Below are positions 1-52,615 of a stretch of DNA of 52,615 nucleotides, piece after piece. The notes beneath the pieces were generated by a model. That model was not told where the DNA came from. It ran no database searches and was given only the letters and a program-made list of their open reading frames with translations. The position numbers and the translations under genes were made by a program. This DNA is from Escherichia phage vB_EcoP_Bp7. Numbering within the stretch: position 1 is the stretch's first letter; each line of letters starts with the position of its first letter. Location: sequence record NC_079181.1. The stretch is one strand, 5' to 3'.

Positions 1-1941
1 ATGACTACTATCACCACTCAAACTATCAAATCCGTTGTTCCTGCTATCACTGCTCTGGTATATCGTGCCAAAGAGAAACAGAACTATATGCAGCCTCAGA
101 CTTGTGCTATTGCTGCCTTAGCCATCTTCAAGATGATGACGTCTTTCACTCGTGATGACGTTGTTCCTGCCATCGCGATGGTTGAGCTGGCTTCTGCTTC
201 TATTGCTGATGCCAACCGTTATAACAACGATTTGAAAGCAATGCACTATGTTGACCCAGCTATCAACCTGATTGGTTTGGCTAAGCACTTTGGCTTCATC
301 ACCATGAACGAAGACAAGTCATTCCAACAAACTGATACATGGGTTGAACTGGTTACAACCAAAGACACAGCAGTGCCATTCACTGAGCGTGTTACATCTG
401 AATCTCGTCGCAAGCCTTTCGTTAAAGGTGGCAAAGTTAAGCCATCCAAAACTCTGAAAGCTGCAATCGAATTCCTGCAAGATACTGAGTACCATGTGGA
501 GACTGAGATGGTTCGCATCATCCAGTCCATGCTTGAACAACGTACCTACGGTGGTTTGCAGATGCCAGAAGCAATCCAGACTGAACTCCATGTTTGGAAC
601 AATGCTGTAGCAATGATGAATCAGGACACACTGTATTCTGATTACTTTGCTGATAACCGTGGTCGTCTGTATCACGTAGCATGTGCTGGTCCTAACCCAC
701 AATCATCTGACTTTGCTCGTTGCTTGTATTCTCACAATGTTGAGAACATCGTTAAGAAGTTTAACGAAGATGGTTCTACTACCATTGCATACAACATGTT
801 CATGGCAGAGCTGGAAGATATTTCTGGTGGTGAATGGTGCAGTGCTAAGCGTTTAACTTATGTTGCTCAGAATCCAGCTGGTTCACTTGCTCGCATGATG
901 AACATGCCTAAAGCTGAACGTCCTTCTAAGCCATTCACTTATGTTCGTCTGGCTCTGGATTGGTTCAAGTTTGAGACTACAGGTGAGTGCGATTCTCGTG
1001 TAGGCTTTGGCTTAGATGCTAAATGTTCTGGTACTCAATATCTGGCATTCATTGCTGGTAACATGGAAATGGCTCGTGCAACAGGTCTGGTTGATTCTGA
1101 GACTAAAGCATCTGACCCATACCAGTTGAGTCTTCGTGAACTGTTGAAGCTGCTGGACAAGTCTTCAATGAAGCCATCTCCTGAAATCATGGATGAATTC
1201 TTGAATCCGAAAGCTGGTCGTAAGTTTATCAAAACTCCGTACATGGCTATCCAATACGGTGGTGGTAAAGCTGCACTAACTGGTTCATCTGACTTCATCA
1301 GCTACATGACAGAAGCACTCCAGATTCCTATGGAGAAAGCAGAAGCATTTGCTGAACTGTGTGTGGAAGCAATCCATAACGCATTGGGTGCTAAGATTAA
1401 CATGTTCATTGAGAAAGCTGCTGAAGCTGCATACAACCGTTGTGTTGAACTTGGTAAAGAGTACATCACATATCGTCACACTGATGGTCAGGTTGTAATG
1501 AAGCCTTGCTTCCCATCTCGTGAAATCTGTGAGGCATTCAGCATTCGTGTTGATAGTCAAACTCGTGTTATCTTTGGTCAGATTCAGGAGAATAAGCCTT
1601 GGACCATTCGTGAATCCAATCCAACTAAAGAAGAATTCAAGCGTACTTTCGTTGTTAACTACATTCAGGGCATTGATGCACTTGTTGCTCGTACTGTTGC
1701 AGTTAAAGCTAAAGAAGCTGGTCTTCGTGGCTTCACTTCAATCCATGATTGTTTCCGTTGCTGTTTGGCAGACGCTCCACGTATGATGGAAGTTATTCGT
1801 GCAGCATATGTTGAAATCTTCGTAACCAACAATCAGTTCGAGAATCTGTCTAAGCAACTCGGTGGCATTCAGATGTATCATGAGAACATCGTAACTGAAG
1901 AGCTTCTGATGAGCGAACACGCTTACTACTTCTGTCAATAA
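1..1941 (+). CDS. T7-like single-subunit DNA-dependent RNA polymerase, compact (646 aa)
   Basis: Palm motifs in translation: motif A GFGLDAKCSGTQYLAF, motif B RKFIKTPYMAIQYGGGK, motif C SIHDCF. ATG at base 1; a GGAG lies 8 nt upstream across the window junction (52604-52607) if the sequence is circularly contiguous. Confidence 0.9.
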   Translation: MTTITTQTIKSVVPAITALVYRAKEKQNYMQPQTCAIAALAIFKMMTSFTRDDVVPAIAMVELASASIADANRYNNDLKAMHYVDPAINLIGLAKHFGFITMNEDKSFQQTDTWVELVTTKDTAVPFTERVTSESRRKPFVKGGKVKPSKTLKAAIEFLQDTEYHVETEMVRIIQSMLEQRTYGGLQMPEAIQTELHVWNNAVAMMNQDTLYSDYFADNRGRLYHVACAGPNPQSSDFARCLYSHNVENIVKKFNEDGSTTIAYNMFMAELEDISGGEWCSAKRLTYVAQNPAGSLARMMNMPKAERPSKPFTYVRLALDWFKFETTGECDSRVGFGLDAKCSGTQYLAFIAGNMEMARATGLVDSETKASDPYQLSLRELLKLLDKSSMKPSPEIMDEFLNPKAGRKFIKTPYMAIQYGGGKAALTGSSDFISYMTEALQIPMEKAEAFAELCVEAIHNALGAKINMFIEKAAEAAYNRCVELGKEYITYRHTDGQVVMKPCFPSREICEAFSIRVDSQTRVIFGQIQENKPWTIRESNPTKEEFKRTFVVNYIQGIDALVARTVAVKAKEAGLRGFTSIHDCFRCCLADAPRMMEVIRAAYVEIFVTNNQFENLSKQLGGIQMYHENIVTEELLMSEHAYYFCQ

Positions 1942-1990
1942 TCAGTAACACTAATTGGGTCAAGGATGACCACAAACTTGGAGACTTATA

Positions 1991-2191
1991 ATGAATACCA
2001 TGCAAATCAATCAAATCGAAAACTGTTTCAATCCTCATCACACCTGTGACATGAGCAACTTATCTCGTCCTACAGTGGAGGAGACTAAAGACTTCTTAGA
2101 ATTGTTAGCAGAATATAAGCAAGAATCGCATGTATTATTGCACGCATATTTGCACAATTCTGGATACTTTGATACAGAGATACCGTTCTGA
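1991..2191 (+). CDS. hypothetical protein (66 aa)
   Basis: ORF with GGAG 7 nt upstream; its initiation region cttggagacttataATG nearly repeats the one at the RNAP junction. Confidence 0.5.
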   Translation: MNTMQINQIENCFNPHHTCDMSNLSRPTVEETKDFLELLAEYKQESHVLLHAYLHNSGYFDTEIPF

Positions 2192-2196
2192 TACTT

Positions 2197-2222
2197 GGGA
2201 GCTTCGGCTCCCTTTTCTTATT
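2197..2222 (+). terminator. intrinsic terminator after the RNAP operon
   Basis: GGGAGC-TTCG-GCTCCC hairpin followed by TTTTCTTATTT. Confidence 0.8.
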
Positions 2223-2266
2223 TCAATTAATTTAAGAGCTGTCTTCAATATCGTCACACAACTCTT

Positions 2267-2285
2267 ACATTAGTTGGATGTGAAG
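2267..2285 (+). promoter_or_regulatory. phage promoter-like motif P1 (acattagttggatgtgaag)
   Basis: Member of a conserved motif family seen at 10 sites; no sigma70 -10/-35 pattern. Confidence 0.55.
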
Positions 2286-2299
2286 TAAAAGAATACGGA

Positions 2300-3135
2300 G
2301 AAATATTCCGCATGTCATGTTGAATCATTCTAGAAACATTCAGCATGTCAGCTTTGAGTTACAGTGTTGTAATGATGTGGCAATCATTGAACTCCCTAGG
2401 TAGGCCACCTACAGTTCCAGCAACCATGACTTAGAGTAGGAATATCTATCCGAAACTTGTACTTCACCTATAGCATGTTCAATTGCGACAATATTGCTCC
2501 ATCTCCTATTATAAAGGCCCACCCACAAGCCGGGAGATAACTTTGGTAATATTGGAACTTTTGGACATGCTTCTTTCTTTCTACAAGAATTCGAAAGAAG
2601 AGAAGAAGTCGGACAAAGCATCTCGTTTGCACGCAGAAGCCGCCCCGATTTTGAGCAACAAATATTGTGACAATTGCGTCGCAGTATGGCATGTAAATAT
2701 TGCTACAAATTGGCATGTTGGAATGTGGCAGAATTGTTAGAGGACTAATCACCTCGAAGATACAATCGTCTACCAATCTGGCATGTTAATTTTGTAACAG
2801 TATTTGTGCCAATTTCGCATGTAGTATTTAACCCAATATTCTTGCAACCCGCATGAATACTGGCTTCCAGCCAAGCGAAGGCTTTATCATCGCATGTAAT
2901 ATTGTGACAATATTGGGATAAAACCCTTTATTTAAATCATTTAGTTTATTAATTAAATGGTCGGTTTTCTGTACATAGGTATTCAGCTGTTTGTGCCAAA
3001 TACAAACAAGTTGGCTGCTTCTACAGAACTCCAGTGCTATAAATGTTCGTGCCAATCTGCTGCAATTTATCTCATTTGGCGGGGTAATATTGTATTAGAT
3101 TGGCATGTCATTCTTTCGATTAGTTGCATGTGAAT
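2300..3135. repeat. non-coding array of degenerate repeats (core GCATGT about 12 times, palindrome CAATATTG about 5 times) with an AT-rich stretch
   Basis: Read directly, e.g. tggcatgtaaat, tggcatgttgg, tggcatgttaat, tcgcatgtagta, tcgcatgtaat, tggcatgtcatt, ttgcatgtgaat; AT-rich 2925-2990; no credible ORF. Confidence 0.6.
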
Positions 3136-3316
3136 AAGACCAAATCTCTGTAAATTCTGTGACAGATTTTAGAGAGATTATGTCTCCAAGCTAATCATTG
3201 CAGTTCTTCGGCACTTGCTGTGTCACATACTCCCTACAACTTTAAGGTGGATTGAGGTAAGACAAGACCTCCACAATCGTTCTGTAGGGAGTTTTCTTTT
3301 AACTTAGGAGAATAAA

Positions 3317-3535
3317 ATGACTCGTTTTAAAGATTTGGAAGATGGTGCAATCTTCTTTACGCGTGGTGGAGAACATCTGCAAAAAGTTCTGGAAGATGAC
3401 GTTAATGTAAATGCCGTATTCGTTGGTGATTCTAACATTGGTGTTTTATTAAATGACAATGAGAGAACTTTTACCGAGGAGGAGTTTAAAGAAATCTCAG
3501 CCTCTGATTTAGTTCAAGAGCCAATTGAAGTTTAA
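3317..3535 (+). CDS. hypothetical protein (72 aa)
   Basis: ORF with AGGAG 6 nt upstream. Confidence 0.55.
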   Translation: MTRFKDLEDGAIFFTRGGEHLQKVLEDDVNVNAVFVGDSNIGVLLNDNERTFTEEEFKEISASDLVQEPIEV

Positions 3536-3550
3536 TACATAGGAGTAAAC

Positions 3551-3739
3551 ATGGACTTCATCGTCTACTTTAAGTTAAATGGTGTGGAGCAAAGATTGTA
3601 TTTCAATTCTTTACTTCGTTTGCAACAGTGGGCGGAGAAGTTTATTGGTTACGACTTTGAATACATCAACGCATGTACACCTGACGAACATGAGGAAATC
3701 GTGTTCAGTGGATTAAATCAGATTCTGGAGGCTAAGTGA
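3551..3739 (+). CDS. hypothetical protein (62 aa)
   Basis: ORF with AGGAG 5 nt upstream. Confidence 0.55.
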   Translation: MDFIVYFKLNGVEQRLYFNSLLRLQQWAEKFIGYDFEYINACTPDEHEEIVFSGLNQILEAK

Positions 3740-3930
3740 AGAGCAAATATGAAAATATATTGCTAAAGTCTTCAGTGGGAGTGTTGTATGTGTGCACTCC
3801 CGAATACAAATTTGCAGCAATGTACCTCACAAAGTTGAGAGGTTGGATTCCAGTAAATGTGAAAGTGAGTGTGCTGAAAGAATGTGCACTCATTGGTCGA
3901 AATCTGCAATCAAAGGTGGGTTGGGTATGA
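3736..3930 (+). CDS. hypothetical protein (64 aa, GTG start)
   Basis: GTG overlapping the upstream stop (GTGA), GGAGG 5 nt upstream. Confidence 0.4.
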   Translation: MKSKYENILLKSSVGVLYVCTPEYKFAAMYLTKLRGWIPVNVKVSVLKECALIGRNLQSKVGWV

Positions 3931-4193
3931 GTCAGTTTAAGTTAAAAGCAGATTTAATCGAATTGGCCTCTTATGAAGAAAAGATTGAATTCATCCAAGA
4001 GCGTTTGGTTGTCAACTACGGTGGTTGGATTGATGTTTCAACAAATGAGTTAGTGGTTCGTATCAAGGAGGAGTTTGGTATTGAAATCACTAACAAACAG
4101 TTTTATGAAGATGTTCTCACAGATAAAGTAATCCGAGGCATCACAAACAATTTCATGTCCAGCTTTATGGAAGGTGGGCCACACTTAAAATGA
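3927..4193 (+). CDS. hypothetical protein (88 aa)
   Basis: Internal ATG of the 3792..4193 ORF with AGGTGG upstream; ATGA overlap with the preceding gene. Confidence 0.5.
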   Translation: MSQFKLKADLIELASYEEKIEFIQERLVVNYGGWIDVSTNELVVRIKEEFGIEITNKQFYEDVLTDKVIRGITNNFMSSFMEGGPHLK

Positions 4194-4354
4194 AGAAATT
4201 AAAATATATGACCAAAACGGTCACGTATATGGCTATGTATGGTGCTTCAAAGCGTAAGGCTAAGAAATTGGCAAGAGCTGCAAATCCTCGTATGCCAGCA
4301 CGTAAGGTGGCCAAAATCGTTAATCTGGTATTTGGCAATTGGAGTGTTAAATGA
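4190..4354 (+). CDS. small basic protein (54 aa)
   Basis: Hand-translated; ATGA overlap with the upstream gene; K/R-rich. Below the ORF track cutoff. Confidence 0.4.
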   Translation: MKKLKYMTKTVTYMAMYGASKRKAKKLARAANPRMPARKVAKIVNLVFGNWSVK

Positions 4355-4518
4355 GCAAGATTCTAGAGTCAGCAATGTACAGCCTACATTTCGGATTTAG
4401 CTACGCTACAGTAAAGCGTCAGGAGAAACGATTTTCCCGACTACCTGCGCGAACTGTTGCCAAAGAAGTTAAGAAAGCGGGCGAAATCCTAAAGTTCTGT
4501 AGAAACGTGTTGTATTAA
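4351..4518 (+). CDS. hypothetical protein (55 aa)
   Basis: Hand-translated; GGAG 6 nt upstream; ATGA overlap. Confidence 0.4.
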   Translation: MSKILESAMYSLHFGFSYATVKRQEKRFSRLPARTVAKEVKKAGEILKFCRNVLY

Positions 4519-4531
4519 TTCCGGAGGCAAA

Positions 4532-4705
4532 ATGAACGACCAGCAATTCAACACATTCATGCAGCAGATTAATCATCAAGAACTGATGGATGCCATCAAA
4601 GGCAAGAAGCCTGTAGAACGTCGATATCGCAAAATTGATAATTATATGCCAACAATCATTGCATGTGTTGGATTCCTGATTGCTCTCTACTTCCTGGTGA
4701 AATAA
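4532..4705 (+). CDS. small tail-anchored membrane protein (57 aa)
   Basis: Hand-translated; GGAGG upstream; C-terminal hydrophobic segment TIIACVGFLIALYFLVK. Confidence 0.45.
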   Translation: MNDQQFNTFMQQINHQELMDAIKGKKPVERRYRKIDNYMPTIIACVGFLIALYFLVK

Positions 4706-4785
4706 TGTCTATTATCAAGAAATTAGTATTCTGTGCTTTAATGTTCCCTTTGGTGCTGCTCGTTGTGGGCAGCTTCATAATCTAA
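4705..4785 (+). CDS. 26-aa hydrophobic peptide (speculative)
   Basis: Hand-translated MSIIKKLVFCALMFPLVLLVVGSFII; TAATG overlap with the upstream gene. Confidence 0.25.
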   Translation: MSIIKKLVFCALMFPLVLLVVGSFII

Positions 4786-4799
4786 ACTAAGGTAATTAA

Positions 4800-5108
4800 A
4801 TGGCTTCTTTACTCGAATTCTCAAATATTGCAAATGTTGCTAAGAATTCAATTCCTGCAAATACTGATGTAATTGCATATATGCGTGTTGATGTGAGTCT
4901 GTTGGCTTTTGTAATGGACCACATCAATCTTGTTGAAGAGCAGTTGTCTCAGGCTAATGAAACAATTGACACTCTTCGTAAACTTCGTGAGGCAGAACAA
5001 AACGCCTACGATGAATTGATGGAGCAGAAGAACAAGCTCCAAGAACAACTGGCAGACGCACTTCAACAAATTGAAGACATGAAGCCACCAGCAGAATCAA
5101 CCAAATAA
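4800..5108 (+). CDS. hypothetical coiled-coil protein (102 aa)
   Basis: ORF with AAGG-type SD; heptad-like C-terminal half. Confidence 0.55.
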   Translation: MASLLEFSNIANVAKNSIPANTDVIAYMRVDVSLLAFVMDHINLVEEQLSQANETIDTLRKLREAEQNAYDELMEQKNKLQEQLADALQQIEDMKPPAESTK

Positions 5109-5126
5109 TCAAACTTAGGAGTTATT

Positions 5127-5387
5127 ATGGCTACTAGAACAGGCATGATGATTGTCCCAAGCCGTAATAACTCTTTAAGCGGCTTTACACCATATAAAAT
5201 CTACGAAGTGATTTCTGGCACTGGTGAAGCAAACCTGTCAGAAGTTGCTTTGAAGTTGGGCCGTATGGTCCACTCCGAAATCTCCTGTAACGTAGTTGAT
5301 GATGAAGGTAAAATCCGTTTTGTAACAATGGATTTCTTTCGTGAATTTAACCTCAAATCTGAATTAGGAGTTCTGTACCATGAATGA
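5127..5387 (+). CDS. hypothetical protein (86 aa)
   Basis: ORF with AGGAG upstream. Confidence 0.55.
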   Translation: MATRTGMMIVPSRNNSLSGFTPYKIYEVISGTGEANLSEVALKLGRMVHSEISCNVVDDEGKIRFVTMDFFREFNLKSELGVLYHE

Positions 5388-5562
5388 GGATGATGTTGTC
5401 TGCCCAAAGTGTGGCAGCAATAACATAGACCATGTAGCATACGAAGCAGTGGGAATGTACGGTCCCGTAGTTCTGGACAGCGCATTCTGTGTAGACTGTG
5501 GTTTAAACATTTATCGTGGAAAACTTATAGACAATAGTGGGAATATCCCGCCAAAAGGATAA
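5380..5562 (+). CDS. zinc-ribbon protein (60 aa)
   Basis: CPKCGS...CVDCG pair of CxxC motifs. Confidence 0.5.
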   Translation: MNEDDVVCPKCGSNNIDHVAYEAVGMYGPVVLDSAFCVDCGLNIYRGKLIDNSGNIPPKG

Positions 5563-5564
5563 TC

Positions 5565-5792
5565 ATGAAATTTAAATGTGTTGCTTCAACCAAAGATTAT
5601 GTTCCAGTTGGCTTCATCGTTGAGGGTGAAGCTATCTCACCTTTGGAATTTAAAGTGACTAAATCTGCTGAGAATGTTTCTCCAGCATTTCGTAAAGGTG
5701 CTGTAGTTCCTATGAATGGTGCATTCTGGACATGGCAGCGTGACCATGAAGCAGAATTTGCAGATATTTGTGAACAAGGTTTATTGCAATGA
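5565..5792 (+). CDS. hypothetical protein, paralog A (75 aa)
   Basis: Starts MKFKCVASTKDY; shares N-terminal KFKCV.ST and a W.W motif with the next gene. Confidence 0.5.
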   Translation: MKFKCVASTKDYVPVGFIVEGEAISPLEFKVTKSAENVSPAFRKGAVVPMNGAFWTWQRDHEAEFADICEQGLLQ

Positions 5793-5995
5793 CAAAGTTT
5801 AAATGTGTGAAATCAACCTCTTCTTCCAAACATTCTCCGAAAGTTGGAGATGTGATTGAAGGAGAACTTGTCGGCAATTTAATAGTTATTTCGGGCATTG
5901 GCGACCGAACGTACGCAAACGGAAGGCCATACTGGAGAATTGGTGAAAAAGTTCCGTTAAAAGGCAGTATCTGGTCCTGGGAAGAAGTTAAATAA
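5789..5995 (+). CDS. hypothetical protein, paralog B (68 aa)
   Basis: Starts MTKFKCVKSTSS; tandem paralog of 5565..5792. Confidence 0.5.
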   Translation: MTKFKCVKSTSSSKHSPKVGDVIEGELVGNLIVISGIGDRTYANGRPYWRIGEKVPLKGSIWSWEEVK

Positions 5996-6058
5996 TTTCC
6001 TCAACCACTTTTGTAATGAGAGTGGTTGCTGAATATTATTAATTAACTTGGAGCATTT

Positions 6059-6349
6059 ATGAAACAACGTACTCGTTTACAACGTGACCCAGCCACAGGT
6101 CGCTTGTTGCCAGCATACTTAAAAGTTGGTGACTTAGTTTACACTCGTGACTTTGCTTTTGACATTTGCCCAAGCAAAGCATATGAAGTTCTTGCCACCA
6201 GCTTGTCTGGTCCTAAAGTGATATTCGGTGCACTTGAGCCAATTCAATTAACCGGAACTCAGTTTGTCATTAAAGACGAATCTGGTTGCAATCGTATCTT
6301 CAATCTCGAAGGTGGATTATCCAAATGGGAGAAGGTGAAGCGTGGGTAA
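6059..6349 (+). CDS. hypothetical protein (96 aa)
   Basis: ORF with GGAG upstream; preceded by an 8-bp stem hairpin at 6002-6028. Confidence 0.5.
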   Translation: MKQRTRLQRDPATGRLLPAYLKVGDLVYTRDFAFDICPSKAYEVLATSLSGPKVIFGALEPIQLTGTQFVIKDESGCNRIFNLEGGLSKWEKVKRG

Positions 6350-6575
6350 GAATTATATCGAAATGTTTAAGCAACTGTCCATCAATGGGCAGGAGTTCTT
6401 GCTAAACGATGCAAGGCAAGATATTGAGCTGTCTGATAAATACAGCTCATCATATCAGAGAACTATTGTAAAATGGACGTTCTCTTACATATCTTACAAT
6501 CTTCCAGGAGAAACGCTTGTAATTAGTGGTTCTGGCGACTCCGTATTATCCGCTTTGGAGAAACTAAAGCAATGA
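6342..6575 (+). CDS. hypothetical protein (77 aa)
   Basis: ORF overlapping the upstream gene end. Confidence 0.45.
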   Translation: MGKNYIEMFKQLSINGQEFLLNDARQDIELSDKYSSSYQRTIVKWTFSYISYNLPGETLVISGSGDSVLSALEKLKQ

Positions 6576-6859
6576 ACAAGAATTCAATCTTACGTTATGT
6601 TGGTAAAACAAATTACAGCTTTACCTACGGTAAGAAGTACAAAATCGTCGCAGGTCGTGGTGACGGGGTTCCTCGCAACAACGGTACACTCGGTGCGTAT
6701 ATTCAATCTCCTTTGGGTTTTGTCGTTAATGATGATAACCGCAATTTATGTTATCGTACATTCTCCGATAATTGGGAACTTGTAAAAGATTCTGGTGAAG
6801 TTAGTTGGTATAAACCTGAATCAAACATGGACCCAATTCCAATTTCAAAGGTGATGTAA
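6572..6859 (+). CDS. hypothetical protein (95 aa)
   Basis: ORF with ATGA overlap to the previous gene. Confidence 0.5.
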   Translation: MNKNSILRYVGKTNYSFTYGKKYKIVAGRGDGVPRNNGTLGAYIQSPLGFVVNDDNRNLCYRTFSDNWELVKDSGEVSWYKPESNMDPIPISKVM

Positions 6860-7059
6860 TGCTTGTAAATACACACCTATTCAGTCACAACAGTTTTGCA
6901 ACAGAGAACATTGATGCAGGTTGGACACTTTGGTTTGTGGAAGCTCGTGGTAATCCGTATTGGGATAATGTTCAATCTATGCGCTTTCCAGTGAAGCCAA
7001 CCAAAAAGCAAATACGCAAATTGCGTAGAAAGTTCATAAACGATTGCAAGTCCTGTTAA
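6859..7059 (+). CDS. hypothetical protein (66 aa)
   Basis: ORF overlapping the stop of the previous gene. Confidence 0.45.
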   Translation: MLVNTHLFSHNSFATENIDAGWTLWFVEARGNPYWDNVQSMRFPVKPTKKQIRKLRRKFINDCKSC

Positions 7060-7101
7060 ATTAACAATGGGCATCTCTTGCAGGTGTCCATGATTAATCT
7101 A

Positions 7102-7120
7102 ACATTAGTTGATTGTGAAT
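7102..7120 (+). promoter_or_regulatory. phage promoter-like motif P2 (acattagttgattgtgaat)
   Basis: Part of a ~65-bp intergenic module (7055-7120) duplicated at 7446-7509. Confidence 0.55.
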
Positions 7121-7138
7121 AATAATTGGAGAATAAAG

Positions 7139-7450
7139 ATGGCAAAAGTTCTGAACTATTCGAAAGTTAAAGGTGTTCACAACAACGCAGTGTATATCGG
7201 TCGAGATATGAAGGGAATTGCTGGAAACAAGAAATTCCACAATCCTTTTAAAATGTTTAAAGAAAGCCAGAGAGACTACGTGTGCGAAGAGTATCGCAAA
7301 TATTTGTGGAAACAAATTAAATCTGGTGAAGTAACAATAGATGATTTGCTGGCATTAGATGGCAAAGATTTAGTTTGTTGGTGTGCCCCAGCACGCTGTC
7401 ATGGCGATACAATAATGGCCGCAATAGAGTGGGCGAAGAAGCAACGTTAA
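7139..7450 (+). CDS. conserved phage protein, possibly DUF4326-like (103 aa)
   Basis: ATG at 7139 with GGAG 7 nt upstream; C-terminal LVCWCAPARCHGD motif. Family assignment is from memory, not a search. Confidence 0.5.
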   Translation: MAKVLNYSKVKGVHNNAVYIGRDMKGIAGNKKFHNPFKMFKESQRDYVCEEYRKYLWKQIKSGEVTIDDLLALDGKDLVCWCAPARCHGDTIMAAIEWAKKQR

Positions 7451-7490
7451 ATTAACAAGGAGCATTCATTGAGTGTTCCTGATTAATCTA

Positions 7491-7509
7491 ACATTAGTTG
7501 GATTTGAAG
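7491..7509 (+). promoter_or_regulatory. phage promoter-like motif P3 (acattagttggatttgaag)
   Basis: Conserved motif about 75 bp upstream of the 7583 gene. Confidence 0.55.
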
Positions 7510-7582
7510 AGGGACAAAGCTATTCCGTGGTTAGCAATGTCACTGAAACTTAAACTGTAATTAACTTAAGAGAATCTTAATC

Positions 7583-7960
7583 ATGGCACAATATTCAGAT
7601 GTAAACACTGGCATCATCGGTCCTAACGGCTTCAAGAAAGACCCAAAACATCCCGACATTCGTGGGCGTATTAACGTTGACGGAATCTGGTATTGGGTAT
7701 CTGGTTGGAACAAGCAAGCAAATGGTAATGAGTTTACCTCACTTGCATTAACCATCATGACTCAGGAACAGGTTGATGAAATGATGCGTAAGCGTGAGGA
7801 GAAAGCTAAAGCCAAAGCTCAACCTCAAGCTGCCGCTCAACAGCAACAGCAACGTCAACAGCCGACTCAGCAGCAACAAACTCAGGCACAACAGCCTCAG
7901 GGAAATTCTGCATACAACCCAAATGAGCCGAAAGACTTCGACGACGACATTCCGTTCTAA
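7583..7960 (+). CDS. small protein with Q-rich linker and SSB-type acidic C-terminal tail (125 aa)
   Basis: C-terminus ...DFDDDIPF matches the E. coli SSB tail; ~70-aa N-terminal domain then a QQQQ-rich linker. Confidence 0.6.
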   Translation: MAQYSDVNTGIIGPNGFKKDPKHPDIRGRINVDGIWYWVSGWNKQANGNEFTSLALTIMTQEQVDEMMRKREEKAKAKAQPQAAAQQQQQRQQPTQQQQTQAQQPQGNSAYNPNEPKDFDDDIPF

Positions 7961-8057
7961 TGGAGATGCCCTATGAAAATTTTATGTTTTATAGGGCTAC
8001 ATAATTGGGAAATTTCACACGAAAACGATTATGTAACCATTTGGGTGTGCAAACACT

Positions 8058-8987
8058 GTGCAGCAATGCGTGAGGAATATCATGGACAATAAGGTTATCG
8101 AAATACCTGCCAACTTGGTTAAAACTGGCGACATTGTATTTCATGATGGTAGAGGGTATCCGATTGTACACATCAACAGACTTAGTGGTGTAGTTCAGCT
8201 ACAATACTCTGGCGGATTCTTTAACTTTGAGTTGGGCCGTATAGTCAGAGTATTGGAAAAACGTCCCACTACAGAATCTTTTACAAAGCCTACCACAACC
8301 CGTGCAGTATTGGCGCATGAAGTACGACCTGGAAACATTTTATCTTACGGAATCAGATTCTTTGAGATAAAGGAAGTTAAAGACCTTGGAGAAATACCTG
8401 AAAATGTGGTTCGATTAACCCATGTAACAGGATACTTTGACTTTTCACCCAACCGCATAGTCCACATTGTTAATACGCCACCAGCACAGGAAACTCCTAC
8501 GGTGAAGTTCGATACTCAAATAAAGCCAGTGTTCCTTCCATATGAGGAAGCGGTGAAACCATTCTCAGATGAAGAGGATGTTCTTGGAAAAGATTTGGAA
8601 GTTGGTGATATTATTTGGGTCAATAATACTTGGGCCACTATAACAAATATGTATAAACATCCAAATTCACCATTTAATAAAGTGAATGTGGACTATGATG
8701 GCGTTAAAGGTTTACAAGTGCGCCTCACATTAACTGGAACATTTTCAAGAAAGGTAAGGGCAGTTATGGAAACATTATATATTCAAAATGCAATCGAAGC
8801 ACAACGTATTCTTCTGCAAAAGCTCGAGCAAATGCTGGAATTAGCGCAGCTCCTACCAACAAAAGATGGCAAGATTGCAATCAGCAACTGCAACATTCGC
8901 GTGGACAAGGCATCAATCACTAAAGCCGCACGCGATGAAATGAAAGTTGCTGCAAGCAAATCCGCAGAACTTATCAAGAAGCTGTAA
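8058..8987 (+). CDS. hypothetical protein with three internal repeats and a C-terminal coiled coil (309 aa)
   Basis: Repeated modules around TGDIVFHDGRGYPIV / PGNILSYGIRFF / VGDIIWVNNTW; alternative ATG at 8082. Confidence 0.55.
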   Translation: MQQCVRNIMDNKVIEIPANLVKTGDIVFHDGRGYPIVHINRLSGVVQLQYSGGFFNFELGRIVRVLEKRPTTESFTKPTTTRAVLAHEVRPGNILSYGIRFFEIKEVKDLGEIPENVVRLTHVTGYFDFSPNRIVHIVNTPPAQETPTVKFDTQIKPVFLPYEEAVKPFSDEEDVLGKDLEVGDIIWVNNTWATITNMYKHPNSPFNKVNVDYDGVKGLQVRLTLTGTFSRKVRAVMETLYIQNAIEAQRILLQKLEQMLELAQLLPTKDGKIAISNCNIRVDKASITKAARDEMKVAASKSAELIKKL

Positions 8988-9042
8988 TTAACAGAGGTCA
9001 TTCCACTTCGAGTGGCCTCGATTAATTATTACTGGAGTATTT

Positions 9043-9393
9043 ATGAAAACTTTATATATTGCACTGACAATACTGTTCGGAGTATTCGCATTTAAATCGG
9101 AAGCGTCTGTTCGCAACTTCCAGTGTGGCGGATACAAAATGTCCGTTGAAACAATTACAATGAGCCAGCCACTCATTGCAACAATTTCCTTGCACGAAGG
9201 TACTTGGATTGAGATTCCAGACAATGGGAATCCTAACCCAATGTCCACAGTGTTCTATAACACACAGAGCAGTAAGCTGGCTTTAGTTGGTGTTGACGCT
9301 GAGGAACGTTTAGTGCTACAGATTTATCGTGACATTGACTTCTTTCATGCCAAATTTCCACTTTTATCAACATATTGTAAGGAAGTTAAATGA
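9043..9393 (+). CDS. secreted protein (116 aa)
   Basis: N-terminal signal peptide MKTLYIALTILFGVFAFKSEA. Confidence 0.55.
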   Translation: MKTLYIALTILFGVFAFKSEASVRNFQCGGYKMSVETITMSQPLIATISLHEGTWIEIPDNGNPNPMSTVFYNTQSSKLALVGVDAEERLVLQIYRDIDFFHAKFPLLSTYCKEVK

Positions 9394-9623
9394 CGTCATC
9401 CGAATTTACCATTGATGGAGTACCGTACTTACTTGAATCCAGTTGCGAATATCGTCACTGGTCAGTAATTCGCGACCGAGTAGTCAAATTCTTGGAGCGA
9501 GTAGGGAAAGATGCGGCTATTCTGACTACAGCCACAGTAGAAGGAACAACCGAAATCAATCGGGAGCTTGTATCTTTTAAATTAACCATCAACCCAACAG
9601 GAAATCCATTCCGTGAAAGTTGA
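9390..9623 (+). CDS. hypothetical protein (77 aa)
   Basis: ORF with ATGA overlap. Confidence 0.45.
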   Translation: MTSSEFTIDGVPYLLESSCEYRHWSVIRDRVVKFLERVGKDAAILTTATVEGTTEINRELVSFKLTINPTGNPFRES

Positions 9624-9882
9624 AGAACTGGCTGACCATCTTGAGGCAGCAAAACGAGAGTCTGCAATTCAGTCAGGACGTATTGCAAAACTGAAAGGGC
9701 AAGACTCAACGTCCGAAGAAATCCAGCTGTTCACAGACAATATCTGGTTTTCAATGAATCGTGCACAGTTTATCGAGATTCAGGAAGAACGCCTTACTGA
9801 ACTGGAAAAGCGTGTAGAAACACTTGAGAGCTTGCTTGTAACACTGCAAGAAACTCTGGACCAGGAACTGAAAAATGTCTAA
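9613..9882 (+). CDS. hypothetical coiled-coil protein (89 aa, non-ATG start)
   Basis: ORF from the track; helical heptad-like sequence. Confidence 0.4.
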   Translation: MKVEELADHLEAAKRESAIQSGRIAKLKGQDSTSEEIQLFTDNIWFSMNRAQFIEIQEERLTELEKRVETLESLLVTLQETLDQELKNV

Positions 9883-10273
9883 CGTTAAGCTGGGCCAACG
9901 CTCCCTTGACCGACTCAAAGGTGTAAATCCTTCATTGGTGGCAGTTTTCAAGCGTGCATGTGAAACAATGCCGTTTGATGTAACTGTTCTTGAAGGTTTG
10001 CGTACTTATGAGCGTCAACAAGAGCTTTTAAAGCAAGGTGCAACCAAAGTTTCAGTTAGCCGACACATGTCAGGCAATGCTTTAGACATTGCACCATATC
10101 CGATTGACTGGAATGACCTTGAACGATTCCAAATTGTAGCTGAACACATGTTCAAAGCTGCAAAAGAGCTTGGAATTACCATTCGTTGGGGTGGAACATG
10201 GGAACGAACCTTCACTAAGCCAGTGAAATGGGCTAAGTTCCTGGATGCACCACACTTCGAACTTCCAGCATAA
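9875..10273 (+). CDS. peptidase M15-type peptidoglycan hydrolase (132 aa)
   Basis: Zinc-binding motifs SRHMSGNALD (H-x6-D) and DAPHFE, as in M15_3 / T5-type L-Ala-D-Glu endopeptidases. Confidence 0.75.
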   Translation: MSNVKLGQRSLDRLKGVNPSLVAVFKRACETMPFDVTVLEGLRTYERQQELLKQGATKVSVSRHMSGNALDIAPYPIDWNDLERFQIVAEHMFKAAKELGITIRWGGTWERTFTKPVKWAKFLDAPHFELPA

Positions 10274-10281
10274 CTTCATCA

Positions 10282-10572
10282 ATGGAGCATCCGATGAATT
10301 ACGAAGATATTCCAAGAGAGTTGAATGCACTAGAGTCAAGAACCATCCGTGCAGAGAATATTCTCCACCAGCACCTATCAATTAACGTGGGTGATGAAAA
10401 GAAGATGCAGTACACTATGGAACTTGACGATGTAGTCTACACTGTCAGTTACAACGAGAAGGCTGCTATCCTCAGTGCACTTATCAAAGGTGGGAATGAG
10501 CGAATCAATCAACTTAAGATTCTGGACAAAGAATTGAGAGGTACTTGGGAGAAACTAAATGCAAAACGATAA
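10282..10572 (+). CDS. hypothetical protein (96 aa)
   Basis: ORF from the track. Confidence 0.5.
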   Translation: MEHPMNYEDIPRELNALESRTIRAENILHQHLSINVGDEKKMQYTMELDDVVYTVSYNEKAAILSALIKGGNERINQLKILDKELRGTWEKLNAKR

Positions 10573-11107
10573 CATTACTCAAGCAGTAGAACAACTTAAG
10601 TCCTGGCGTAGAGATGAAACCTTATTGGTTCGTTTCTACACAGGCGAAACTAATTCTGAATTTGTAGATGCGTGGATTGATGGCCTGTCTTGGCGTCACT
10701 ATGATTTCGACATGCGGGAGTATTTGCATGAAGAATATGGCATTGAATATCCAGAAACCGGTACATACGACGTAATTGAATCAAATGAAGAGGATGTTAC
10801 CGAAGTTTGCTTTGCCAATGGCCTATTCAGTATTCGTAAATATGATAAGTTCAATGAGCTGCTTGTTGACACCGATTTGGATGTAATTCTTGCAGCATTC
10901 CGCAGCGGTGAGATTGATATTTTCACTGTGGATGATTTGAACGATATGTTCATCACACGTTGCGACTCAATTACAGAGTATTTGAAGCAAAGTGAGGCAC
11001 TGGATATTCCAGACCGCCTTGCACCATATATTGATTGGGATGCAATCACCAGAGATTATGGAAGTGACTACATTTTCTCTGAGGGAATACTGTTCTTAAA
11101 TGCGTGA
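10559..11107 (+). CDS. highly acidic protein (182 aa)
   Basis: Very D/E-rich throughout (e.g. EEDVTEV, DTDLDV, DIFTVDDLNDMF). Confidence 0.55.
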   Translation: MQNDNITQAVEQLKSWRRDETLLVRFYTGETNSEFVDAWIDGLSWRHYDFDMREYLHEEYGIEYPETGTYDVIESNEEDVTEVCFANGLFSIRKYDKFNELLVDTDLDVILAAFRSGEIDIFTVDDLNDMFITRCDSITEYLKQSEALDIPDRLAPYIDWDAITRDYGSDYIFSEGILFLNA

Positions 11108-11342
11108 TTTAAATATTGCTGAACTTGAGGCTGGATTGATTGTTCACCACCAGCCTCGAAACACTTTCTATCGTATTCTTGGGCCTACAAAGATTAAAAC
11201 TCACTGCGGAAGTTGGGTGGATGGGTTTGCTTACCAAGAAGTGAAGAAGTACGGGGACCATACTTTCTTGAGTATTGATTCTTCTACTATCTACACACGA
11301 CCGAAAGAGCTGTTTGATTCAGACTGGAAGGTTCTGGGATAG
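11100..11342 (+). CDS. hypothetical protein (80 aa)
   Basis: ORF from the track. Confidence 0.45.
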   Translation: MRDLNIAELEAGLIVHHQPRNTFYRILGPTKIKTHCGSWVDGFAYQEVKKYGDHTFLSIDSSTIYTRPKELFDSDWKVLG

Positions 11343-11410
11343 TTCCAAGCTGTTCCGTCGAAGTGCCAAGCGGGTTTTGTGCTCGCATTGGCCTTCGGCT
11401 TTAGTCTGAA

Positions 11411-11429
11411 ACATTAGTGGGATTTGATT
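11411..11429 (+). promoter_or_regulatory. phage promoter-like motif P4 (acattagtgggatttgatt)
   Basis: Conserved motif, preceded by tctgaa as in P5 and P6. Confidence 0.5.
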
Positions 11430-11551
11430 CGGACCACTTAGGGAAGAAAGGCATTATACACTTATCGCCAAATGGGTGTCAAGCACTTTCTTCATTTATT
11501 TTAACTTATTCTTATTATTCTTTTTGTTTGGAATATTGGAATAATTCTGAA

Positions 11552-11570
11552 ACATTAGTTGGAATTGAAG
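11552..11570 (+). promoter_or_regulatory. phage promoter-like motif P5 (acattagttggaattgaag)
   Basis: Conserved motif; followed at 11590-11660 by a structured element. Confidence 0.55.
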
Positions 11571-11589
11571 AGACAACATCAGATAAGAG

Positions 11590-11660
11590 CTTTGTAACTA
11601 GGTAGTCCGTCTGGTACCAGGGCGTGTGAGAACGTTCGATTCGTTCTACAAAGTTCTTTT
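11590..11660 (+). ncRNA. promoter-proximal structured RNA candidate with a tRNA T-arm-like hairpin
   Basis: CTTTGTA (11590-11596) pairs with TACAAAG (11647-11653); inner GAACG-TTCGATT-CGTTC hairpin and palindrome CTGGTACCAG; followed by TTCTTTTCG. Confidence 0.35.
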
Positions 11661-12204
11661 CGATGGAATGTTTCCATCAAATACATTTATCTTTTAACAT
11701 AGGCCAAAGGGCCGGAATACTTCTTCGCAGAAAGCTGTTCACTTGTTATAGCGATGTATTGGGATGAATTGGTACTAAATAAGCAAGCTGTTAGGGCTGA
11801 ATAATTAGAGGGTTATGCCTCATGCTTATGTTAGTCATTCGAAAATAGGTTTGTGCCACAAGCTGCTGGTGCTCTGAGGAAGTCGGACAAACAGGGCTTA
11901 GAGTGGCATAATCCGCACAAAACCGCGCCACCAGCTATGCCAAAGCGGGTGGATTGGGTGAATGTATTGGGAAGGGTTGCAAAGCCTCTGTGACACGCCT
12001 GAGCCGCAAGGCGACGACACTCATGTGATTAGCGTATCGCACCCTAACGGGAGTAACCCTTCGCCAATGCAGTTATCCAGAATTGACACAAACGGTAGGC
12101 AGTGGCCCGATTTTCGGCCTTCCTGCGCTACCCTGTGGCCTGTTCCTGGGCCAAAAGATGAGAAGAGAAGTCACAAACACTGAATCGAAAATTGGAGAGT
12201 TCCT

Positions 12205-12525
12205 ATGATTCGCAAGCATTCTGCTAAAGTTTTGACGTTAAGAAACGTACTAATGTTTCCGTCGAGTGGGGAAGGAGAGGAAGAAACAATCCACTTCGTT
12301 CTCGTTGGCGGGCGTTGGTACTATAACGGCACCAATTCTTTCCACGTAAGTTTGTCGGAGAAAGATGGATTCTGGAAGCACACCTTTAAGGAGTTGCTTG
12401 AAAGCAGTGCCAACTACACCCCTGCCGAAGTTAAGAAATATTTCTACTGCGGCCCAAACAAGTCCATGCAAATCGCAACTCGCAATTGGACAACAAACCA
12501 ACCGATTTACGGAGTTCCATTTTGA
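12205..12525 (+). CDS. hypothetical protein (106 aa)
   Basis: ORF with GGAGAG 6 nt upstream. Confidence 0.5.
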   Translation: MIRKHSAKVLTLRNVLMFPSSGEGEEETIHFVLVGGRWYYNGTNSFHVSLSEKDGFWKHTFKELLESSANYTPAEVKKYFYCGPNKSMQIATRNWTTNQPIYGVPF

Positions 12526-12812
12526 ACTTACAGGACAAATCTAAAGAAGAGTTGATTGAGATTATCCAGAAAGAGCACGAACTCGCTGGCATCACAATTA
12601 ACTTTGAACTCCAGGCAATGCAAGCTGTTGCTTTGGGGCACGGTCTGATGGCTACACTCATTCATGCCAAGAATGTGTTAGGCGTTGACAACGAAAAATA
12701 CCAAATTCTGGAGAAAGCTGCGCAAGAGCGGATTTCGCAGTGCTTGGTGACATTAGTTGATTTGGGAATCGACGCAGAAACTGCGAACAAACGTATCCTA
12801 CAAGGCCACTAA
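12486..12812 (+). CDS. hypothetical protein (start uncertain)
   Basis: ORF from the track; overlaps the upstream gene, so the true start may be internal. Confidence 0.4.
   Translation: MDNKPTDLRSSILNLQDKSKEELIEIIQKEHELAGITINFELQAMQAVALGHGLMATLIHAKNVLGVDNEKYQILEKAAQERISQCLVTLVDLGIDAETANKRILQGH
12750..12768 (+). promoter_or_regulatory. phage promoter-like motif P9 (acattagttgatttgggaa)
   Basis: Conserved motif inside the 3' end of the preceding ORF, upstream of the 12814 gene. Confidence 0.45.
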
Positions 12813-12813
12813 A

Positions 12814-13488
12814 ATGTCTTATCATGATGATGACAAAGAGATTGCACTATCAACGTGTAAGCAATGGCTCAATGATAATGATGCCGTCTATCTTGCCAAG
12901 GAAGATGTTATCATTATGTGGGTCCATTTTAATCCAGAATCGAAGCGCGGTGAGTGGCAACGCTACAAGATGAAAGAGGCTTGTCGCATAATTAAAGCCA
13001 CACGCGCTGGCTTCTCTGCTATGAAGTATATTAAGCCAGAGATGCTTATGCTTGCTGCACAGGAAGAAGAACGTGCGTATAAGCAAGCTGTTAAATCTCG
13101 TTCAACTGTTCCTCCAGAGTTCTTTAATTTGGAGCGCGCTGGACACTTCAACAATTTAGAAATGTTGACACTGTGCCTGTTGCAAGAATTAGTTGGAAGA
13201 GGACAAAACATTGAAGCTGTTTGTCTTGGAGAACTCATGAAAGAGTTGTTCTCGGCAAAGGGCTTTGCTGTGCCAAACCGAACTTTACGCTGGAAATTGT
13301 TGCGAGCAGTCGCGCAAGAAGCTGGTGTAGTTGTTCGTGACAGAACAAACCGACTCACTGTAACTGGAGTTGGGCGTTTTGTAGCAATCCAGATTGAGGG
13401 TTATGACGAATCAATCATCACTGAACTCACTGTCGCTGAGACAAAGGATTTAGTAAATAAAACACTAGAACGATTCAATAGATATTGA
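12814..13488 (+). CDS. hypothetical protein (224 aa)
   Basis: ATG at 12814 in frame with the 12757 track ORF, directly after the upstream stop. Confidence 0.55.
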   Translation: MSYHDDDKEIALSTCKQWLNDNDAVYLAKEDVIIMWVHFNPESKRGEWQRYKMKEACRIIKATRAGFSAMKYIKPEMLMLAAQEEERAYKQAVKSRSTVPPEFFNLERAGHFNNLEMLTLCLLQELVGRGQNIEAVCLGELMKELFSAKGFAVPNRTLRWKLLRAVAQEAGVVVRDRTNRLTVTGVGRFVAIQIEGYDESIITELTVAETKDLVNKTLERFNRY

Positions 13489-13517
13489 GTCGTTTGACGA
13501 ATCAGAGCAGTTCTGAA

Positions 13518-13536
13518 ACATTAGTTGGATGTGGAA
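13518..13536 (+). promoter_or_regulatory. phage promoter-like motif P6 (acattagttggatgtggaa)
   Basis: Conserved motif about 75 bp upstream of the 13612 gene. Confidence 0.55.
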
Positions 13537-13611
13537 AGAGAAAGGCTCTTTAATTTTATCTAAGTCACGTCACCGTGGCGTGCAAAACTATTCAATATAA
13601 GGTATATACAA

Positions 13612-13950
13612 ATGGCTAAGATTGTAACCGTAACTCAGTACGAAGCTAACGATGGTTCCCTGTTCCTGACCGAAGCAGAGTGTAATGCACATGACTTCAA
13701 ACTGGAAAACGGTGCTAAAATTGAGAAAGCTGCCGAAGCGTACCTGAACACCGTTGGCGCTATCGACCGTTCTCGCTCCATGCAGAAGAACACCATCGAG
13801 CAGTTCCTGGCATTCTACCTGCCGTGGGTTGAAGCTGGTGAGCCGGAAGTTGAGCGTACTAAGTTCGATACTCCGAAAGAAGCTAAAGTTGCTGACGCAA
13901 GTGTTGCCGAAGCTGCCGAAGCTGCTGTTGAAGAAGCTCCGGTATTCTAA
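13612..13950 (+). CDS. hypothetical protein with acidic C-terminal tail ending in Phe (112 aa)
   Basis: Strong SD (TAAGGT); E. coli-like high-expression codons; C-terminus AEAAEAAVEEAPVF. Confidence 0.65.
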   Translation: MAKIVTVTQYEANDGSLFLTEAECNAHDFKLENGAKIEKAAEAYLNTVGAIDRSRSMQKNTIEQFLAFYLPWVEAGEPEVERTKFDTPKEAKVADASVAEAAEAAVEEAPVF

Positions 13951-14319
13951 GTTGCCGATGGCAGACTTGAGAGACTAAGCTAAATCGATCTGGCATGCAC
14001 TGGAAGTTTTCCGGTGCTGCCTTGAACCCATTCCAGAGTGAGTGGGCTTCAATTTGTACATAATCCAAACACCATTGCATGAGCCTTCGACGGGAGGCAA
14101 TGTTGGGAAATTTGTTGTGTACAAATTGAAGTAGTTTTCTGAGTCTTACGACGGGCCTAAACTGCCTGAAGTTATTGCGACTGTTTTATTCATTTAAAAT
14201 AAATGCAAATGATTCTGAAATGCGAGTTGCGGCTTAATTAAATTTAAGTCTTCTCCGTGGTCTTCCAATCCCACGTAACCAAATTTGGCGCATTGTGGCT
14301 CCGAGATGTGATTAATAAA

Positions 14320-14527
14320 TCGGAGCAATAATTAATTTGTATTCTGCGATGCAATGCAGGCTTAAGTCCCTCAGTGCGCGTGGGGATGTGACAGAGTACA
14401 AACTTAATTATTAATTTGTATTCTGGTGTTGTTCGCCAAGATTGGTGCACTCATGATTGGTAGTGTTGGAGAGCGCGGAGCCTAAAATATTATCTGGCAT
14501 CTCCTACCAGAGTACAAACTTAATTAT
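14320..14527. repeat. cluster of direct and inverted repeats in a non-coding island
   Basis: cagagtacaaacttaatta occurs twice (around 14390 and 14505); aattaatttgtattctg occurs twice; together they form an imperfect palindrome at 14393-14426. Confidence 0.55.
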
Positions 14528-14968
14528 GCAGTTGGATATTTCTAGAGGACGGACGAGCACACTGGAATGTCTTCAATTGGTTTAGTGTGAGAAGCTATGC
14601 CAATATGAAACGTAACTCCTTGGGGAAGTGCTCCTCTGGATTTCCCTCCACACAGGAATCTCAAGCCTGTGGCAGCGACTTCGAAGCTGCACTGCGTAAC
14701 CTAAATTCACCCTAAAGTGAGTTGCCCTGAGTATGGAAATAAACTGCTCATAACCGATGGTATCTACAAAGGTAGATTAAATCAGGTTGCCTGTTGGTAC
14801 TTGGGTTCAACACCTGCTTGCACTCGCAAAGTAGTGCCTCGTACCTGAGATGAAGTGAGTCGGGACCATCAATCCCACGTTATGTCAAAACGCAGTAGGC
14901 GGCTCACAGATTCTACAAGCCTCGCAGTTCGGGAAAACCTGCGTTATCAAAACCCCCTCTTATTCTTT

Positions 14969-15061
14969 GGACGAGTAGCTCAGAAGGTCTGCTCCAGAGC
15001 TTAGTCAGGTAGAGCAATCTGTTAGGCAGATGTGTCGTTGGTTCGAATCCAACCTCGTCCA
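14969..15061 (+). tRNA. atypical 93-nt tRNA-like gene (isotype unresolved, possibly Leu)
   Basis: Perfect 7-bp acceptor stem (GGACGAG / CTCGTCC) and canonical T-arm (GTTGG-TTCGAAT-CCAAC), but about 20 extra nt in the D-arm region; candidate anticodons UAG or CAG depending on the fold. Confidence 0.45.
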
Positions 15062-15093
15062 CCCACTTTAATAACCGCAATACTGGAGTCCTT

Positions 15094-15234
15094 ATGGATT
15101 TTGATGCACTTGATAATTTAGACTTCGGTGCTGCCGAAGAAGCAATTGAAGAACTTAAGAAGAAGCAGGACGAAGAAGCAATCGTTCCTGGTGAGGGCGA
15201 TAACGACTGCTCAAGTGGTGCGTGCGCCATCTAA
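15094..15234 (+). CDS. small acidic protein (46 aa)
   Basis: Hand-translated MDFDALDNLDFGAAEEAIEEL...; GGAG 6 nt upstream. Below the ORF track cutoff. Confidence 0.35.
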   Translation: MDFDALDNLDFGAAEEAIEELKKKQDEEAIVPGEGDNDCSSGACAI

Positions 15235-15242
15235 GGTGATTT

Positions 15243-15479
15243 ATGCAACAGCTTAAATCAATAGTTCTTGGCGTCCTGACTGCATTTGGTATTCTTATTG
15301 CAGTGTTCCTCAAAGGCAAAAGCTCAGGCAAAGCCGAGGAGCGTCAGGAAGCCACAGAGAAGCAACTAGATTCATTAAAAGAATCTATCGAGATTAAATC
15401 GCATGTTCAGAAAGAAGTGTCTAGCAGTTCTGATAGCAATGTCGATAGTGAGTTGCTCTCAAAGTGGGTTCGTAAGTGA
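15243..15479 (+). CDS. i-spanin-like membrane protein (78 aa)
   Basis: N-terminal TM segment IVLGVLTAFGILIAVFL followed by a charged helical region; AGGTGA SD. Confidence 0.45.
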   Translation: MQQLKSIVLGVLTAFGILIAVFLKGKSSGKAEERQEATEKQLDSLKESIEIKSHVQKEVSSSSDSNVDSELLSKWVRK

Positions 15480-15612
15480 TTATTGCTTAATTGCACAACC
15501 AATCTATTTGGATGTTGCAGAAGTGAAAATACTATCACGCGAAACCAAAACACAGATTTTAGTCCACAATGAAACGTGGGCACAAAAGTGTTCGAAACTT
15601 ACCCGACAGTGA
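15403..15612 (+). CDS. o-spanin-like lipoprotein (69 aa), overlapping the previous gene in another frame
   Basis: Lipoprotein signal MFRKKCLAVLIAMSIVSC with lipobox IVSC; overlapped two-frame layout as in Rz/Rz1 pairs. Confidence 0.45.
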   Translation: MFRKKCLAVLIAMSIVSCSQSGFVSDYCLIAQPIYLDVAEVKILSRETKTQILVHNETWAQKCSKLTRQ

Positions 15613-16555
15613 GTGAACAAGACGGACGTCTATAACTTCCCACATGGCCTAGCTAGTTGGTGGTGTAAAAGACTGACCAAGGTGACGACAGCCAAAGTCG
15701 AGGGAGTGCGCGACTTTAAATAACGAGACTCTAGCAACTTGTTGCGATGATGGTGTAAGCCCATGCGTTTGGAAGCAGGACTCCAACTCAAACAAACCTG
15801 CAAGTTGCTCTGGGCATAACAATTAAAATTGCTGCCTCGCATTGAACGCGAGAAAGTTCAGGTAGTCACTTCCTAGAACAGTGGCCGGGAACACACCTAG
15901 ACAAAAGTGCTTGAGAACGTTAGCTCTGTCTTGCCAGCATTAATGGCACGTTGGCCGCGTAAAGGCCACAGCGTCTGACCAACGTATCGGTCGCCAAATT
16001 CAATGGATTCGTAGAGTTAATTAAACCTGCACGATGGGATGGGGATGTAGCATCCGAGGCCGACTGTGTAATTGTGAACTTCGCGTTCACCGAATCCGCC
16101 AAATCCATGGGCTAGTGCAAATGTCAGTCACTAGAAGATGTGTTGCAAAACGTCTTCCATGATGTGCAAAGTGTCAGTCACGTGCCCGCCACTTTACCTC
16201 CAACAGTTATGCCTCTGTTCAAAAGGCTCAAGAGAGCGTCTGGCATACCGTAGCGATACGGCTTAGTTGCGCTGATTGTGTTGTGCAGAAAGAAAGTTCA
16301 GGCTTTCGTTTGGGTTACTCCTCATCCCGAAGTTAGCTGGATTCAAAATCCAGACTATGTTCCTATACACATGAAATATGCAAGTCGAGGGTTCTTAATG
16401 TTCAAACATGATGCGAGCATTAAGCGGGTTTATACTTTTCCCCGATGGTCCCCATAAACAAGGCTGATTCACTTGGGCGGTTCGAATCAAATTTAATAAG
16501 TGTTTTGTAACAGTTCACGTCAGGACACTTACTTAAATTTTAACTGGAGAGAAAC

Positions 16556-16786
16556 ATGAAAACTGCTGAAATTGCCGAAGAGATTTATAAGGCCGTAATA
16601 GCCAACCAAATTACCAGTGAAGTCCTGCACATGGATATTGAAGAAGTTCGCAATGCCTTTGGTGGTTTTGCAATCTTGTCAATTGAAGCTGCGGAAGCAC
16701 TAACAAGCACGTACAATCAACGCGAATATGAAAAGCGTTCTGTACTAAATGCGTCGATGAAAGAAATTCAGGCGTCATTAAAATAA
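16556..16786 (+). CDS. hypothetical protein (76 aa)
   Basis: ORF with GGAGAG upstream. Confidence 0.5.
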   Translation: MKTAEIAEEIYKAVIANQITSEVLHMDIEEVRNAFGGFAILSIEAAEALTSTYNQREYEKRSVLNASMKEIQASLK

Positions 16787-16842
16787 TACCATTATCATGG
16801 TGCGGAGCTAATTAATCTCCCACCATATGAACCGGAGAGCAA

Positions 16843-17493
16843 ATGATTACTGCAACACTCGTTGACCACATGGGCAGCGACCTTACAACTGTTAATGCTG
16901 CACGAGTTTCCTATGGTGCAGAGTCGCATGAAATGTCCTTACGTGACGAGAAGCTGATTGAGTTTCTTGCAAAGCATAAGCACATTACGCCGTTTCGCCA
17001 CGCACAGGTAACATTGCGTTGTAAAGCTCCAATCTTCATTGCACGTCAGCTTGGCAAACATCAAACTGGCTTTAGTTGGAATGAAGTTAGCCGTCGTTAC
17101 AAAGATGGTGAAGCAATCTCGATTGAATGTTTTGTACCAGGTGTAGTATTCGGTCGTCCTGAAAAGTTGATGACTCAGACTGCACAACCGTTGCCACAAG
17201 ATTTTGCTGACGATATTCATTATCGCATGGAAAGCCATAACAAGGCTTGCATCGCAGAGTATGAAACGTTAATTGGTTTGGGGATTGCCCCAGAGCAAGC
17301 TCGCATGGTTCTTCCACAATCCATGATGACTGAATGGATTTGGACTGGCTCACTTTATGGCTGGGCATCTATGTATAATCAACGTTCCTCCGAACATGCG
17401 CAATATGAAGTTCGCTTGTTTGCGGAAGAAGTGAATAAAATCATGTCAGAACTGTTCCCAATTTGTTGGAAGGCTCTGACCAACCAGGAATAA
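16843..17493 (+). CDS. thyX: ThyX-like (flavin-dependent thymidylate synthase family) protein, divergent
   Basis: Matches remembered ThyX sequence (VNAARVSYG, KAPIFIARQ, SRRY), but the canonical RHR motif reads KHQ here. Confidence 0.7.
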   Translation: MITATLVDHMGSDLTTVNAARVSYGAESHEMSLRDEKLIEFLAKHKHITPFRHAQVTLRCKAPIFIARQLGKHQTGFSWNEVSRRYKDGEAISIECFVPGVVFGRPEKLMTQTAQPLPQDFADDIHYRMESHNKACIAEYETLIGLGIAPEQARMVLPQSMMTEWIWTGSLYGWASMYNQRSSEHAQYEVRLFAEEVNKIMSELFPICWKALTNQE

Positions 17494-17497
17494 ATAA

Positions 17498-19261
17498 ATG
17501 AACGTCAAGCAATGTGTGGCTAAGATTAAGCACGATGTACCAGACTGTAAATCCACATCTGGCAAGTCTTTACAGGTTTGGTTGAATGTCGATGAAGCTG
17601 GTAATAAGAACTTCTCTGGTTACTGCTTTGCGTGTGGCGTTCTAGTACCAAATCCTTATGGCAATAATCCAGAGAACATTCCAGAGATTAAAGTCAAAAC
17701 TCCAGAAGAAATTCAGGAAGAAGTTGATGAAATCACTGCTTGTCCTCCGTTTGATTTAACCCATCGCAGCATTGAGCCGGAGTTCTGGAAAGCTGCTGGT
17801 GTCCGACTTCTGTATTCAGAGTATGATGGGAAGACTCCAAATGCTCTGGCGCATGGCTACACCAAAAATGGTAAACTTGTTCGTTGGAAGATTAAACTTC
17901 TGAACAAGAAAGTCATGTGGTCAGTTGGCGACACCCAGGGTAACGACCCTTACAACTGGATGGCTGCAAAAGCAATTGGCGGTAAGACACTGTTCATCAC
18001 AGAAGGTGAAGAAGACTGTATCGCATTGCGTCAAATCCTCAAAACTATGAACCGTGGTGGTGCATACGAAGATTTGGATTTTGCTGTAATTAGTTTGAGT
18101 GACGGGAGTGATTCCGTACACAAATGTTTGTCACCAGTTGCAGAAGAAATTAAGCAACGTTGGGAGCAGGTTGTTATCGTATTTGATGATGATGAACCTG
18201 GACGTAAAGCTGCAAAAGAAGCGTGTCGATTGTTGCCTGGTGCAATGATTGCAACACTTCCAGCTAACGATGCCAACGACTGTTTGAAGCGTGGCTTGCT
18301 CAAAGCTACTCAATCTGCTGTTGTATTCCGTGCTGCTCGTCCTCTACCTACAGCACTTGTCAACAAAGAACTTCTTATGGAAGAACTTGATGATGAGGTT
18401 GAACAGGGTGTGGATTATCCTTGGCCCAAGTTAACCGACTTAATGTTTGGTCAACGTCGAGCCGAAGTTATCACAATCGGTGGTGCAGAAGGTGGTGGTA
18501 AAACTACGCTGTCCCGTCAGATTGTGCATCACAACATTACCAAGCATGATTGGGGAGTGTTTACTGCATACATGGAGGAAACTCCTACAGAAACATTGCG
18601 CCGAATGGCTGGCCTCAATGACAACTTGCCATATTGGGAACCTGCGTTTACTCGTGAAGACCCTCGATATGATGAAGCTAAGTTCCGTCAAACTGCTGCG
18701 AAGATGCTTCGTAACATGGAGATTTGGGACCGCAAGCAAGCTGGAGAAGACCCTTATGAAACTTGGGATGGGTTAAAGACGATTCTTCGTCAGATTGGTC
18801 CAGACATTGATATGTTTGTTCTCGATAACTTAACCTACTTATCGGAAGGGATTTCTGCGTCAGAGAAGAACGACTTTCTGGGCAAGCTGTATGCAGACAT
18901 TACAAAGTTAGCAGACCAGTACCAGTTCCACGTTAATATCCTGTCGCACCTTAACCCTGTTGCAAAAGGTCAGCGACCTCATGAAGATGGTGGACGTATT
19001 AAGAAGTCAGACTTTACTGGCTCCCGTGCTGCTGCCAAATATTCTCATGGTATGTTTGGCTTTGAGCGTAATAGCCAGGCAGTTGACCCAAACTGTTCTA
19101 TCATTCGTTCCATTAAGGCTCGTAAGAGTGGTAAAACAGAAGGCTTCAAGACATATTACGACACCGAATCTGGTCGAATCATTCAACGTTCTTGGGATGA
19201 CTCGCTGTTCGAAACCAAAGAGATTGTTCAACTCACCAGGAAGAACGGTCCACACCAATAA
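17498..19261 (+). CDS. T7 gp4-like primase-helicase
   Basis: N-terminal zinc motif (CKS...CFACG), TOPRIM-like FITEGEEDCIALRQ, Walker A GGAEGGGKTT. Confidence 0.85.
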   Translation: MNVKQCVAKIKHDVPDCKSTSGKSLQVWLNVDEAGNKNFSGYCFACGVLVPNPYGNNPENIPEIKVKTPEEIQEEVDEITACPPFDLTHRSIEPEFWKAAGVRLLYSEYDGKTPNALAHGYTKNGKLVRWKIKLLNKKVMWSVGDTQGNDPYNWMAAKAIGGKTLFITEGEEDCIALRQILKTMNRGGAYEDLDFAVISLSDGSDSVHKCLSPVAEEIKQRWEQVVIVFDDDEPGRKAAKEACRLLPGAMIATLPANDANDCLKRGLLKATQSAVVFRAARPLPTALVNKELLMEELDDEVEQGVDYPWPKLTDLMFGQRRAEVITIGGAEGGGKTTLSRQIVHHNITKHDWGVFTAYMEETPTETLRRMAGLNDNLPYWEPAFTREDPRYDEAKFRQTAAKMLRNMEIWDRKQAGEDPYETWDGLKTILRQIGPDIDMFVLDNLTYLSEGISASEKNDFLGKLYADITKLADQYQFHVNILSHLNPVAKGQRPHEDGGRIKKSDFTGSRAAAKYSHGMFGFERNSQAVDPNCSIIRSIKARKSGKTEGFKTYYDTESGRIIQRSWDDSLFETKEIVQLTRKNGPHQ

Positions 19262-19268
19262 CAGAGCT

Positions 19269-19300
19269 GCTACGCTGCATGGTTCGCCCACCAGCGTAGC
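19269..19300 (+). promoter_or_regulatory. stable hairpin between helicase and polymerase genes
   Basis: GCTACGCTG ... CAGCGTAGC 9-bp stem with a 14-nt loop; no U-tract. Confidence 0.4.
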
Positions 19301-19326
19301 CCTCACCAATCCATTGGAGCCATACT

Positions 19327-21261
19327 GTGTTGTATCCTTGGGAAAATATGTATGCCAGTGACATTGAAACAACTGGCCTGTTGGAGCAAATGCGCAAGCA
19401 AGCTGCACCACGTCTTCACAACATTGGATATATTGATGTTCTGACTCGTGAAGAAACTGTAATAGAATGGACCGACAGAAAGTCTATCCAGGCATTTCTG
19501 GATACAGGCCCGACACTAATCATGCACAACGGCGCAACCTTTGACTTTGAAGCACTGAGGTTCCTTGGTTACGACGTTTCAAAGTGTACACTGATTGATA
19601 CTTTGTTTATCAGTTGGTATCTGCAACCTCGTCGTGTTAAGCACGGCTTAGAAGGTTACGGTGAAGAGTTTGGTGTGCCAAAACCAGTCATTGAAGATTG
19701 GGAAAATCAAACTCAAGAAGAATACAACCATCGTGTGATGGAAGACTGCAAGATTCAGTTGAAGCTGTGGGAACAGCAATACATTCAACTCTTGAAGATT
19801 TATAAATCTCCTAGCGAAGTTAAGCGCTTCGTTGAATACCTGATGACAAAAGCTCGTCAGCAAGTTATTCAGCAACGCACTCGCTGGAAGCTGAACATTG
19901 AGAAGGCATTGGCATTTAAGGCCAAGCTGGAGCCAATGATTAAAGAGAAGACGGACGCATTGGAAGCATCAATGCCTCGTGTTCCAGAATATGTTATCAA
20001 AACCCGTCCAGCTAAATGCCACAAGATGAACGGGCAACTGTCTGCCACTGGAATTAAGTGGAAGGCTATTTGTGATGCGAACGGTTTGGACTGGAAAGAC
20101 CCAGACCTGGCTATCAAAGTTCTTAAAGGCTATAAGAAGCCTAATGCTGGTTCACATGTTCAAATCAAAGACTGGTTATTCAGTCTTGGTTGGGAGCCAG
20201 AAACTTTTAAATTTGACCGCAACAAGGAAACAGGTGAAACTCGCCAGATTCCACAAATCACTGTGAAGGATGAAGATGGCAATCCTGAAATATGTCCGAG
20301 CTTGCATAAGTTGGCGGAAAGAAACCCCGACTCTGGTATTCAACATCTTATTGGGATGGGCGTGTATAAACACCGTCTGTCTGTTGTTAATGGCTTCCTT
20401 CGCGACGTCGATGAGGATGGGTTCCTTACTGCACGATGTGGTGGCCTTACCAATACTTTACGCCTTAAACATCGCGAACTTGTTAACCTCCCTTCTATTC
20501 GTGTATTTGGCGGTGAAGAACTGCGTTCAATGCTGGAAGCGTGGCGTGAAGACTACGAACAGTTAGGCTCTGACTTGTGCTCTCTGGAAGACCGTTGTAA
20601 ACACCACTTCCAGTGGATGTATGACCCTGAGTACGTTAAGAAGCAGTTGGCACCAGACTATGATGCTCACCTTGCAATCGGCGTAATTGGCGGATTTATT
20701 ACAGAACAAGAATCTCAGGACCACAAGGACGGAATTAAGAAGTGTAAACAACGTCCAATGTTTAAGACCACGAACTATGCTTGTCAGTATGGTGCTGGTG
20801 TACCGACTGTAGCTCGTTCTGCTGGCTGTGACCAGACTACTGCTGCACGACTGCATAAAGCATATTGGGACTTGAACTGGTCTATTAAAGAGATTGCTGC
20901 AAACACTAAAGTTATCACAGTTGATGGTCAGATGTGGCAACAGAATCCAGTAAACAAATTCTGGTATTCGCTGCGTACAGAGAAAGACCGATTCTCCACA
21001 TTGTGTCAGGGTACTGGTGCATATGTGTTTGATGTATGGTGTAACAACATTATTGCAATTTGCAACGAACGTTGGGGCTGTGACCCGCTTCTGTCTGGAC
21101 AATTCCACGATGAATTGATTCTCCAGGTTAAGAAAGGCTTCCGTGATTTGTGGACGGACTTGCTTAATGAGGCAATGGACCGAACCAACAAAGAACTTAA
21201 ACTTAACCGTGATTGTGCATGTGATGTACAATTTGGCGATAACTACGCAGAGATTCACTAA
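19327..21261 (+). CDS. family A DNA polymerase with 3'-5' exonuclease domain
   Basis: Exo I DIETTGL; motif B RPMFKTTNYACQYGAG; motif C FHDELIL. GTG at 19327 with GGAG 7 nt upstream; alternative ATG at 19348. Confidence 0.9.
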   Translation: MLYPWENMYASDIETTGLLEQMRKQAAPRLHNIGYIDVLTREETVIEWTDRKSIQAFLDTGPTLIMHNGATFDFEALRFLGYDVSKCTLIDTLFISWYLQPRRVKHGLEGYGEEFGVPKPVIEDWENQTQEEYNHRVMEDCKIQLKLWEQQYIQLLKIYKSPSEVKRFVEYLMTKARQQVIQQRTRWKLNIEKALAFKAKLEPMIKEKTDALEASMPRVPEYVIKTRPAKCHKMNGQLSATGIKWKAICDANGLDWKDPDLAIKVLKGYKKPNAGSHVQIKDWLFSLGWEPETFKFDRNKETGETRQIPQITVKDEDGNPEICPSLHKLAERNPDSGIQHLIGMGVYKHRLSVVNGFLRDVDEDGFLTARCGGLTNTLRLKHRELVNLPSIRVFGGEELRSMLEAWREDYEQLGSDLCSLEDRCKHHFQWMYDPEYVKKQLAPDYDAHLAIGVIGGFITEQESQDHKDGIKKCKQRPMFKTTNYACQYGAGVPTVARSAGCDQTTAARLHKAYWDLNWSIKEIAANTKVITVDGQMWQQNPVNKFWYSLRTEKDRFSTLCQGTGAYVFDVWCNNIIAICNERWGCDPLLSGQFHDELILQVKKGFRDLWTDLLNEAMDRTNKELKLNRDCACDVQFGDNYAEIH

Positions 21262-21533
21262 TGAAAACTGTATATTCTATTTTCGATATGCAGGAATTAG
21301 AGCACCATATGTTTGCTACTGATTCCGAAGTTCCGGCAAAGGACGCTGTAATGGCGTTCCTTGAAAAGATTAAGGACGAAGTGTTCGCTTCTTCTGACCC
21401 ACAGTCTCAAGCATTCAACGATGAGACATTCAAAAACATCCAAACTTTAATCTCGGCAACTACTTCAATTGAAGAGCTGTCCGAAGCATTAGTTGGATAT
21501 GACTTCCGACTTGCTGTGTTGCAGGTCGACTAA
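21261..21533 (+). CDS. hypothetical protein (90 aa)
   Basis: ORF with ATGA overlap to the polymerase stop. Confidence 0.5.
   Translation: MKTVYSIFDMQELEHHMFATDSEVPAKDAVMAFLEKIKDEVFASSDPQSQAFNDETFKNIQTLISATTSIEELSEALVGYDFRLAVLQVD
21486..21504 (+). promoter_or_regulatory. phage promoter-like motif P10 (gcattagttggatatgact)
   Basis: Conserved motif inside the 3' end of the upstream ORF, 60 bp before the 21564 gene. Confidence 0.45.
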
Positions 21534-21563
21534 CTCCTAAACTGAAATTTAAAGGTACTCAAA

Positions 21564-22430
21564 ATGGCATTTGCTGCTCCTACACTGGCCTCGAACAAGA
21601 CTCCTTCTGCTGCACCATTACTGGAAGCGGGTGGTTATCCTGCTCGTGTTTGCCGTATTATCGACCTGGGCTTACAGCCTGGTTCTGCTAAATATCCTAC
21701 TCCGTCCCTGAAACTTCTGGTGACTTTCGAACTGCTCGACGAGTACATGAAAGAAGTTGACAGCGAAGGTAAAATGGTCATGGTCCAAGACCCAGACGAA
21801 GATGACGGCATCATGATGGCGAAGAATCTTGAAGACAAGCCGCGTTGGTTTGACTTTGAGTTTACCTATAATGCTGACGGCTTCATGGGTGAGAACTCCC
21901 ACATCTACAAATTCGCTAAAGCGATTGATGCACTGGAAGTTAAACCTAATCTGGAACAAGGCATTCAGGGCCATCCTGCCAAGAACCTGCCGGATTGGTT
22001 GGGCGAACCTCTGATTGTTGGCATTGTTCAGTATACCAAGCAGTCAGGTAAGAATGCTGGCCAGGTTGCAAACAAAGTTGCTACCTTCTCTCCGATGAAA
22101 TCTAAGGAGAAGAAAGAAGCTAAAGCTCTGGTTAACCCGACTGTCTTCTTTGACATGTCCGAGCCGGACTTAGAAGTATTCAACAAACTGCCAGGTGGCG
22201 AATCTCCGTATGCAATCAAGAACCGTATTACTTCCGGTGTTGATTTCTACAAGACTAAGCTGTCTGCAATGTTAGGCGGTAAACCTGCCGATGAAGGCGC
22301 TGTACCGAATCAGGCTTCTGATGAAGAAGTTGATGCAGCTATGAAAGCTGAACTGGAAGCACAGGCTGCTGCAAAAGCACAGCGTGAAGCGGAAGGTGGT
22401 GCTGCTGGCGGTACGGGTATGCCGTTCTAA
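21564..22430 (+). CDS. abundant hypothetical protein in the replication module (288 aa); ssDNA-binding role speculative
   Basis: E. coli-like high-expression codons; acidic and Ala-rich C-terminal region ending GMPF; followed by a strong terminator. Confidence 0.55.
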   Translation: MAFAAPTLASNKTPSAAPLLEAGGYPARVCRIIDLGLQPGSAKYPTPSLKLLVTFELLDEYMKEVDSEGKMVMVQDPDEDDGIMMAKNLEDKPRWFDFEFTYNADGFMGENSHIYKFAKAIDALEVKPNLEQGIQGHPAKNLPDWLGEPLIVGIVQYTKQSGKNAGQVANKVATFSPMKSKEKKEAKALVNPTVFFDMSEPDLEVFNKLPGGESPYAIKNRITSGVDFYKTKLSAMLGGKPADEGAVPNQASDEEVDAAMKAELEAQAAAKAQREAEGGAAGGTGMPF

Positions 22431-22440
22431 CTATAAATAT

Positions 22441-22465
22441 GGCTCCTTCGGGAGCCTTTAATTTT
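22441..22465 (+). terminator. intrinsic terminator
   Basis: GGCTCC-TTCG-GGAGCC hairpin followed by TTTAATTTT. Confidence 0.8.
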
Positions 22466-23501
22466 GGAGCTTACCAAAGTGAGTAAGAAACGGGTTTTGT
22501 TGCTGGTTGACGGCGACATGGTTGCATTCAGTCACTGTGCTGCTGAGGAATACGGCAAAGATTCAGAAGATATTAACTTTGCTAAGATTCAAATGTCAAT
22601 GGATTCCAAGATGGAATTCCTTGCGAAACGTGTAGGCGCTACAGAAGTAGTTACCTGCATTTCACCATCCAAAACATTCCGTAACGTCCTTGCCGAGAAT
22701 TACAAAGGCAATCGTGATGATGTTTGGCGACCAGAAAACTTGAAGAATGCGAAAGCACACCTTATGGTTGCCTGGAACGGTGTGTGGATGAAGGGTCTGG
22801 AAGCAGATGACCTCCTTGCTGTATTCGCACGTCATGAATACGAAATGACAATGGGCAAACGTAATGAGATTAAGAGCCTCAAGCGCATTGGTCCTTGCAC
22901 ATATGATGAAGTCTGGATTGCGTCGTTGGACAAAGACTTGCGACAAATCGGGCAGAATGGTGGTGCTGGTCCAGTAATTAAACATTACCAATGGGAACGA
23001 GAAACCCAGGGTATTGGTGAGAAGGTTGTAACTCCGAAGGATTACGGCGAACTCAAACTAATCATCAAGGACAATGGCAAGTCGAAGAAGAAAGAAGTTA
23101 AAGGCAATGGCCCTAAATTCTTCTTGCATCAATTGCTTATCGGCGACTCAACGGATAATGTTATGGGTTGCGGAGTTCTTGAAGAAAGAATCTACAAAAC
23201 TGGTGCCAAAGCTGGTGAAACTTATTTCCGTCGTGATGGCATTGGTGCAGTTGCTTCATTCGAAATGCTGGATGGTACAACCTCCTATGCAGAAGGTTTG
23301 AAGAAAGTTATTGGTGCATATATTATGCGCTTCGGGGATGGTTGGGAACAAGAGCTGCTCAAAGTGGGCCGTCTTGTTTACATGCACCATCAAATTGAAA
23401 AGGGTAATTGTGTTCGCTTGTGGCATTACAAAAACATTAACGAATACTTTGACCTTAAAGAGAATCGTATCCTTACTCAAGAAGAGTACCTCCAGAAATA
23501 A
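22464..23501 (+). CDS. 5'-3' exonuclease / flap endonuclease (T7 gp6-like)
   Basis: N-terminal KRVLLLVDGDMVAF resembles the PIN-like metal site of 5'-3' exonucleases; likely true start GTG 22479 (GGAG 9 nt upstream). Confidence 0.65.
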   Translation: MELTKVSKKRVLLLVDGDMVAFSHCAAEEYGKDSEDINFAKIQMSMDSKMEFLAKRVGATEVVTCISPSKTFRNVLAENYKGNRDDVWRPENLKNAKAHLMVAWNGVWMKGLEADDLLAVFARHEYEMTMGKRNEIKSLKRIGPCTYDEVWIASLDKDLRQIGQNGGAGPVIKHYQWERETQGIGEKVVTPKDYGELKLIIKDNGKSKKKEVKGNGPKFFLHQLLIGDSTDNVMGCGVLEERIYKTGAKAGETYFRRDGIGAVASFEMLDGTTSYAEGLKKVIGAYIMRFGDGWEQELLKVGRLVYMHHQIEKGNCVRLWHYKNINEYFDLKENRILTQEEYLQK

Positions 23502-23512
23502 TTGGAGTTGGA

Positions 23513-24037
23513 ATGGCTTACGGTTATTGTGGAACGGAAGCCAAGTTCGTGTCTTGGCTCCAATCTGCTATTCGAAGTGTTTGGTCTAAACACCCAAGCA
23601 AACTCGCGCTAATACAATCTCGACGCATTGCATTGAAGGTTGGTGACTCAAAGAAACCAATCTTCCACATTCAATGCTACCACTGCAAGAAGTTGTATAA
23701 GCTCAAAGAGATTGAAGTAAACCACAAAGTTCAGGTTGGTGGCCTCCTTAAATTGGAAGACCTGCACCGCTTTGTGGACAACCTTCTACTGGTTCAGCCA
23801 GAAGATTTGGAATTGCTGTGTAAAGATTGTCACGGCATTATTACATACATGGAGCGATATGGTGTATCACGTCGTGATGCAGTCATTGAGAAGAAGTGTA
23901 TTGCATTTTCCAAATTAACTGACGAAGAGCAAATTGCCAAGTGCAATCTTGCCAAAATAGAGCCAGTTCCTAAAACCAAAATCGGACGCAAGAATGCTGT
24001 TCGAGAATACCTGAGAAAGAATCTTAATGTCTATTAA
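23513..24037 (+). CDS. HNH endonuclease
   Basis: CYHCKK ... EVNHK ... N ... CKDCHG (CxxC, NH, CxxCH) pattern. Confidence 0.65.
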   Translation: MAYGYCGTEAKFVSWLQSAIRSVWSKHPSKLALIQSRRIALKVGDSKKPIFHIQCYHCKKLYKLKEIEVNHKVQVGGLLKLEDLHRFVDNLLLVQPEDLELLCKDCHGIITYMERYGVSRRDAVIEKKCIAFSKLTDEEQIAKCNLAKIEPVPKTKIGRKNAVREYLRKNLNVY

Positions 24038-24782
24038 GCTCCTCGCTGATGGTACAAGATATACAAAGGCTCACGCACATGACTGGGAAGACCCAAACTG
24101 TCTTATTCGTGGTCGATGCGAATTGTACATCAAAATTGACGGCATACGAGCGATTCGTAATGCTTCTGGTGAGGTATGGAGCCGCAACTCTAAACCTCTC
24201 CCTCACTGCGACCATCTCAAATTTAAAGATGCAGAAATCTTTCGCGGTTCCTGGAACGAGACTTCATCTATCCTTGGGCGTATCGACCCTCCGACCATAC
24301 CGTTATCGCAAGAAAACGTTTATGAGTTGAGTGATGGTGCTGTTGACCCACGCCTGTACATCGGCTGGTGCAAGGACCCAAGCAATGAAAACCTTAAGGC
24401 ATTGATGGATAAATATCTGGCGCTTGGTCATGAAGGTATCATTGTCCGCGATGCAAAAGGTAAATGGTGGAAGATTGTACCATATAAATATGCCGATGTG
24501 AAGATTACTGGTATGAAAGAAGGTACTGGTGCTCTTAAAGGTATGTGCGGTTCTATCTCCTCGAACTACGGCAGTGCCGGTTCAATGGTGAAAGATTGTC
24601 TGGCAGACCACGGTGTTCCAGAATCTAACACATTGATTCGTAAGTGGTTGTGGGAACATCGCCACGAGCTAGTTGGTTCGATTATGCAAGTTCGGTATCG
24701 TGAGAAGACAGAAGCTGGTAAGTTCCGGTTCCCGTCACTCGTTCGTTTACGTGCAGACAAAAGTGAGGAAAGTTTTGATTAA
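24027..24782 (+). CDS. ATP-dependent ligase-like nucleotidyltransferase (251 aa)
   Basis: Motif I KIDGIR, motif IV-like EGIIVRD, motif V-like KWWKIV; overlaps the HNH gene end by 11 nt. Confidence 0.65.
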   Translation: MSIKLLADGTRYTKAHAHDWEDPNCLIRGRCELYIKIDGIRAIRNASGEVWSRNSKPLPHCDHLKFKDAEIFRGSWNETSSILGRIDPPTIPLSQENVYELSDGAVDPRLYIGWCKDPSNENLKALMDKYLALGHEGIIVRDAKGKWWKIVPYKYADVKITGMKEGTGALKGMCGSISSNYGSAGSMVKDCLADHGVPESNTLIRKWLWEHRHELVGSIMQVRYREKTEAGKFRFPSLVRLRADKSEESFD

Positions 24783-25401
24783 GCGATTAGCTGTTATTCT
24801 CAATGGACCTCCTGGCTGCGGCAAAGACACCATTGCAAATAAGATTGTTGCTGCTGAGGAACCTTACTTCCTCGGCAGACGCAAATTCATTAAACACCAG
24901 TTTAAGGATGCACTGTATGAGCATACTGCCAAACACTTTCAAGTTGATGTGGACAAGTTTATTCACTACGCTTCGGACCGTGACCTCAAAGACTCTATCT
25001 CCCTTGCAGGTCTTGGTGGCAGAACACCTCGTCAGGCTCTTATTCACGTTAGCGAAGATGTGTATAAGCCTCGCCACGGACAAGACTACTTCGGTAAGGT
25101 TGAAGCTGCTCGTGTTAAAGAACTCGCGGGGCGTATGGGTGGCATTATTAATGTCATTTATCCCGATGGCGGTTTTGGTGATGAAGTCGTTGCCATTGAG
25201 TCTGCTTATGATTTTGTCCTCGTTGTGCGTTTGCATCGTGATGGTTTTGATTTCACGGGCGATTCTCGCAGATACATCAACCTCCCAGACACACCTACCC
25301 GCGTAACAGTGGACGAACATTTAGTTGATGGTAAAGTGGGTGATTCTGTATTCAAAGTGTTCAACTGGATTGAACGCGTAACCTATAAAGTAGAGAAATA
25401 A
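24775..25401 (+). CDS. P-loop nucleotide/polynucleotide kinase-like protein
   Basis: Walker A ILNGPPGCGKDT; probable TTG start at 24775 (GAGG 6 nt upstream) or GTG at 24763. Confidence 0.6.
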   Translation: MIKRLAVILNGPPGCGKDTIANKIVAAEEPYFLGRRKFIKHQFKDALYEHTAKHFQVDVDKFIHYASDRDLKDSISLAGLGGRTPRQALIHVSEDVYKPRHGQDYFGKVEAARVKELAGRMGGIINVIYPDGGFGDEVVAIESAYDFVLVVRLHRDGFDFTGDSRRYINLPDTPTRVTVDEHLVDGKVGDSVFKVFNWIERVTYKVEK

Positions 25402-25403
25402 TC

Positions 25404-25925
25404 ATGTCTTGTATGACTCAAGTTGTTGCTGTAAAGCGAGTGCATCCTAATGCGAAATTACCTGTGTACGCTACTGCTGGCGCTGCTGCTGCTGACGTTT
25501 GCACTATCTCCGATAGCACTGTTGTTATCAATCCCGGCTGCTCTGCTGTTTTCGATACTGGCCTCCAATTCGAGATTCCAGTTGGATACGAACTCAAAGT
25601 ACATAGCCGTTCTGGTCACGGCTTTAAGTCTGGTATTCGCCTGGCAAACTGTACAGGAATTCTGGACTCCGATTATCGTGGTAATCTTATGGTTAAGTTG
25701 CACAACGACTCGGACACAGCCTTTGTGGTTCAACCAGGTGAACGTATTTGTCAGGTGCAAGTTAGTAAAGCTACTCAACACCATTTCGTTGAAGTTGACC
25801 GCTTGAATGCAACTGGTCGTGGTGAAGGTGGCTTTGGCTCAACTGGTCGTGTGGAACTTGGTCAGCATGAAAGACCACATATTCCAGAAGGCTTGACAGT
25901 CCACAATCACAGCATTGCCAAGTAA
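25404..25925 (+). CDS. dut: dUTP diphosphatase (dUTPase)
   Basis: All five trimeric dUTPase motifs: ATAGAAAADV, SRSGHG, GILDSDYRGN, GERICQ, RGEGGFGSTGR. Confidence 0.85.
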   Translation: MSCMTQVVAVKRVHPNAKLPVYATAGAAAADVCTISDSTVVINPGCSAVFDTGLQFEIPVGYELKVHSRSGHGFKSGIRLANCTGILDSDYRGNLMVKLHNDSDTAFVVQPGERICQVQVSKATQHHFVEVDRLNATGRGEGGFGSTGRVELGQHERPHIPEGLTVHNHSIAK

Positions 25926-25964
25926 TATTCGACATTCTCAGTAACCAATTGGAACCTATCTGAA

Positions 25965-26294
25965 ATGAAACTGTCCTCACCTGTCGTAGTAAATAACCGC
26001 AAAGTTAAATTTGCATACCTCAAGTCTAATGTCACCTCCACTGGTGGCGGGACTTATCTCACCCGTGCACTTGCAGTTCGCAACGAAACAGGTGCGGATG
26101 TTATCGTTTTCATGCTTCCTCATGGTGAAAACACAATCAAGAACGTCGAACGTATCAAGCGTGGGCGCGAAGATTTAATGTCGGCTGTTAAGCCGCTGAT
26201 ACTGCCATTCAAGATTGTGGTGGTTGTTGGTTCTACCCAAGCATATCTGGAAGATTTCTATAAAGATATGGCCTGGAGCGATATTAAATATTAA
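25965..26294 (+). CDS. hypothetical protein (109 aa)
   Basis: ORF from the track; followed by a hairpin. Confidence 0.5.
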   Translation: MKLSSPVVVNNRKVKFAYLKSNVTSTGGGTYLTRALAVRNETGADVIVFMLPHGENTIKNVERIKRGREDLMSAVKPLILPFKIVVVVGSTQAYLEDFYKDMAWSDIKY

Positions 26295-26312
26295 GCGACA
26301 CGCGTAATTAGG

Positions 26313-26340
26313 GAGGCTATCTGGCCTCCTATCTTATTCG
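26313..26340 (+). terminator. terminator-like hairpin
   Basis: GGAGGC-TATCTG-GCCTCC followed by a T-rich stretch. Confidence 0.5.
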
Positions 26341-26349
26341 GAGTCGCTT

Positions 26350-26535
26350 ATGCGCACAATACAATGTCCTAACTGCCACTATGAAATTGCAGAAGATGAT
26401 TTCATAACGCAGCAATGTCCTATCTGTGATTCATATATGCCACTAAACCGCCTGTATTTAAAGGCCGATTCTGGTTTAGGCAGCATCATTCGCATCAATC
26501 CCGTGCAAACTCAGCCATTAGTGGATTGTGATTAA
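26350..26535 (+). CDS. zinc-ribbon protein (61 aa)
   Basis: CPNCHY ... CPICD pair of CxxC motifs. Confidence 0.45.
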   Translation: MRTIQCPNCHYEIAEDDFITQQCPICDSYMPLNRLYLKADSGLGSIIRINPVQTQPLVDCD

Positions 26536-28573
26536 AAACAAAGAGAACGAATCAATGTCAAAGACTGATGACCTCGGACCGGAGTTTAATGATACAGTAG
26601 CCTCGTATCTTGCCAAGCACTACGGTGACGTATTAAAAGTCTCAAGAGAAAGATTCTGTATTCTATCTTTGCCATTGCTCCGTCGATATATTTCAGAAAA
26701 TACTGCAATAGTTGACAGCTATGAAGAACAAATTCAAGCAGAGTTAGAAGGCCAGGGTCTTGAAAACGATGCTGTACTGCGTTCCGTTTTCAGAGCACAA
26801 CTTGAGCGTCTTCGCTCTGGCGACAAGAAAGACTCAACTGCCTATGCAGATGAGTTGAAGAAAGGTATTCAAGCAGGTGTTACTGACCGTGTTGCAGGTT
26901 CCACTTTGGAGGAACCAAACTCGGAACATGATAACACCGATGAACTTGTAGACAAGATTCTGCATGACCCACATAACGTGGACCCAACTGTAATCCCTGC
27001 CAAGGTTGCAGAACGTGTTCGCAAAATCTTGATGAAAAGTTTCGAAGCCTTTGGTAAATGGCAGTTCCATATCCAGATGGGATTTCCATTTCAAGCACAA
27101 GACTTTCACGATGTAATATTCAGTGTTGGTCAGAAGGTTGTTGATGGCGAGATTGACCGCTTAATAGTGACCATTCCTCCACGACACTCTAAGACACAGC
27201 TTATGAGTATTGCATTACCCTTGTATTCATTTTGCCACAATGAATCGAGCCATAACATTATCACCTCGTATGCAGAAGACGTTGTTCTTGAATCGAGTGG
27301 TTACATTCGTGCTGTAATGATGGACCCACTGTTCCAACGCATATTTCCGAAGGTGAGAATCGACCCCAACAAACGTTCACTTGAGCGCTGGGGTACAACC
27401 AAAGCTGGAGTTATGCACGCAGTACCTACTGGTGGTAAGCTAACTGGTAAAGGTGCTGGTCTTCTTGTTGCAAAATACTCCGGCTGTTTCGTGGTGGATG
27501 ACGTTATCAAACCGAAAGATGCCTACTCTGACACAGTTCGAGCAGAAATCAACGACCGATTTGATAACACCTTTATGTCCCGTCTTGCCAACGATGGTTG
27601 CATAACTGATTCGTACGGAAACCAAATTAAGTGCGCCCGTACACCAATGGTTATCATCATGCAGCGAGTTCATGACCAGGATTTAGTTGGTTACATACTC
27701 CGTGGTGGCTCTTCTGACAAATACCATTATCTCAATATCCCAGCGATTATTGAGAAAGGCGTTGGAAGTGCCGAATGGTATGATAAGTTAATCAAGAAGC
27801 AGAACTACACTCATGCCATTCCCATTCTGTACAATTTGAACAGGAAGGAAGAGAAGTCTGCATTATGGCCTTCACGTAAGAGCTTAGAATCTCTGGAGGC
27901 AATGAAAGAGTCTAACCCATACACATACAATTCACAGTATGCTGGCGACCCATCTGCACAAGGCCACGGCCTTATCAAAGAAGATTGGTGGCAAGAGTAT
28001 GAGCCAGACGTTTTCGACAGAAGTCGCATAGTCAGAAGTTTTATCACAGCGGATACGGCATCAACTGCCAAATCCTATTCTGATTATTCGGTCCTTAAGC
28101 ATTGGGGCGTGACTAAAGAGCGTGATGTTTATTGTTTAGATATTATGCTCGGTAAGTTTGAAACTCCAGAACTCAAGACTGCTATCATCGACTTCTGGAA
28201 CAAATGCAACAAGTTGGACTTGAAGTGTGTGGGTTGTATTCCTCGTGCATTGTACATGGAAGACAAGTCTGCCGGACAATTCTTGAACCAACAATTTATT
28301 AGAGATGGGAGTGTCCGAGTTTTACCGCTGCCTCGTGATGGCATCAATGGTAATGACAAGGTAACTCGATTCCTTAACGCAATCCCATATTTCTCGCAAA
28401 AGAGAATATTCTTCCCTGCTGGTCATGAACACATTGACCACGTTAGACGTGAAATACTTGGATTCACTTCTTTGGGTAGTGGTACTGGACACGACGATTG
28501 TGTCGATAACGTTTCAGATATGGTTGCAATCGAATTCTCAGGCCCAAGTGCCAACTACTCCGCATGGATGTAA
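26528..28573 (+). CDS. terL: terminase large subunit with ~190-aa N-terminal extension
   Basis: Walker A-like IPPRHSKT, Walker B-like CFVVDD, nuclease-domain motifs FITADTAS and GHDDCVDN; alternative ATG at 26555. Confidence 0.75.
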   Translation: MIKNKENESMSKTDDLGPEFNDTVASYLAKHYGDVLKVSRERFCILSLPLLRRYISENTAIVDSYEEQIQAELEGQGLENDAVLRSVFRAQLERLRSGDKKDSTAYADELKKGIQAGVTDRVAGSTLEEPNSEHDNTDELVDKILHDPHNVDPTVIPAKVAERVRKILMKSFEAFGKWQFHIQMGFPFQAQDFHDVIFSVGQKVVDGEIDRLIVTIPPRHSKTQLMSIALPLYSFCHNESSHNIITSYAEDVVLESSGYIRAVMMDPLFQRIFPKVRIDPNKRSLERWGTTKAGVMHAVPTGGKLTGKGAGLLVAKYSGCFVVDDVIKPKDAYSDTVRAEINDRFDNTFMSRLANDGCITDSYGNQIKCARTPMVIIMQRVHDQDLVGYILRGGSSDKYHYLNIPAIIEKGVGSAEWYDKLIKKQNYTHAIPILYNLNRKEEKSALWPSRKSLESLEAMKESNPYTYNSQYAGDPSAQGHGLIKEDWWQEYEPDVFDRSRIVRSFITADTASTAKSYSDYSVLKHWGVTKERDVYCLDIMLGKFETPELKTAIIDFWNKCNKLDLKCVGCIPRALYMEDKSAGQFLNQQFIRDGSVRVLPLPRDGINGNDKVTRFLNAIPYFSQKRIFFPAGHEHIDHVRREILGFTSLGSGTGHDDCVDNVSDMVAIEFSGPSANYSAWM

Positions 28574-28788
28574 ATATGGCGGTTATCACTCGTTTAGATG
28601 CCCGCTCACGCAAGAACAACTCCTTCCAGATTCAAGATTTGGAAGGAAACATTTTATGTGTGATTGAGGCAGTTTCTACCACAGAGAGCGACTGTGTTAA
28701 GTTAAAGCACGAGTCAAATCTGCGACTCCACACCTCCGACAACATTCAAATTGTTAAGGGTAATGGAACTATTCTAAGGAAGAAATAA
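28564..28788 (+). CDS. hypothetical protein (74 aa)
   Basis: ORF from the track, overlapping the terminase end. Confidence 0.35.
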   Translation: MDVNMAVITRLDARSRKNNSFQIQDLEGNILCVIEAVSTTESDCVKLKHESNLRLHTSDNIQIVKGNGTILRKK

Positions 28789-30104
28789 TGACTTCCAAGA
28801 AGAAAAATAATCTCTCTGTTAAAGTTGCAGATGGGTTAGAAAACCTTGTAACGGGGTTGGGCGGTCAGGCAGATAAGTCCACTTTTAACCAGTGGACTTT
28901 CTCAAACAAGAACGCGAACTATCGCGAACTTATGAACCGCTTCCGTGAGGATTGGGTGGCACAGAAAGTGTGTACCGTTATTCCTCAAGATATGACGCGT
29001 AAGTGGCGGCATATTGATACCGAAGAGGGACGCAAAGCGGATAAGAAACTTCGTATTCGTAAGCTGTTCCGTGAGGCGTATCAATGGGCCAGATTGTATG
29101 GGACTTCATTTGTTCTGCTCGACCTAAAAGGTACGGGCAAACTTGATACACCATTGCGACTGGATAACTTGAAGACTGGGTGTATTAAATCCATGAGAGT
29201 TATTGACCGCTCACGCTTATTCGCCGCAGGGACTATGGTTCTGGACCCTTTGAGTCCTCACTATGGTTTGCCAGAGTACTACACTTTGGCTGGGTATCCC
29301 GGCTATATCCATTACACTCGTTTCCTTCGGTTCGAGGGTACTGAACTGCCACTGTTCGAATTCCAACGTAACATGTGGTATTCCGATTCGGTACTTATTC
29401 CGCTGTTGAAAACGATTGACCAATTCTACACAACTGCCGCTGCTGCTGCCAGCCTTGCTCAAGAAGCCACAATTGATGTGGTAACTGTCGAAGGCTTACA
29501 ATCTTTGCTCACATCACCGGAAGGTGAGGCTGCTGTGATGAAGCGCTTCAAACTCATGAAGCTGGCAAAGAGTATTTATAACGTCTTAATTCTCGACAAT
29601 ACTGAGAAGTATGACACCAAGTCAATTGCACTGTCTGGTGTGAAAGATTTGATTTGGGAATACTTGAAGATAGTTGCTGCCGCAGTTGGTATTCCGGCTA
29701 CACGTTTCCTTTCTGCATCTCCAGACGGTATGAATGCTACGGGCGAATCTGACCTCGTAAACTATATCGACTTGTTGACTGGCTTGCAGACTTCTGTGTT
29801 TGACCCTCGTTTAGATGTGGTAGACAAGATTGTCCAGGCGCACTTTGGCATTGAAGAATATAACTACGAATGGTTAGACATCTTCCCTGAATCCAATGTT
29901 GAGAAAGCGAAGCGAGCTAAAGATTTGGCATTTGCTGTTGACCTGCTGGTTAACAACGGCACCATTACCACGGAAGTTGCAAACGAAGTCATGTTCCATT
30001 CGGGCGTGTTCGGAACTTGTGACCTTGGTAAGCCAAATCCTAATCCTCCTAACATCCAAAAGGGTAACGCAAGTGAAGCAAAACCAAAACCTGGTTCAGC
30101 TTAA
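28788..30104 (+). CDS. putative portal protein (438 aa)
   Basis: Position between terminase and head genes; AAGGA SD. No motif verified. Confidence 0.5.
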   Translation: MTSKKKNNLSVKVADGLENLVTGLGGQADKSTFNQWTFSNKNANYRELMNRFREDWVAQKVCTVIPQDMTRKWRHIDTEEGRKADKKLRIRKLFREAYQWARLYGTSFVLLDLKGTGKLDTPLRLDNLKTGCIKSMRVIDRSRLFAAGTMVLDPLSPHYGLPEYYTLAGYPGYIHYTRFLRFEGTELPLFEFQRNMWYSDSVLIPLLKTIDQFYTTAAAAASLAQEATIDVVTVEGLQSLLTSPEGEAAVMKRFKLMKLAKSIYNVLILDNTEKYDTKSIALSGVKDLIWEYLKIVAAAVGIPATRFLSASPDGMNATGESDLVNYIDLLTGLQTSVFDPRLDVVDKIVQAHFGIEEYNYEWLDIFPESNVEKAKRAKDLAFAVDLLVNNGTITTEVANEVMFHSGVFGTCDLGKPNPNPPNIQKGNASEAKPKPGSA

Positions 30105-31137
30105 CGACGAAGATACCGTGAATGAAGTAGTTTTGTTGAACGACAAGGCTACTTTGACGACCCGTCGTTTACGTGACTCTGGCGAAATGATTGCAGAATG
30201 CACCATCGCCCGTACTGGCATCATGCTGTACAAGGCGAAAGAACTTGGTGAAATTGCAAAACATCTGGACCCAGAATCTATTTGCCGTGTTCGTACCAAG
30301 CCGGAAGTATTATTTGACGAAGCAACCATCGAAGGCTGTCGTTCAATCCCGGTTACTATCGGCCATCCGAAAAATGATGTTAACATCAAGAACAACAAAG
30401 AACTCCAGAAAGGGTTCATCGAAGGGCGTCCAGTTGCAGACGGTTCTTTCTTAGCTGCATCAATCGTTTTGAATGACGAGCAAGCTATTCGATTAGTTGA
30501 TTCTGGTGTTGACCAAATCTCCTTGGGCCATAGTGCTGAACTGGCTGTATCAGAAGATGATGAAGCCGACTTCGATAAAGTTCGCATTATCCCTAACCAT
30601 GCTGCAATTGTTGTTCGTGGTCGTGCTCAGACTACTCGCATTGGTGACTCTGGTGAAGAGATTGCCATTGTTGATAAGGCAACCTTTGACGTTGTTGAAG
30701 CAGAGCGTGATGCAGCGCTTGACAAGATTAGTGTCCTTGAACAGAAACTTGCTGATGCAGAAACTGCACGACTATCCGATGAAGCTATTCAGGCTGAGGT
30801 AGACAAACGTGTAGTTGCTCGTACGGCATTGCTTGTTGATGTGGCCCGTCTTGGCGACGAGTTCTCCAACCTAGATTTCTCCGGCAAGACCGATGCAGAA
30901 ATTAAGTTGGCTGTAGTTAATAAATTGCATGACAAGGATTTCAGCGATAAGAGCGAAGACTATATCTCCGCCCGTTTCGATGCAGCTCTTGAAGATTGCG
31001 ATTCCATTACTTTGGGAGATGCCCTGAATCAGTCTATGCAATTCTCTGCTAAGAAAGATTCAGAAGCTCGTAAACCTAAAGTTTCTATTTCCGAAGAAGC
31101 TAACAAACGTCGTTTAGAACGCTTCAACTCTTTATAA
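30073..31137 (+). CDS. head morphogenesis protein (putative prohead protease/scaffold)
   Basis: Position upstream of capsid genes; acidic coiled-coil C-terminal half; probable GTG start at 30073 in frame with the 29896 track ORF. Confidence 0.45.
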   Translation: MKQNQNLVQLNDEDTVNEVVLLNDKATLTTRRLRDSGEMIAECTIARTGIMLYKAKELGEIAKHLDPESICRVRTKPEVLFDEATIEGCRSIPVTIGHPKNDVNIKNNKELQKGFIEGRPVADGSFLAASIVLNDEQAIRLVDSGVDQISLGHSAELAVSEDDEADFDKVRIIPNHAAIVVRGRAQTTRIGDSGEEIAIVDKATFDVVEAERDAALDKISVLEQKLADAETARLSDEAIQAEVDKRVVARTALLVDVARLGDEFSNLDFSGKTDAEIKLAVVNKLHDKDFSDKSEDYISARFDAALEDCDSITLGDALNQSMQFSAKKDSEARKPKVSISEEANKRRLERFNSL

Positions 31138-31146
31138 GGTAAGACA

Positions 31147-31620
31147 ATGCCAAAGCAAGATTGGTCTATTAATACTGGTGAAGCATATGCAGGTGAACAA
31201 TACGGCCTGGCTACCACCAACTCCCAGCGCCTGACTTACGTTGCCGAAGAAGAAATGGCAAACTTTGGTCTGGCTGTTGTTCAAGGCACGGCCTCTAATC
31301 AGGTTAAACCTGGTATTGAATCTGATGGCACTGTTCTGGGCATTACCATGCGCCAGATTAACATCGAATCTGCTACTCGTCCTGGTGACGGTACTGTTGC
31401 TATTAAAGTTGGCTGGCCTCTGGGCGTTATGCTGTCTGGCCCAATCATGGTCAAACTGAAAACCGCAATCACCGACAAGAACATCGGCGTATCCACTAAA
31501 GGTGAATTTGGTGGCGTTGGTGCTGGCTATACTAAGGCAACCAACCTGACTGCCCTGCGTTATCCGGCTTCCGCTGGTGATGTTGTCCCGGTCATGATTA
31601 ACGTAGTCCCAAAGCCGTAA
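31147..31620 (+). CDS. capsid-associated protein (decoration/cement-like), short form
   Basis: E. coli-like high-expression codons; lies just before the major capsid gene; ends 6 nt after the slippery heptamer. Confidence 0.6.
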   Translation: MPKQDWSINTGEAYAGEQYGLATTNSQRLTYVAEEEMANFGLAVVQGTASNQVKPGIESDGTVLGITMRQINIESATRPGDGTVAIKVGWPLGVMLSGPIMVKLKTAITDKNIGVSTKGEFGGVGAGYTKATNLTALRYPASAGDVVPVMINVVPKP

Positions 31621-31913
31621 CGCCACCTCCAGCTCCTACAGTATCTGCTGTAGCAGGAGTTGTAACTGCTGACGCATCTGTATCTGATGCCACTGTGACT
31701 GTGGACAAACTGTTTAAGTTTGAGAACTCCACAGCAACAGACTATCACTTCGCTGTTACACCTCCGGTGACTGGTGTTTCCGTGGCGGCAAACGGCACTG
31801 TGACTGTCCTGAATGAGACAACCACAGGTACTTCTGCGACAATCAAGGCAACAAATAAAACAGCATCTGGCGTAACTGCAACCAAAGAAATTACCATTAC
31901 GCCGAAGGCTTAA
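31602..31913 (+). CDS. -1 frame extension carrying a Pro-rich linker and Ig-like domain (frameshift product)
   Basis: Open -1 frame from 31602; slippery X_XXY_YYZ heptamer C_CCA_AAG at 31608-31614; extension encodes TPPPAPT linker plus a beta-rich Thr/Val domain; hairpin 31922-31942 follows its stop. Confidence 0.55.
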   Translation, partial: RSPKAVTPPPAPTVSAVAGVVTADASVSDATVTVDKLFKFENSTATDYHFAVTPPVTGVSVAANGTVTVLNETTTGTSATIKATNKTASGVTATKEITITPKA

Positions 31914-31935
31914 GTTGCACTGGCGCAATTAATAG

Positions 31936-32976
31936 TTGCGCCTAACCAAACAATATGGATTAAATTACATGCCTAAGATGATTAAACTGGCGGACGGTTC
32001 TGAATTCGAACTGAACGACGCTATCACCCGTATTCAGGATTCTGGCACTGTTGTCCTGAATGACGACGATGCAGTATTCTTTCAACGCCAGCTTGAGTAC
32101 ATTGAAGCTCAAACTTACGACACTCTGTATCCAGAACTGGAAGCTCGTGCTGCTTTCGGTGTGGACACTACTGGTGGTGCTGGCGTAAACACTCTGACCT
32201 ACCGTTCTTACAACCATGTTGGTAAAGCTCAGGTAATTAATGCCCGCGCAACCGACCTGCCGAAGTCCAGCATTTCTGGCAAAGAATACAGTATCCCTGT
32301 TAAATCTGTTGGTACTGCATTCGACTACGATATTGATGAAGTGGCATCCGCTGCTGTTACTGGCCTCCCGCTGGAAACTCGTAAAGCAAATGCTGCTATT
32401 CGTGGTTACGAACAGTATGTTAACTCTGCTGCATGGTACGGCGATAAAGCTAACGGCTTTGTTGGCTTCTTCGAAAACCCAGACATTACCAAAGCAACTG
32501 TTGCTGCTGGTGCTGGTGGTTCTACCAAGTGGGCTGAGAAGACCCCGACCGAAGTTATTGCTGACCTGACCACTGCTGTGTCTGCAATGTATGCTTCTAC
32601 TCTGAAAATCATGCGCCCAGACGAAATCTGGATGCCTGTTGAGCATGAGCAGTACATCTTCAACACTGCACGTTCTGAACAGTCTGACAAGACGATTGGT
32701 CAGTTCTTCATTGACAACAACCAGTTCATCAACTCCCGCGATAAAATCAAGGGTCTGAACGCAATCAAAGGTCACGGCGACGCTGGTTCTGATTGCTTCG
32801 TTGTTGTTTGCCGCAATGCAATGGGCAACCGTACTTTCCGTCTGCGTGAACCTCTGCCGCTGACCTGGCAACCGGTACAGCTTCATGGCCTGGTTTATGA
32901 AGTTCCTGGTCGTGGTCGTTTCGCTGGCTTCCAAGCGATGTATCCGGCAGCAATCTCCATCAACTCCGGCATCTGA
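31936..32976 (+). CDS. putative major capsid protein
   Basis: ~340 aa, E. coli-like high-expression codons, followed by a strong hairpin; start uncertain (31936 lies inside a hairpin; ATG 31969 or 31978 more likely). Confidence 0.6.
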   Translation: MRLTKQYGLNYMPKMIKLADGSEFELNDAITRIQDSGTVVLNDDDAVFFQRQLEYIEAQTYDTLYPELEARAAFGVDTTGGAGVNTLTYRSYNHVGKAQVINARATDLPKSSISGKEYSIPVKSVGTAFDYDIDEVASAAVTGLPLETRKANAAIRGYEQYVNSAAWYGDKANGFVGFFENPDITKATVAAGAGGSTKWAEKTPTEVIADLTTAVSAMYASTLKIMRPDEIWMPVEHEQYIFNTARSEQSDKTIGQFFIDNNQFINSRDKIKGLNAIKGHGDAGSDCFVVVCRNAMGNRTFRLREPLPLTWQPVQLHGLVYEVPGRGRFAGFQAMYPAAISINSGI

Positions 32977-32982
32977 TAAATA

Positions 32983-33002
32983 GGGCGGGACTGTTCTCGC
33001 CC
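32983..33002 (+). terminator. hairpin after the capsid gene
   Basis: GGGCGGGA-CTGT-TCTCGCCC 8-bp stem; no clear U-tract. Confidence 0.45.
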
Positions 33003-33022
33003 ATAACTTAAGAGAAATAGTA

Positions 33023-33463
33023 ATGCAGATTAAGAACAACGAATCACGCAACCTTCAATTCTTCTTCTACAAGAAGGGAAAGTCTGGCAAAGCTGAGCTG
33101 GACTTTGTTCACATTCCTGGTGGCGCAACTGTAGAAATCGACGATGAAATCTACAAATCTCTTACGGCATCTCTAACGGAAGTTGAAGAACTGCGCGAAG
33201 AAGTGGTTCCGCTTGATGACGAGAATATCGGTGCTTCTGTTAAGACCGGTAAAGAAGCTCTTGTCATTAAAGAGTATTACAGCACCGGCAAAACTCGCAA
33301 AGTCAACCTGGTTAAAGAGGCAATCAAAGCTGGCTCCCTTACCATTGTTGAACGTGTGAAAGTTGGTATGCCTGACATTGATGCCATCCTGACTAAGAAT
33401 GGTATTGATATTAAGGGCATGCCGGAAGACGTTAAACTGGCACTCTACGATAAGTTGGCGTAA
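33023..33463 (+). CDS. head/neck structural protein (146 aa)
   Basis: ORF with AGAG SD in the head-tail joining block. Confidence 0.5.
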   Translation: MQIKNNESRNLQFFFYKKGKSGKAELDFVHIPGGATVEIDDEIYKSLTASLTEVEELREEVVPLDDENIGASVKTGKEALVIKEYYSTGKTRKVNLVKEAIKAGSLTIVERVKVGMPDIDAILTKNGIDIKGMPEDVKLALYDKLA

Positions 33464-33853
33464 ATGATAACACTGACCGATTTGGTTAAACGTTATCCGG
33501 CAATGGCTGACATGACCCCAGAGCGTTTTGATATTTTAGTTGAAGATGCAAAACTTATCATGGGGACAATCGAATCGCGTTGGTGTGGGTTTTATGACCC
33601 AGCTATGGCATCACTCGTAGCGCATTGGTCTGCAACAATTGATGACTTAATGCCTGGTGATGCCGCAATGCCAGCTATGCCTGTTAGTCGTACCGATGTG
33701 GACGATGTTCAGGTAGAGTTCAGCGACCGAATCATCTCAACAATTCCTTATGTTGAGGCTGATTTCATGTCTACTGTGTACGGTCAACGTTACTTGCAAT
33801 GGCGGCGAATGGCATTTGCTGGGCCGAGGGTTAGCCCTGGGTCGCAGTTTTGA
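33464..33853 (+). CDS. head-tail connector/adaptor candidate (129 aa)
   Basis: Position; tightly packed with neighbours. Confidence 0.45.
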   Translation: MITLTDLVKRYPAMADMTPERFDILVEDAKLIMGTIESRWCGFYDPAMASLVAHWSATIDDLMPGDAAMPAMPVSRTDVDDVQVEFSDRIISTIPYVEADFMSTVYGQRYLQWRRMAFAGPRVSPGSQF

Positions 33854-34212
33854 TTAACCAGCGTCGAGCATTTAACCGCTACACAACCACTCGTATGTAT
33901 CTTGAGGTATATCAAGAAGGTTACTACGATGACAAAAATAATTGGGTTGGTGATTCATATGCTCCAAAGAAACCCATCCGATGTACTCCCATACCTTATG
34001 GTGACAGGGATTCTGGCGTAAGCGGCCAATCGCTTAAAGCCACAGAAGTCGGAGAGCGCCAACCTGCATTCATGCAAGTACATTCCCGAACTGAAATGCC
34101 GATGAAGTCTATCCTAACTATCTACGGCCTTCGTTATAAAGTCATTTCTGTTTCTGACTACAAGGCAGCTGGATTTTTCGAAGTCATTGCTGCTAAGGAG
34201 CTAGAGAAATGA
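33850..34212 (+). CDS. head closure / tail completion candidate (120 aa)
   Basis: Position; ATGA overlap. Confidence 0.45.
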   Translation: MINQRRAFNRYTTTRMYLEVYQEGYYDDKNNWVGDSYAPKKPIRCTPIPYGDRDSGVSGQSLKATEVGERQPAFMQVHSRTEMPMKSILTIYGLRYKVISVSDYKAAGFFEVIAAKELEK

Positions 34213-34721
34213 TTTACGATGAAGATATTCAGGCAATGAAGGATATTGTGGACGTCTGTGTTGGCGTCCCACGCTTCTCTTATGAGATGCAGATGAACGC
34301 ACCTCGACCATCTGATAACTATGCCGCAATAAAATGCGTGTCGTCAGTTAATCCAGGCTTTGATGAAACTCGAATCGAAGTACGCAATGGTGAGGAGGTA
34401 TTTGTTACGAGAGGGGTTCGAATCTTAACCTTCTATATTCTTTTCTCACGTCGTGGGAGTGAATATGTTAAGTTTGACAATTCCTTCTTCCGTCCAGATG
34501 TTCAGGCCATGCTCAAGAGTAAAGGCTTTGCAACACTTGACAAAAATCCACTGAATCTTGCCTCGTTAACTCTTGAGACTAATTGGGAATTCCGAGAAGG
34601 AATCCAAATCAAATTCAATGTTCTGCGTGAAGACGTAATGAGCATTGGAACAATGTCTGACGCCAGTGTTGGCGGCAAATTCTACGACGGTGGTGAACCC
34701 ATCCTAATTAAGGGAATCTAA
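34209..34721 (+). CDS. tail completion / neck candidate (170 aa)
   Basis: Position; ATGA overlap. Confidence 0.45.
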   Translation: MIYDEDIQAMKDIVDVCVGVPRFSYEMQMNAPRPSDNYAAIKCVSSVNPGFDETRIEVRNGEEVFVTRGVRILTFYILFSRRGSEYVKFDNSFFRPDVQAMLKSKGFATLDKNPLNLASLTLETNWEFREGIQIKFNVLREDVMSIGTMSDASVGGKFYDGGEPILIKGI

Positions 34722-36170
34722 ATGGCAATTCCAATTTCCGACATCATCCAGGTCAACATCGCGGTAAGTCCTAACGCTGTTGCCGTGGAAGGTTTTGGTC
34801 CTCTTCTGTTTCTGAGTAAAGAGTTTACTCCAACTCCGGGCGAAGCTGTTCCTGTTCGCCAGTATACTAGCATGGCTGCTGTATCTGCTGATTTCCCATC
34901 TGGTGAAATCTATCAAGCTGCATTAGCATGGTTCTCTCAGAAGCCAACTCCAAAGTATTTCCTCGTGGGTGCTATTACTCATGAAGATGTTACTCTGGCA
35001 ACTCCTGGTACTGTAACCGCATCTTCTGCTGCGACCCTGGAAACCATTAATGCAGTAACTAATGGTGTTCTGTCCATCAATATTAATGGCGTTGATAAGT
35101 CCACTGCACCTATCAACTTCTCGTCTGCAAAAGACTTTGCTGCTGCTGCATCAATGATTAATGCCGCATTTGTTGCTGCTGACATTCCTGCAACTGCTTC
35201 GCAGACCACAGGCACTTTCAAAATCACTACTAACGACACTGGTTCCACTGCTATCATTGGTAACGTGTATGGTTCTGCTGCTGAGGCATTTGAGTTAGAT
35301 TCTGCTTCAAGCCCTGTACATGTTCAAGGTACTGATGAAGTGTCTATCGGCACCGACCTGAATGCAATCTTGAACTCTGCGTTCGACTTCTTCTTTGTTG
35401 CTATTGACCGCAAATATCGTGGCAGTGCTGAGGGTAATAACCAGATGACTGTTGCTAAGTGGGCAGAAGCAAACGGCAAAGTGTTTGGTTGGGCCGATAG
35501 CGACCCGCAGATTCTGGTTCCTGGTGCTGAGTCTAGCTTTAAGCGTGCCAAAGAGCAGAACCTCCAACGTACTTTGTTGGTGTATGATGCGTCTGATAAT
35601 GGCGACGAATATCCAGAAGTTTCTATCCTGGGTCGTGCATCTACTGTTAACTTCAACGTTGCAAACTCCTCGCTCGTTCTGGCGTTTAAGCAAGGTCCAG
35701 CTATTAAGACTGCTGACTTGTCCCCGAACCAGCTTGCTGCACTTGAGCGTGTGAATGGTAACGCATTCATCAACGTTGGTGGGAACACCATGTTCTACAA
35801 CGGCAAGATGGCTGACGGTACTTGGTTCGATACCGTGCAGGGTGTTTCTTGGTTAACCTCCAAGATTCGTGCTAACGTGTTCAACCTGTTCTACACTTCC
35901 ACTACCAAGATTCCTTGGACAGACACTGGTGTTGCACTGGTGAACCAGCAAGTAACCCTGGCTCTGGAACTGGCAGTGACCAATGGTCTGATTGCCCCAG
36001 GTTACGACAATGAAGGCAACTTCTACCCTGATGGTTACAAAGTCTTGTCTACTGACTTGGCTCTTATGCAATCTCAGAAAGGTGCTCGTATCTGGGAAGG
36101 CACTTCCTTCATTGCAATTGGCTCTGGCGCATTGCAGGGTGCAGTTATCTCCGGCAACTTCGTTCAGTAA
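34722..36170 (+). CDS. putative tail sheath protein (482 aa)
   Basis: Size and position before a ~150-aa tube-like gene, chaperone-like gene and tape measure; high-expression codons. Confidence 0.5.
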   Translation: MAIPISDIIQVNIAVSPNAVAVEGFGPLLFLSKEFTPTPGEAVPVRQYTSMAAVSADFPSGEIYQAALAWFSQKPTPKYFLVGAITHEDVTLATPGTVTASSAATLETINAVTNGVLSININGVDKSTAPINFSSAKDFAAAASMINAAFVAADIPATASQTTGTFKITTNDTGSTAIIGNVYGSAAEAFELDSASSPVHVQGTDEVSIGTDLNAILNSAFDFFFVAIDRKYRGSAEGNNQMTVAKWAEANGKVFGWADSDPQILVPGAESSFKRAKEQNLQRTLLVYDASDNGDEYPEVSILGRASTVNFNVANSSLVLAFKQGPAIKTADLSPNQLAALERVNGNAFINVGGNTMFYNGKMADGTWFDTVQGVSWLTSKIRANVFNLFYTSTTKIPWTDTGVALVNQQVTLALELAVTNGLIAPGYDNEGNFYPDGYKVLSTDLALMQSQKGARIWEGTSFIAIGSGALQGAVISGNFVQ

Positions 36171-36180
36171 GGTGCGATAA

Positions 36181-36636
36181 GTGAAACAATATTCTTTCTA
36201 TAATACCGACCTCATTATCGACGGTGCTCGTGTAGATGGTTTTACTTCTGGTAACTCTATCATCACTGCTCGTCGTAACGCACCTCAACACCTGCCTGTT
36301 ATTGACGCGTATGGTAAGTTGGCTGTAGCTACTACGGCTGACTTGTCTGGTACTATTACTTTCCCGCTTCTGCAAACCGCAGACTGGAACGAAATCCTGT
36401 ACAGCCGTGCTCAGTTAACTCAGGCAACTGGTCTATCTGGCAACAAATCTCTGTGGCAACCGCTCCAGATTCAGATTGTTGACAAGATGGGTGATGTGCT
36501 GGTCAACGGTGTAAACGGCGCTATCTTGCAGCAACCTGCAATTCAGCGTGGTGTGTCCTTCACGTCTAACGTGTGGTCTATCTTTGTAGAACGCCTCCAG
36601 ATTAAGACTGGCTCTTATCCGGAGATTGGCGTTTAA
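36181..36636 (+). CDS. putative tail tube protein (151 aa)
   Basis: Size and position after the sheath-like gene. Confidence 0.5.
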   Translation: MKQYSFYNTDLIIDGARVDGFTSGNSIITARRNAPQHLPVIDAYGKLAVATTADLSGTITFPLLQTADWNEILYSRAQLTQATGLSGNKSLWQPLQIQIVDKMGDVLVNGVNGAILQQPAIQRGVSFTSNVWSIFVERLQIKTGSYPEIGV

Positions 36637-36647
36637 TTGGAGTAAGT

Positions 36648-37106
36648 ATGGCTTGTGAATTGCTTCAACGTGAATTCACAAACTCCAAAGGTGAAACAGT
36701 GTTAGTCGTTGTTCGACAATTGTCGGCTTCGGCTGCACTGTCTCTTCACGCGGAGTTGGTAAGCAAGCTAGGCTCACGAGTATTCCCATTCATCGAAGGC
36801 AAATATAACTTCGCTGATATTATATACTTGATGCAGCAAGTGGAGCATACCGTATTCACAGAATTGTTTAAGCGTGTTATCAGCATGCACTCGTCCATAG
36901 ATGGACAAGAAATCAAACCTGCATTATATGATATGCAGTTTAATGGCGAATTGATGTTGTCTTGCCATGTCTTTGCTTTCGTGCTCGAAGCAAACTTCCT
37001 TGATTTTTTCAAGCAAGGGCTCGAAATCAACGAACAGAGACGATTGGAGGCGGAGGAAGCATCCAAGCTGGCAGAGCAGAAGAATTCGAGTCCGGAGACA
37101 GTTTAG
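36648..37106 (+). CDS. putative tail assembly chaperone (152 aa)
   Basis: Position between tube and tape measure; acidic C-terminus. Confidence 0.4.
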   Translation: MACELLQREFTNSKGETVLVVVRQLSASAALSLHAELVSKLGSRVFPFIEGKYNFADIIYLMQQVEHTVFTELFKRVISMHSSIDGQEIKPALYDMQFNGELMLSCHVFAFVLEANFLDFFKQGLEINEQRRLEAEEASKLAEQKNSSPETV

Positions 37107-37265
37107 TATCCCTGTTCCCCGACATAAAATATTTTCTGCATCGTCCTATAATCGAAGACAGTTCTCTTTGCAAGTTACATGAATTGCAAGATGGAACCTA
37201 TTCGATTATGGACTTATTGCTATTCCACGACATTCTCGATTTGCGTAAGAAACTCGAACCAGTAG

Positions 37266-40200
37266 ATGAAGACAATGGCTAATCAAAAAGATTTAATGAA
37301 GTTGAGCGTTAATGAGTTAATTGCATTAGGCTCTCAAAGCGGTCTGACTTTCCACGCTGGTATGAAGAAGTCGCACATGGTTCAACAACTTAGTGCGAGC
37401 GCTGCTTCGGGATGGCTGGATACAAATGCAGAATTAATGGGTGGGTCGTTTGAAGACGACAGTTTAATTACTGAATCTCTGGGCGACTCTTCCATGATTT
37501 CAGACGCTGCCCACATTGCACAAGTGCTTTCAAGTGCAGGCTACACAGAAGCATTTCATGCAGCAATGAATGGCCCATCACACCATGTAGAAGCTGTTCA
37601 CGCATACATGGAAAGGCTTGGTGTCAACACAGACGATGTGTGGATGCACATGCCAAAGCCAAATCCGAACTTACCGCAAGGTAGTTTCAATATGCTTAAT
37701 GCCTATATGCGAGATACTTTGCAAGGGCATCAAGACATTATGCCGGAAATCCCAGGCCATTATGCTGGCGATATTATGGCAGAATACTCCACCAACCGTG
37801 GAAACATTGCTGACTCTTATAACTACATGGCCCACATGTATGTTGACCGAGAGCAATACAGCAATCATGAACAATACGCAAGAGACATTAGTCGAGTTGC
37901 CAAACGTCTGGAACGAGAGTTACCCTCAGCCTTTAAGGAAGTTGGGTATACATCTGCATCTAATGTAGGAAATAAATCGGCCCCACATATTTCTTACATG
38001 GACGCACTCCCTCAGATTGGCTCTCCTTCAATTGTTTCTGGCATTGCACATCCTCGTGCGCCCCTTAACGCATCTGGACTTCCTCTCGGTTCTTATGGTT
38101 CTGGCATAAATCCAGAATACTCCCTCACTGCATCACTAACTGGTGGCACAGGTTGGAGCGAACCAAGCAAGGCTTTGTATTCTTCTATTAGTGAAGCTGT
38201 TAAATCTGCTGCCAAAGTTTATTCTGGCTCCAAAGGGATGCTGAATACCCGTCACGAAGTATCTGACCGTGACATGATTATGGATAGTGCAACACGCTAC
38301 ACAGATTTGGAAGAAGCCAGGAGCGGGTACGAAAACCTTCGTTCTGAACTTGCAGATGAGCCAGCTTATTCTGCATCAAGTGTTCGAGCTATTCTCGAAA
38401 ACACTTATGATAAAATGGATGCCGAACCTGTTCGCATTCCAAAGATGAAGGGAGCTTCACAGCGAGTCGATAAAGATTCACTGTCAACATCTACAGATTT
38501 TACAGCACAACTTGGGGAGGCCACCAATTGGAACTCTGCAAGAATGCGTCGTGAGGAACTTGCGATTGCAAATATGGATAGTGCTGGATTCCGTGATGTA
38601 TCAGACTATGGTACAGGACGTTCCGAGTCCCCCGTCCGATTCCATGACTTAGAACAGGGCAGCCAAGAGTGGCTGGACTTCCGTAAAAATTATGACATAA
38701 CTGGTTCAACTGTTGGAACCTTCTTAGGAAACAACCCATATACCCGACCTTGGGCTGGGATGATTGATAAGATTGGCTTATCTCGTAGTAAAGAGCACAG
38801 CGATTTCACCAAGAAGATGTTCGCTGATGGTCACAGGACGGAAGAAGAAGCACGCGCTCGTGTTGGTAAGGAATTTGGATTCGATATCAAACAAACTGGC
38901 GCTATAACAAATGACAACTATCCCGCCTTCATGTATTCTCCTGATGGTCTTATTGGGGATGATGCCATTTGGGAGCACAAGAATCCGCAAAGGGCTGGTA
39001 AGTTTGCTGACCTTCTTAAAGGCGACCATCCAGATTACATGGACCAAATTCAATTTGGCTTGCACGTTTCTGGTCGTTCTCGTGCTCTGTTCTCACAAAC
39101 CATCAACGACGAAACACGTTCACAATGGATTGAGAAGGACGAAGGATGGTACGAAAGAAACCGAAATCGCCTTGATTCTGTGCTTGGCCGTCTTGATGCT
39201 GGGCGAGAGTTTGTTAGAAACAATGCTGGGCTAGGGCGAGAAGAGCTGATTGCTGGTGCAAGAAGTGCAATGACTGGTGATGGAATCTGGAAGGATATTC
39301 GTCAAAAGTCCACTCGTGGCTATTCTGCTGCTGCTGGTACTCCAGAAGACCCGTTTATTGGCTCACGCTCTTCGTACAACCCAGAAGCATCCTACTCTGA
39401 CTACAAGCCAAACTTTGTAATGCACGAGCAAAACTTTCCAGCAACCACAGGAAACGGTGATACTGGAAATGACTCGATGGCATTGTCTGTTAAGAAAGGT
39501 ATTCTTGCTGCCCAGGAAGAAAACAGGCAGAAGGGTATTAGTGCAGATGCAGACTTTGATGGCAAAGCCGACTCAATGGGCTGGAACCGTGAAAGATTTG
39601 ATGCTGCCAATGGCGGTGGATATTCTGGCGGTGGCGGTGGTCGTGGCGGCAACTTCACAAGTGGTGGCAACTACTATGATGACTACGGTCGCATGGGTGG
39701 TTCGTTAGCTGCTGGCATTGCTGGTGGCAGTATTGGTTCAGCAACCAACGGAGTTATGCAAGCATTGATGGCGACTCCTGCTGGGCGTATGGCTGCTGTA
39801 GGCATTGGTGCTATTCAGATTGGCAATGAAGCTGCTGAATACATGAATGACTTTATCGGCAACTCGCTTGATGCTGGTGTGATAAATCCTAATGAATATT
39901 CTTCCATGTCGCAAGGCTTGGAGATGTTAGGACTCAACTCACAACAAGCGGCACGTCTGAATCAAACCACACATAGTGCCTACAACACCATGCTTAACGG
40001 CGACCCCAGCGCCGCTGTGAACATCGTTCGCGGAAGTAGGGGATTGCTCACCATAGGTGATATTCGTGCGACAGGCGGCGACCCTGTGGCCCTAGCTCGC
40101 ATCATGCAGGAAAGGGGCAAGGAGCGTGGCTGGAGTCAGGCCCGTATCGCAGGTGCTGCCGAAATGGCTGGCCTGAATGGGATGGCCCGTGCCTACGACC

Positions 40201-40991
40201 GCACGGAATACAGCCATGAGCAAGCTGGTTCGGTGGTAGAAGCGGGTAGAAACTCTGACTTTGCCGAAGGCATGGCTCAGTCAGAAATGTTGCAGGGAAG
40301 CCGCGTACGGATGCTGCCGAGCTACAACGTGCCACAAAGTGTCTTATCTAACGGTGCTTCTGTATTCGAAGCTGGTAGCGATGCACTTGACGGTGTACGA
40401 ACTGGATTCAACAAAACACGAGAATTTGCTGGAAGTGTTTACGACTTTATCGCTCAAGAAGAATCTGGCGGTAGTGAATATAACAGGGATGGTTCTCGTG
40501 TAACAAGTCGTACTGGTGCTCGTGGAATAATGCAAATTCTTCCTTCAACTGCCCGTGACCCAGGATTTGGAATCAAGCCGTCTGATGGAACTCCAGAAGA
40601 TGATGCACGAGTTGGTCGTGAATACTATGACGCAATGTACAAGCGTTATGGCGACCACGAAAAGGCAATGGCTGCTTACACCGATGGTCCTGGCACTGTT
40701 GACAAAGCTATTGACAAGAATGGGCTGGATTGGCTAACTGCTGTTCCTGCACAAGCACAGAATCGCGTTAAAGCATTCCGTGAATGGTCCAAGTCTTCTC
40801 AGTCTTTGGAAGAAGGTGCTACAGGGTTTACCCGTAATGGAATGTCATACGGACAAACCCAAACTGTTGTTAATGTTAAGATTGATGCTAAGGTCAACAA
40901 CCAGACTGCTTCTGCTACAGTTGCAATTCCTGGTGGCCAGACTGTGACTCAACAAATGAACATGAACAACGGTGCGCAACAAAGAAGGTAA
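37266..40991 (+). CDS. tape-measure-like protein with embedded YqaJ-like PD-(D/E)XK nuclease domain and C-terminal lytic transglycosylase domain (1241 aa)
   Basis: Rho_N/SAP-like N-terminus; YqaJ-like EQGSQEWLDFRKNYDITGS with SPDG...IWEHK (D-x10-ExK) around 38630-39090; Gly-rich hydrophobic segment; SLT-like QEESGG...TGARGIMQILPSTA around 40450-40750. Confidence 0.7.
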   Translation: MKTMANQKDLMKLSVNELIALGSQSGLTFHAGMKKSHMVQQLSASAASGWLDTNAELMGGSFEDDSLITESLGDSSMISDAAHIAQVLSSAGYTEAFHAAMNGPSHHVEAVHAYMERLGVNTDDVWMHMPKPNPNLPQGSFNMLNAYMRDTLQGHQDIMPEIPGHYAGDIMAEYSTNRGNIADSYNYMAHMYVDREQYSNHEQYARDISRVAKRLERELPSAFKEVGYTSASNVGNKSAPHISYMDALPQIGSPSIVSGIAHPRAPLNASGLPLGSYGSGINPEYSLTASLTGGTGWSEPSKALYSSISEAVKSAAKVYSGSKGMLNTRHEVSDRDMIMDSATRYTDLEEARSGYENLRSELADEPAYSASSVRAILENTYDKMDAEPVRIPKMKGASQRVDKDSLSTSTDFTAQLGEATNWNSARMRREELAIANMDSAGFRDVSDYGTGRSESPVRFHDLEQGSQEWLDFRKNYDITGSTVGTFLGNNPYTRPWAGMIDKIGLSRSKEHSDFTKKMFADGHRTEEEARARVGKEFGFDIKQTGAITNDNYPAFMYSPDGLIGDDAIWEHKNPQRAGKFADLLKGDHPDYMDQIQFGLHVSGRSRALFSQTINDETRSQWIEKDEGWYERNRNRLDSVLGRLDAGREFVRNNAGLGREELIAGARSAMTGDGIWKDIRQKSTRGYSAAAGTPEDPFIGSRSSYNPEASYSDYKPNFVMHEQNFPATTGNGDTGNDSMALSVKKGILAAQEENRQKGISADADFDGKADSMGWNRERFDAANGGGYSGGGGGRGGNFTSGGNYYDDYGRMGGSLAAGIAGGSIGSATNGVMQALMATPAGRMAAVGIGAIQIGNEAAEYMNDFIGNSLDAGVINPNEYSSMSQGLEMLGLNSQQAARLNQTTHSAYNTMLNGDPSAAVNIVRGSRGLLTIGDIRATGGDPVALARIMQERGKERGWSQARIAGAAEMAGLNGMARAYDRTEYSHEQAGSVVEAGRNSDFAEGMAQSEMLQGSRVRMLPSYNVPQSVLSNGASVFEAGSDALDGVRTGFNKTREFAGSVYDFIAQEESGGSEYNRDGSRVTSRTGARGIMQILPSTARDPGFGIKPSDGTPEDDARVGREYYDAMYKRYGDHEKAMAAYTDGPGTVDKAIDKNGLDWLTAVPAQAQNRVKAFREWSKSSQSLEEGATGFTRNGMSYGQTQTVVNVKIDAKVNNQTASATVAIPGGQTVTQQMNMNNGAQQRR

Positions 40992-40997
40992 GGAGTT

Positions 40998-41022
40998 GGG
41001 GAGAAATCCCCAGCTTTCCTTT
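40998..41022 (+). terminator. terminator-like hairpin after the tape-measure gene
   Basis: GGGGA-GAAA-TCCCC followed by AGCTTTCCTTTT. Confidence 0.55.
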
Positions 41023-41023
41023 T

Positions 41024-41042
41024 ACATTAGTTGAATATGTAT
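41024..41042 (+). promoter_or_regulatory. phage promoter-like motif P7 (acattagttgaatatgtat)
   Basis: Conserved motif 23 bp upstream of the 41065 gene. Confidence 0.5.
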
Positions 41043-41064
41043 TAATTTCAATAGGTATATCGCA

Positions 41065-42174
41065 ATGCCGTGGCTACGCAGAGTTGAAGTAATAGTTTCA
41101 CGTAAAGAAGACCCAAGCATTCGAACAGTATTTAAATCACATCGTATTGATTTTGAAGTCCGTTCTACTGTTGGGTGGCCCGCCGATACAGCAAACATAA
41201 CTCTGTTTAACTTGTCGTTAGAAGAAGTTAAGTTCCTCCAGGACAAGTCCTACGGAGATATGTATATTGAAATTCGTGCAGGGTATGCAGAAGATGAACG
41301 TTCAGACTCTAGTGGCGGGACTTCTAGTGGCGGTGTTAAGAAGTTTGGCCAGAAGGCTGAACAGAGTGACCGCGTAACAGTGTCTACATCACTACCAACC
41401 ATCTTCTCCGGAATTATTACAAACGCAGTTGGCTATAGAAAGCCTCCTGAACATGTAACACAGTTGTTTTGTATTTCCAAGGCATATGGTGCATCCACTG
41501 ATTTCAAACAGTTGACCGCAATCAAGCCTGGAACCAAACTCATTGATGCAATGCGCTCAATGTGTTCCGACTATGGGTTCAATACCATCTCTACATTTGG
41601 TGTTGAAGATTCGGTCCTTGAAACAGTGATGCCTCGTGGGCGTGTGTTCCATGACACGTTCTTAAACGAATTTCGTAACATGCTTGGCGAATACAATTTG
41701 TTATACACTGTTACAACTGGTGAAGTGCAAATCTTCCCAGATACCTTTGGTGATAAAGATGCTGTAAACAGAATGTCTAAAGACAGAGAGCCAGTCCAGC
41801 TAGATGAAGACTCTGTTATTGGCAACCCTGTTGCTGGAATCTGCACCTACACTTTAAATACATTCCTAAACCCATCTTTCCAACCAGGTATGATTCTTGA
41901 TGTATCTCCTTTGCTCGGTAAGAAGTTGCTTGCTAACGGTGTAACTTCTGTCAATGGTGAAGGTATTGTTCTTAACACTGACCAGTCTGTATTCCGGTGG
42001 GCTGTTGAGGACAAATACTTTATCATGGAAGTTGTGCATAAAGGTTCGACTCACACAACCACTTATCAAACATCAATCACTGCAATCTTGGGTGGTAATA
42101 CGATGATGGGTGGTAAGGAAGCTGCGTGGCAGGAAATGTATGCTAACAGTGGAATGGCAATGGAGTCATTTTAA
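41065..42174 (+). CDS. baseplate hub / tail protein candidate (369 aa)
   Basis: Position directly after the tape measure. Confidence 0.45.
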   Translation: MPWLRRVEVIVSRKEDPSIRTVFKSHRIDFEVRSTVGWPADTANITLFNLSLEEVKFLQDKSYGDMYIEIRAGYAEDERSDSSGGTSSGGVKKFGQKAEQSDRVTVSTSLPTIFSGIITNAVGYRKPPEHVTQLFCISKAYGASTDFKQLTAIKPGTKLIDAMRSMCSDYGFNTISTFGVEDSVLETVMPRGRVFHDTFLNEFRNMLGEYNLLYTVTTGEVQIFPDTFGDKDAVNRMSKDREPVQLDEDSVIGNPVAGICTYTLNTFLNPSFQPGMILDVSPLLGKKLLANGVTSVNGEGIVLNTDQSVFRWAVEDKYFIMEVVHKGSTHTTTYQTSITAILGGNTMMGGKEAAWQEMYANSGMAMESF

Positions 42175-43061
42175 TGTCTATCTTTGATACCGACCTCATT
42201 GGTGGTGTGTCCTCTGGCTTGAAGAATTTCAGTTATGGGCATCATCCATCTATTGTTATGTGGTCCAATGGACCTGCATCTCAGAAGGAAGAAGAGTCAG
42301 GACTGTTTGGTGGGTTTGCGAAATCTCTTGAGAGCTTGCCTATTGTTGGTGAATCTGCCGTAGAAAGTTTTAACTCTTTTAAATTCGATGCTATGGTTAG
42401 TGAAGAGCACGCATCGGAAACAACTGTAACCAAGTTCCCTGTCAGTTCTGGGTTCCTGGTTAGCGACCATGTTATTAATCAGAACAGGGTACTTAAGTTA
42501 ACCGCTGTTGCTGTCAACATGCAGAACTCCTCCATGTGGACTGCATCTGTACAAGGTTTGTCCGTTGCTTCTGGTGCAATCTTCAATAGCCCGATTATCC
42601 CAATTCTTGGTGGCATTGCTGGTGGCGTTGCTTCTGCATTTGAAACAAGCAACCGAATCCAGTCTACCTACGATTTGTTTAACAGCTTCCGTGTTACGGG
42701 GCAGAAGTTATACATCTCCACCATTCTGGGGCCTTATTTGAATTGCGTAGTAACCTCAATCAAAACCAAACATGATAAAATGTCTTCTGCAATGTTGGCA
42801 GTTGAAATTATGTTTGAGGAATTGCAGACAGTTGATGAAGATGCTCTTGCCAGCGAAGCTCGTAAAGCAATGGAATCAATGTCCGACTACTCTGAATTTG
42901 CAAAGGTTGCTCAAAGTTTGGGGATGGGTGTTCTTGGAGGTGTTCCGCTTCCTGGACTTGGTGCTCTTGGCACTCTTCCGACCAAACAGTTATCTAACTT
43001 GAAAGGTAAGTTAAGTAAACTGGCTTCTCCACTTTCTTCCATCAAGGGGCGTATCCTATGA
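42174..43061 (+). CDS. tail/baseplate protein (295 aa)
   Basis: Position; ATGA overlap. Confidence 0.45.
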   Translation: MSIFDTDLIGGVSSGLKNFSYGHHPSIVMWSNGPASQKEEESGLFGGFAKSLESLPIVGESAVESFNSFKFDAMVSEEHASETTVTKFPVSSGFLVSDHVINQNRVLKLTAVAVNMQNSSMWTASVQGLSVASGAIFNSPIIPILGGIAGGVASAFETSNRIQSTYDLFNSFRVTGQKLYISTILGPYLNCVVTSIKTKHDKMSSAMLAVEIMFEELQTVDEDALASEARKAMESMSDYSEFAKVAQSLGMGVLGGVPLPGLGALGTLPTKQLSNLKGKLSKLASPLSSIKGRIL

Positions 43062-43420
43062 TTGAGCAGGAACATCAAGCTCTAAAGCAAATTGCCGAAC
43101 TTCTGCCAACCGGATATGTGAAGAGTGTGCCTTACAGCATAAGGAAGGATGTATCGTTTGAGTTTAATGGTGTGACGGTTAAAATGTCCGCACTGTACTT
43201 AAACGAACCTTTAAACTGTTACATGTTTGACTTGGCGTGGGGAGCTACGAATAAAATATTCGGAATCCCTATTCGATGCGGTATTGATATTCTTAAGCAA
43301 TACAAGACTCCGCTCCCAAACATGTATGCAGCTAACACAGTATTCCCTGGTGAAGAAATAACAAGCTACCGACAACTCTACCTGTTCATTATTGACGAGA
43401 GTGTACTCGAACGTGGCTAG
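43058..43420 (+). CDS. baseplate protein (120 aa)
   Basis: Position; overlap with neighbours. Confidence 0.4.
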   Translation: MIEQEHQALKQIAELLPTGYVKSVPYSIRKDVSFEFNGVTVKMSALYLNEPLNCYMFDLAWGATNKIFGIPIRCGIDILKQYKTPLPNMYAANTVFPGEEITSYRQLYLFIIDESVLERG

Positions 43421-44207
43421 TCATAACAATAACCAAAATGCCCCTGACATTAACACAAGTTATCCAGGGCATATTTACAACTTCGATGCAGCAACCCAAA
43501 CTTGTGAGGTCCAGCTTGCAATCGAAAACCTGTTTGTGGGTTATGCCGAAGCCTACACCTTGCAGCCAAAACAAAGGTTGCAGGGTGTCCCTGTTCAGTT
43601 TATTCAGGGAGGCGGTTGGAGTTTAACTCATCCGGTTCCAGACGGAACTCCATGCTACGTCCATTTCTCCCAGCGAGGAATAGACCATTGGTTGTCGGAG
43701 AACAAGAGTAGTGCTGGCTTAGTAAACGGGCGACCTGCCCCAGAGTTCAGCCAACTGTTCTCCCATAATGCTGCCGTATGTACTATCGGGACTCAACCTT
43801 TGACCAAAGTTATTCCAGGATTTAATGGTGGAGTAACAGAACTGCGCAACGCAGACAGGAGCCAAAGACTAACACTGCATGGTGATGGTTTAATTGAAAT
43901 CATTACTGGTGCTGCGAAGATTCAAATCACAAAAGATTCGGAGATTCTGGTTGAAGTTACGTCGCAAGCTACAGTTAAAGCGCCGCAGATTACATTGGAT
44001 GGCGATACGACCGTTACAAAATCTTTAACAGTGTTAGGTGGCATGGCTGTATCTGGGACCAAAGATGGCTCTACTGCAACGTTCACTGGTGACTTCAAGA
44101 TGGACGGCAACATGGTTCAAACTGGCTCCCTCACTCTTAATGGTATTAAGGTTGATGGTCATACTCACACTAACCCAGAAGGCGGCGATGTTGGGCCGAT
44201 GAAATAA
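43392..44207 (+). CDS. baseplate spike (gpV-like) candidate (271 aa)
   Basis: Position before a gp25/W-like gene; beta-rich C-terminal repeats. Confidence 0.45.
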   Translation: MTRVYSNVASHNNNQNAPDINTSYPGHIYNFDAATQTCEVQLAIENLFVGYAEAYTLQPKQRLQGVPVQFIQGGGWSLTHPVPDGTPCYVHFSQRGIDHWLSENKSSAGLVNGRPAPEFSQLFSHNAAVCTIGTQPLTKVIPGFNGGVTELRNADRSQRLTLHGDGLIEIITGAAKIQITKDSEILVEVTSQATVKAPQITLDGDTTVTKSLTVLGGMAVSGTKDGSTATFTGDFKMDGNMVQTGSLTLNGIKVDGHTHTNPEGGDVGPMK

Positions 44208-44578
44208 TGGCTGGAAATTTAGCTCTTGATTCAAACCACGACATTATTATCGGTCGTGGAACAACTCGTATTTCAGGTGCTGCTCAAGTCGCTCAATTGG
44301 TTAAGTGCAGATTGCTGACAATCTTCGGAGAATGGAAGCTCGACAATTCGTTGGGCTTACCGTGGTTCGAGGCAATCTTCACAAAGCAAGTGCGTCCCTC
44401 GGATATTGAGGCGGCAATAGCCAACATTATTCGTGGAACTGCTGGTGTTCAGCAACTTATATCCATAGATATTGATGCAGACTACCGAGCAAGAAGCCTT
44501 GGAATCTCCTTTACTGCATTGTCTGATTATGGCAACATCACGGAATTCTTAACATGGCAACAATCAAATACGGCGTAA
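44207..44578 (+). CDS. baseplate wedge protein, gpW/gp25-like (123 aa)
   Basis: Size and a ...Q.V...L.TIFGEW...G pattern recalled from gpW/gp25 proteins; precedes a J-like gene. Confidence 0.5.
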   Translation: MAGNLALDSNHDIIIGRGTTRISGAAQVAQLVKCRLLTIFGEWKLDNSLGLPWFEAIFTKQVRPSDIEAAIANIIRGTAGVQQLISIDIDADYRARSLGISFTALSDYGNITEFLTWQQSNTA

Positions 44579-45711
44579 CAGAGAACGGTTTTGTTCGCAA
44601 GCCTGTGGCCGACGTTGTATCAAATCTTAATAACAAATTCATTGCTGCATTTGGTTCCAACTTTGATATAAGTCCGGAATCTCCTGACGGGCAATATATT
44701 GGAATTATGGCCGATGAAATCGCCTCGTGCTGGGAACAGGCTGAACAAGTATTTAACGCATTCCGTCCAGGTGCTGTATCAGGAATTGGACTAGACAACG
44801 TTTGCGAACTAACAAATACTGTTCGATATGTTGACAAGCCTTCTCAAGCAACTGTCTTGTGCGATGGTGATATGGGAACTACTGTTCCTGCTGGTTCTAT
44901 CGTAACGGATGGCACCATGCGCTTTATTCTCGACACAGATGTAACACTTCCAGGTGACGTAACTGTTATTGCAGAAGAGCCTGGTGAGTATTATGTTGCA
45001 CCGAGAACAATCAACCAAATCGTAACTCCTGTTGCCGGATGGAATTCCGTAATTAACGAAACAGTTGGCGAGACTGGCATTAACTATGAATCAGACCCAC
45101 AACTCCGAGCACGTCGAGAAAAGACTACGGCAGTCAGCAGCACAGCCACAGTCGAAGCCATCTATGCTTCACTCGCTGACCTCGATATTGATTACATTCG
45201 TGTTCGTGATAATGATACCGGCTCTCCTATTGGCAATCAGCCTTCGGGCACTATATTTGTTGTAGTTGATGGCGGTACGAGCAATGATATTGCACGTCGA
45301 ATCTACAATGCCAAAACTGGCGGAGTTCCGACATATGGCGATATCACAATTACTGTAGCAGACTCGAAAGGCTACCCACACGATATTCATTTCAGCCGAC
45401 CAACTTACACTGACATTTATGTCAAAGGTACGTTCCGTCGTCGTGCAAATGCCAACATAAGTTCGAACGATGCTATTCGTCAGCTTACAGATGCAACCAT
45501 TGAATATCTCAACTCCCTGCAACCAGGGCAGAGTGTGGTATGGTCCAACATGTTCGCTCCCATTATGGCTGCAACACAGTATCTTGAAATTGATTCGCTG
45601 TTTATTGGTATTGCACCAAACCCAACTGGCATAGCAACGATAGAGTTGGATATCGACAAACGTGCTCGCGGGGTTGCTGCTAACATAACTTACACTGATG
45701 TGACGGTATAA
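44554..45711 (+). CDS. baseplate J-like protein (385 aa)
   Basis: Size and position in a W-J-I type arrangement. Confidence 0.5.
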   Translation: MATIKYGVTENGFVRKPVADVVSNLNNKFIAAFGSNFDISPESPDGQYIGIMADEIASCWEQAEQVFNAFRPGAVSGIGLDNVCELTNTVRYVDKPSQATVLCDGDMGTTVPAGSIVTDGTMRFILDTDVTLPGDVTVIAEEPGEYYVAPRTINQIVTPVAGWNSVINETVGETGINYESDPQLRARREKTTAVSSTATVEAIYASLADLDIDYIRVRDNDTGSPIGNQPSGTIFVVVDGGTSNDIARRIYNAKTGGVPTYGDITITVADSKGYPHDIHFSRPTYTDIYVKGTFRRRANANISSNDAIRQLTDATIEYLNSLQPGQSVVWSNMFAPIMAATQYLEIDSLFIGIAPNPTGIATIELDIDKRARGVAANITYTDVTV

Positions 45712-45712
45712 T

Positions 45713-46354
45713 ATGGCTGGTAAACATGGCTTAGATATGCTGCTTTCACAGTATGCACTATCGCCAAACCTTCGTAAGTATATTTCAATCTTCTTAGAAG
45801 AGTTTGCAGAAGTTAAACAGGCCATGACTGACTCAGTTAAGTACAGATACTTAGCAGATTCGTTCGGAGTCATGGTTGACGACCTTGCGTATATTGTGGG
45901 AGCTTCTCGTGTAATACAAGGTGCTGCGGCACTTGGGTACTTTGGCTTCTACGCCAACCCAGGTGCATTTCCTGCTGGTGATGACAACGACCCAGGTATT
46001 GGTGGTATTCTGAAATCAGATTACGACAAAGACTCTGGGGACTTTGTTCGAACAGACGGGCAGTTAAAGGATGCAATACGTGCCCGAATCACCAAGATAA
46101 CTGGCAACTGCACCATTGAACAGCTTATCATGTATATTGAATTGGTCGTAGGAAGGAAGCTGAAACTCCAAATCGTAGAAGGGTTTCAGACAATGGACTA
46201 CATTATTCATGAGGAGTTGTCTGTGGCCGAGAAAGTTCTCATGGCCTATATGCTCCCGAACTTTAAGCCTGTTGGAGTTAAGATTACCCTAAGAGATGCT
46301 AAAGGTAACATTGCTCTGGTTTATGGTTCCAAAGATTATCCTCCGGAGAAATAA
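45713..46354 (+). CDS. baseplate/tail protein, gpI-like (213 aa)
   Basis: Position after the J-like gene. Confidence 0.45.
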   Translation: MAGKHGLDMLLSQYALSPNLRKYISIFLEEFAEVKQAMTDSVKYRYLADSFGVMVDDLAYIVGASRVIQGAAALGYFGFYANPGAFPAGDDNDPGIGGILKSDYDKDSGDFVRTDGQLKDAIRARITKITGNCTIEQLIMYIELVVGRKLKLQIVEGFQTMDYIIHEELSVAEKVLMAYMLPNFKPVGVKITLRDAKGNIALVYGSKDYPPEK

Positions 46355-47502
46355 TGACTCAACGTCTTAAGTTTAATTTTCCCTGGGCGCAAGATGGTGA
46401 AGTTAAAGACCCGGACTTGGATACCACTGCGCCAAGTTTTATCGAAAACAGGTACGCCAATCTGGGCTGGGAAGCTGAAAAGCCTCCCAATGAGTGGCAG
46501 AACTTCTTATCTCAAATTAGCGATTTGAAGATTATATCCCTGCTGTTCAGTGGCATTGCTGAGTTTGATTCAAGTGTGACTTATCAAGTTGGTGCAGTAT
46601 CTTCCCTCAATGGTGTTGTTCGTGTATATACACCAACAGGTTGGGAAGAGGTGATGGACCTCAAGAGGGTTGACTATCTTAATGACGTCAGTAACTTGAA
46701 GTCCCTCTACGATAGTCACTTGGCTGCAACCAATCCACATAAAGAAACTGTGGACACCATCACAGACAAAACTTATAGCAAAACTGATATAGATGATGCC
46801 TTTGGAAGCGCCACAGACCCAAGGACCATAGTGTATCATAAGCTACAAACTGGCCGTGTACACCAAGAAACTCCACAACAACTTGGAACACTTCCAACAT
46901 CTGGTGGTAAGTTTTCCGGTCCTGTGTCGCTGTTGGCTGGGATGAAGTTTGGGACAAACGTCACAATTCGAATGAACCCCGAAAACGGGAGAATTGAGAT
47001 GCGTGCAGGTAACAGAGTTCTATCCATTGATGCACTTGGCAATGTTCTGTGGAGCATAGTTGGTGGCGAAGAGTATCCAGTTATGACGGAACTGAACTAC
47101 TCAGAGTTTCAGATTCGCTGGGGAAACAGGTTCGCACTTCCTGTGCCATACCTTGACATGAACATCACCAAAACCCTAAACGACGCATCCTCCGTAAATG
47201 GCTGGACTATCACAACATCTGCCCCTCCTGTTTTCCAGGCTGTAGACGGAGGACTCAGGGTAGATAATAACACAGTAACTTTCGAAGGCTTTCAGAACGC
47301 AGCACCAGGAACTTTTGTGGTTTATGCTATGGATGGTACAGGCAAGAAGTTGCGAGCTGTGGTAGACGCTCCTAGTGGAAACTACACATCAATGGGCACA
47401 CTTCTAACAAACCTGGGCTTGACAAATGCAACGTATGTATCAAGGATTACATACTACCCAAGACTGACAGCCTACAATAAATCAATGTTAGCGAGCGTAT
47501 AA
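46354..47502 (+). CDS. tail fibre protein (382 aa)
   Basis: Position after baseplate genes; contains a fibre-type NPHK motif. Confidence 0.5.
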   Translation: MTQRLKFNFPWAQDGEVKDPDLDTTAPSFIENRYANLGWEAEKPPNEWQNFLSQISDLKIISLLFSGIAEFDSSVTYQVGAVSSLNGVVRVYTPTGWEEVMDLKRVDYLNDVSNLKSLYDSHLAATNPHKETVDTITDKTYSKTDIDDAFGSATDPRTIVYHKLQTGRVHQETPQQLGTLPTSGGKFSGPVSLLAGMKFGTNVTIRMNPENGRIEMRAGNRVLSIDALGNVLWSIVGGEEYPVMTELNYSEFQIRWGNRFALPVPYLDMNITKTLNDASSVNGWTITTSAPPVFQAVDGGLRVDNNTVTFEGFQNAAPGTFVVYAMDGTGKKLRAVVDAPSGNYTSMGTLLTNLGLTNATYVSRITYYPRLTAYNKSMLASV

Positions 47503-48876
47503 ATGGCGATTCGTCCTAAACTGAACCGAGTCTGGACCTCAAACAACTCTGTCGCAAGACGTGACCCAGGGGATGAAAAATATCTCAAGGGTTGGGTTGC
47601 GGAGATTCCGACCTATCAGGTTCTTAACTACCTACAATACAAGATTGACACCACAATGCTTGCACAAGCAGAACGTGGAATCTTTGAGTGGGGCAGTGAT
47701 GTAAGTTATGGCGTTGGTAGTTTGGCTTGGGACGAAACAAACAAAACGATTTATGTTTGTACTGTCGCCAACCCCAACAAAACCTTACGCCCAAGTGCAA
47801 ACTCTGCACAGTGGAGTCCAAGCTCCATTCAAGTTTCTCGTGCGAATTACGACTCAATTGTTGCAGCAATCAATGCACACATTGCAGACGTAACCACAAA
47901 CCCGCACAAGGTAACTGCTGCACAAATTGGTGCATACAACAAGTCTGAACTTGATGCGATTGTGGCCAACTATCGTGCAATGGTTCAAGCGCACGTAACG
48001 GATTACAACAATCCACACAAACTTACTGCGGTCCAGGTTGGTGCTGTCCCTGTGGCTGGTGGTGCATACACTGGTGAAGTTACCTTCACAACCGTGTTTC
48101 TGAATGATTCTAAGACTGCCCAGATTGTTAACGACGGTGGATTGTATCTTCGCAATGGAAGCTACTATCTTGGAATCAACGGGGCCACAGGAAATGCAGA
48201 AGTCGGAACAGCTTCAAGCAAGTCCCCTGTCGTAACTGACTTAACATTCCCGACACTCAAAGTTGCAACTGAACCTGAGTATGCAGTGCCGGAACCAATT
48301 GTTAACATGCCCCTTATTGGCAGCATCAACCTGCGAGCCGGGATTGGTAAGGTCAACAGCAGTGCCAACGAGCCAGTATATGCACCGCAGTTTGGTAATG
48401 CACTATTGGTAAGACATGGTGCTGCTTTTGGGATACGCGGCACTGAAGAGGTGCTGGCAGGTGGTAGACAAGCGACACTTGCCATTGACACCATATTCTC
48501 CGGTACTCCGATTGGAGGTAATTGGTTGTGGGACTTTGGTCTTGGTTGGTTTACAATTCTTGTAACACCCAACAGGGATGTCCGGTGTGAGATTAAAGGG
48601 ACAGGAACTGTTGCAGTATCTAATAGTGTAACCTTGCCGATGAACGAGTGGGTTCGCATTGTTGCTACATACAATGCGGCAACAGGGAGGGTTTGTCTGT
48701 ACATCAATGGCGTAAAAGCATTCGACCTTACCCCAAGTAACCTCCCAACAACAGGATTTAGGGAGGGGACTATCTATAATTCGGTATCAGCATCATATCC
48801 TAATATCTCCACATACTTGCGAAACTTCCGAGTATGGTCTGACGAGTTAACAGACAAACAAGTTTCAACCTTATAG
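47503..48876 (+). CDS. tail fibre protein (457 aa)
   Basis: Repeated tail-fibre motifs TTNPHKVTAAQIGA and NNPHKLTAVQVGA. Confidence 0.55.
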   Translation: MAIRPKLNRVWTSNNSVARRDPGDEKYLKGWVAEIPTYQVLNYLQYKIDTTMLAQAERGIFEWGSDVSYGVGSLAWDETNKTIYVCTVANPNKTLRPSANSAQWSPSSIQVSRANYDSIVAAINAHIADVTTNPHKVTAAQIGAYNKSELDAIVANYRAMVQAHVTDYNNPHKLTAVQVGAVPVAGGAYTGEVTFTTVFLNDSKTAQIVNDGGLYLRNGSYYLGINGATGNAEVGTASSKSPVVTDLTFPTLKVATEPEYAVPEPIVNMPLIGSINLRAGIGKVNSSANEPVYAPQFGNALLVRHGAAFGIRGTEEVLAGGRQATLAIDTIFSGTPIGGNWLWDFGLGWFTILVTPNRDVRCEIKGTGTVAVSNSVTLPMNEWVRIVATYNAATGRVCLYINGVKAFDLTPSNLPTTGFREGTIYNSVSASYPNISTYLRNFRVWSDELTDKQVSTL

Positions 48877-48885
48877 GAATTAAAA

Positions 48886-49929
48886 ATGGCTAAAGGTTAT
48901 TCTTTAGATGCGTTGGTTAGTGAGCACTACATGAAGTCTCGAGTTGCACTAGGGACAACAAACTTAGACACATATACCGGTATGGACAATATCGGTGTGT
49001 TCTACCAATACTCAAATGCCAACGCAACAAGTGAAAATGGGTATCCGGCAGGTGCACAAGCAGGTTCCCTAGAAGTTCTTCCCCACAACGCCAACAAAGA
49101 TGGTCATGTGCTGCAAAGGTACACAAACTTTTCAAATAAACGTATGTGGGTAAGAAGCCAGTCTGGTGGCGCAAGTGATGATAACTTCTACGAGTGGACT
49201 GAGTTCGTTAACATGAACAACATCTACAATGCTATCTACCCAATAGGCATTGTGTTGCAGTTTGACAACGCCACCAACCCGAACAATATGTTCACCGGTA
49301 CTGTGTGGGAACAAATCACAGATGGTCGTTCTGCCCGTGCTGCATTCTATGCGACAGCTGGCACTATTGATGGTCAGATTGGTTCTGTGGGTGGCAGCGA
49401 CTCTGTATCTATTGCTGTAGATAACTTGCCGAGCCACACACACAACATGCGAGCGCATACCCACTCCATCGGTGCTCATACCCACACAATGGCCCATACC
49501 CACTCCATAAACCATGACCACGGTGCGGTTAACACAAGCTCCACTGGTGCTCATACTCACAGTGTGAGTGGCTCTGCTGCCTCCAATGGTGCACACACAC
49601 ATGGTGTGGGTGAAAATGTTACAACCAATGCCGGTAGTGGTAGAACCGTAAACATGAGCACTGGTAAAATAAACCTCTATACTGGCTCTTCTGGTGCCCA
49701 CACTCACACAGTAAGCGGAACTGCTGCATCTGCTGGCGCACACTATCACTCCGTGGACTTGCCAAACTTCACTGGTACAAGTGGTGGCTCAAGTGCTGCA
49801 GACACTGGTGGAACGGCCTTGACTACAGGTGGCCCAAGCAACAACACTTCTGATGCTACGGGCGGTGGCAGCAACCTCAATGTGCGTAACTCCTCACACT
49901 ACTATGCCTTCTGGAAACGGACGGCTTAA
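48886..49929 (+). CDS. tail fibre distal/tip protein with His-rich HxH repeats (347 aa)
   Basis: Repeats of GAHTH / HTHS / HYHS around 49430-49760, resembling metal-coordinating HxH motifs of T4 gp37-type fibre tips. Confidence 0.55.
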   Translation: MAKGYSLDALVSEHYMKSRVALGTTNLDTYTGMDNIGVFYQYSNANATSENGYPAGAQAGSLEVLPHNANKDGHVLQRYTNFSNKRMWVRSQSGGASDDNFYEWTEFVNMNNIYNAIYPIGIVLQFDNATNPNNMFTGTVWEQITDGRSARAAFYATAGTIDGQIGSVGGSDSVSIAVDNLPSHTHNMRAHTHSIGAHTHTMAHTHSINHDHGAVNTSSTGAHTHSVSGSAASNGAHTHGVGENVTTNAGSGRTVNMSTGKINLYTGSSGAHTHTVSGTAASAGAHYHSVDLPNFTGTSGGSSAADTGGTALTTGGPSNNTSDATGGGSNLNVRNSSHYYAFWKRTA

Positions 49930-49936
49930 GGAAACA

Positions 49937-50278
49937 ATGGAACGATTATCCATTCAAATGTTTGTGGACCTGATGCACCAATATGGCGTATGGCATGGAT
50001 TATTGGCTGGTCTTACGGCTTTAATTCGTGGGGCATATGAGAGTGAAGGCTTAAGCAAGGCGCTGCTGGATGCGGCGCTGTGCAGCTTAATCGGCCTGTT
50101 TGCCTTTCATGTTGCTGGCACATTTGAGACTTTCACGACTAACGTCACTATGCAGTTAGTATTGGCTATCGTTATTGGTGTCATTGGTGCAAACCTCATT
50201 ATCACAACTGTCAGGGAAAGTTTCTCTGGCGCAATCAAACAACTTAACCCTTTGACGTGGTTCAAGAAGGTACGATGA
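49937..50278 (+). CDS. putative holin (113 aa, three predicted TM segments)
   Basis: ATG at 49937 with AAGGAAA upstream; three hydrophobic stretches; directly upstream of the endolysin. Confidence 0.5.
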   Translation: MERLSIQMFVDLMHQYGVWHGLLAGLTALIRGAYESEGLSKALLDAALCSLIGLFAFHVAGTFETFTTNVTMQLVLAIVIGVIGANLIITTVRESFSGAIKQLNPLTWFKKVR

Positions 50279-50295
50279 AATGATAAGGAACTCGA

Positions 50296-50850
50296 ATGCT
50301 ATCATTCAAAGTCCTTGCAGTTCTGGCAGCTTTAGTTCACATCAACGCCCCAGCTTCGGTTGGGGCAGTGAATTCTGCTATTACAGATTTTGCAAGTCAT
50401 TCCTATTTAAATGGAAGTCTGAAACTATCTTCTTCACAACGCAAAGAGCTAGAATGCTATACTAAAGTTATTTGGTATGAAGCTCGCGGAGAAGACAAAC
50501 ATGGAAAGATTCTGGTAGCTAATGTCGTCCGTAATAGAACCAAGTTCGGGAAGCCATTCGCTAACACCGTTTGTGATGTTGTCTATCAACGCAATCAATT
50601 TGCATGGACACGAGAAGCAAAGAAGAAGAATGCTCAATGGAAGCATGTAGCAAAGATTAATTATGCCACGGAACAACAACAAGTTCTGGACACCATTAAT
50701 GTTGCAATCTCTTTTGTATTATTTAATCAACCCTCTGTCACCAAAGCAACCCACTTTTGTACAGCATCGGAGAAGTGCAACTTCAAGAATGTCAAAGGTT
50801 TGGGACGTTACGGTGGCCACAAATTCTATGAGTATCTAGGAAATCTGTAA
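50296..50850 (+). CDS. endolysin, SleB-like cell wall hydrolase with N-terminal signal/SAR-like segment
   Basis: Hydrolase_2/SleB signature [22 protein letters not shown] ... VVYQRNQF; N-terminal hydrophobic [19 protein letters not shown]. Confidence 0.7.
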
Positions 50851-51950
50851 TGGCTTACACTACCTTTTCACAAACCAAGAATAACCAACTACTAGAGCCA
50901 ATGTTCTTTGGTCAGAACGTTAACGTTGCTCGATATGACCAACAGAAGTATAGCATCTTCGAGAAGTTAATCGAAAAGCAGTTATCTTTCTTTTGGCGAC
51001 CTGAAGAGGTTGATGTTAGTCAAGACCGAATTGACTATGCTGGTCTTCCTGAATGCGAGAAGCACATCTTCACCAGCAATTTACGATACCAAATCCTGCT
51101 TGATTCCATTCAGGGACGTGGACCAACCACAGTTTTGCTACCAATTGTGAGCATTCCTGAGCTGGAAACCTGGATTGAAACTTGGTCATTCTCAGAGACA
51201 ATTCACTCCCGTTCTTACACGCATATTATTCGTAATATTGTCACAGACCCAAGTGTAATTTTCGACGAAATTGTGGAGAATGAGCACATTAAAATGCGTG
51301 CAATTGGCATCTCCCAATATTATGACGAGCTTCAACATCTAACTTCCATGTGGCATCTGCATGAAGATGAAGTAGACCTTCGTGAGCTTAAGAAGAAGCT
51401 GTATTTATGCCTCATGTCCATTAATGCACTAGAAGCAATCCGCTTTTATGTCAGTTTTGCTTGCTCATTTGCCTTCGCTGAACGCAAGTTGATGGAAGGG
51501 AATGCCAAGATTATTCGCTTAATTGCTCGTGATGAAGCACTCCATTTGACCGGAACTCAACACATGCTGAACCTTCTTGCAAGCGGTGTTGATGACCCAG
51601 AAATGGCAGAAATTGCTAAAGAATGCCGTCAAGAATGCCAACTAATGTTCGAAAATGTAGCCCAACAAGAGAAAGATTGGGCTGATTATTTGTTCAAAGA
51701 TGGCTCAATGATTGGCCTAAACAAGCAAATTCTGTGCGGATATGTGGAATATATCACGAATATTCGTATGCAAGCAGTTGGATTAGATGCTCCATTCAAA
51801 GGTGCTACTAACCCGATTCCTTGGATTAACGCATGGCTGAATTCGGATGCTGTACAGGTTGCTCCACAAGAAACGGAAATTAGTTCGTACCTTGTCGGGC
51901 AGATTGATTCCGAAGTGGACACCAATGCTCTGGGCGGATTTGAGCTGTAA
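50850..51950 (+). CDS. nrdB: class Ia ribonucleotide reductase beta subunit, host-like
   Basis: Near-identical over most of its length to remembered E. coli NrdB ([11 protein letters not shown]..., [40 protein letters not shown]-terminal [14 protein letters not shown]). Confidence 0.92.
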
Positions 51951-52092
51951 CGATTATATGTGAGAAGAGATTCGATGCGTTAGCGTCGTTTCTCTTTGAG
52001 CTAGAATAAGACAAGTAAATTAAATATTTATTTATTCCCAATATTGCTACAATATTAAGAGTAGTATTAGGAATGCGTAAAGTTAAATGGTA

Positions 52093-52149
52093 CATGGTCG
52101 GTCAACTGTATCTGGATAGTAATTCGTTCATGGTCGGTCAGCTGTATCT
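52093..52149. repeat. two 21-bp direct repeats (catggtcggtcaRctgtatct)
   Basis: Copies at 52093-52113 and 52129-52149. Confidence 0.7.
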
Positions 52150-52208
52150 CCTTCGGAGAAGTTATCTCGCCGAAATTTGTTCGAATGGAAAACCGACTAT
52201 TAAATAAA

Positions 52209-52233
52209 TTTTTTTTTTTTTTTTTTTTTTTTT
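52209..52233. repeat. 25-nt poly(T) homopolymer
   Basis: Uninterrupted T run preceded by TAAATAAA. Confidence 0.9.
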
Positions 52234-52330
52234 CAATATTGCTACAGAATTAATGAGACTCAAATTGTTTCAATATTATCGAGACTCGAATTGTTACGAT
52301 ATTAATGAGACTAGAATTGTGGCAATTGCT
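52234..52330. repeat. three tandem degenerate ~30-bp repeats (core atattaNNgagactNNaattgt)
   Basis: attaatgagactcaaattgtt / attatcgagactcgaattgtt / attaatgagactagaattgtg. Confidence 0.65.
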
Positions 52331-52531
52331 CACTTCGCTCGCTTTATATTATAATTTTATTTTTGGGCCAGCGGGGAGGGGAAGCCCAACGTCCTATCGG
52401 ACTTAAAATACGGTCCCTACTCCAACTTTTTCCTACAGCCTATCGGCTTTCAAACAACACCAAGTTAGGCGCTTCGCTTATGGGTCAAGGTCAAAGTCTC
52501 CGTGCTGTTGTAACAATGGCACAGGTTTGTG

Positions 52532-52550
52532 ATATTAGTTGGACGTGAAT
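52532..52550 (+). promoter_or_regulatory. phage promoter-like motif P8 (atattagttggacgtgaat), upstream of the RNAP gene if circular
   Basis: Conserved motif about 65 bp before the window end; RNAP ATG is at base 1. Confidence 0.5.
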
Positions 52551-52615
52551 TGTGTAATGGCTACGCTATTATAATCCGTTTCAGTTAAATCATACACAAT
52601 CTTGGAGACTTACAA

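Follow-up and report, generated by a model that had tools for sequence, protein, structure and literature searches.

Three predicted peptidoglycan-degrading enzymes and a dispersed lysis gene set in a phiEcoM-GJ1-like myophage

The DNA analysed here, a stretch of 52,615 nucleotides that we refer to as the window, encodes three predicted muralytic domains in one genome: an M15 zinc peptidase, a SleB-like lytic transglycosylase and an SLT domain within a tape-measure-position protein. Their catalytic motifs are intact, their Pfam matches are all far beyond chance, and they lie where an earlier note on this DNA had placed them. The arrangement that we consider rather probable is a lysis system dispersed as in T7, with a pair of muralytic enzymes acting at exit and a separate virion enzyme acting at entry, for which we infer the timing, export, activity and cooperation of the parts. 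The underlying observation is correct but already known, since relatives annotate both the M15 and the SleB-like protein as ‘endolysin’ and comparable trios have been discussed in other phage groups. What results for this genome is a corrected and complete lysis map (Table 1), comprising a predicted middle-operon M15 endolysin, a holin and a putatively exported SleB-like enzyme encoded where the late operon ends, spanins at 15.2–15.6 kb that are missing from the annotation of some relatives, and an SLT tape measure protein for entry.

Table 1. Predicted lysis and entry features of the window and the promoter motifs associated with them.
Feature	Position	Strand	Basis or remark
Phage-RNAP-type promoter motif CATTAGTTGGATTTGAA	7492..7508	+	Heads the SSB homologue/M15/ArdA-like unit
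M15C (T5 Lys-type) zinc L-alanoyl-D-glutamate peptidase, predicted, 132 aa	9875..10273	+	PF13539, PHROG 465, PDB matches
i-spanin, predicted, 78 aa	15243..15479	+	N-terminal TM segment IVLGVLTAFGILIAVFL, charged periplasmic domain
o-spanin, predicted, 69 aa	15403..15612	+	Lipoprotein signal, lipobox IVS/C
Tail assembly chaperone	36648..37106	+	Pfam Phage_TAC_15 (PF21822), E 2.9e-18
Tape-measure-position virion protein, 1241 aa	37266..40991	+	Pfam YqaJ and SLT, PHROG 19855
SLT domain, aa 1061-1152	40446..40721	+	PF01464, family-1 motifs
Phage-RNAP-type promoter motif	41025..41041	+	Matches the annotated SA91KD promoter at 42766
Class I (lambda S family) holin, predicted, 113 aa	49937..50278	+	PF05106, PHROG 126, Myduc orthologue
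SleB/Hydrolase_2-type lytic transglycosylase, predicted, 184 aa	50296..50850	+	Pfam, Foldseek, alignments A1 and A2

Three muralytic domains and their genome setting

The ~3 kb around the M15 gene share 95.6% DNA identity with Escherichia phage vB_EcoM_Bp10 and 90–96% with TH53, SA91KD, ST32, DE15 and flopper, all of which are phiEcoM-GJ1-like myophages that encode an RNA polymerase resembling that of T7. By these similarities the window is a phiEcoM-GJ1/ST32-like myophage, and the taxonomy line of a relative's record (SA91KD) supplies its placement in Chaseviridae, Cleopatravirinae, Carltongylesvirus. All annotated genes of the relatives lie on a single strand, and the larger open reading frames of the window are likewise on the plus strand. 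An Rfam scan of the whole window, together with ARAGORN, returned no RNA genes at threshold.

The M15 gene opens with an ATG and is flanked by an SSB homologue on one side and a primase-helicase on the other. Its product matches Pfam Peptidase_M15_4 with 36.6 bits (cutoff 25, E 7e-9) and PHROG 465, labelled ‘endolysin’, with an E-value of 7e-56. Matches in the PDB include the solved M15C L-Ala-D-Glu peptidases 23ri (E 4.6e-24) and 8q2g (~5e-24), as well as EndoT5 (2mxz, E 2e-20) and Serratia ChiX (5opz, 1.5e-17). The H-x6-D and PHFE motifs on which the earlier note had based its assignment are both real, the former lying in S62-R-H64-M-S-G-N-A-L-D71 and the latter in L-D124-A-P-H127-F-E. The protein is 40% identical to T5 Lys, and in the underlying alignment (A3) H64, D71, W109, D124 and H127 form invariant columns that align with H66, D73, W114, D130 and H133 of EndoT5. 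In that enzyme H66, D73 and H133 are the Zn ligands, D130 is catalytic and W114 is essential, and the proteins of phiEcoM-GJ1 and ST32 are listed among the M15_C endolysin orthologues (PMC10487532).

Judged by its residues, the M15 active site is a complete EndoT5-type set. The N-terminus (MSNVKLGQRSLDRLKG...) is charged and lacks a hydrophobic segment, so that the claim of a protein without a signal peptide holds, and no export signal is present. Similarity and conserved residues together place the protein in peptidase M15 subfamily C with predicted L-Ala-D-Glu hydrolysis, and we predict it to be a cytoplasmic, holin-dependent endolysin. Differences are found in the loop between the tryptophan and the catalytic aspartate. 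This loop is acidic in T5 Lys and basic in the window, and the 138-residue M15 form of ST32 and SA91KD differs from the 132-residue form of the window in the same W109–D124 stretch. In EndoT5, the regulatory Ca2+ site has been placed in the mobile loop that holds W114 (PMC10487532).

The SleB-like protein scores 58.8 bits for Pfam Hydrolase_2 (PF07486), where the cutoff is 27. Its AlphaFold2 model, for which 46 homologues were used, reached a pLDDT of 85.9, and a Foldseek search with this model gave as the sole meaningful PDB matches the catalytic domains of SleB from B. anthracis and B. cereus (4fet, 4f55), with a probability of 1.0 and TM-scores, normalised to the target, of 0.63–0.70. The putative catalytic residue, Glu62 in a Y-E-A-R-G-E motif, aligns with the ‘GESRGE’ motif of B. 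cereus SleB and is invariant both in 23 diverse sequences that include T5, Vibrio and Aeromonas phage homologues (A1) and in 46 sequences (A2). The model and the alignments thus describe a SleB catalytic fold with an invariant catalytic Glu. Residues C54 and C93 are also invariant across the 23 sequences, which would fit a periplasmic protein.

The likeness to Bacillus SleB (4F55, 4FET) covers the catalytic-domain fold and the E-A/S-R-G-E catalytic-Glu motif. Whereas Bacillus SleB carries an N-terminal peptidoglycan-binding domain, the Pfam search for such a domain in the phage protein detected Hydrolase_2 only; residues 1–24 form a predicted signal peptide and residues 22–39 a single helix. 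The phage protein is for this reason better described as a catalytic-domain-only relative than as a SleB orthologue. Furthermore, because the murein of the host has no muramic delta-lactam, its substrate specificity probably differs from that of Bacillus SleB.

The earlier note had described the N-terminus of the SleB-like hydrolase as signal- or SAR-like, and of these two options the evidence favours the first. We applied our own heuristic, rather than SignalP, to the N-termini of 52 homologues, taking as the mark of a SAR segment a weakly hydrophobic N-terminal TM segment of ~18–20 or more residues without a signal-peptidase site. The hydrophobic core spans 8–14 residues in 51 of the 52 and is followed by a polar stretch with conserved small residues at the -3/-1 positions: ASVGA in Carltongylesvirus, ASA in Y2, SHA, VHA in Myduc, AEA in ZPAH140 and SQA in T5. 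In the window, the predicted Sec signal peptide is 24 residues long with cleavage before V. Given the short core and the conserved small -3/-1 site, the N-terminus is probably a cleavable Sec signal peptide rather than a SAR anchor. The Myduc record annotates its orthologue as ‘No TMD - endolysin (not SAR)’. A 25-residue uncharged stretch in Carltongylesvirus might suggest a SAR-like or uncleaved anchor, but we consider this less likely.

The third domain lies near the C-terminus of a large protein whose gene has the tail assembly chaperone immediately upstream and Dit-like and other baseplate proteins downstream. Full-length homologues occur across Cleopatravirinae, with 100% identity to that of Bp10, and their annotation in relatives varies between tail fibre, tape measure and endonuclease. 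The 4HA13 homologue (63.5% identity) bears the label ‘tail tape measure protein’ and takes second place in LC-MS of CsCl-purified virions (PMC9699118). Gene position and the virion presence of this homologue identify the protein as the tape measure. That it carries an SLT-like domain, as the earlier note had read, is borne out by a PF01464 score of 49.7 bits (cutoff 21.3) and by a similarity to Slt70 (1qsa, E 3e-4) that spans the GLMQ...AYNAG region. The family-1 motifs are intact (E1066-S, G-I-M-Q at 1087–1090 and A-Y-T-D-G at 1137–1141), and on motifs and HMM score we class the domain as a family-1 lytic transglycosylase.

The same protein contains a YqaJ/lambda-exo-like nuclease domain at ~aa 464–640 (Pfam E 4.3e-13), which matches PDB 3syy with an E-value of 1.2e-6 and has an intact D560...E570-x-K572 motif.

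A fourth muralytic enzyme was considered and rejected. Ten baseplate and fibre proteins gave no muralytic Pfam domain, with the remaining small ORFs only partly scanned, and tblastn of the window with CHAP and M15_3 queries found no paralogue of either family.

Holin, spanins and transcription units

The predicted holin gene follows directly on the last tail-fibre gene. Its product has three hydrophobic segments, matches PF05106 with 33.3 bits (cutoff 23.8) and is 55% identical to a Myduc orthologue annotated ‘Class I holin - three TMDs’. The Pfam match and three predicted TM segments place it among the class I holins of the lambda S family. Holins of this type release folded cytoplasmic endolysins. 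The SleB-like gene starts 18 nt past the holin stop, in agreement with the order given in the earlier note.

A candidate spanin pair is found far from the holin. A lipobox scan of all plus-strand start codons returned a single ORF, the o-spanin, whose gene overlaps the 3' end of the i-spanin gene. The i-spanin is 32–34% identical to the products of annotated i-spanin/Rz-like spanin genes of Myduc and PM1, and the o-spanin is 51% identical to the Rz-like spanin of PM1 and 37% to that of Myduc. We read 15243..15612 as an overlapped Rz/Rz1-type two-component pair, which was left unannotated in SA91KD. phiEcoM-GJ1 has been counted among the phages with two-component spanins (Kongari et al., PMC6139136). 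The predicted lysis genes are thereby spread over three separate loci, at 9.9 kb, 15.3 kb and 50 kb.

The likely transcription units were outlined with a phage-RNAP-type promoter motif, CATTAGTKGRAWDTGDR, derived from the annotated SA91KD promoters. The window contains eight copies, each on the plus strand, where 0.04 would be expected. Those at 7103 and 7492 lie upstream of the M15 gene, which shares its unit with a gene annotated as SSB in relatives and an ArdA-like gene. The late unit from 41025 runs through baseplate and fibre genes and ends with the holin, the SleB-like gene and nrdB. The earlier note had put the M15 gene in the early region. The place is right, but its position in the unit under the motif at 7492, together with the SSB and ArdA-like genes, suggests middle (T7 class II-like) rather than strictly early expression.

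In T7, the gp3.5 amidase belongs to class II, the gp17.5 holin follows the fibre gene and the spanins are gp18.5/18.7. The window resembles this map in its single-subunit RNAP, in a predicted endolysin gene within the replication (middle) module, in a holin gene after the fibre gene and in spanins located elsewhere. The positions of M15 and holin mirror those of T7 genes 3.5 and 17.5, a positional analogy and not a test, by which an endolysin gene far from the holin would be normal for an RNAP-encoding lineage. The resemblance between M15 and T7 gene 3.5 is in gene position only. The T7 enzyme is an Amidase_2 protein, whereas the window encodes an M15 peptidase in a myovirus. T7 is not known to have an exported second muralytic enzyme. 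An assignment of M15 as an RNAP regulator of the T7 lysozyme type was rejected, as a LAS-type M15 peptidase does not have the Amidase_2 (PGRP-like) fold, and the notion is kept only as a low-probability idea.

Conservation in Chaseviridae and parallels in other phages

The phages phiEcoM-GJ1, ST32, SA91KD and Bp10 have the same genes in the same order as the window. In Carltongylesvirus relatives the DNA around the M15 gene is 92–96% identical to that of the window and the SleB-like protein 98–99.5% identical, and the label ‘endolysin’ is already attached to both proteins in ST32, SA91KD, Y2 and other relatives.

Across the wider family, an orthologous exported SleB-like protein and one signal-less peptidoglycan peptidase are predicted in all six Chaseviridae genomes compared. 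The SleB-like gene follows the holin in each of the four Cleopatravirinae (SA91KD, Y2, PM1 and Myduc), while the peptidase varies in family along with its position. It is an M15C enzyme in Carltongylesvirus and at an early locus of Erwinia phage Y2; in Pectobacterium phage PM1 a CHAP enzyme occupies the same locus, upstream of the anti-restriction gene; and in Proteus phage Myduc an M15_3 enzyme (E 2e-30) is encoded in the early region. In Vibrio phage VPs20 (Nefertitivirinae) and in Aeromonas phage ZPAH140, the record of which carries no family assignment, the late end of the genome holds the SleB-like gene and, directly beside it, an M15_3 gene. Searches of complete genomes with tblastn found no M15C gene in PM1 or VPs20, and no M15_3 gene was detectable in the complete PM1 genome. 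The swap of peptidase families has the pattern of non-orthologous replacement under selection for function.

Among the papers searched, none reports activity, localisation or timing for a lysis protein of Chaseviridae. Neither the paper on the Carltongylesvirus ‘Tiny’ nor the announcement of Myduc gives lysis-gene, RNA-seq or proteomic data for the proteins discussed here. A study of a Chaseviridae endolysin (PMC11538084) deals with a lysozyme-like enzyme from Pantoea phage PA1 that is unrelated to them, and it is uninformative here.

A closely comparable pair is present in T5, which encodes in one genome a signal-less M15C enzyme (40% identity) and a Hydrolase_2 protein with a Sec signal (32% over 116 aa), the signal peptide of its ‘sleB’ product being MKAAWLLVAALTFSFSSQA followed by SHD. 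The linkage to the holin is the reverse of that in the window. In T5 the holin adjoins the M15C gene, and 22 kb separate these two from the SleB-like gene, which follows annotated early promoters, whereas in the window the holin adjoins the SleB-like gene and M15 is remote. Phage vB_EcoS_FFH_1 also carries both M15C and SleB-like genes. The same split has been described in T5-like phages of Salmonella, where the authors ask which enzyme is used (PMC11180984).

Certrevirus CB7 was reported to have ‘three potential peptidoglycan-degrading enzymes’, namely a virion lysin, a SleB-like protein with a signal peptide, encoded next to a putative holin, and, at another place, an M15 peptidase resembling that of T5; the spanins occupy yet another locus (PMC7344957). 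It differs from the window in that its virion lysin is gp25-like rather than a tape-measure SLT domain and its holin candidate is of class II, and other certreviruses have a lysozyme-like enzyme in place of M15 (PMC7344957). The SleB-like protein CB7_83 was reported to be toxic when expressed in E. coli, and CR3_087, its SleB-like homologue in CR3, has been implicated in lysis (PMC7344957). The trio is no peculiarity of this genome: it is kept across Chaseviridae and appears again in T5-like phages and Certrevirus.

Exported SleB-like hydrolases, with members found in Chaseviridae, T5-like phages and Vequintavirinae, are a second muralytic enzyme that is widespread among phages with Gram-negative hosts. 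We found no direct functional study of these phage hydrolases in the literature. Whether they are true endolysins, peptidase-dependent helpers or something else affects the annotation of lysis cassettes and also bears on the choice of enzymes for enzybiotic work.

A dispersed lysis model and its rivals

In the model that we favour, M15 would be made from the middle (class II-like) operon and would accumulate harmlessly in the cytoplasm, whereas the holin and the SleB-like enzyme would be made late, from the end of the late operon, the latter being exported by Sec into the periplasm. Triggering of the holin would depolarise the membrane and allow M15 to reach the murein. There it would hydrolyse the L-Ala-D-Glu bonds of the stems, with the SleB-like enzyme attacking the glycan strands, and the spanins would then disrupt the outer membrane. 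The SLT domain of the tape measure protein would have its role at infection, when it would be ejected and would make a local opening in the murein through which the tail tube and DNA could pass.

Separate lines of evidence support the three roles. For M15, a lysis role is supported by the 40% identity to an experimentally proven endolysin, that of T5, with the Zn ligands, Asp and Trp kept. For the SleB-like enzyme, support comes from the Pfam assignment, the modelled fold, E62, the signal predicted in every homologue, the adjacency to the holin and the reports on CB7_83 and CR3_087. For the SLT domain, the upstream chaperone, the virion proteomics of 4HA13 and the intact motifs support a role in entry. 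That both exit enzymes are under selection is supported by their joint retention in the six Chaseviridae genomes. Counting against two enzymes at exit, a periplasmic transglycosylase that is freely active would have to be restrained until the holin fires. Furthermore, the T5 ‘sleB’ gene lies behind early promoters without early lysis, from which SleB-type enzymes need not lyse alone; by this example, the SleB-like enzyme of the window may have a role outside lysis.

The earlier note had left the division of labour among the three enzymes ambiguous, and this judgement stands, as two readings with a single endolysin keep a small share of the probability. It is unlikely that M15 is the only endolysin and that the exported SleB-like protein has another periplasmic role, be it murein remodelling, exclusion of superinfecting phages or assistance to the spanins, its adjacency to the holin then reflecting late co-expression. 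The example of T5 speaks for this reading, since the proven endolysin there is the M15C enzyme that adjoins the holin, while the signal-bearing SleB-like gene lies far off, evidently without causing early lysis; the T5-like Salmonella phages add the same split (PMC11180984). Against it stand the invariant catalytic Glu of the SleB-like protein, its strict adjacency to the holin in Cleopatravirinae and the toxicity and lysis reported for Vequintavirinae homologues (PMC7344957). None of the alternative functions proposed for the SleB-like protein has direct support.

Decidedly unlikely, in our view, is the converse, in which the SleB-like protein is the only real endolysin, exported by Sec and activated when the adjacent holin collapses the membrane potential, while M15 is non-lytic. 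M15 would then serve in the middle phase, in the cleavage of murein precursors, in product recycling or in regulation of the RNAP in the manner of T7 lysozyme. This would agree with the orthology and conserved position of the SleB-like gene beside the holin across the family, with the naming of this protein as endolysin (‘not SAR’) in the Myduc record, with the CB7_83 toxicity and CR3_087 lysis reports (PMC7344957), and with the co-transcription of M15 with replication and anti-restriction genes that the promoter motifs and the SA91KD annotation predict. M15, however, retains every catalytic residue of a proven endolysin, and a signal-less peptidase is present in every genome examined, lying within the late lysis cassette in VPs20 and ZPAH140. 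The retention of a peptidase despite non-orthologous replacement, and its place in those late cassettes, makes a lysis role for M15 hard to dispense with. In addition, an exported enzyme would not need a large-hole class I holin, and the regulatory version of this reading conflicts with an M15 fold that is unrelated to the amidase fold of T7 lysozyme.

A further reading, which we regard as a long shot, takes the recurrent pairing of a Sec-exported SleB-type enzyme with a cytoplasmic, holin-released stem-peptide peptidase, in Chaseviridae, T5-like phages and Certrevirus CB7, as an obligatory two-step attack on murein. The SleB-like enzyme would remain latent in the periplasm and, like the spore-cortex SleB, would cleave only glycan strands from which the stems have been removed or trimmed; the peptidase would create this substrate once the holin fires. 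On these terms T5 could express its secreted SleB-like gene early without lysis.

That fewer than three activities remain, with at least one of the domains a relic that has lost its activity, is very improbable, given catalytic residues and motifs that are intact in all three and conserved in homologues down to 22–60% identity.

The M15 peptidase: loop, relatives and transcription unit

The stretch that links the conserved Trp to the catalytic Asp in the M15C (T5 Lys-type) peptidase, a predicted endolysin, is acidic in T5 and basic in the window enzyme at the same alignment position. The 138-aa orthologues of ST32 and SA91KD also differ from the window protein here, both by an indel and in sequence. 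Because the regulatory Ca2+ site of EndoT5 (T5 Lys) lies within the mobile loop carrying W114 (PMC10487532), the window peptidase, judged from its sequence, may be a Ca2+-independent enzyme.

In Vibrio phage VPs20 and Aeromonas phage ZPAH140, the M15_3 gene directly adjoins the SleB-like gene, and the two M15_3 proteins share 32-33% identity with their counterpart from the early region of Proteus phage Myduc. Together, this arrangement and identity suggest that during Chaseviridae evolution the peptidase was relocated from the late cassette, or underwent replacement.

Eight sites of the phage-RNAP-type promoter motif were observed in the window against 0.04 expected, with a weaker copy at 52530-52549, past nrdB. 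Three genes 5' of the M15 gene, and within the same unit downstream of the copies at 7103 and 7492, lies the gene for a signal-peptide protein. A Pfam search of this product gave no match, and the PHROG that it matches is labelled "function unknown"; it is possibly a middle-phase periplasmic factor.

Features located in the window and in two related phages
Feature	Position	Strand	Evidence or detail
116-aa protein, clear N-terminal signal peptide MKTLYIALTILFGVFAFKSEA...	9043..9393	+	PHROG 35432
Phage-RNAP-type promoter motif CATTAGTTGGAtgTGAA	2268, 7103, 7492, 11412, 11553, 13519, 21487, 41025	+	conserved
M15 loop, conserved Trp to catalytic Asp, residues 109-123	10199..10243	+	alignment
tRNA-like element	14998..15053	+	Rfam tRNA, below threshold (27 bits vs gathering score 29)
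i-spanin/o-spanin pair, overlapped genes	15243..15612	+	homology to annotated spanins, lipobox
YqaJ/lambda-exonuclease-like PD-(D/E)XK nuclease domain	38655..39185 (aa ~464-640 of 37266..40991 product)	+	Pfam, PDB
Peptidase_M15_3 gene, VPs20	L008 2544..2915		directly adjoins SleB-like gene
Peptidase_M15_3 gene, ZPAH140	L009 1011..1376		directly adjoins SleB-like gene

A nuclease domain in the tape-measure-position protein

N-terminal to its SLT domain, the tape-measure-position virion protein carries a nuclease domain matched by Pfam YqaJ (E 4.3e-13) and PDB 3syy (E 1.2e-6), with an intact motif, SPDG (D560)...E570-x-K572. A tape measure with an internal nuclease domain is unusual. Throughout Cleopatravirinae it is conserved over its entire length, under differing labels in the relatives' records (tail fibre, tape measure or endonuclease), and the VPs20 homologue also gives a YqaJ match, though a weak one.

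Spanins and a tRNA-like element

The spanin pair is distant from the holin and M15 genes alike; its counterpart DNA in SA91KD (NC_079183.1 16165-16531) is without any spanin annotation. The Rfam alignment of the tRNA-like element spans tRNA model positions 9-63, leaving the acceptor stem unmatched, and ARAGORN made no tRNA call over the entire window. A tRNA is annotated within the corresponding gene-poor region of the ST32, Myduc and PM1 records.

Follow-up and report, generated by a model that had tools for sequence, protein, structure and literature searches.

The 182-amino acid, highly acidic protein encoded at positions 10559..11107 of the window (the whole 52,615-nucleotide stretch of DNA analysed here) is a divergent ArdA, and more than a protein that is ArdA-like in composition. 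Its membership of the ArdA superfamily appears very probable, and at the level of sequence comparison its homology to ArdA is firm despite a Pfam score below threshold. Members of the ArdA family mimic DNA, thereby blocking bacterial type I restriction enzymes. By analogy with them, we propose that the protein is probably a phage version of such a dimeric DNA mimic, acting on type I restriction-modification (R-M) enzymes, this main role being somewhat less certain than its place in the superfamily. The original prediction, which claimed no similarity in sequence, had seen in the acidic composition a candidate DNA mimic or anti-restriction factor, a view now supported by an ArdA homologue's credentials (PHROG 14321, orthologues carrying PF07275 and an hhalign probability of 99.5%), with the function resting on homology and genomic context.

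The reading frame, taken from the ORF list and the sequence, starts with ATG and is given with its stop codon, and the same ribosome-binding site has been reported for the orthologue of phage ST32 (PMC6266442). The gene lies in a tightly packed, co-oriented block, because both of its ends overlap neighbouring ORFs: its start and the end of the upstream 96-aa ORF (10282..10572) share 14 nt, and its stop codon and the ATG of the downstream 80-aa ORF overlap by 8 nt. The features concerned are the following:

9875..10273, + strand: endolysin gene (L-alanyl-D-glutamate peptidase) of the same gene block (PHROG 465, 7e-56)
10547..10552, + strand: ribosome-binding site GGGAGA, 6 nt 5' of the ATG, read from the sequence
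10559..11107, + strand: coding sequence of the 182-aa acidic ArdA-like protein (ORF list; PHROG 14321, 9e-52; 97.8% identity to the annotated antirestriction proteins of PO103-1 and Mangalitsa)
11100..11342, + strand: 80-aa ORF, the last of the gene block, with no known function (PHROG 2652, unknown function)

The frame is preserved in over 50 full-length homologues, the most distant of about 30% identity, so the gene is real; its position and length had been given exactly in the original prediction.

The protein contains 23 Asp and 18 Glu (22.5%) versus 14 Lys plus Arg (7.7%), for a net charge of −27, and is the most acidic among the 88-89 ORFs of the window. Calculation of the isoelectric point and charge distribution, which had been suggested as a check, yielded a pI from 3.81 (EMBOSS pK set) to 4.03 and, in our own titration, a charge of −26.6 at pH 7; the 4.05 returned by Biopython is the floor of that algorithm, and the pI was recomputed. 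Charge per 20-residue window varied from 0 to −7. The acidity is spread along the chain, but the description of the protein as rich in Asp and Glu throughout was slightly overstated, because residues 1-30 and 81-100 are near neutral. All the strings quoted in its favour occur in the protein: NEEDVTEV spans residues 76-83, VDTDLDV 103-109 and EIDIFTVDDLNDMF 118-131. At 21 of the 41 acidic positions, 70% or more of 30 clade members have an acidic residue. Nearly equal values hold for a plasmid ArdA of experimentally shown activity (charge −25.9, pI 3.82), and Tn916 ArdA stands at −30.8 and pI 3.66.

The window looks like a complete genome of an E. coli myophage of the genus Carltongylesvirus. 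It opens at position 1 with the ATG of a 646-aa T7-like RNA polymerase (RNAP; gene 1..1941) and closes with 660 non-coding bases, the last of them forming the ribosome-binding site of the same RNAP gene, which indicates a whole genome opened at that gene. Across the region of the ArdA-like gene the DNA shares 94-95% identity with Escherichia phages Bp10, TH53 and Mangalitsa, all of them Chaseviridae, Cleopatravirinae, Carltongylesvirus (the phiEcoM-GJ1 group). The identity of the product as an antirestriction protein is already known, since near-identical proteins carry this annotation. The closest copies, among the 'antirestriction proteins' of PO103-1 and Mangalitsa, differ from it by 4 residues, the 'putative antirestriction protein' gp22 of phiEcoM-GJ1 is 79% identical, and PHROG 14321, named 'anti-restriction protein', matches the chain end to end. 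The antirestriction proteins annotated in Chaseviridae (phiEcoM-GJ1 gp22, ST32 gp26, Mangalitsa_024 and those of PO103-1, 4HA13, Faunus and phiA050) are orthologues with 30-98% identity; they match it in length, follow the endolysin in the same slot and show no difference of substance to the protein of the window. According to its record note, the Mangalitsa label was inherited via BLAST from phiEcoM-GJ1, and experimental work on any Chaseviridae homologue was not found in the searchable literature. Some GenBank records name orthologues otherwise, as 'tail fiber protein' (MLP1, PYps3T/4T/16T/23T and FXie-2024a) or, in Pel53, as 'replication inhibitor protein'.

Taken alone, the 182-aa protein scores 18.4 bits against Pfam ArdA (PF07275), below the gathering cutoff of 27 (E 0.0035, residues 68-171). 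NCBIfam models matched neither it nor three homologues, tblastn against 72,556 plasmids gave no match at E<=1e-3, and a PDB sequence search with the single sequence did not recover ArdA. Pfam ArdA was the top match in all 12 aligned close relatives, with scores from sub-threshold to significant (best 5.5e-9), and a profile search reached more distant homologues (P0049-P0069, 30-40% identity) whose precomputed annotation includes PF07275. Among the Pfam-positive ArdAs, P0057 (35% identical) lies on a divergent 53-kb Chaseviridae-like contig in the order M15 endolysin, small ORFs, ArdA, small ORF, conserved 223-aa protein, Thy1 and primase-helicase; this is the same slot, and P0057 is therefore an orthologue of the 182-aa protein.

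Deeper searches led to the same family. When 1.84 billion representatives were searched exhaustively with HMMER, the clade profile had 164 matches; 47 of the 55 sampled were Pfam ArdA, the best at 1e-33, with no other family among them. The profile of 55 representatives had a sole PDB match, 2w82_A (Tn916 ORF18 ArdA; E 4.6e-7, residues 37-162). When the close clade was compared by hhalign with 24 ArdAs, all Pfam-verified and including Tn916 ORF18 (6.6e-45), the probability was 99.5% and the E value 2.1e-22 over the C-terminal 89 columns only (residues 94-182), a stretch that corresponds to part of domain 2 plus domain 3 of ArdA. Homology is thus demonstrable at the sequence level for the C-terminal half only, and domain 1 is supported by the structure prediction and by the alignment of a short hairpin. 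The large subunit PriL of archaeal primase also surfaced as a candidate, at E 0.26 with the single sequence and at E 0.006 with the shallow profile A1, where it outranked ArdA; it was rejected because these matches vanish with deeper profiles and have no fold support. Where the original prediction had named 'Ocr or ArdA' as models, ArdA proved to be the homologue itself, whereas Ocr gave neither a Pfam match nor a fold match.

Structure prediction, a further check proposed at the outset, gave an AF2 model with a predicted three-domain, ArdA-like layout, to which the modelled elements fit as a beta-rich N-terminal part, a helical centre and a C-terminal part of three strands and three helices. 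The regions, with approximate boundaries for the first two domains, are:

10559..10618, + strand: residues 1-20, a predicted N-terminal helix (residues 3-15 in the AF2 model, at the lower confidence of pLDDT 66-74) with no counterpart in Tn916 ArdA
10619..10828, + strand: residues ~21-90, a predicted region like ArdA domain 1, larger than that domain
10829..10945, + strand: residues ~91-129, a predicted helical region like ArdA domain 2 (alignments, AF2 model)
10946..11104, + strand: residues ~130-182, a region like ArdA domain 3 and the best conserved part (hhalign, PDB profile match 2w82, AF2 model)

The alignment to 2W82 begins near residue 22 of the 182-aa protein. In the AF2 model, the domain-1-like region consists of strands at residues 22-27, 35-40 and 69-75 together with short helices, and its N-terminal hairpin LLVRFYTGETNSEFVDAWI aligns with VYIANLGKYNEGELVGAWF of ArdA. 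The domain-2-like region has helices at 92-104, 107-116 and 127-130, and holds a 4-residue insertion, EIDI (118-121), that is specific to Carltongylesvirus. Strands at 131-134, 171-174 and 177-180 and helices at 138-144, 152-157 and 160-170 make up the domain-3-like region, and the chain ends on a strand. These modelled elements agree with the published account of ArdA (PMC2731889). In ArdA, domain 3 is the dimerisation domain.

The residues that define ArdA were located by adding the Tn916 sequence to a 55-sequence MAFFT alignment. The 'antirestriction motif' of Tn916 ArdA spans residues 126-140 and forms a small hydrophobic dimer interface. Contacts there are made mainly by L127, L134 and Y137; Y137 is bonded to D139 and D146 of the other subunit, the loops are stabilised by I138, and domains 2 and 3 are joined through the essential VF motif (I160 F161) and F91 (PMC2731889). 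Two equivalents were mapped:

10994..11038, + strand: residues 146-160, equivalent to the ArdA 'antirestriction motif' (Tn916 126-140)
11090..11095, + strand: L178-F179, equivalent to the ArdA VF motif (Tn916 I160 F161)

Within the first of them, Tn916 P131, L134, Y137, I138, D139 and Y140 map to P151, L154, Y157, I158, D159 and W160, and Tn916 L127 falls in a gap; D146 maps to D166, just downstream of the motif. Within the clade P151 and D159 never vary, and L154 and Y157 hardly do; I158 is invariant in alignment A1 and almost so in A2, and F179 is the same in all of 30 clade members. Tn916 F91 pairs with F122 in the MAFFT alignment, a tentative equivalence, as this position lies inside a clade-specific insertion. 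The surface carboxylates of Tn916 ArdA form two helical ribbons that superpose on B-DNA phosphates and run continuously across the dimer. Of its interface acidic residues D109, D111, D112, D115, E122, E123 and E129, four align with D136, E140, E146 and D149, in a part where the alignment is uncertain.

Across Chaseviridae the endolysin gene is conserved as the neighbour upstream of the ArdA-like gene, as seen from synteny in the lineages L003-L005. The gene belongs to a block of small ORFs between the RNAP gene and the replication genes, which begin at ~16.8 kb, and is far from the structural module at ~34-51 kb. A promoter motif, AACATTAGTKGGA, was derived from promoters annotated in SA91KD as 'similar to promoter of phiEcoM-GJ1'. 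It has 7 matches in the window versus 0.11 expected, on the + strand at 2266, 7490, 11410, 11551, 13517 and 21485 and on the − strand, with one mismatch, at 51637-51649. Rfam at gathering thresholds found nothing in the window. The elements that would frame the transcription of the gene are:

7490..7502, + strand: nearest upstream motif of the phage-RNAP promoter type (AACATTAGTTGGA), from the motif search
8994..9019, + strand: terminator-like hairpin between this motif and the gene block 9043..11342 (−16.4 kcal/mol, z −4.8; a terminator in the SA91KD annotation)
11357..11399, + strand: strong hairpin closing the gene block (−27.8 kcal/mol, z −4.8, with 0 of 200 shuffles as good; the homologous SA91KD site is annotated as a terminator)

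The next promoter motif (11410-11422) follows the closing hairpin. Judging from these sequence elements, the motif at 7490 is probably the promoter of the transcription unit of the ArdA-like gene, provided that the hairpin at 8994 is read through. As the gene lies between that motif and the hairpin at 11357, it is probably transcribed by the phage's own RNAP once this has been made. The assignment to an 'early region' accordingly holds insofar as the gene is part of the small-ORF block between RNAP and replication genes, whereas its place next to the endolysin and downstream of a phage-RNAP-type promoter motif makes it less certain; early expression remains plausible from position. Since its gene lies ~10.5 kb from the start of the genome, past the RNAP gene and behind a phage-type promoter and a hairpin, the protein may be made later than T7 Ocr, and a timing unlike that of T7 ocr brings a mild uncertainty to the anti-restriction mechanism.

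Restriction sites in the genome are unevenly represented. GATC occurs once (position 13987) versus 163-199 expected, and many 6-bp palindromes are absent, such as AAGCTT (0 versus 15-20 expected) and ATGCAT (0 versus ~16). For eight type I enzymes, by contrast, the bipartite target sequences reach or exceed the expected numbers, with 6 sites for EcoKI, 13 for EcoBI, 7 for EcoAI and 18 for EcoR124I (expected 6-12) and 23 for EcoprrI. Since GATC and the palindromes have been purged and the type I sites kept, passive avoidance covers type II enzymes and leaves type I enzymes. A phage that avoids type II sites but not the ever-changing type I sites would be expected to carry an active inhibitor of type I enzymes. 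The ArdA-like gene also differs from its neighbours in its pace of change. Compared with lineage L003 its product is 35% identical, versus 70% for the neighbouring endolysin and 81% for a 243-aa protein, and fast evolution is typical of counter-defence genes. Within Carltongylesvirus, exchange has involved the gene, the endolysin and the 96-aa ORF together, as one block.

On the reading that we prefer, which takes the characterised ArdAs as its model, the chain would be folded as a row of three small domains, and two copies would join by their C-terminal domains to give an elongated, highly negative homodimer. This homodimer would imitate bent B-form DNA and occupy the DNA-binding groove of host type I enzymes (HsdM2S1 with or without HsdR), and the unmodified phage genome, with its normal numbers of type I sites, would escape cutting. 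Dimerisation, a DNA-like placement of carboxylates, the binding of type I enzymes and an early enough expression are steps that we infer.

The same scaffold might, however, serve another purpose, and an ArdA-fold DNA mimic with a different or additional target among the DNA-binding proteins of the host (a repair nuclease or another defence system, or else a factor of transcription or of the nucleoid) is the alternative that deserves some weight, unlikely as we take it to be. Fletchervirus gp119, an ArdA-like phage protein, inhibits EndoV (PMC13091555), DNA mimics differ in range, as illustrated by Ocr, which blocks BREX, and plasmid ArdA, which does not (PMC10149784), and ArdA proteins have been reported to affect gene regulation (PMC13300388). 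The great divergence of the clade, which falls below the Pfam cutoff, its extra N-terminal helix, enlarged domain 1 and fast evolution would suit such a change of target, and the position relative to the phage-RNAP promoter motif suggests that the protein may not be an immediate-early product. Against this, the motifs of structure and dimerisation by which functional ArdAs are defined have been retained, and size, charge and three-domain layout equal those of a full-length ArdA, whereas gp119 matches domains 2-3 only (PMC13091555). By composition alone, moreover, the genome bears no sign of the unusual bases that motivated the role of gp119, and its type I sites stand at normal density, so that an inhibitor of type I enzymes is needed. 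A related and comparably speculative idea, to which we give slightly less credence, extends to the family as a whole: the Chaseviridae proteins could form a phage-specific, fast-evolving ArdA subfamily with targets shifted or widened beyond type I R-M, for instance towards other defence or repair proteins that bind DNA, or one shaped to evade decoy sensors of anti-restriction proteins (such as Ronin or PARIS).

That the acidity is incidental, the protein being structural or of some other kind as the 'tail fiber' and 'replication inhibitor' labels would have it, we consider very improbable. Such labels do exist in GenBank, but family, profile and fold searches gave no similarity to tail-fibre or replication proteins, the gene is far from the structural module and all homology evidence leads to ArdA; as the orthologues bearing them are 75-87% identical to antirestriction-labelled proteins and the searches lend them no support, the deviant labels are most simply annotation errors. 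There is scarcely any chance that the protein is a mimic of the Ocr type (T7 gene 0.3) or a chance acidic ORF related to archaeal PriL: the charge is similar to that of Ocr, and weak PriL matches were obtained with the single sequence and the shallow profile A1, but both ideas are refuted at the level of the tools used, Ocr through the lack of any Pfam or fold match and PriL through the loss of its matches with deeper profiles.

Should inhibition of type I enzymes by this ArdA be true, it would explain how the E. coli, Yersinia and Shigella myophages of the group cross type I barriers between strains, while site avoidance covers type II enzymes for the same phages, which bears on the prediction of host range. 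Several phages of the group are under development for biocontrol. With a clade below the Pfam threshold, automated anti-defence annotation may miss these proteins, and wrong labels ('tail fiber protein', 'replication inhibitor protein') are now flagged on orthologues in several GenBank records. An inherited, never-justified label and a guess from composition have been turned into a documented remote homology with named conserved motifs, a modest gain in practice.

In relation to known antirestriction proteins, abortive systems such as Ronin sense ArdA and Ocr differently (bioRxiv 10.1101/2023.04.06.535777). The ArdA control used by Silas et al. in that study was considered as a possible Chaseviridae protein and proved not to be one; it is the 169-aa WP_000129958.1 on NZ_CP028579.1, which matches the 182-aa protein over 42 C-terminal residues only (38% identity, E 0.002); gnarl3 of the same authors (phage Mangalitsa, QEG07807.1) has no homologue in the window. 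Ocr (gp0.3 of T7) resembles the 182-aa protein in being an acidic phage protein of similar net charge per monomer (−27) and, given the role predicted here, in acting as a dimeric DNA mimic against type I R-M. Its fold and family are unrelated, with no sequence or structure match. Ocr is a 117-aa protein, encoded by the first gene to enter the cell and transcribed by the host RNAP, that also blocks BREX (PMC10149784).

The nearest characterised reference is Tn916 ArdA (ORF18; PDB 2W82; EcoR124I complexes 7BTO/7BTR; PF07275), with only ~20% identity. Unlike it, the 182-aa protein has an N-terminal helix of ~20 residues, a larger domain 1 and the EIDI insertion in domain 2, and several of the interface acidic residues of Tn916 ArdA are not conserved. 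The two also differ in setting: the 182-aa protein is the product of a virulent myophage gene that is probably transcribed by the phage RNAP, and not from the leading region of a plasmid or transposon. If the Chaseviridae ArdAs do form a subfamily, it would combine the N-terminal helix and enlarged domain 1 with apparent expression from phage-RNAP promoters and a lack of pairwise-detectable plasmid relatives. Finally, Fletchervirus gp119 and the sArdN and sArdC proteins, ArdA-derived and carried on phages or chromosomes, show that the scaffold is modular and re-usable; in gp119 the match is limited to ArdA domains 2-3, and sArdN and sArdC are single-domain fragments, whereas the 182-aa protein is predicted to keep all three domains.

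The surroundings of the ArdA-like gene, which encodes a divergent 182-aa phage ArdA family member, are mosaic when set against related phages. The endolysin, the product of the 96-aa ORF and the ArdA-like protein itself (encoded at 9875-11107) share ~98% protein identity with their counterparts in Mangalitsa and 83-86% with those in SA91KD, whereas the flanking genes at 9043-9882 and 12486-13488 exhibit the reversed pattern (44-93% with Mangalitsa, 92-100% with SA91KD). As judged from these opposite identity patterns, the arrangement indicates a block exchange between Carltongylesvirus genomes. In the GenBank records of several relatives, orthologues of the ArdA-like protein carry the label 'tail fiber protein' (MLP1 OK148439; PYps3T/4T/16T/23T; FXie-2024a PP107930) or are named 'replication inhibitor protein' (Pel53 PP952070). 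Among these entries, a Carltongylesvirus-like genome is filed as 'Staphylococcus phage Pel53' with Staphylococcus hyicus as stated host, which is implausible for this phage group.

Acidity almost as high as that of the ArdA-like protein was found by pI calculation in two other small products of the window:

3317.., + strand, acidic small ORF, 72 aa
21261.., + strand, acidic small ORF, 90 aa

Their pI values are 3.9 and 3.98, respectively, with a charge per residue of about -0.12 to -0.15, and they could represent either further mimics or simply acidic small proteins.

The ArdA gene block adjoins on its downstream side a stretch of ~860 bp poor in ORFs (11343-12204), in which the ORF listing of the window offered no convincing ORF and the Rfam search matched no family. 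This stretch harbours a strong hairpin (11357-11399) and, immediately 3' of the block, a tandem pair of copies of the motif AACATTAGTKGGA with a spacing of 141 bp. In Mangalitsa, three small ORFs have been annotated within part of the homologous region. The stretch could give rise to an abundant non-coding transcript or to small peptides. Over the two strands of the window together, AACATTAGTKGGA occurs seven times against 0.11 expected; the single copy on the - strand carries one mismatch, and the motif search located the other six as follows:

2266, + strand, AACATTAGTKGGA
7490, + strand, AACATTAGTKGGA
11410, + strand, AACATTAGTKGGA
11551, + strand, AACATTAGTKGGA
13517, + strand, AACATTAGTKGGA
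21485, + strand, AACATTAGTKGGA

The motif agrees with the SA91KD promoters annotated as phiEcoM-GJ1-type, and these copies are probably promoters of the phage RNA polymerase. The T7-like polymerase gene (646 aa, 1-1941) begins with its ATG exactly at position 1, and its ribosome-binding site lies in the non-coding segment of ~660 bases at the opposite end (51951-52615), which also includes a run of 25 T at 52209-52233. This layout suggests that the window is an entire genome, with its sequence opened at the polymerase gene. Since the match of the polymerase to the PHROG 414 profile is confined to positions 154-816, the enzyme is devoid of the usual N-terminal part.

The whole-window count revealed a nearly complete elimination of GATC, with one site, at 13987, against 163-199 expected, and the lack of many 6-bp palindromes, including AAGCTT, ATGCAT, GAGCTC, AGGCCT, ACTAGT and TACGTA. 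GATC is likewise almost missing from Mangalitsa and SA91KD, and a divergent Chaseviridae contig contained none in the ~16 kb counted, against 61 expected. Our search of the literature found no paper on GATC avoidance in Chaseviridae.

The EcoP15I-type site CAGCAG, with 67 occurrences in both orientations across the window, is twice as frequent as expected (33) and strongly strand-biased, with 6 on the + strand vs 61 as CTGCTG. Because all genes lie on one strand, this asymmetry may derive from codon usage (CTG-CTG). Such a bias toward one orientation would also weaken type III restriction, as in T7, where a one-orientation site bias blunts this form of restriction.

Follow-up and report, generated by a model that had tools for sequence, protein, structure and literature searches.

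The genome of Escherichia phage vB_EcoP_Bp7 (NC_079181.1), a phiEcoM-GJ1-like phage (Carltongylesvirus, Chaseviridae) that carries a T7-type RNA polymerase, has a gap of ~860 bases (11343–12204) ahead of a gene starting at 12205. Does this island hold anything and, if so, what? We addressed this question within a window of 52,615 nucleotides, the whole stretch of DNA that was analysed, and find that the gap is a conserved non-coding RNA locus rather than empty sequence. An initial annotation, made from the letters alone, had recognised two promoter motifs here (P4 and P5), proposed a small promoter-driven RNA just after P5, and left the remaining ~550 bp as GC-rich DNA with only an implausible 73-aa ORF.

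Tandem phage promoters follow a terminator-like hairpin

The island opens with a terminator-like hairpin (Table 1), whose homologous site in SA91KD is annotated as a rho-independent terminator. Directly after it lie P4 and P5, in tandem and 141 bp apart. Both motifs are present as first described and both are annotated in phiEcoM-GJ1; the 23-nt promoter motif occurs four times in the window with none expected, and its 11-nt core, CATTAGTKGGA, has 13 matches against 1.9 expected. Both are true promoters of the phage; the P5 transcript probably starts at ~11563–11566, judging from T7-type promoters.

The segment upstream of P5 has features of its own. A hairpin predicted in the P4 transcript could be a short P4 RNA, or else function as attenuator or primer; if the island gives rise to any discrete RNA made of a hairpin and a U run, it is more likely to be this P4 product than the element after P5. 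The consensus sigma-70 promoter on the opposite strand, TTGACA-18-TATAAT, is also found in 4HA13, Aeromonas phiA050, Proteus Myduc and OGVR01001782. The AT-rich stretch terminates in a tandem repeat, TGGAATATTGGAATAAT (11529–11545), adjoining P5, and GGAATA/TATTCC repeats are found again at the corresponding place in relatives, although the 9-mer count of the GGAATA repeats within the window alone is not above chance. By analogy, this layout resembles a T7 origin.

Table 1. Features of the island, numbered as in the window.
Feature	Position	Strand	Description
Terminator-like hairpin	11357–11399	+	Closes the upstream operon (ArdA-like / 80-aa gene), then UUUAGU; MFE -30.4 kcal/mol, z -4.4
Phage-RNAP promoter P4	11405–11427	+	TCTGAAACATTAGTGGGATTTGA; promoter 4 in the EF460875 (phiEcoM-GJ1) annotation
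P4-transcript hairpin	11443–11493	+	GAAGAAAGGC...GC.CUUUCUUC, then U-rich run; fold of 11424–11552: -31.3 kcal/mol, z -3.9
Consensus sigma-70 promoter	11453–11482	-	TTGACA-18 nt-TATAAT; 12/12 matches; points leftward, antisense to every gene
AT-rich stretch	11487–11546		16.7% GC; second lowest-GC 60-mer of the 52.6-kb window
Phage-RNAP promoter P5	11546–11568	+	TCTGAAACATTAGTTGGAATTGA; promoter 5 in the EF460875 annotation
Long outer stem	11577–11665	+	~19 bp, CAUC..AGAUAAGAGCUUUGUA / UACAAAGUUCUUUUC..GAUG, around cassette slot; candidate processing stem
Miniature cloverleaf (cassette)	11590–11653	+	64 nt; 7-bp acceptor-like stem, 2–3-bp D-like hairpin, 4-bp stem with 7-nt loop GGUACCA, T arm GAACG-UUCGAUU-CGUUC
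Invariant hairpin	11662–11678	+	GAUGGAAUGUUUCCAUC; the only change among 25 sequences is A to G, giving a G.U pair
Small hairpin	11702–11713	+	GGCC-AAAG-GGCC; helix 2, 3/4 pairs compensatory
Domain A, core three-way junction	11753–11851	+	Closing stem ...ACUAAAUAAGCA / UGCUUAUGUUAGU... around hairpin AGCUGUUAGGGCU, junction GAAUAAUU, variable hairpin
Domain B	11852–11910	+	Stacked helices UGUGCCAC/GUGGCAUA, AAGCUGCUGG/..CAGGGCUU; hairpin with G(G/A)AAG loop
Domain C	11954–12080	+	26-bp irregular long stem UUGGGUGAAUGUAUUGGGAAGGGUUGC / GUAACCCUUCGCCAAUGCAGUUAUCCAG; helix 12: 26 pairs, 97% paired, 11 compensatory
Domain D	12088–12153	+	Single-stranded CAAACG, hairpin GGUAG..GGCCCGAUUUUCGGCC..CUACC, hairpin GGCC-UGUUCCUG-GGCC
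Conserved 3' tail	12170–12204	+	GUCACAAAC ... AAUUGGAGAGUUCCU; Shine-Dalgarno GGAG 12194–12197, directly 5' of ATG 12205

The island lacks a plausible gene

Inspection of the ORFs of the island bore out the earlier view that no plausible gene precedes 12205. The 73-aa ORF (11962–12183), rightly dismissed at the outset, survives intact in only 6 of 22 relatives, and its variable columns fall at the three codon positions as 32/26/31, with no third-position bias. A 46-aa ORF (11853–11993) is intact in 8 of 22 (variable columns 7/12/9). In most relatives, stops and 1-nt indels interrupt both; annotations of the locus across relatives consist of inconsistent tiny ORFs or none, and neither PHROG nor Pfam gave a match for the island ORFs. 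These results support a non-coding island.

Known RNA families did not account for it either. Rfam returned no match in the whole window at the gathering score and none in the region at E ≤ 10, and searches of 12 relatives at E ≤ 1 gave only chance matches at the locus, apart from a tRNA in OGVR01001782 described below. One uncultured contig has an Rfam RNAI match elsewhere on the contig, away from the locus. In the literature on phiEcoM-GJ1 and Carltongylesvirus, we found nothing on the region.

A conserved and very probably folded RNA lies downstream of P5

The stretch of sense-strand sequence 3' of P5 runs for ~640 nt (~11566–12204). Its GC content is 0.50–0.535 across 11800–12200, against 0.44 genome-wide, so the ~550-bp remainder is GC-rich as described; it is not filler, however: nowhere else in the island are conservation and structure so strong. 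Identity within the structured RNA is 88–97% (97% in domain A, 94% in domain B and 96% in domain D plus tail), compared with 70–82% in the flanking genes, making it the best conserved part of the island.

In the large alignment (25 sequences, 22 of them close relatives, so that a few lineages, namely 4HA13, phiA050 and two uncultured contigs, supply most of the compensatory events), 45 of the 122 predicted pairs showed compensatory change, compared with 10.2 ± 2.2 in shuffles and 7–18 in slid controls. The whole RNA was 96.4% paired, and a strand test counted 422 G.U cells against 24 A.C cells; this contrast and the paired percentages are inflated, because the fold under test came from the alignment itself and the domain A alignment, A3, was fitted to the model. 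Folding favoured the + strand over the - strand by 28 kcal/mol. From this evidence we are highly confident that a structured sense-strand RNA is present.

In domain A, 20 of 33 pairs were compensatory in A3 and pairing stood at 90% (matched by 0 of 500 shuffles; slid controls 35–41% paired). Domain B comprises helices 8–10, the last with compensatory change in five of its six pairs, and is replaced by a larger, different domain in 4HA13 and OGVR01001782. The apical hairpins of domain C (~11993–12040) are hypervariable and are exchanged wholesale between close relatives. Within domain D, compensatory pairs number 3/5 in helix 15 and 4/6 in helix 16, and CAAACG is invariant in 25/25 sequences. 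Where relatives carry an extra 67–69-aa ORF, the 3' tail (UUGGAGAGUUCCU) keeps to the RNA and not to the 106-aa gene.

Two further proposals about domain A were set aside. A tertiary contact between its loop UUAGGG and CCCUAA at 12043–12048 was rejected, as the complement is lost in 4HA13, OGVR01001782 and phiA050. The domain A hairpin also has CUGUUAGG in common with the anticodon arm of a 95-nt tRNA-like gene that the phage itself carries. The match may well be coincidence rather than anticodon mimicry, because a relative whose tRNA has the anticodon CAG has an unchanged domain A loop and phages without the tRNA retain domain A.

A tRNA-like cassette sits in a long stem

The element after P5 was found just where the initial annotation had placed it. 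The 7-bp stem CTTTGTA/TACAAAG (11590–11596 and 11647–11653) encloses the palindrome CTGGTACCAG (11611–11620) and the T-arm-like hairpin GAACG-TTCGATT-CGTTC (11630–11646). The annotation had suggested folding with covariation from homologous phages as a check, and the result supports a tRNA-like element: in alignment A4, cassette and stem together had 95.8% of cells paired and compensatory change in 10 of 30 pairs, a result equalled by none of 500 shuffles. The U-rich tract UUCUUUUC (11654–11661) had been read as a free terminator tail, a reading that does not hold, since the tract is base-paired with AGAUAAGAG (11581–11589) and this pairing shows compensatory change in relatives, seen in 4HA13 and in type-2 cassettes. 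It belongs to an outer stem (helix 1) of 19 pairs, 95% paired in A4 and seven of them with compensatory change. The stem has 20 bp in 4HA13 and 23 bp in phiA050, in each case soon 3' of the promoter. A terminator scan of the region gave one site against 1.8 expected, which is chance level, and none after the cassette hairpins. Thus the proposed layout of a small promoter-driven RNA stands as regards its promoters and its conserved tRNA-like fold, but not as a short transcript ended by a terminator; the element sits within a long stem of a longer transcript.

How close is this cassette to a tRNA? Its 7-bp acceptor stem (CUUUGUA/UACAAAG) and its 5-bp T stem with a 7-nt loop fitting T54 Psi55 C56 R57 A58 and a G53-C61 closing pair are those of a tRNA, and both stems show compensatory changes. 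Its D-like hairpin of 2–3 bp with a 4-nt loop, its anticodon-like stem of 4 bp, the G at 33, the A at 8 and the total length of 64 nt are not those of a full tRNA, and 3' of the acceptor-like stem a base-paired UUCU takes the place of CCA. In a full tRNA, the D arm has 3–4 bp and G18 G19 in its loop, the anticodon stem has 5 bp and a 7-nt loop with U33 and a purine at 37, and position 8 is U. ARAGORN called no tRNA gene in the window, and the Rfam tRNA model RF00005 had no match over 11200–12400 at E ≤ 10. Across 21+12 related loci, ARAGORN made no call at the cassette site except in OGVR01001782, where the same slot, with homologous flanks, holds a called tRNA that scores 49.3 bits on the Rfam tRNA model against a cut-off of 29. 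In all likelihood, the cassette is tRNA-derived. At least six different kinds of content occupy the slot across relatives, including other small folded modules, and some relatives have extra promoter-plus-cassette units.

The invariant hairpin follows immediately, and the outer stem competes for its 5' GAUG. Read directly from the sequences, homologues of this hairpin covary (GAUAGC..GCUAUC in Y2, GAUGGC..GCCAUC in UViG_3300014912). Its GGAAUGUUUCCA has a predicted alternative pairing with the Shine-Dalgarno region at 12193–12203; this long-range helix showed no covariation, with no change on both sides.

Domain A is a core shared across genera

A model of domain A, R1, matched once, and only once, in each of 24 sources, with scores of 49–156 bits, including Myduc, Y2, SSEM1 and GJ1. 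Domain A thus occurs once per genome in Carltongylesvirus, Sabourvirus, Myducvirus, Loessnervirus, the unclassified Aeromonas phage phiA050 and several uncultured contigs, and is retained in the four named genera although their DNA is otherwise barely alignable at the locus. Loci that merely share a 16-mer score 17–25 bits with R1, and most 16-mer matches in our metagenome and virome scans were, at such scores, coding-sequence coincidences. Among bacterial genomes, the core motif had one chance match, in a Bacillota MAG, to which R1 gives no score; a blastn search for a host origin in 5,426 E. coli genomes gave no match.

In phiEcoM-GJ1, an endonuclease-like ORF stands in place of domains B–C; as this phage is viable, B–C must be dispensable or replaceable. 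Loessnervirus and one uncultured contig have a promoter, and Myduc a gene, dividing domain A from the 3' domains, so what looks like one large RNA may be several modules.

What the island may do

From upstream to downstream, the island comprises a terminator hairpin, two rightward phage promoters, a ~19-bp stem with a swappable cassette, the invariant hairpin and a multi-domain RNA of ~450–540 nt. Our preferred reading, held with moderate confidence, is that it is a non-coding control and RNA locus that opens a new transcription unit. During the middle phase of infection, the phage RNA polymerase would start at P5 and transcribe the RNA, and RNase III, RNase P and similar host nucleases that act on double strands or process tRNAs could then cut the long stem, freeing the small tRNA-like RNA and leaving the large folded RNA. 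That the transcript would be processed into stable RNAs is our best inference from the sequence; whether excision of the cassette is part of this seems to us evenly balanced. With no terminator visible ahead of 12205, read-through into the 12205 gene is likely, and the large RNA may double as the 5' end of the downstream message. It may also act through recognition by a protein or another RNA, because its sequence-invariant loops and junctions exceed the needs of a passive leader; that it does more than control the next gene in cis is a substantial possibility, though we lean slightly against it. The variable cassette could be a fast-evolving accessory, perhaps a decoy for tRNA-directed host factors, and P4 with the AT-rich segment would most simply be read as a T7-type origin or regulatory region. 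Against this explanation, the tail holds the Shine-Dalgarno of the 12205 gene with no terminator in between, a layout that a purely cis-acting leader fits equally well.

Such a leader is possible, if rather doubtful, as the whole explanation. The P5 transcript would then be a long 5' leader with an RNase III-type site in its stem (19–23 bp, the size of RNase III substrates), and its fold would stabilise the message and hold 12193–12203 in a helix with 11665–11676 to gate translation. Besides the missing terminator, the RNA always adjoins a ribosome-binding site, the UUGGAGAGUUCCU tail stays with it rather than with the 106-aa gene where another ORF is inserted, and GGAAUGUUUCCA has 11–12 bp of complementarity to UGGAGA(C)(A/G)UUCC in Carltongylesvirus, 4HA13, phiA050 and OGVR01001782. 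This complementarity may be incidental, because both partners are near-palindromes built on GGAA/UUCC; the long-range helix lacks two-sided change, while the local hairpin at 11662–11678 covaries across genera, and UViG_3300047563, with a different 3' end, has only ~5 bp of Shine-Dalgarno pairing. Domain A, moreover, precedes genes that are unrelated from genus to genus and is split from the 3' domains by a promoter or gene, and ~450 nt with invariant loops far exceeds what stabilisation or Shine-Dalgarno masking needs. An island that is chiefly a T7-type replication origin seems improbable to us. There, the tandem promoters would fire into an AT-rich segment that melts readily, the promoter transcript would prime DNA synthesis, the folded RNA would serve as a structured primer or origin RNA, as RNA II does for ColE1, and the antisense host promoter would help the DNA to open. 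The tandem promoters 141 bp apart right after a terminator, the conserved iteron-like GGAATA repeats, the conserved perfect consensus sigma-70 promoter on the opposite strand, one of the two most AT-rich 60-mers of the genome (the second, at 11487–11546) and a place ahead of a new gene block, paralleling T7 phi1.1A/phi1.1B, all speak for it. Yet cumulative GC skew shows no switch at the island, and the repeats are not significantly frequent when counted in the window alone. An origin of the T7 type can do without an elaborate RNA fold, and there is no overlap between the antisense promoter and the P5 RNA such as ColE1 RNA I has with RNA II; the AT-rich segment, lying upstream of P5, accounts for P4 and not for the ~640-nt structured RNA.

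Two further accounts are very hard to credit. Missed small proteins, such as the 73-aa or 46-aa ORF, would explain the ORFs of 30–73 codons that some pipelines annotate in several relatives; the annotated ORFs vary by genome, however, the two named are intact in a minority of relatives and lack PHROG or Pfam matches, and variation is concentrated in hairpins that exchange both arms together. Decaying debris without present function, in the form of a defunct tRNA gene and leftovers of mobile cassettes, would fit a truncated tRNA-like cassette rejected by tRNA finders and an insertion hotspot (promoter-led cassettes, the GJ1 endonuclease ORF, the extra small ORF), but conservation exceeds that of the neighbouring genes, compensatory change maintains pairing, and domain A persists in four named genera otherwise barely alignable here.

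A bolder reading, which we consider unlikely, is that the ~450–540-nt RNA represents a new class of large ornate phage RNA, similar in function to ROOL or GOLLD and acting in trans with the tRNA-like and pseudoknot cassettes that lie beside it and are rapidly exchanged. Were it so, it could be an RNA device for capturing, mimicking or protecting tRNAs, or host factors that bind tRNA, with a role in host takeover or against tRNA-targeting defence and with domain A as the universally conserved recognition core. As a candidate family, the RNA joins a short list of large structured phage RNAs, with a ~100-nt universal core and a tRNA-derived, cassette-like partner. Chaseviridae are candidates for biocontrol and therapy, and about a kilobase of their genome is annotated as nothing or as spurious tiny ORFs; an RNA model lets annotators strip these false calls. 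An E. coli host, T7-type promoters, natural cassette variants and the natural B–C replacement in GJ1 make the system experimentally tractable, and it could be used to study the purpose of large phage RNAs and degenerate tRNAs.

Comparison with known systems

ROOL and GOLLD are large ornate RNAs of phages and prophages, both Rfam families. The island RNA is likewise a multi-domain phage RNA of several hundred nucleotides whose stems covary, whose junctions are invariant and whose peripheral hairpins vary, adjoined by a tRNA or tRNA-like gene (a tRNA in the adjacent slot of OGVR01001782). It differs in matching neither covariance model (no Rfam match at E ≤ 10), in belonging to Chaseviridae that infect Gram-negative hosts, and in having a T7-type promoter and running straight into a ribosome-binding site. 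ColE1 RNA II/RNA I offers a parallel in a structured RNA of ~550 nt beside a candidate origin with an oppositely oriented host promoter nearby, whereas the antisense promoter of the island lies upstream of P5 and would give no RNA complementary to the structured RNA, and there is no similarity of sequence or model.

In T7, the phi1.1A/phi1.1B region is the primary origin and includes the R1.1 RNase III site, a simple hairpin of ~60 nt. The island shares with it the tandem single-subunit-polymerase promoters after an earlier unit, an AT-rich segment following the first promoter, and a long double-stranded stem soon after a promoter, in the leader of the next genes; T7 lacks a tRNA-like cassette, a conserved fold of ~450 nt and an antisense consensus sigma-70 promoter. 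With about two helical turns in a leader position, the stem is a candidate RNase III site like those of T7-like phages.

The cassette itself recalls tRNAs and tRNA-like RNAs such as mascRNA from MALAT1 and plant-virus tRNA-like structures, being four-armed with an acceptor-like stem and a UUCGAUU T arm. A tRNA has 74–95 nt where the cassette has 64, and the cassette also departs from it in its short D arm (2–3 bp), 4-bp anticodon-like arm, G at U33, A at 8, absence of CCA, and an acceptor stem that runs on into ~12 further base pairs. It shares with mascRNA a position inside a longer transcript and could there signal a site of processing.

A conserved non-coding island contains two phage promoters

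All sequence features named in the initial annotation of the island (11343-12204) lie exactly where it placed them. Its two promoters, P4 and P5, were borne out by a motif repeated above chance and by the phiEcoM-GJ1 record, which lists them as putative promoters 4 and 5. The 23-nt motif that they have in common occurs four times in the window and never in shuffled sequences, and the 11-nt core CATTAGTKGGA occurs 13 times against 1.9 expected, with 11 of the 13 copies on the + strand; all genes in the window run rightward. A query of 1.6 kb around the island matched 49 phage records, and in 42 of these the match covered at least 80% of the 1.6 kb; the records that we opened all belong to the phiEcoM-GJ1 group of the Chaseviridae (Carltongylesvirus and close relatives). 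One record, PP952070.1, names its phage 'Staphylococcus phage Pel53' and gives Staphylococcus hyicus as host; across the region it shares ~90% identity with coliphages of the genus, and its host label looks doubtful. No Rfam family matched the island in the window or the same locus in 12 relatives, E. coli genomes held nothing similar, and the literature found on these phages does not mention the region.

The island is not protein-coding. Related genomes are annotated here with nothing, or with mutually inconsistent ORFs of 30-70 codons. Of 22 close relatives, 6 have an intact copy of a 73-aa ORF (11962-12183) previously judged implausible, and in the others 1-2-nt indels and early stops break it; its variable columns have no codon-position bias (32/26/31 at positions 1, 2 and 3), and its product matched nothing in PHROGs or Pfam. 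A 46-aa ORF is intact in 8 of the 22. Variation in the island falls mostly in hairpins, both arms changing together, and some hairpins are exchanged wholesale for others among relatives.

Features of the island and of related loci (L numbers). Identities are means for 20 Carltongylesvirus loci compared with the window.
Feature	Location	Strand	Description	Identity (%)
Stable hairpin	11357-11399		End of preceding operon; z = -4.4	
P4	11405-11427	+	23-nt motif	
Hairpin in predicted P4 transcript	11443-11493		Followed by T-rich stretch; z = -3.9	
Sigma-70 promoter	11482..11453	-	Perfect consensus TTGACA-18-TATAAT, leftward	
P5	11546-11568	+	23-nt motif	
P4-P5 segment				93
Cassette	11590-11653			73
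Domain A	11753-11851			97
Domain B	11852-11910			94
Domain C	11954-12080			88
Domain D plus tail				96
Two upstream coding segments				81-82
Downstream gene				70
133-aa ORF (phiEcoM-GJ1)	L001:2274-2858		Annotated 'putative exonuclease SbcC'; endonuclease/HNH-like	
67-69-aa ORF	L105:8952-9154 and homologues		GJ1 gp25	
Module X	L055:~895-1030 (oriented); L105:8161-8298; L074:107-238; L023:1248-1352; L026:~1244-1330			
CxxC...CPVC protein unit	L006:868-1044; homologues in L010, L013, L020, L021			

A tRNA-like cassette lies within a long stem

The 7-bp stem CTTTGTA/TACAAAG, the palindrome and the T-arm-like hairpin noted downstream of P5 are all present. The stem extends outward to ~19 bp (CAUC-A-GAUAAGAG-CUUUGUA with UACAAAG-UUCUUUUC-GAUG), so the U-rich tract is one strand of a helix and no terminator tail. 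Inside the stem, a 2-3-bp hairpin (loop UAGU), a 4-bp stem capped by a 7-nt loop, the linker GUGUGA and a T arm with a canonical UUCGAUU loop together form a 64-nt miniature cloverleaf. The folding and covariation check proposed for this element found it paired in relatives: across 12 distinct versions of cassette and stem, 95.8% of cells are paired and 10 of 30 pairs have changed on both sides, with no shuffle of 500 as good and slid controls 37-52% paired. The acceptor-like stem changes from CU..AG to UC..GA in 4HA13, the T stem from C-G to U-A, and the anticodon-like stem appears as GUCU/AGAC, GUCU/GGGC and GUUA/UAAC.

Neither ARAGORN nor the Rfam tRNA model recognizes the window's cassette. 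The metagenomic relative OGVR01001782 holds in the same slot, between homologous flanks (AAGAACUUUGUA...CAAAGUUCU), a 78-nt element that ARAGORN calls a tRNA with a 6-nt anticodon loop and that scores 49.3 bits on the Rfam tRNA model (cut-off 29). Because a recognizable tRNA sits there, the slot is, as judged from these comparisons, a tRNA slot and the window's cassette a shrunken derivative; a tRNA origin for the cassette is very likely. The same stem encloses a different T-loop-containing fold in each of BSBP01, PYps23T/MLP1 and UViG_3300047563, and an unrelated fold in Pel53; in Aeromonas phiA050 the slot holds a compact pseudoknot, module X.

The remainder of the island has a predicted fold with a conserved core

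The remaining ~550 bp had been described as GC-rich with one implausible ORF. GC content is indeed 0.50-0.535 over 11800-12200, against 0.44 overall. The stretch has a predicted fold with compensatory change: with RNAalifold on 25 sequences, 122 pairs were predicted over the stretch that begins at the invariant hairpin GAUGGAAUGUUUCCAUC (11662-11678) and ends at the ATG at 12205. In this alignment 96.4% of cells are paired. Compensatory change is seen in 45 pairs; shuffles, which take no account of phylogeny, give 10.2±2.2 such pairs, and sliding the partners by 1-3 columns gives 7-18. Few lineages account for the compensatory events, most of the sequences being close relatives. Cells of the predicted pairs hold G.U in 422 cases and A.C in 24; prediction on the + strand accounts for part of this contrast. 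Folding energies are -210.7 kcal/mol for the + strand and -182.6 for the - strand. In these predictions the structure is strand-specific, and we consider it highly likely that the island encodes a structured sense-strand RNA.

Domain A is the core of this RNA. It is a three-way junction whose closing stem (...AUAAGCA/UGCUUAU...) encloses a near-invariant hairpin (AGCUGUUAGGGCU), the junction GA(A)UAAUU and a variable hairpin. The first sign of other genera came from short blastn matches to precisely this domain, and its covariance model found a single copy per genome in each of the 24 sources searched (49-156 bits; loci with the 16-nt seed alone, 17-25 bits), including Sabourvirus 4HA13, Myducvirus Myduc, Loessnervirus Y2 and SSEM1, Aeromonas phiA050, phiEcoM-GJ1 and four uncultured contigs. 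In the alignment fitted to this model, compensatory change affects 20 of 33 pairs, a count equalled in 0 of 500 shuffles, and slid controls are 35-41% paired. The closing stem varies as AUAAGCA/UGCUUAU, AUAACGA/UCGUUAU, GUAACCA/UGGUUAC, AUAGGCA/UGUCUAU and CCAUAAUGA/UCAUUAUGG. Apart from one chance match, no copy of the core motif was found in 185,579 bacterial and archaeal species genomes. On one 53-kb Chaseviridae-like uncultured contig (IMGVR_UViG_3300014912_000001), a ColE1-type RNAI match (13188-13289; 62.9 bits, cut-off 47) lies ~3.6 kb upstream of domain A; capture of a plasmid fragment or a chimeric assembly could explain it.

Modules are exchanged and inserted among relatives

A different, larger domain replaces domain B in 4HA13 and OGVR01001782, and the apical hairpins of domain C are swapped between close relatives. 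Domain A is separated from the 3' domains by a phage promoter in Y2, SSEM1 and one uncultured contig, and by a gene in Myduc. phiEcoM-GJ1 keeps a variant domain A and the 3' domain, with a 133-aa ORF in place of domains B-C; this ORF is related to phage endonuclease/HNH families (phrog_2340, E = 9e-10), and a conserved RNA gene seems here to have received an insertion of the homing-endonuclease type. The 3' tail (GUCACAAAC...AAUUGGAGAGUUCCU) includes a Shine-Dalgarno sequence, and it remains with the RNA where another small ORF has inserted before the 106-aa gene. That 67-69-aa ORF (phrog_21299) lies between RNA and gene in about one third of relatives and is absent from the window; the bases around the start codon are duplicated where it has inserted.

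Many relatives carry an additional promoter-led unit between P5 and a second P5 copy; the unit consists of module X, enclosed in a long stem of its own, or of a 59-aa CxxC...CPVC ORF. The window lacks module X, a compact predicted pseudoknot (GGAGUCCAC - hairpin - CC..A-rich..CCAAGUCUGGACAACUUGG) without an Rfam match. In many Carltongylesvirus genomes it forms a promoter-led unit of its own, enclosed by a stem of 15-17 bp, and Pantoea SSEM1 has it as an insertion relative to Erwinia Y2. The protein unit, 180 bp and present in some relatives, encodes 58-59 aa (phrog_2834).

The upstream half and other candidate regions

The T-rich stretch after the P4-transcript hairpin is the second most AT-rich 60-mer in the genome (16.7% GC). 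TGGAATATTGGAATAAT ends the AT-rich stretch between P4 and P5, and similar GGAATA/TATTCC repeats occur at the same place in other genera. The leftward sigma-70 promoter lies between P4 and P5, within the loop of the P4-transcript hairpin; TTGACA-18-TATAAT recurs in 4HA13, Aeromonas phiA050, Proteus Myduc and OGVR01001782, and in Loessnervirus the hexamers are only 8 nt apart. The most AT-rich 60-mer (52196-52255, 11.7% GC) lies near the right end, with further promoter-like cores nearby at 51637-51647 (minus strand) and 52533-52543.

Elsewhere in the window, a 95-nt tRNA-like gene (14968-15063) has ~25 extra bases in its D-arm region. ARAGORN made no call on it, Rfam tRNA matched part (14998-15053; 27 bits, cut-off 29), and the literature on relatives places a 95-bp 'tRNA-Arg' or a tRNA-Leu at this site. 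CUGUUAGG is common to its anticodon arm and the invariant hairpin of domain A. Four + strand stretches of 360-1030 nt have no stop-free frame of at least 70 codons (13979-15012, 2741-3307, 15613-16543, 51951-52314) and could hold more non-coding RNAs; the first, 5' of the tRNA-like gene, contains repeated GAGTACAAACTTAATTAT / AATTAATTTGTATTCTG units.

Interpretation and comparison with known systems

Together, the comparisons show a promoter-proximal, sense-strand, non-coding RNA architecture, predicted from sequence and supported by covariation, with a family-wide core and a fast-evolving, apparently tRNA-derived cassette. Transcription would start at P5, host nucleases would cut the 19-23-bp stem to release a small RNA, and the large RNA would act through specific recognition of its own invariant loops and junctions. 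We consider the chances of such processing to be roughly even, and a role beyond cis-control to be possible, if somewhat less probable. The main rival, a purely cis-acting leader, would include a predicted pairing of 11665-11676 with the Shine-Dalgarno region; that pairing shows no covariation, and we regard this explanation as plausible but less likely.

T7 phi1.1A/phi1.1B is an origin region, and the upstream half of the island, with its terminator-like hairpin, P4, AT-rich stretch and antisense sigma-70 promoter, has a similar arrangement. Sequence-model tests place the locus in none of tRNA, ROOL or GOLLD. In layout, it resembles each of its nearest comparators: the tRNA-like small RNAs, the large ornate phage RNAs ROOL and GOLLD, and the T7 promoter / RNase III / origin region.

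Follow-up and report, generated by a model that had tools for sequence, protein, structure and literature searches.

tmRNA is universal in bacteria, and phage tRNA clusters can also hold small stable RNAs that are not tRNAs, such as the species 1 and 2 RNAs of T4, which are co-transcribed and processed with the tRNAs. In E. coli tmRNA, the frame is set by U85 and A86 upstream of the resume codon (PMC2481249), and antisense oligonucleotides against tmRNA block rescue in vitro (PMC3384345). The phage tmRNAs described are those of the mycobacteriophage Bxz1 group and Bacillus phage G, together with that of DS6A, which consists of the tRNA-like domain only, a half-molecule that inhibits host tmRNA (PMC4131195, PMC11915505). 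Surveys of phage tmRNAs list no enterobacterial phage (PMC4131195, PMC11915505).

The DNA analyzed here, which we call the window, is the whole 52,615-nt stretch of Escherichia phage vB_EcoP_Bp7 (NC_079181.1), a phiEcoM-GJ1-like chasevirus. Between 13951 and 14968 it contains an island of about 1 kb, and within this lies an RNA that, like those listed above, is a phage-borne tmRNA derivative and, like that of DS6A, a half-molecule. Whereas the described phage tmRNAs are complete or restricted to the tRNA-like domain, the present RNA is the opposite half.

The island and its central RNA

The island is very probably a genuine and functional array of RNAs whose core derives from tmRNA. Its features, with the elements immediately upstream and downstream, are as follows.

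13516..13535, + strand: phage-RNA-polymerase promoter of the GJ1 'promoter 7' type, AAACATTAGTTGGATGTGGA, an exact match to promoters annotated in GJ1
13612..13950, + strand: 112-aa ORF, function unassigned (phrog_17419), always directly 5' of the island in chaseviruses
13982..14021, + strand: conserved AAAUCGAUCU box, then the strong hairpin GGCAUGCACUGGAA-GUUU-UCCGGUGCUGCC (fold z -6.4)
14027..14046, + strand: hairpin CCCAUUC-CAGAGU-GAGUGGG, stem retained in phiA050 and Fifi44 with loops changed or expanded
14046..14132, + strand: unit A, a 19-bp stem (G-U pairs counted) with a 49-nt insert and the tip GCCU-UCGACGGG-AGGC (fold, inverted repeat)
14131..14330, + strand: tmRNA-like RNA without a tRNA-like domain, ~190-200 nt (covariance model, weak Rfam tmRNA-family matches)
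14131..14139, + strand: 5' motif GUAGUUUUC (RGUUUUCGU across the family), whose complement lies in the E. coli ssrA tag template, ACGAAAACUAC at nt 97-107
14199..14237, + strand: AUAAAU upstream box and tag frame (sequence, alignment)
14231..14250, + strand: helix-5-like hairpin GGCUUAA-UUAAAU-UUAAGUC, which holds the stop codon; outer pairs covary
14256..14288, + strand: pseudoknot A, stem CGUGG/CCACG, loop CCAA pairing with downstream UUGG (covariation)
14289..14326, + strand: pseudoknot B, stem 1 CGCAU/AUGUG, stem 2 GCUCCGA/UCGGAGC, conserved loop UGAUUAAUAA (stem 1 covariation)
14329..14410, + strand: unit B, long stem UAAUUAAUUUGUAUUCUG / CAGAGUACAAACUUAAUUA closing a 45-nt insert (repeats, fold)
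14408..14526, + strand: unit C, the stem sequences of unit B closing a different insert of ~82 nt (repeats, fold, relatives)
14528..14842, + strand: more folded non-coding sequence, including the hairpins CACAGG...CCUGUG and AUCUAC-AAAG-GUAGAU (fold, alignment)
14843..14960, + strand: conserved element with hairpin GGGA-CCAUCAA-UCCC, invariant CAGAUUCUACAAGCCUCGCAGUU and hairpin CGCAG...CUGCG (aligned with Aeromonas phage phiA050 and an IMG/VR contig, L044)
14969..15065, + strand: aberrant tRNA-like gene bounding the island (Rfam tRNA 27 bits against a cut-off of 29, core only; no ARAGORN call)

Judged from promoter match and fold, the island appears to be a co-transcribed array of long-stem structured-RNA cassettes, with + strand transcription starting at 13516; the phage-polymerase promoter there would drive the 112-aa ORF and, by read-through, the island itself. 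A sigma-70-like promoter was sought between 13400 and 15300 and is absent, and the island has no internal promoter; the Rz/Rz1 genes lie downstream. The + strand folds far better than the - strand, at -40.2 versus -28.3 kcal/mol for unit A and -51.8 versus -37.3 kcal/mol (z -2.9 versus -0.4) for the tmRNA-like module. A first-pass annotation of this DNA had described the island as lacking a credible ORF, and this holds, as the longest ORF is 68 aa and none is conserved. An 80-aa GTG ORF annotated in GJ1 was considered as a hidden gene and rejected; in the window it is frameshifted by a 1-nt indel within near-identical surrounding DNA. Folding on the + strand, covariation in homologues and conservation in related and unrelated phages bear out the annotation's proposal that the region is structured RNA rather than spacer. 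The tmRNA-like gene and its tag reading frame at the centre of the island had been overlooked.

The core RNA reproduces the message half of tmRNA, with an upstream box, GCA resume codon, 10-codon degron-like tag, helix 5 and two pseudoknots, and we consider this assignment solid. Its elements run in the order 5' motif, lineage-specific 5' insert with a second CUUACGACGGG box, tag frame, helix 5 and the two pseudoknots. The tag frame (14205-14237) reads GCA AAU GAU UCU GAA AUG CGA GUU GCG GCU UAA, or ANDSEMRVAA*; it has neither a start codon nor a Shine-Dalgarno sequence, opens with the GCA Ala resume codon, and closes with a hydrophobic/Ala C-terminus and a stop. Covariation across phages, one of the checks named in the first-pass annotation, shows 95.4% of cells paired in the family structure against 31–46% in slid controls, a value matched by 0 of 500 shuffles, with compensatory changes in 13 of 20 pairs, including the crossing helix. 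In pseudoknot A the stem is paired in 99% and the knot helix in 100%, the latter with compensatory changes in 4 of 4 pairs. Stem 1 of pseudoknot B contains an invariant G-U pair, while stem 2 is lineage-specific in sequence and length and always keeps its complementarity.

The likeness to bacterial tmRNA (ssrA; RF00023, clan CL00001) extends to a U at -5 and an A at -4 in the upstream box, a tag of 10 codons with AND at its start and a hydrophobic residue plus Ala or Val-Ala at its end, and a stop codon inside helix 5 followed by H-type pseudoknots, and a model of the phage family aligns to ssrA in register. In contrast to bacterial tmRNA, the phage RNA lacks the acceptor stem, T-arm, CCA end, G3:U70 and helix 2. 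Its length is ~190 nt as against 363 nt, two downstream pseudoknots stand in place of three, a clear PK1 is missing, no Rfam cut-off is reached, and the RNA is a phage-encoded mobile cassette. The coding piece of two-piece tmRNAs in alpha- and beta-proteobacteria and cyanobacteria (RF01849, RF01850, RF04321) is likewise a separate message-only RNA; the beta-proteobacterial consensus cAUAAAuGCcAAcGAUGA is nearly the same around the phage resume codon, and the next pseudoknot aligns. That piece, however, has the 5' acceptor strand at its beginning, and its pairing partner, the acceptor piece, is encoded immediately upstream; the phage has neither.

Rfam places the RNA near tmRNA at low scores. 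At the gathering score, the Rfam 15 scan of the whole window, also named as a check in the first-pass annotation, returned 0 matches. The tmRNA models give the window 20.8 bits against a cut-off of 47 and 14.7 against 50, and the best relative 30.7 against 47. In each of the lineages tested, weak matches to beta_tmRNA, tmRNA_permuted, alpha_tmRNA and tmRNA cover the part with the tag and the first pseudoknot, and the alignments to Rfam tmRNA span the message part only. Besides the tmRNA families and tRNA, a permissive scan of Rfam 15 (E ≤10) returned STnc410 at 15.6 bits against 50; GOLLD, ROOL and other Rfam 15 families gave no match, and the remaining permissive matches were implausible (plant miRNA, plastid UTR).

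A tRNA-like domain (7-bp acceptor stem, G3:U70, T-arm, 3' CCA) was not found in the window or its relatives. ARAGORN reports 0 tRNA or tmRNA genes in the window and no tmRNA in ~40 related loci. Searches for a complement to the module 5' end throughout the window, for a T-arm with its following acceptor strand up to 700 nt to each side of the module, and for complete acceptor/T-arm pairs bearing G3:U70 up to 1.5 kb to each side returned only ordinary neighbouring tRNAs, a D-armless tRNA-Arg-like gene or chance matches. Pseudoknot B with a 3' A(N)CCA was tried as a plant-virus-style acceptor mimic and rejected, as the CCA occurs in a minority and the invariant G-U is too far from the 3' end. 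Unit A was likewise rejected as a permuted acceptor arm, as it has no T-arm and its CACCA / GUUGGGA is mismatched and unconserved in the Felix-like homologue.

Spread of the family and conservation of its tag

With a siphovirus-type module copy as query (185 nt, locus L010), matches were obtained in 771 of 50,697 GenBank phage records, in unannotated DNA, in 137 of 5,426 E. coli genomes and in at least 120 IMG/VR contigs. The carriers are Felix O1-like, Vi01/CBA120 and N4-like phages, siphoviruses, lambdoid prophages and P1, and sub-segments of the island match unannotated DNA of unrelated phage families. A covariance model built from non-chasevirus phages only (R1) finds window positions 14185-14334 as a single copy with 84.9 bits (E ~1e-15). 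The model also scores P1, whose predicted tag is ANDDLMMVAA, at 62.7 bits, and it aligns to E. coli ssrA at 19 bits with both the resume codons and the stops in register. No description of the family was found in Rfam 15 or in the literature searched (tag peptides, tmRNA-like, phage tmRNA, anti-tmRNA). The prophage sRNA svsR is unrelated.

The module occurs in tRNA arrays of Felix-like phages, in the late leader between Q and holin and, in P1, in the leader of ban, and elsewhere it heads tRNA operons with its own promoter, away from lysis genes. E. coli 55989 is among the lysogens that have it. A comparison of flanks found no element other than the module common to all carrier families. From these varied contexts, and with nothing else shared by all families, we infer that the module is self-contained and has to draw on factors of the host.

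Of the 125 loci with the pattern, ~120 have a tag frame of 10 codons. Entropy at the successive codon positions is 0.61, 0.51 and 1.07, synonymous codon differences number 1712 in the tag frame versus 122 and 315 in the other two frames, and all four wobble bases are in use in the last Ala codon. Because length is kept, entropy follows codon position, synonymous differences are in excess and the last wobble is free, the tag is selected at the peptide level and hence appears to be translated. Every member has U at -5 and A at -4, also those that BLAST and not the search pattern recovered; the pattern itself partly forces the invariance of AUAAAU and the first three tag codons.

Possible pairing with host tmRNA and possible roles

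The 5' motif is a perfect 9–10-nt complement of ssrA. GUUUU is invariant in our alignment (A1), the motif is conserved in both 5'-domain types, and a hairpin, tRNA or promoter always ends 0–7 nt before GUUUUC. The window carries GUAGUUUUCU at 14131-14140, which fits RGUUUUCK, immediately 3' of the 19-bp stem of unit A. The best predicted duplex lies within ssrA 84-110 for 30 of 34 family members, with duplex energies that differ weakly from those of shuffled 5' ends (z -3.4 to +0.9); the complementarity was spotted post hoc, and a 9–10-mer match between RNAs of this size is not very rare. In a genome scan, true module copies occur in Enterobacterales only, with one ssrA tag template throughout, so that covariation between seed and target could not show. 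The 5' stretch also resembles tmRNA nt 7-24 in the sense orientation. A separate 10-nt identity between box 1 (UUCGACGGGA) and ssrA nt 16-25 was set aside, as chance alone would give ~0.7 matches of this kind and relatives lack the box.

A short antisense stretch is known to stop rescue by tmRNA when supplied as an oligonucleotide, and the anti-ssrA oligo of cell-free translation and ribosome display targets the tag template. Unlike such oligos, which are synthetic DNA spanning the whole tag, the phage version would be a 9–10-nt seed on a natural structured RNA, and its pairing is putative.

Our best overall explanation, which we hold tentatively and at somewhat under even confidence, is that the island is an RNA array whose tmRNA message-half RNA docks on host tmRNA and either retags proteins or blocks tagging. 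That the phage RNA engages trans-translation in some way is rather more probable than not. In the docking-and-retagging mechanism, the tmRNA-like RNA would be cut from the phage-polymerase transcript at the flanking long hairpins, and excision would leave a single-stranded 5' end, (A)GUUUUCG, that could anneal to codons 3-6 of the host tag template. The docked RNA would then borrow the alanine-charged tRNA-like domain of the host together with SmpB, mask the host template and present ANDSEMRVAA instead, so that stalled-ribosome proteins in infected cells would receive a phage-specified tag, or no host tag. We regard this mechanism as doubtful. For an RNA without a tRNA-like domain, CCA end or G3:U70, no way of getting the tag translated is known; a template annealed in trans is unprecedented, many variants leave the host resume codon unmasked, and the 10-bp duplex might just be unwound by a ribosome. 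Equally speculative, if not slightly more so, is the picture of a mobile half-tmRNA whose antisense seed reprogrammes rescue, with the ANDENYALAA degron replaced by the phage tag or tagging silenced.

Two other roles keep the RNA within the tmRNA system, and we consider both improbable. It might be the coding piece of a split, two-piece tmRNA whose acceptor is a separate phage RNA, such as a tRNA-like cassette or the adjoining aberrant tRNA-like gene. Two-piece tmRNAs do exist, the Rfam models that match best are the permuted and beta-proteobacterial ones, the module has tRNA-like units on its flanks (a lambda-type GGUAAGAGCAUU...GGGUUCGAAUCCC...AGUGCUCUUUCC, a mini tRNA-like element in phiA050, the gene at 14969-15065), and the tRNA-like domain alone is encoded by DS6A (PMC4131195). 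However, no flanking element is common to all families that carry the module, the candidates lack G3:U70 and complementarity to the module ends, ARAGORN finds none although it can detect permuted tmRNAs, and nothing lies upstream of the module where a promoter abuts it. Alternatively, the RNA might be purely an antagonist or decoy that blocks the tag template by antisense pairing or titrates S1 or SmpB, its own tag frame never being translated. Such a role would fit a phage RNA that has 5' complementarity to ssrA and no tRNA-like domain, given that antisense oligonucleotides inhibit tmRNA (PMC3384345) and that tmRNA tagging can restrict phage propagation (PMC6207430), yet the codon-periodic, synonymous-rich variation and the strict frame length and stop are hard to explain without translation.

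The spread of a message-half RNA through hundreds of unrelated phages suggests that phages tamper with ribosome rescue, and tmRNA tagging can help as well as restrict phages. A widespread template-only phage RNA with a peptide-conserved tag would mean either that a foreign template is fed into rescue or that there is an undiscovered partner or mechanism, and either outcome would change the understanding of trans-translation and phage–host conflict. If the proposal is true, the RNA, which is carried by P1, Vi01/CBA120, Felix O1-like, N4-like, lambdoid and chasevirus genomes, would be without precedent both as a natural template acting in trans in trans-translation and as a phage RNA shown to target tmRNA. 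A conserved unannotated block in hundreds of therapeutic and model phage genomes, P1 included, gains an identity, and an 'empty' kilobase whose position is conserved across Chaseviridae is explained.

Flanking hairpins and cassettes

The repeats, boxes and hairpins listed by the first-pass annotation are all present where it had placed them. The arms of its inverted repeat extend to 17 nt (14047-14063 / 14115-14131, 94% complementary), the paired boxes are cttcgacggg at 14085-14094 and cttacgacggg at 14145-14155, and the hairpins lie at 14651-14671 and 14762-14777. The 19-nt direct repeat occupies 14392-14410 and 14508-14526; its reverse partner is TAATTAATTTGTATTCTG at 14329-14346, of which a second copy ends at 14425. 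The imperfect palindrome reported at 14393-14426 exists as sequence, and rather than being an element of its own it is the junction of two stem units. The longest exact direct repeat in the island is 20 nt versus at most 13 nt in 200 dinucleotide shuffles, while the exact 14-nt inverted repeat taken alone is marginal, being reached in 9 of 200 such shuffles.

The AAAUCGAUCU box is retained in Erwinia and Aeromonas chaseviruses. The hairpin that follows it (13992-14021) looks like a leaky terminator, and its homologue in SA91KD is annotated as a terminator. Unit A directly adjoins the tmRNA-like RNA on its 5' side, and this hairpin probably serves in processing or insulation. It is ~80% identical to the hairpin at the same position in Felix O1-like phages; across other phages this position is filled by 50 different stem sequences, and there is no hairpin where a promoter abuts the module. 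The long imperfect stems of units A–C are 18–19 bp, lie between units and are candidate RNase III processing hairpins. They resemble the RNase III hairpins of T7 transcripts in being long hairpins between the units of a phage-polymerase transcript; a tag reading frame, which the present RNA has, is lacking in those hairpins and in the T4 species 1 and 2 RNAs, and no sequence relation to them is known.

These flanks could be read as the functional part, in that the island would be a processing or regulatory leader, with RNase III-type hairpins and leaky terminators tuning the tRNA-like gene and the spanin genes and the tmRNA-like part a passenger relic. The long imperfect hairpins between transcription units, as in T7-like transcripts, the terminator-like hairpin at 13992-14021 and the lysis genes downstream (Rz/Rz1 here, a holin gene in lambdoid prophages) would suit a leader. 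A relic, however, is at odds with covarying pseudoknots and a peptide-level constraint kept across at least 6 phage families and 771 genomes, and a leader with modules that have their own promoter at the head of tRNA operons, apart from lysis genes, and we think this reading less likely than either role within the tmRNA system considered above. An element acting as DNA, be it a replication origin, an iteron cluster of protein-binding sites or a recombination hotspot, is very unlikely. Repeats do occur in both orientations, and cassettes are gained and lost at them, but island GC (0.42–0.47) equals the window average of 0.442 with no AT-rich dip, cumulative skew is monotonic, folding of the stems, which depends on G-U pairs, strongly favours the + strand, and repeat sequences differ among relatives with their pairing kept. 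The suggestion of a protein-binding regulatory hub is similarly unsupported: the repeats are the two strands of RNA stems bounding insertable cassettes, and an AT-rich or skew signature is lacking.

Among the cassettes, that of unit C is missing from GJ1 and Ecp_YSF (window positions 14412-14507, loci L001 and L002), with breakpoints within the 19-nt direct repeat. The stretch from 14528 to 14842 differs among close relatives and contains the false 80-aa ORF of GJ1; its first part (14528-14715) has a fold z of -2.9 on the + strand and -0.6 on the - strand. In the conserved element that follows (14843..14960), the first hairpin covaries, with GAGG/CCUC in phiA050.

A tmRNA-like RNA core without a tRNA-like domain

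The non-coding island between the 112-aa ORF and the tRNA-like gene holds a conserved, structured + strand RNA gene, hereafter the module, with a translated-looking tag of tmRNA type and no tRNA-like domain, and this gene is mobile between phages as a unit. The parts named below are:

14046-14132: unit A, long-stem hairpin cassette
14131-14330 (+): module, tmRNA-like RNA core
14329-14410: unit B, long-stem hairpin cassette
14408-14526: unit C, long-stem hairpin cassette

Megablast places the window in the Chaseviridae, genus Carltongylesvirus, with 98% identity in this region to phage vB_EcoM_Bp10 and 97% to phiEcoM-GJ1 (GJ1). The first-pass annotation saw no credible ORF in the island, and this holds: none is longer than 68 aa, and the sole island ORF of the GJ1 annotation (80 aa, GTG start) is put out of frame in the window by a 1-base indel in otherwise near-identical DNA. 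The equivalent stretch is, in most GenBank records, unannotated or holds tiny gene-caller ORFs, and in Erwinia phage Y2 it is occupied by small annotated ORFs. Erwinia phage Fifi44 (Loessnervirus) and an Aeromonas phage show the same kilobase-sized gap behind their homologue of the 112-aa ORF; the gap is therefore a conserved family feature.

Two sub-segments of the island match unannotated DNA of unrelated phages in sensitive BLAST searches. Window 14060-14139 matches Felix O1-like phages, with the match in a Felix-like phage lying inside a tRNA array on the strand of the tRNAs, and for 14177-14327 the matches are in other chasevirus genera, Ackermannviridae, N4-like phages and Klebsiella siphoviruses; conservation extends to unrelated phages. 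A BLAST query with a 185-nt siphovirus-type copy (locus L010) finds the module in 771 of 50,697 GenBank phage records, including Vi01, CBA120 and P1/P7, almost all with no annotation beneath, and, also unannotated, in 137 of 5,426 complete E. coli genomes. The two most conserved boxes, used as a pattern, recover at least 120 viral contigs from IMG/VR, and among species-representative bacterial genomes true copies are confined to Enterobacterales. Overlapping spanin genes of the Rz/Rz1 type are found directly 3' of the island (window 15243-15612). In lambdoid prophages the module sits just upstream of the lysis cassette, and in E. coli 55989 between the Q antiterminator and holin genes, so that it may travel with lysis genes. 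The P1 copy, flanked by an annotated 'dicF-like region' and tRNA-Asn/tRNA-Thr genes, is found in a tractable model phage, which makes it a good test system:

P1 (L141) 68,880-69,080: diverged copy with tag ANDDLMMVAA, in the C1-repressed ban-operon leader

All significantly structured segments of the island fold better as the + strand (unit A, -40.2 (+) versus -28.3 (-) kcal/mol; 14131-14332, z of -2.9 versus -0.4; 14528-14715, z of -2.9 versus -0.6). Covariation analysis across phages, which the first-pass annotation had proposed, bears out its suspicion of structured RNA: in 34 members of mutual identity below 93%, the proposed helices are 95.4% paired, versus 31-46% with slid partners, with compensatory changes at 13 of 20 pairs and none of 500 shuffles as good. 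In the first pseudoknot the crossing helix shows 100% pairing, with covariation at all 4 of its pairs, and stem 2 of the second is lineage-dependent in sequence and length but always keeps its complementarity. A covariance model built from 30 members outside the chaseviruses finds a single copy in the window (14185-14334, 84.9 bits, E ~1e-15); it scores P1 at 62.7 bits and E. coli ssrA at 19 bits, with coinciding resume codons and stops. No Rfam 15 model scores above threshold on the element; in permissive Rfam scans each lineage tested weakly matches tmRNA families at the corresponding position, most clearly beta_tmRNA on the tag and next pseudoknot of an N4-like phage (E = 5.5e-5).

In the module sequences compared, an invariant AUAAAU is followed by exactly ten codons and a stop.

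Tag peptides of representative modules and of E. coli tmRNA
Window (chasevirus): ANDSEMRVAA
Ackermannviridae (PC3): ANDSEVLMAA
N4-like (PGN829.1): ANDDVILMAA
Felix O1-like (UAB_Phi87): ANDNVFLAVA
P1: ANDDLMMVAA
E. coli tmRNA, for comparison: ANDENYALAA

Selection acts on the tag at the peptide level. Entropy at the three codon positions is 0.61, 0.51 and 1.07, the tag frame has 1712 synonymous codon differences against 122 and 315 in the other two, and the last Ala codon occurs with each of the four wobble bases. No variation is seen at residues 1, 2 and 10, and 45 of 50 distinct sequences have Leu as residue 7; the upstream box and codons 1-3 are partly fixed by the search pattern, and members found by BLAST have them too. 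The module's U at -5 and A at -4 are counterparts of U85 and A86, which set the frame in E. coli tmRNA (PMC2481249).

We classify the element as a tmRNA derivative without a tRNA-like domain. The only phage tmRNAs listed in surveys are those of mycobacteriophages, Bacillus phage G and DS6A, the last consisting of a tRNA-like domain only (PMC4131195, PMC11915505), the reverse of the module. Full-text searches of literature outside subscription journals, also with the tag peptides, turned up no prior description.

The 5' end and possible modes of action

A perfect copy of the GJ1 phage polymerase promoter lies at 13516-13535, the next phage promoter is kilobases from the island, and no sigma-70-like promoter was found in the island. 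The hairpin at 13992-14021 resembles a leaky terminator. A sigma-70 promoter lies directly against the element in the siphovirus contigs L010 and L039, and would start the transcript a few nucleotides 5' of GAUAGUUUUCG.

Perfect stems of 9-20 bp, unrelated in sequence, end 0-7 nt 5' of GUUUUC in 50 distinct cases, and where there is no such stem a tRNA, terminator or promoter takes its place. These stems fit a processing signal that yields a defined single-stranded 5' end. In both 5'-domain types GUUUU is invariant and RGUUUUCGU nearly so; the latter has its complement, ACGAAAACU(A), in the tag template of E. coli ssrA (nt 97-106; ssrA sequence verified), where either first-position purine would pair with U. 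When the first 22 nt of the module are paired with ssrA, 30 of 34 members have their best predicted duplex within nt 84-110. Because the duplex energy shows no consistent advantage over shuffled 5' ends, the match was noticed post hoc and the template is identical in all known hosts, we treat this possible pairing as a lead, not a result.

A role of the module in trans-translation seems to us the somewhat better bet. Cleavage of the flanking hairpins would release the module RNA, whose 5' motif would dock on host tmRNA, and the phage template would then replace the host template or block it; this docking model is doubtful as it stands. ARAGORN, which also detects permuted forms, finds no tmRNA, custom scans that sought a T-arm together with acceptor strands, G3:U70 being required or not, give only neighbouring tRNAs, and no flanking element is shared by all module-bearing phage families. 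The module is therefore self-contained and its partner must be host-supplied; a rival reading is that an acceptor partner RNA has gone unrecognised.

The module could also be a pure antagonist or decoy, and tmRNA rescue is indeed blocked in vitro by antisense oligonucleotides (PMC3384345), or it could be a mere processing leader. Against an element acting at the DNA level, the GC content of the island equals the window mean, with no AT-rich dip and no skew turn.

Repeats as cassette stems

The repeats listed by the first-pass annotation are all present. The exact direct repeat is 20 nt, and dinucleotide shuffles (n=200) reach at most 13 nt; an exact 14-nt inverted repeat, marginal alone (9 of 200 shuffles), belongs to a 19-bp stem. 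The 11-bp inverted repeat is the base of the 87-nt hairpin of unit A, and the consecutive hairpins B and C have the 19-nt direct repeat as their 3' strand and its reverse partner as their 5' strand; their stem sequences are common and their inserts different. GJ1 and Ecp_YSF are without exactly one unit (window 14412-14507), with breakpoints within the repeat, and a TH53-like contig has unrelated DNA in place of unit A and of 14414-14715. This makes the island a mosaic of cassettes bounded by stems.

Box 1 (UUCGACGGGA, 14085-14094) has the same sequence as nt 16-25 of E. coli ssrA, which belong to the D-loop analogue, and box 2 (14145-14155) with its flank resembles ssrA nt 7-24. The box 1 identity may mean nothing, since box 1 was not found in the close relatives GJ1 and Ecp_YSF and ~0.7 matches of such length are expected by chance.

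Other elements of the island and its relatives

A second block that is conserved and non-coding, also present in Aeromonas phage phiA050 and a distant IMG/VR chasevirus contig, occupies window 14843-14960, 5' of the tRNA-like gene; it may be a second small RNA, a promoter or a processing signal. Further elements in the window and in comparison loci are:

13982-13991 (L129 ~1676-1686; L130, phiA050, ~1612-1621): motif AAAUCGAUCU, immediately 3' of the 112-aa ORF stop in Escherichia, Erwinia and Aeromonas chaseviruses
Within 14843-14960: covarying 4-bp/7-nt hairpin GGGA-CCAUCAA-UCCC
Within 14843-14960: 23-nt invariant stretch CAGAUUCUACAAGCCUCGCAGUU
14969-15065: aberrant tRNA-like gene at the end of the island
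L126 5880-6020 and 6150-6230 (also L010, L019, L012 and P1): tandem stem-bounded cassettes
L024 1894-1972: D-armless tRNA-Arg version (Rfam tRNA 31.7 bits; missed by ARAGORN)
L130 2689-2745: phiA050 mini tRNA-like element (weak mascRNA model match, 24.6 bits)

The tRNA-like gene is normal in its acceptor stem, T-arm and D-arm core, but 22 inserted nt separate the 5' acceptor strand from the D-arm, the anticodon loop is odd, and CCCA stands in place of CCA; ARAGORN misses the gene and the Rfam tRNA model gives 27 bits against a cut-off of 29. The GJ1 copy is annotated as a tRNA-Arg that 'may contain an intron', and called tRNA-Leu(cag) by ARAGORN. In some Felix O1-like phages the normal tRNA-Arg(UCU) 3' of the module is swapped for the D-armless version, which has a long variable arm, and the phiA050 element consists of an acceptor stem, one hairpin, a T-arm and CCA, with the anticodon arm absent.

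The tandem cassettes, found in lambdoid prophages, 46-48 kb siphoviruses and P1, have the same ~17-bp stem (CACAACAGGUAAGAGCAUU ... AGUGCUCUUUCCGUUGUG) and variable inserts, some holding a perfect T-arm; phage lambda has one such unit just 3' of tR'. They are followed by a second cassette type (GUUGUGGUGAAUGCGCAGGCUGAUGCGC...), and these seem to be tRNA-like 'punctuation' or RNA cassettes of an undescribed class.
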